NCBI GenBank assembly: GCA_043228905.1
Contig: JBHGNT010001122.1
Span: forward strand, 1-11,851
From: Azolla caroliniana
Taxonomy: Eukaryota; Plantae; Polypodiophyta
DNA length: 11,851 bases
Direction: 5' to 3'
In this document: in pieces, positions 1 to 11,851 of the stretch
Layout of the letters: each line of letters begins with the position of its first letter
Numbering within the stretch: the stretch's first letter is position 1
Program-made: the position numbers and the translations under genes
The notes under the pieces: generated by a model
Seen by the model: only the letters and a program-made list of their open reading frames with translations
The model's database searches: none
Told to the model about the DNA's origin: nothing

Positions 1-115
1 AAGACCATCGTGGTCCCGCCCAAGTAACACACGCGCGCGCGAAACTTCCCGACAACAGTCAGGGTTGGGCGACCGCCAACAAATTTTTTTTCGGGTGTTC
101 TTTCTTATCCGAATT

Positions 116-164
116 GGACGGTGCAGATCGGAGGCGCCTTCCTCTGAGCAACCCTGCACCGTCC
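116..164. repeat. 11-bp perfect inverted repeat upstream of TLC gene
   Basis: GGACGGTGCAG (116-126) and CTGCACCGTCC (154-164), 27-nt spacer. Confidence 0.85.
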
Positions 165-186
165 GAGGCCCTATTTTATGATTTGG

Positions 187-210
187 TATATACATACATA
201 TATATACATA
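187..210 (+). promoter_or_regulatory. TATA-like/(TA)-rich tract, candidate core promoter of TLC gene
   Basis: tatatacatacatatatatacata lies about 100-120 bp upstream of the ATG; a G-box CACGTG is at 266-271. Motif evidence only. Confidence 0.4.
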
Positions 211-308
211 ATACATAGACAGGAAGGAGCGTAGACAAAGAATTGAAGGAGATGGGGGAGACAGACACGTGATCACTACAGTCTACTACAGCCCACACGG
301 ATGAGGCT

Positions 309-732
309 ATGTCAGACGAAGGAGATAAAATCAGAGACAATGATGGTGATGGAGATCGAGATCGAGATGGAGGCAGCGTGCAACAAGAGAAGAAAGAGAA
401 TCAGAAGAATCAGAAGAAGAAACAGAAGCAGAAGCAGAAGATCGGCGGCTTAGATTTAATAGGCCTTTTCTTCTATGCTATCTTGATTCCGTGGTTTGTA
501 TCCCTATTTCTGAGTCTTCGTTATGGAGGCCGTGCCGACCTCTGGCCCGTCGTCGTCGGTTTCTTCATCTTCCAAGGTTCCAATGCTCTCATCCACTCCA
601 TATCCCCTTCCATTCTCCCCCCACTACGACAATCTTCTTCGTCTTCGTCTTCGTCTTCTTCTTCTTTTTCGCTTGATCTCTTCACCAACACTGCAGTCTC
701 ACTCATCCATTCCACCATCGTTGGAATCTCAG
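309..732 (+). CDS. TLC (TRAM/LAG1/CLN8) domain membrane protein, exon 1
   Basis: ATG at 309; charged low-complexity N-terminus, then hydrophobic segments (LIGLFFYAILIPWFVSLFLSL; VVVGFFIF) and AVSLIHSTIVGIS, typical of the TLC domain start. Donor AG|GTAC at 732/733 is phase 1 and matches the acceptor TAG|TG at 1638/1639. Confidence 0.88.
633..665 (+). repeat. Coding (TCT/TCG)11 microsatellite encoding poly-Ser
   Basis: tct tct tcg tct tcg tct tcg tct tct tct tct, in frame in exon 1. Confidence 0.9.
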
Positions 733-1638
733 GTACAACCATATCTCTTTCCTCTCAATTTGATTGCTTGGATTGGGTGAGAGAGAAACAGGGGAGAGAG
801 AGAGAGAGAGAGAGAGAACTGTTTGGAAAAGAAAAGTAAGATAAAGAGATTAAAGCTACATTATTAGATCGAAAAGTCTTCAAAGATCCAGATTCCTGGC
901 ATAAATATCACGAAACTCAGAGGAACAAAGATCGAATCAACGTTTGGTGTTACTTATTCAGGAGTTGGCGTATTTTCAATTTTCTTTGGCTGACTTTCGT
1001 ATTGCATTTTGTTTTTCTTCCATCCTTTAAACTTATGTATTGTGGAATGGATAAAAAATCCGAAAAATGTTAATTTATACCATCAAGGGAAGAAGCCAAC
1101 ATTCAGTTGTTGATTTACCAGAGCGCGAGAAGCTCTATGATTTGGAATGGAAGGAGTTACTGGATAGCAGTGAGTTTTAAGTCTGAATTTTGAGTAGAAG
1201 TCTAGAATAATGTAGGAGAATCAAGAGGCCTGACTCTTGATGTACACCATTCACAAATCAGGAGGAGCTTAAAATAATCTATTCTATTTGTAGAAAAGTG
1301 AGGAGTACTTGGATTGAGTGTAGATGCCTGTAGGAAATAGAAATGATGGAAACATGTTTCAGTGTCTAAAAGCAGCAAATGGAAACAGAAACATTTAACT
1401 TCTTTCTTCTGTCCGATAAAAGATATCAAAATATAGTTATGAGGTAAAGAACTACGTTTTACTTTCATGACAAGCCAGCTTTTGCAAGAACAAGCATATT
1501 GGAGTAGTCTGGGGCTTTATCTATGAAAACAACAGATAGGGTTTAGAAGCATGGAAAATCATGTTGATTCTTGTCGATCATGATGAAGATCAAATAATGT
1601 ATTTAATCCATCTTTTTCGCTTTGTTTATGATATGTAG
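733..1638 (+). other. Intron 1 of TLC gene (906 bp, GT-AG)
   Basis: GT at 733-734, AG at 1637-1638, AT-rich, phase-compatible with both flanking exons. Confidence 0.88.
794..817 (+). repeat. (GA)12 microsatellite in intron 1
   Basis: Perfect GA dinucleotide run. Confidence 0.95.
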
Positions 1639-1913
1639 TGGCAGGAGTATTGGCCTCAGAGTGGATCAAGAAAGGATCATCAATGTACAACCATGAAGAA
1701 CTCTTTTCTGGTGTTTGGCCAGGGTCAAATGTTATTCTATGTGTTTCTACAGGTTACTTCGTGTATGACCAAGTAGACATGCTTCGGAGGCATTTATATA
1801 ATCCAAGTTCTCCATCTCTTCTTGTACATCATGCAGTGCTCCTCGTGTGCTTCACTATGGCTCTTTATCGCCAAGTCACCATCAACTATCTGATTCTCAC
1901 CTTGTTTTGTGAG
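1639..1913 (+). CDS. TLC-domain membrane protein, exon 2
   Basis: T-rich acceptor tttgtttatgatatgtAG ending at 1638; encodes the TLC hallmarks STGYFVYDQVDML and LLVHHAVLL, then TINYLILTLFCE; consensus donor GAG|GTAAGT at 1913/1914 (phase 0). Confidence 0.93.
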
Positions 1914-2139
1914 GTAAGTGGAAGTTTGCAAGATAAAAATGAATGGAGTAGGTGGATCGTAACCTTGTTTTGGGATGTGAGCAGAAGTTTCAAGATAAAA
2001 ATGAATAAGAATCACCAATTCTTACTTTTTTGTGAGGTGAGTGAAAGTTTGAAAGATAAAACTGAATTAAGAATTGGTGATTTTTATCTTGTTTTGGGAG
2101 GTGAATGGAAGCTCAAAAAATAGAATTGAATTAAGAACC
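1899..2139 (+). repeat. Degenerate ~62-bp tandem repeat x4 spanning the exon 2/intron 2 junction
   Basis: Units start at about 1899, 1962, 2024 and 2086; approximate consensus acyttgttttgkgag-GTRAGT-ggaagtttNaagataaaaNtgaattaagaa. Confidence 0.9.
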
Positions 2140-2181
2140 GATGCATGAAATAAAATTTATCATTGGCTTTATGTATGGCAG
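1914..2181 (+). other. Intron 2 of TLC gene (268 bp, GT-AG)
   Basis: GTAAGT at 1914, CAG at 2179-2181, phase 0; removal restores the conserved CE-LHSIF motif. Confidence 0.9.
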
Positions 2182-2499
2182 TTACATTCCATATTCTTGC
2201 ATTTGAGACGTGTGCTTAAGATGGCTGAACTCCAAAGAGAAGAAAGCTGGTTTATTATCACCTTATGGGCCTTCAATTGGTTCACTTTCTTTACTTCGAG
2301 AATGGCAATGCACATTTTTGTAACTCTCAAGTTGGTTCTTGATATCACAAAGTTTCCGTCAGGAGTAGAGTGGCCCCTTGCAATTTCAGGTATGATGGGG
2401 CTAAATATTCTAAACGTGATCCTTGGCATTGATTTATCGAAAGCATTCTTGAAAGAGTCAAATTCCTGGAGAAAACGCATACATAAAAAAGTGACATGA
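2182..2499 (+). CDS. TLC-domain membrane protein, exon 3 (terminal)
   Basis: Acceptor CAG at 2179-2181; splicing restores the TLC motif CE|LHSIFLHLRR, followed by FFTSRMAMH and LNILN; TGA at 2497-2499. Spliced CDS 424+275+318 = 1017 nt (338 aa), no internal stop. From memory it resembles the Arabidopsis At1g21790-type TLC proteins (not verified by search). Confidence 0.93.
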   Translation, partial: LHSIFLHLRRVLKMAELQREESWFIITLWAFNWFTFFTSRMAMHIFVTLKLVLDITKFPSGVEWPLAISGMMGLNILNVILGIDLSKAFLKESNSWRKRIHKKVT

Positions 2500-3302
2500 T
2501 TGTATCGCAATAACCCTTTTATAAAAAAGAGACTTCGTTTCCCTAAATTCCTCGAGGCTTTCGCAAAGTTTTGGTTCTCTTTTTTTGAGTCATCATATAT
2601 CTTCTGAACGTAATCAAATCTACTAATCTAGTTTCACACAATCACAACTTAATTGTATTCTTGAAGAAAAAACAATAGATATCTTGTATGCTTTTTGTGT
2701 TTTAATTGCATTCATTGAATATCTTCTGTTTCCGCCACATTATTCAGCACAATGTTCATCTTTCCTTTGTGGGGTGTCTTCATCTTGTAACAATTAAAAG
2801 GAATGGGGAAATAAATCTGACAGAAAAATGTGACAGTATGGTTTCTTGAAAGGAAATCGATACCAATTGTGGTTGATTGCAATGACATACTATCAACGCA
2901 TTTGATGTGGCAACGATCATGTTTGGATATTGATACCAAACTCCAAACCAATGGATCAATGTGACCTCAAAATCCTAGAGAAAATGTATGATGTGTGCTT
3001 ATTTATGGCTCTTAAAAATTATCATTCCCCACAAGAATTGGATGTTGAATGACAAAGATATTTTTGGAGAGGAGTTGGATGTTAAGTTGATCTTTGGAAT
3101 AGATAGGTCAACATCAATTTGGATCGAAGGTCAACATCTATATCACATCAAAGGAGTGATGGTATGTCAAACAATCATACTATATACAATCTCCAATTCA
3201 TCTGATGGTGAATTGGGATTTTATTTGGGTTTAATGAATCAGAGCTAGCAAGAACAAACCACTTGTCAAAAGTGGGTATTGGTCAATGGTTGGAAGTCTC
3301 TT

Positions 3303-3824
3303 TGTCACACTCATGGCAATTTCGAAAAATGTCTCACCCTTTTGGCTCTCCCTTCTTTGTCTTTTGGGTTGTTGCCTCTTAGGAAACACGGGTCGTGGTC
3401 AGTCCTTCGACCCCAAGGTGGGTGTGGAACAACGAACCGAGCTTAATCGTATTACGTAAGGAGAGAACCTCTGTGACTTCGTTGTGTGTAAGGGGAGACG
3501 GCTACAACCGACTCCTTCTCACAGGTTGTGCTTACGTACTACTACGATTACGTATCCGAGACACATACACTAAATTAGTTGTAGCTATACACAGAAACTC
3601 AGAGAAGATAGTATTCTATTATCATGCATTCTTTTTACAATTCCCAGAATTTACACACCTCCTTACGAGGTTTTCTGCCCTTTATATATGCAGGGTCTAA
3701 TTAGCCGTTCACGCGTACCCGCGTGAACCGTTACATACGTTACGCTTTATATAGTTTTTTATTCCTACGCTTTTGGCTGTCGGTTACTATTCCGGCGGAC
3801 AACACCTGGCACGCCTGTGGGACA
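3303..3824 (-). repeat. Putative 3' LTR (~522 bp)
   Basis: TG...CA ends with a 7/8 terminal inverted repeat (TGTCACAC 3303-3310 / GTGGGACA 3817-3824); starts 27 nt after the last element ORF; minus-strand TATATAAA at 3681-3688 and 3746-3753. The second LTR is not in the window, so boundaries are inferred. Predicted TSD CTCTT (3298-3302). Confidence 0.72.
3681..3688 (-). promoter_or_regulatory. Candidate LTR TATA box (TATATAAA)
   Basis: + strand tttatata; element-sense orientation, about 140 nt inside the U3 end; a second copy is at 3746-3753. Confidence 0.55.
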
Positions 3825-3851
3825 GTGCCTTTGCACGTCGAACCCATCCCA

Positions 3852-6614
3852 TTACTCTTCTTCCAAAATGCCCCGGATGTTTGGCTCTGTTGTGGTGTCC
3901 TCGGCCGGAGTTGATGTAGGGCCCGTAGGAGCATCGTGGTGTGGCTCCTCTGCTTGGTCGGCCTGGTTTCTCCCGGAGTCGCCTTCGCCGTGTGCGGGTG
4001 GTCTGGGTACGGTGGGCTCTTCTTGAGTTCGTGGACTGGGCTCTGCCGGTAGTGTGCTTGCCATCGGCTGTTGCTCCGCCTCTATTGTTACGTCCTCCGC
4101 GGTGTTGGCCATTTTTGTGTGTGCCTGGGCGTGGGGCGGGGATTCCGCTTGGTCCGCACTATTTTCCGCGTTTTCTGAAGATGGTGTGGGTTGGACCTTT
4201 TGTTGGTTAATCGTTTCGCTGTCTGGTCTTGTGGGGAACTCCACTCGTTCGTCCCCGCTATTCTCCTTCATTGTCCTCGCTGGTGATCGGTCCTGAGGTT
4301 CCTCTTCTTCGGCTGGGCTCGGAATTGGTGTCTCGTTGGGTTCCTCGTTTGTATACGTGTTGCTGATTTGTGTGATCTAGTGAAATAGCTCCTCCTGACT
4401 TTCACCAAAATCATCTAGGAGTTGTGCGAGTTCTTCGGAGTGTTGGTCTACTAACGCGCGATAGTCTTGCGCTAGGTCCTCCCGTACGGTCGCAATGCTC
4501 TCCTCGTTTAGCTTATAAAACCCTCCGCCGTCTTTCCGCCGGTTCTCCCAGTCCGCACGATACGCGTGCAATTCCGCTGCTTGGGTTGCCCACGCCATCC
4601 ATCCTTTGTCCAACGCCGTTTTTACTTGCGCTGTGAACCTTTCCTGGTTGGTTTGGAGAAGGATGCGCACGTTATCCGTGATGGCCTGACATCGGTTGCG
4701 TGCGTCTTCCATCGACTTCTGGAGATTTGCGATTTCCTGCTGTTTAACGGTTGCCGCTTCCTCATACGTGGCCTTCAGGCCCGCCCACAGCTGGGATTCC
4801 TTTTCATGTTGTTTTTCTAATTTCCCCATTTCATTGTTTAGGCGGATTTCGAGTTGATGCCGTCTGTCTTGTTCGACTACCAACTGTTCATCAAACCATA
4901 CCTTCTTTTTCTCTAATAAGGCCCGAAGCCCCGCTATTGCCGCCTCTGATTTCTTCGCATCCTCTCGTAATTGGGCGTTGTCGTCTTTTGTCCGGATGTG
5001 ATGTGCCACCTCCGTAGCTAGTTTCTCTTCAAGCGTTTTTACGGCTTTTCGTCCGTTAGCCCGTATCTCCTTTTCTCTATCGGAGGATTGGCGTAGCTCT
5101 GCTCGAAGGCAGTCAATTTCGGATTCCGCTAGCTGCACGACCCTTTTTGCTTTTGAGGCGATGGCGGTCTGAGCCTCGATTTCTTCTTTGAGAGCATCGA
5201 TAACGTGGTTCGGTGGCGGGGTTTCGTGTTGCGCCGTAGTCGTATGAGCTTCTAACTCGGCGATGTGTGCGTTGGCCTTTTGTAGTTCGGCTTCGGTCAT
5301 TTTAACCTTCTTCCAGACATTCTTATTTTTTATGGCCATCTCCTTGGCGCTCGTGTTGACCTTTGCTAGTTCCCGATGGACTTCGACTAGGGCCGTGTTT
5401 AAGGGTGGTATTTCCATCCCTACTTGCCGTACCCCAACGTTCCTCTGTCTACCGACCCTGGCCAGCCGGTCCTCATCGTCGCTCTCCGTTGTTTGTGTTA
5501 GGGCGCGCTCTATCATCTGTCGTTCTGCATGCTCCTCGGCCATGCGTTGAGCGGTTTTGACCTGTTGTGTTGCTAAGAACTCCATGACCTCGAAAGAGGT
5601 TCCGAACTGCAAGAGGGAGTTGAATTCGTGGGCCGTATTCGGAATATCTGGATATGCCAAAACCTCGCTTTCCGCCGTCAATACAGCTTTCCCTCGCTGG
5701 GACTGAGTCGTAATAATCGGTCGCGGCTCCCGGATGATTTCGAAGGTGGTATTCGGCTCTGCTGTTGCGGGGCCTTCGCCTACGGTTGGTGCCTCCGGAT
5801 CTGTGGGGGCGTTTTTTACCAACCCCTGCCTATCCTTTCTATCCAATCTGCGTTGTTTGGGTCTAGGGCTTTCCCCACGTGCTTCGGTGGTTGGTTCTGG
5901 GGCTGCCTCCATGGGGTGTCTCGGTTGTTCCTCCTGTGTCGCCCGTATATCCAGTTGGTCGATAGGAGGTGTTGTCCTTGGGTTTGGTTGGGTCGGTTAG
6001 GGTTCCTCCTCCCATGTTGGGGCCGCTAACTCCGCTAACCTACGTTTCGCGAAGTGGGGCGGGGCCGTGGGTTGGCTGCTGGGCTGTGGTGTTGGTAGAC
6101 CTCGGGGTGGAAACAGTACCGTAAGGTATTGTTGGATGATTGGCCGGAGCTTTTTGCCTACTTGGTACGCATGCAAGCCTTCCCGTAACGTCGGCCCTGT
6201 GATGACCCCCCAGTCGACTGTACGCCCCTCAAAGGTGTCGATAATGATGCCCGCCTTCTGTTTAGGCATCCCGTAAGCATTGACATGGACGCAGCCTACT
6301 TCCAGTAGGAACTTGGCCACTTCACGGAAGAAGGGATCCGGAATCTGTTTTGTTCTATAGGCTTTGGCGGAGGATGAGTATGGGCCAAAATATCGTTGCA
6401 GCGCCTCTGTAGGAGGTATTTCGAAATGTCTTTCGCCTAGTGAAGATGGGTCTAACTTCTTCCGAATGGAAGAGTTTGTGACCGCGTCGATGTTAAGCCG
6501 CCTGGCGATATCCATGGCGTCCGGGTGCAGAGGTGCTTCTGCGACCCGAATATAACCATCCAGGCGCTTCTCCACGAGCCATCGGCGTAGGGCAGTAGAG
6601 ATGAAGATCGGCAT
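3852..6614 (-). pseudogene. Additional 3' ORF of the retrotransposon (env-position ORF), ~920 codons, two in-frame stops
   Basis: ORFs 5997-6614, 4377-5912 and 3852-4271 share one frame, joined by open stretches of 28 and 35 codons across single stops TAA (5997-5999) and TAG (4377-4379). N-terminal globular region, long E/K/A/Q heptad-like region (~5400-4400), acidic Pro/Thr-rich tail. Confidence 0.85.
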
Positions 6615-6954
6615 CGCCAGGGTAGGTTCGTGGGGAGGCGACGGGTAGCAATGGTGAGTTAGAGCTCTGAGATGTGATGGGGAAGAAGGTGAGGAGGAGC
6701 GATGGGCGCGCTAATAGCTAGACTCAGTGTTTCTGCTTTGTGCAGAAAACCTTCTATTTCCTTCTTTTTGTGGCTTAGGGTTCCTTGGGCGGTGAGCCAT
6801 CGTGGTGCCGCGTGTTCTTGAACTAGGAGTTTGTGCATGCCTTTAGTCGTTTTAATAGTCGCTATCTTCTCTTCTTCTTTTTCTTTTTTCTTTTTTTTTC
6901 TAACGGTTAGCTACCCCCTATTTTTACATTATAGTACAATTGGGCATGTCCCTT

Positions 6955-8150
6955 TTACGCTACGGGTTCTTCGGCTTTGTCTCGTTCGGCGGTGAATGGG
7001 TTAGGTGGTGTAGGGCCCAGGTAAGGTTTGAGCCGAAACCCATTCACTTTTTGCCGTACTATTTCTCTAGCCAGTGTTCCTAGTTGGAATGTGCCCTGTT
7101 CCGCTCCAATTATCCAGTATGGGCCGGTCCAGCGGAAACGTAGCTTACCCGGCATCTGGCCCATGCGTGTTTGAAAAACTAGCACCACTCGGCCCACGGC
7201 GAACTCCTTTTCCCTTGCGCTCCAATGCCGATTGATGAATGCTTTACGTCGTCGCTATTCTTTTTCCAACACAACCATGCTGTGGACGCATTTCTCCCCT
7301 AGTTTGAGGAGTTGGTAGAGTCGTTCCTCCTCTGACTTGGCTTCTGATAATCGGTTCCGTACCTGAATGCGCAAACTAGGTACCCGGAATTCGACCGGCA
7401 TTACTGCTTCTAGTCCAAACGCTAGCCGGAACGGTGTTGACCGTATGCTTGTTTTGTAACTCGTTTTGTACGCCCATAACGCGCTCTGGAGTTTGGTATC
7501 CTAGTCCGTTTTGTTTTCATTGACGGTTTTCTTTAAAATGTTCTGTAAAGTTTTGTTCGTGGATTCCGCTAATCCATTCGCTTGCGGGTAGTATGGCGTG
7601 CTTTTCTTGTGGACAACTGCGTAATGATGTGTTAGTTCCCGAACCACCGTATTGAGGAAGTGGCTCCCCTGGTCACTGATGAGCTCAATCGGGCAGCCGA
7701 ATCGGCACCAGATGTGCTCGTACAGAAATTTGGCTGTGACGGTCGCCATATTTTCCCGTAGTGCCTTTGCTTCTACCCATTTGGTACAGTAGTCCGTGGC
7801 TACCAATATGTATTTGTGTACAGGCTGCTGCTGGTGTGAAGGGCCCCACAAAATCCAATCCCCACTTTTGGAAGGGGTCCAGTGGTAGCACAGGTTGGTG
7901 TGGCATCCTTGCGTCCTCCGCGGGCTACCCCATCCGCTGGCACAAATCACACTTTCTACAATACTCAGATGTGTCCTGTGTTGTTGGCCACCATCAGCCC
8001 GCCTGCCATACTTTGCGGGCTGTCACGTTGCCTGCGTAATGGCCGTCGGCCATGCCGCAGTGTGCCTCCTGTAACACTGCTTCTTTTTCATCCTGACGGA
8101 CTCCCCGTCACCAAATGCCGTCACTTCCTTTGTGATATAAATACCCTTCG
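6955..8150 (-). pseudogene. Integrase domain of pol (disrupted)
   Basis: HHCC (EAHCGMADGHY...CDLCQR); DDE core KWGLDFVGP / ISDQGSHF / YYPQANGLAESTN; C-terminal GPY/F module RWTGPYWI. Stops at 8108, 7994, 7925, 7501 and 7255; frameshift near 7816. Domain start approximate. Confidence 0.95.
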
Positions 8151-8399
8151 ACTAGGCAGAAGTGACGGCTTCGGACGGCTAGTCGTTTCTTCTCGTCTGT
8201 GCGTAATTGTGGTGGAGGTAGTCTTGTAGTCAAAAAGTACGTCATTTCCATAAGCCATCGATCCGGAAAGGTGGATTCCGTTTTTTCTGCAATCGTCGCT
8301 ACTCGCCAGATGTCGGCGTTCAGAAAATCGTCGTCGTCTTTCTGTACTGTTTCTCCACTCTCAAGTCTGCTCAAAAAATCCGCCACTGCGTGTTGCGTC

Positions 8400-8730
8400 C
8401 CTGGCCGGTGCTGAATTACGAACTCGAATTCTTGGAGCAACAGCATTCACCACGCCAATTTCCCTGTCAGGGCTTGTTTCTCTACCAAATACAATAATGC
8501 CGAATGATCCACATGGAACGTGAATTTCCGTCCTGGTAAATAATGTCGGAATTTATTGATGCTATAGATTATCCCTAGCACCTCCCGCTCTGTTGTGGAA
8601 TAGTTACGCTCTGCTGCTGATAATTTACAACTTGCGTAGTATATTGGCATGTACCAGTTTGGTTTGGTGAGTTGCATTAGCGCGCTTCCTATTGTTGTGT
8701 TCGAGGCGTCGACGAACATGTGAAATGGTT
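8400..8730 (-). pseudogene. Ty3/Gypsy RNase H domain of pol (disrupted)
   Basis: FVDASNTTIGSAL, ERNYSTTEREVLGIIYSINKFRHYL, FHVDHSALLYL, KLAW*MLLLQEF (stop at 8447-8449). Boundaries approximate. Confidence 0.95.
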
Positions 8731-8989
8731 TCGCCCAAACTGGAGGTTGTACTATGGGGGCCTGTGTAAGCATTATCTTCAGTGCCTCATATGCCTTATC
8801 CTCTGTTGCAGTCCATTGAAAAGGAGTCTGATGTACGGCAGCGTGTAGTGGCGTGGCGAAGTCCGCCAAATACCGTATCATCTGACTATGCCACCGTATT
8901 TGGCCCAAAACCGGCTAAGTGCTTTGGCATTTGTCGGAGTTTTAGCTTGCATAATAGCGGAGATCTTGTTTGGGTCGACTGTTATTCCT

Positions 8990-9620
8990 TCCTTGCTGAC
9001 TATGTGGCCTAGGAGAGCCCCGCTGGTCACGCTGAATGCACATTTCGCGGGATTCAGGCTTAAGCGTGCAGTGCGGCAACGTTCCAGGCAAAGACGTAAG
9101 TGCGAGAAATGGTCTTTTGTTCGCCCATATACCGCAAAATTGTCTAAAAAGACTTGCATGAACGTCGGAATGTATTCCCCAAAGATCTCCGTAATCGTTC
9201 ATTGGAATGTTGCCGGTGTTGTCTTTAGGCCAAACATCATGACGACCGCCACATATACTCCCCAGTCCGTGACAAATGTCGTCTTCTCTTGGTCGTCGGG
9301 ATGCATGCGCACTTGGTTATAGCCACTGAAGCCATCTAAGAAACTGTACATCTCATGGCCTGCGACGGCGTCCAGCACACTATCAGTGAAGGGTAAGGGA
9401 AATGCGTTTGTAATGGTTACGGCGTTTGATTTTCGGTAATCCACGCATACCCGTATTTTGTCGTTTTTCTTTGGGACAACCACTATCGGGCTAAGCCATG
9501 TCGCTTGTTTTACTGGTCGTATGAACCCAGCCCTCAGCAGCTTGTCAATTTCTTCTTTCACGCAGGTCGCGTAATTGGGGTTCATGCGGTAGCGACGTTG
9601 TTGGACAGGTTTCGCGTTTG
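8990..9620 (-). pseudogene. Reverse transcriptase domain of pol (disrupted)
   Basis: WLSPIVVVPKK..IRVCVDYR, FPLP, FLDGFSGYNQV, MFGLK..PATFQ* (stop at 9199-9201), catalytic motif VFLDN (expected DD; AAT at 9139-9141), LLGHIVS; 1-nt deletion just downstream at 8907-8910. Boundaries approximate. Confidence 0.96.
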
Positions 9621-10149
9621 TTGCTAAATTGATCTTATGCTGATAGAACTTGGGATCTAACCCCTTCATGTCCTCATGAGCCCACGCGAACACATCTTTA
9701 TATTCTATGAGTAGTGCGATCATTGTGGTTCTCTGGTCCGGCCTCAATTCCTTTGCTATGGAGAGGAATCGGGGTTCCGATCCCGTACCCACGTTCACTT
9801 CGTCGAGAGCGGAAGCGGTGACCCATCGTGAAATCTCCATTTCCCTTTCGAAGGCCACCCATGCTTTGCTGAGTTCCAATATGGACTCTGGCTTTGGTTC
9901 GTACGGCTCTTCGCTTGGAACAATGGTCGTAGTATATTTTGCCGCAGTTGCGATGACATCTATCTCGAACAGCGGAATAATTCAAGGATGTTCGTCAAGG
10001 TACGCTTCCAATTCGGCATCCTCCACCCCAGCCAGCATATTGATGTCTTCCGCATATAACGGTGTTATCCCCTTAGGTTGGGGCGTGTTGCCTTCCGTAG
10101 GCACACGAACCTTGATGCATTCCTACCGGAAACTGATACACTCGTGTTG

Positions 10150-10460
10150 CCAGCTCTGCTTGATATTTGCTGTTCGAAGCCACAGTTTGCCCAGAAGCAC
10201 TGGGTACGCTCCAGGCGCGTACAAAGCGAGGACAACCGCCGATATGTTGAAGCGGTGTCCGCCCACGATGATGCCTATTTTGCGAATTAGCCCCAACGGC
10301 CGCACTGATCGGGTATCTGCCATGCGAAGCTAGAATGGACACGCCTCCCATTCGAAAATGCCCAGTTGTTCGCAAGTTTTCGCGCTAATCACATTGACGC
10401 CTGAGCCGCCGTCGATTACACATCCAGGGACTTTCTGTCCGTGCAATATTACTGTAATGG
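10150..10460 (-). pseudogene. Aspartic protease (retropepsin) domain (disrupted)
   Basis: VIDGGSGVNVIS (DGG at 10405-10413), LRMAD..VRPLG flap region, YPVLLGKLWL; stop at 10330-10332. Confidence 0.93.
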
Positions 10461-10859
10461 CCGGGTTGTGTTGATCTACCACTGGTGGTCCCTCGCTGAC
10501 GTCAGTCAGGTTTGTGGCAACGCTTGACCCGGTCATGCCCGCCACCTGTGCTTCCATGGTCTGGCGGAAACGTGGAACTAGTTGTAGCAGTTTTTCTATA
10601 GTTAGCGTGATTTCACAGCCCGTTAACACCTGCCAAATGGGGTTCGGCCCCGTTTTTTCGTTCTCTGTTTGCTTCATTGCATTCACGGACTCCTGCCTCA
10701 TACGTTCCGTATTGGCCGCGTTTGCTTTTTCCACCCAGGCTTGGGCTTGTCGGCGTACCTCGTCCTGCGCAGCCCAATCCACCGTTTTCGTTTGTTGGCG
10801 TGTGGTGACTTGTTGCACCTCCGTCGTAATCGTGTTGACGGTGGGCCCCTTTCCCTTGC

Positions 10860-11851
10860 GTGTTGGGCATTGTGTGGCATAATGTCCGGGTTGCTGACAA
10901 ATAAAACAGTGGATGCTTGATTCTCCCTTCTCAGCCCCAGGTGGAGTGTGCCGTTCTCCGGGCGCTACTTGCTCTTCGAGGTCCGGCCTCGTTTGTCGAG
11001 ACGTACGCGGTGGCTGCTGTTGATCCCGTTGTTGTTCCTGGTGTCGCTCATCCCCCGAGCTTTCGTCGTAACGCCGGTGATCCCTATATTGTCGAGGCTT
11101 ACCTCGATAGCCATTGAAGCCGCCCCGTTTGTTCATCGGGCGTTGATGTTTGTATCGCCGGCCTCCTTTGGCGTAACTCGGATGTCCACGATAATCCTCG
11201 TCCTCCGGGTCCTCCTCCTCGGACTCGTTGTGATTTCGGCGATTCCGGTTCTACCTGTCCTCCCGCGGGTTGCGATCCCTATACCGAGGCCGGTCTTCTT
11301 GCCTCTTTTGTTCCACCCGATGTGGTTGCCGTTGTGTCCATGCTGCAGACCGCGGGCGTGGCTCTATTTAACATATTGTACTCGCATTGGTCAACTGTGT
11401 GAACCTTCGAGTGGCAGATTGGGCAATGGATTCGCATATTGCACTCCACCGCGGAATGCCCCGAGTTCAAGCAAATCGTACACTGGATTGCTTGACGAAA
11501 TTGGCGTTCCTCATCTTGAGGTAACGCTTGTCGTAAGGATGACATCGAAAACCTCTCCTCCTCGTCATCCAACTCGAGTTGTAACGCTCGTTCAATCACC
11601 ATATTTGTTGTTTCCCCTTTCACACTATTGTTGTTGAGTGTTGCCTTGATGGGCCGGTGTAACGCTGCCAGAAATGTTTCCCGTGCCTCCTCCTCCGCAG
11701 GGCTTCGATCTAGTTTCCGTCATAAATTTTGGAACCGTAAGCGGAAGTCTGCTATTGTCTCGGTCGGTAGTTGCTTAATTGTATAAAACTGCCCGAGAAT
11801 CTCGCATTGTGGAACCCTCCGGTGAAAAAAACGCAAGAAGGCGGACTGGAG
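10860..11851 (-). pseudogene. gag (partial, disrupted): capsid C-terminal region plus three CCHC zinc knuckles
   Basis: Manual translation from 11851 gives LQSAFLRFF...KQLPTETIADFRLRFQNL* (retrotransposon gag Q-x3-E-x4-F-x2-RF motif); knuckles at 11441-11482, 11384-11425 and 10867-10908; stops at 11720-11722 and 11251-11253; frameshift about 11290-11360. Confidence 0.92.

Follow-up and report, generated by a model that had tools for sequence, protein, structure and literature searches.

What is encoded by the DNA lying between the integrase gene and the 3' LTR of this retrotransposon, and does it still specify a protein in related copies? The window, by which we mean the whole 11,851-nt stretch of plant-like DNA analyzed, contains a Ty3/gypsy element on its minus strand that runs from position 3370 to the right end, its domains following one another as gag zinc knuckle, RT, RNase H, and integrase. 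The gag-pol region (gag, protease, RT, RNase H, and integrase; 6955 to 11851, minus strand), whose 5' end lies beyond the window, has decayed: its aligned part carries 11 stops and frame changes. An extra gene is present on the sense strand between integrase and the 3' LTR, and its core coding region (3852 to 6614, minus strand) extends from a conserved domain-start methionine to a stop codon. The role of extra ORFs in plant LTR retrotransposons has been presented as an open question (PMC7264820; PMC12844716), and anti-silencing by the extra ORFs of Ty3/gypsy elements has already been raised as a question in the literature.

The original prediction held that three separately listed ORFs are a single gene of ~920 amino acids interrupted by TAA and TAG, and the reading frame confirms this. 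According to the ORF list and translation, minus-strand ORFs 5997-6710, 4377-5996, and 3852-4376 adjoin end to end in one frame, and the translation of 6614..3855 comprises 920 codons, of which those at 5997-5999 (TAA) and 4377-4379 (TAG) are stops. The observation that each stop is one C-to-T change from a glutamine codon holds for any such stop and so carries no weight. Sister copies do not share the stops: neither occurs in any locus covering it (0 of 67 for the first and 0 of 22 for the second), and within the first stop 99 to 100% of the read depth differs from this copy in all four sequencing runs. Because relatives encode the same protein without stops, the open frame is not a product of chance; the gene is dead in this copy and whole in its relatives. 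We therefore consider it practically inconceivable that this stretch holds three independent genes or a frame left open by chance, a reading that draws on the two stops of this copy (three with the one upstream) but is contradicted by the sister loci, by the read depth, and by the 11 stops that the same copy has in gag-pol.

Upstream of 6614 the frame in the window continues past a third stop (6711-6713) as far as an ATG at 6800, defining a probable N-terminal extension (6615 to 6800, minus strand; 62 codons here) rich in Ser, His, Pro, and Arg. Across 54 loci, position 6711-6713 holds one stop, 49 sense codons, and four gaps. An in-frame methionine is found 65 to 140 codons upstream of the domain in 40 of 44 hand-picked relatives, and pN/pS for the extension is 0.30 to 0.76 (13 pairs). 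Since the methionine at 6614 is itself well conserved and an upstream methionine is common, either or both starts may be used. We note that this leader is open in most relatives and shows indel and tandem variation, and that the spacer just before it holds an AT-rich, TATA-like stretch, so that the extra gene may have its own promoter.

A protein search among 7,994 scored candidates recovered 8 relatives, several of them 800 to 1,075 residues long, and several share the same start and the same end and are unbroken. A metagenome scan, from which 80 of 154 loci were kept, yielded 11 loci with an uninterrupted frame of 803 to 1,075 codons ending in a shared hydrophobic-acidic motif, the others being truncated where their contigs end or interrupted at other places. 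Taken by itself, the N-domain has matches in 233 cluster representatives, and the many family copies are reflected in 10,308 contig pieces from one run that match 3200-7300. Sister-copy polymorphism over 5960-6260 (39 rows, stop position excluded) places 22 of 30 differences at third codon positions, and in the N-domain 15 of 19 differences are synonymous versus 35% expected for transitions (p = 1e-4), while six of the nine differences private to this copy are not synonymous. The original prediction had proposed dN/dS as a check, and the estimates (Nei-Gojobori; 15 within-subfamily pairs that share ancestry, some from contigs that are collapsed repeats) lie far below 1, at 0.12 to 0.34 for the whole frame and 0.00 to 0.11 for the N-domain, with RT at 0.03 to 0.04 in the 3 of 15 pairs that were not saturated. 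The extra gene is under strong purifying selection.

The gene is also inherited together with integrase: distances for the N-domain and integrase correlate at 0.90 over 18 rows, the main groups match in both trees, and of the 37 loci with enough DNA, 28 have integrase on the same strand, upstream of the gene. No pol match was found in the other nine (L011, L012, L016, L019, L035, L054, L067, L068, and L073), each with at least 900 nt upstream of the gene and three with an LTR-start-like motif there; such loci may derive from deletions that spared the extra gene, or may reflect nested insertions or joins made in assembly.

The 3' LTR (3370 to 3804, minus strand) is 435 bp long with a 5-bp terminal inverted repeat. 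Its junction is identical in 20 relatives, L078 has the same start in both of its LTRs, and the far end is marked by a contig from one run that stops matching at 3369. Because the LTR starts at 3804, with the junction as in relatives, the stop codon of the extra gene is 47 nt away, rather than the 27 nt originally proposed. A 1,180-nt contig of run X5 matches 3200-3369 and then diverges, as an empty insertion site would, and a contig of run X1 spans the junction at 3369/3370. Where a polypurine tract would be expected there is a segment resembling a tRNA 3' end, with an inner hairpin (3807 to 3846, minus strand), that is reverse-complementary to the primer-binding site of the family and ends in CCA two bases before the LTR in the window, in L002, L010, L073, and L078, and in 16 more loci. 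No polypurine tract was found in the 40 nt before the LTR at 21 junctions, the purine fraction of the last 15 nt being 0.53 to 0.60. The hairpin is paired in 90.5% of cells, with both-side changes in 2 of 11 pairs and a folding energy that is not unusual. The segment suggests tRNA-type priming of the second strand.

The anticipated layout of the protein (globular N-domain, proline-rich linker, charged heptad-like helix, acidic tail, and no transmembrane segment) was recovered; beyond it, two more blocks (residues ~311-430 and ~641-745) and a motif at the C terminus are conserved. Residues 1-170 (6105 to 6614, minus strand) are predicted with a pLDDT of ~95 as a helical domain plus a short hairpin, with a net charge of +7, 11 conserved Lys/Arg residues, and a predicted VANC21/DUF1985/PMD-like fold. 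The linker that follows is 19% proline; in L078 (8764-8907), L024, and L014 it contains tandem peptide repeats, among them three 16-residue basic units and Ser-Pro-Thr-Pro-rich units, resembling the tandem peptide motifs that have been reported for the variable regions of VANC. A basic motif at residues 252-260 (5835 to 5861, minus strand), the pattern of which is present in 10 of 10 relatives and in variant form in this copy, may act as a nuclear-localization signal. It is followed by a conserved middle block (residues ~311-430; 5325 to 5684, minus strand), the second half of which is absent from one subfamily (P0002, P0003, L002, L005, L008, and L009) that lacks ~70 residues there and keeps the frame and both domains. 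The long, charged, proline-poor region at residues ~405-658 (4641 to 5402, minus strand) is predicted to form a coiled coil on the basis of a crude heptad score and a helix in the model, with proline-free heptad-like stretches at ~405-658 and 722-756. A C-terminal helical hairpin (residues 641-745; 4380 to 4694, minus strand) carries a conserved, family-specific motif matched by 52 of 59 candidates. The tail is acidic (net charge -26) and variable among relatives, and the extreme C terminus (3855 to 3887, minus strand) bears a short hydrophobic-acidic motif found in all full-length relatives compared, including the distant P0075, whose N-domain is 36% identical; the motif looks like a partner-binding or activation motif. 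About half of the protein is long helix or disordered.

An env-like membrane protein is suggested by position and orientation only. The highest 19-residue Kyte-Doolittle mean in this copy is 0.92, and hydropathy detected a transmembrane segment in none of 11 proteins, with no window above 1.31, so that an envelope is largely refuted and very improbable, in keeping with the soluble accessory factor originally proposed.

Searches with Foldseek, Pfam, and PDB sequences returned no match. Among the matches listed for the window ORFs, 9 full-length rows, and 150 domain rows, neither Transposase_32 (PF20167) nor PMD (PF10536) or DUF1985 (PF09331) appeared, one of these lists giving the best 25 of 47 families with the others weaker than an E value of 0.12. 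The protein thus matches no characterized family by sequence, and the suggested resemblance of one segment to PF20167 is not borne out by the Pfam model, while Atlas leads point to the DUF1985/PMD domain group, again with no Pfam-level match. The only candidate whole-domain structural match was VANC21 (PDB 9lnk), at a modest Z score and 9% identity, the domain here being more compact (170 residues versus ~236 spanned). From these models we consider a relationship in fold between the N-domain and VANC21 to be quite likely, and the family is one invisible to Pfam, in sense orientation, that probably has a VANC/PMD fold. It is not described in the literature searched, a set that left out some key papers.

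We hypothesize that this is a conserved Ty3/gypsy accessory gene that probably encodes a DNA-binding protein of the nucleus, which would keep the element active against host silencing, a tentative reading to which we assign slightly less than an even chance. Should the fold be as predicted, a counter-silencing or activating role is rather probable by analogy; of the roles originally offered, the chromatin/anti-silencing one fits best, and the particle scaffold and movement roles found no positive support. By analogy with VANC21 and MAIL1/MAIN, the protein would enter the nucleus through its basic motif, bind the element's own DNA through the basic N-domain, self-associate through the coiled coil, and bring in a host factor by way of its conserved C-terminal hairpin or of the hydrophobic-acidic motif at its end, and its action on the LTR promoter would keep the LTR and the element in an active chromatin state. 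VANC21 is reported to bind a 9-base motif in the noncoding DNA of its element and remove methylation (PMC5735166; PMC10398659), and MAIL1/MAIN to shield genes from Polycomb via promoter motifs (PMC5418596; 10.1101/2024.09.27.615353). Tandem arrays of a target motif were not found (p < 0.05 in two of 42 tests on LTRs and in none of 15 on spacers), the tandem repeats present in the element being low-complexity only. Most LTRs have two to four occurrences, ahead of the TATA box, of short motifs chosen post hoc; the motif of the closer subfamilies is not that of the most distant subfamily, and ordinary host enhancers would look alike.

Three other roles can be weighed against this one. An integration or nuclear-import adaptor, with an N-domain that binds DNA or chromatin, and with a coiled coil and C-terminal hairpin that hold the integrase complex in place of the missing chromodomain, would use the same fold, basic motif, and helical rod; it accords with the absence of a chromodomain from two intact polyproteins, with coinheritance with integrase, with conservation strong enough to suit a fixed partner, and with the nuclear-transport role proposed for extra ORFs (PMC7264820). 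There is no evidence of integrase contact, however, and proteins known to have this fold work in transcription and silencing, which leaves the adaptor unlikely. Slightly less likely again is a chance fold match in a cytoplasmic protein that scaffolds particles or moves RNA or particles between cells. The modest Z score, the lack of Foldseek, Pfam, or PDB sequence matches, the large share of long helix or disorder, and the sense orientation at the env position are compatible with such a protein, whereas the sole whole-domain match is to a plant transposon accessory protein, the Atlas leads name the same domain group, the NLS-like motif is conserved, and no viral movement or capsid protein was matched in BFVD, a weak test. 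A helper that binds nucleic acid in the unusual second-strand priming is improbable: the tRNA-like segment starts a few to ~50 bases from the stop codon, gene and segment are both conserved across subfamilies, and the segment stands in place of a polypurine tract at each of the 21 junctions found by a pattern that detects only junctions carrying it, but the connection is one of adjacency only and VANC21 binds double-stranded DNA.

The element can be set against known lineages. The order gag-PR-RT-RH-INT within LTRs places the element in Ty3/gypsy. The polyproteins of L024 and L078 contain no chromodomain after integrase at an E value of 0.01, as chromoviruses would, and a single RNase H region without the additional archaeal-type RNase H of Tat elements (TatI-III, Ogre, and Retand). 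In 10 loci the primer site is unlike the tRNA-Asp/Asn site that, with a polypurine tract, characterizes Athila (10.64898/2026.03.20.713144). Phygy/Selgy are likewise nonchromoviruses without a second RNase H, but PMC6317226 lists no extra ORF for them and gives their primer sites as tRNA-Trp or tRNA-Ala. The element fits none of the listed lineages on the features tested.

Ogre/Tat, Retand, and Athila are described as sharing with this element a large extra ORF between pol and the 3' LTR in a nonchromovirus Ty3/gypsy background. PMD-A (PF10536), of the group named by our Atlas leads, is reported from Ogre/Tat extra ORFs and Transposase_28 from Retand, while Athila carries ORF-1, with Transposase_32 in sunflower Athila (PMC6317226; PMC5418596; PMC11728184); an NLS-like motif is also reported for sunflower Athila 14. 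The gene here differs from these in having no Pfam match, in its own conserved middle and C-terminal blocks, and in its sense orientation, the 3' ORFs reported for Ogre (60%) and Retand (86%) being mostly antisense (PMC6317226); unlike Ogre and Retand, the element has no second RNase H. VANC resides in a VANDAL (MuDR) DNA transposon rather than an LTR retrotransposon, and the gene here has a much longer helical rod, no tandem motif arrays, no DUF1985/DUF287 match, and an anti-silencing function that is a prediction only. The PMD proteins MAIN, MAIL1, and MAIL2, host genes unlike the element-borne gene here, are reported to share the VANC fold and to act at promoter motifs against Polycomb (PMC5418596; 10.1101/2024.09.27.615353); since structure searches found no solved structure of host PMD proteins, the link to them is indirect, through VANC21 and Atlas. 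The ATLANTYS Ty3/gypsy accessory protein, described as a globular domain plus a long helix that resembles ASY2, is alike by description only (PMC13547354).

A more specific version is doubtful, in which the gene, borne by an unclassified Ty3/gypsy lineage with no polypurine tract either, encodes a sequence-specific anti-silencing factor whose VANC/PMD fold is compact and early. If it is true and the host is a seed-free plant, retrotransposons would have carried the fold before the PMD genes of angiosperms and the VANC of eudicots existed, and both would likely descend from it; whether PMD originated in Gypsy elements or host genes has been called "fully open" (PMC5418596). The proven self-encoded anti-silencing system is in DNA transposons. 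The family's domain is small, well folded, and strongly conserved, natural intact variants are numerous, and a binding site could easily be mapped in LTRs this short, which makes the anti-silencing question directly testable. The family also suggests that env-position ORFs without a Pfam match can hide a VANC-like fold.

Host genes adjoin some copies. In the window, a TLC-domain (TRAM/LAG1/CLN8) gene at ~310-2499 on the plus strand ends ~870 nt from the LTR and has a 54-nt unit at an exon end repeated four times (1891-2131), and in L056 a cluster of four host tRNA-Lys(CTT) genes (276-1240) adjoins the element copy.
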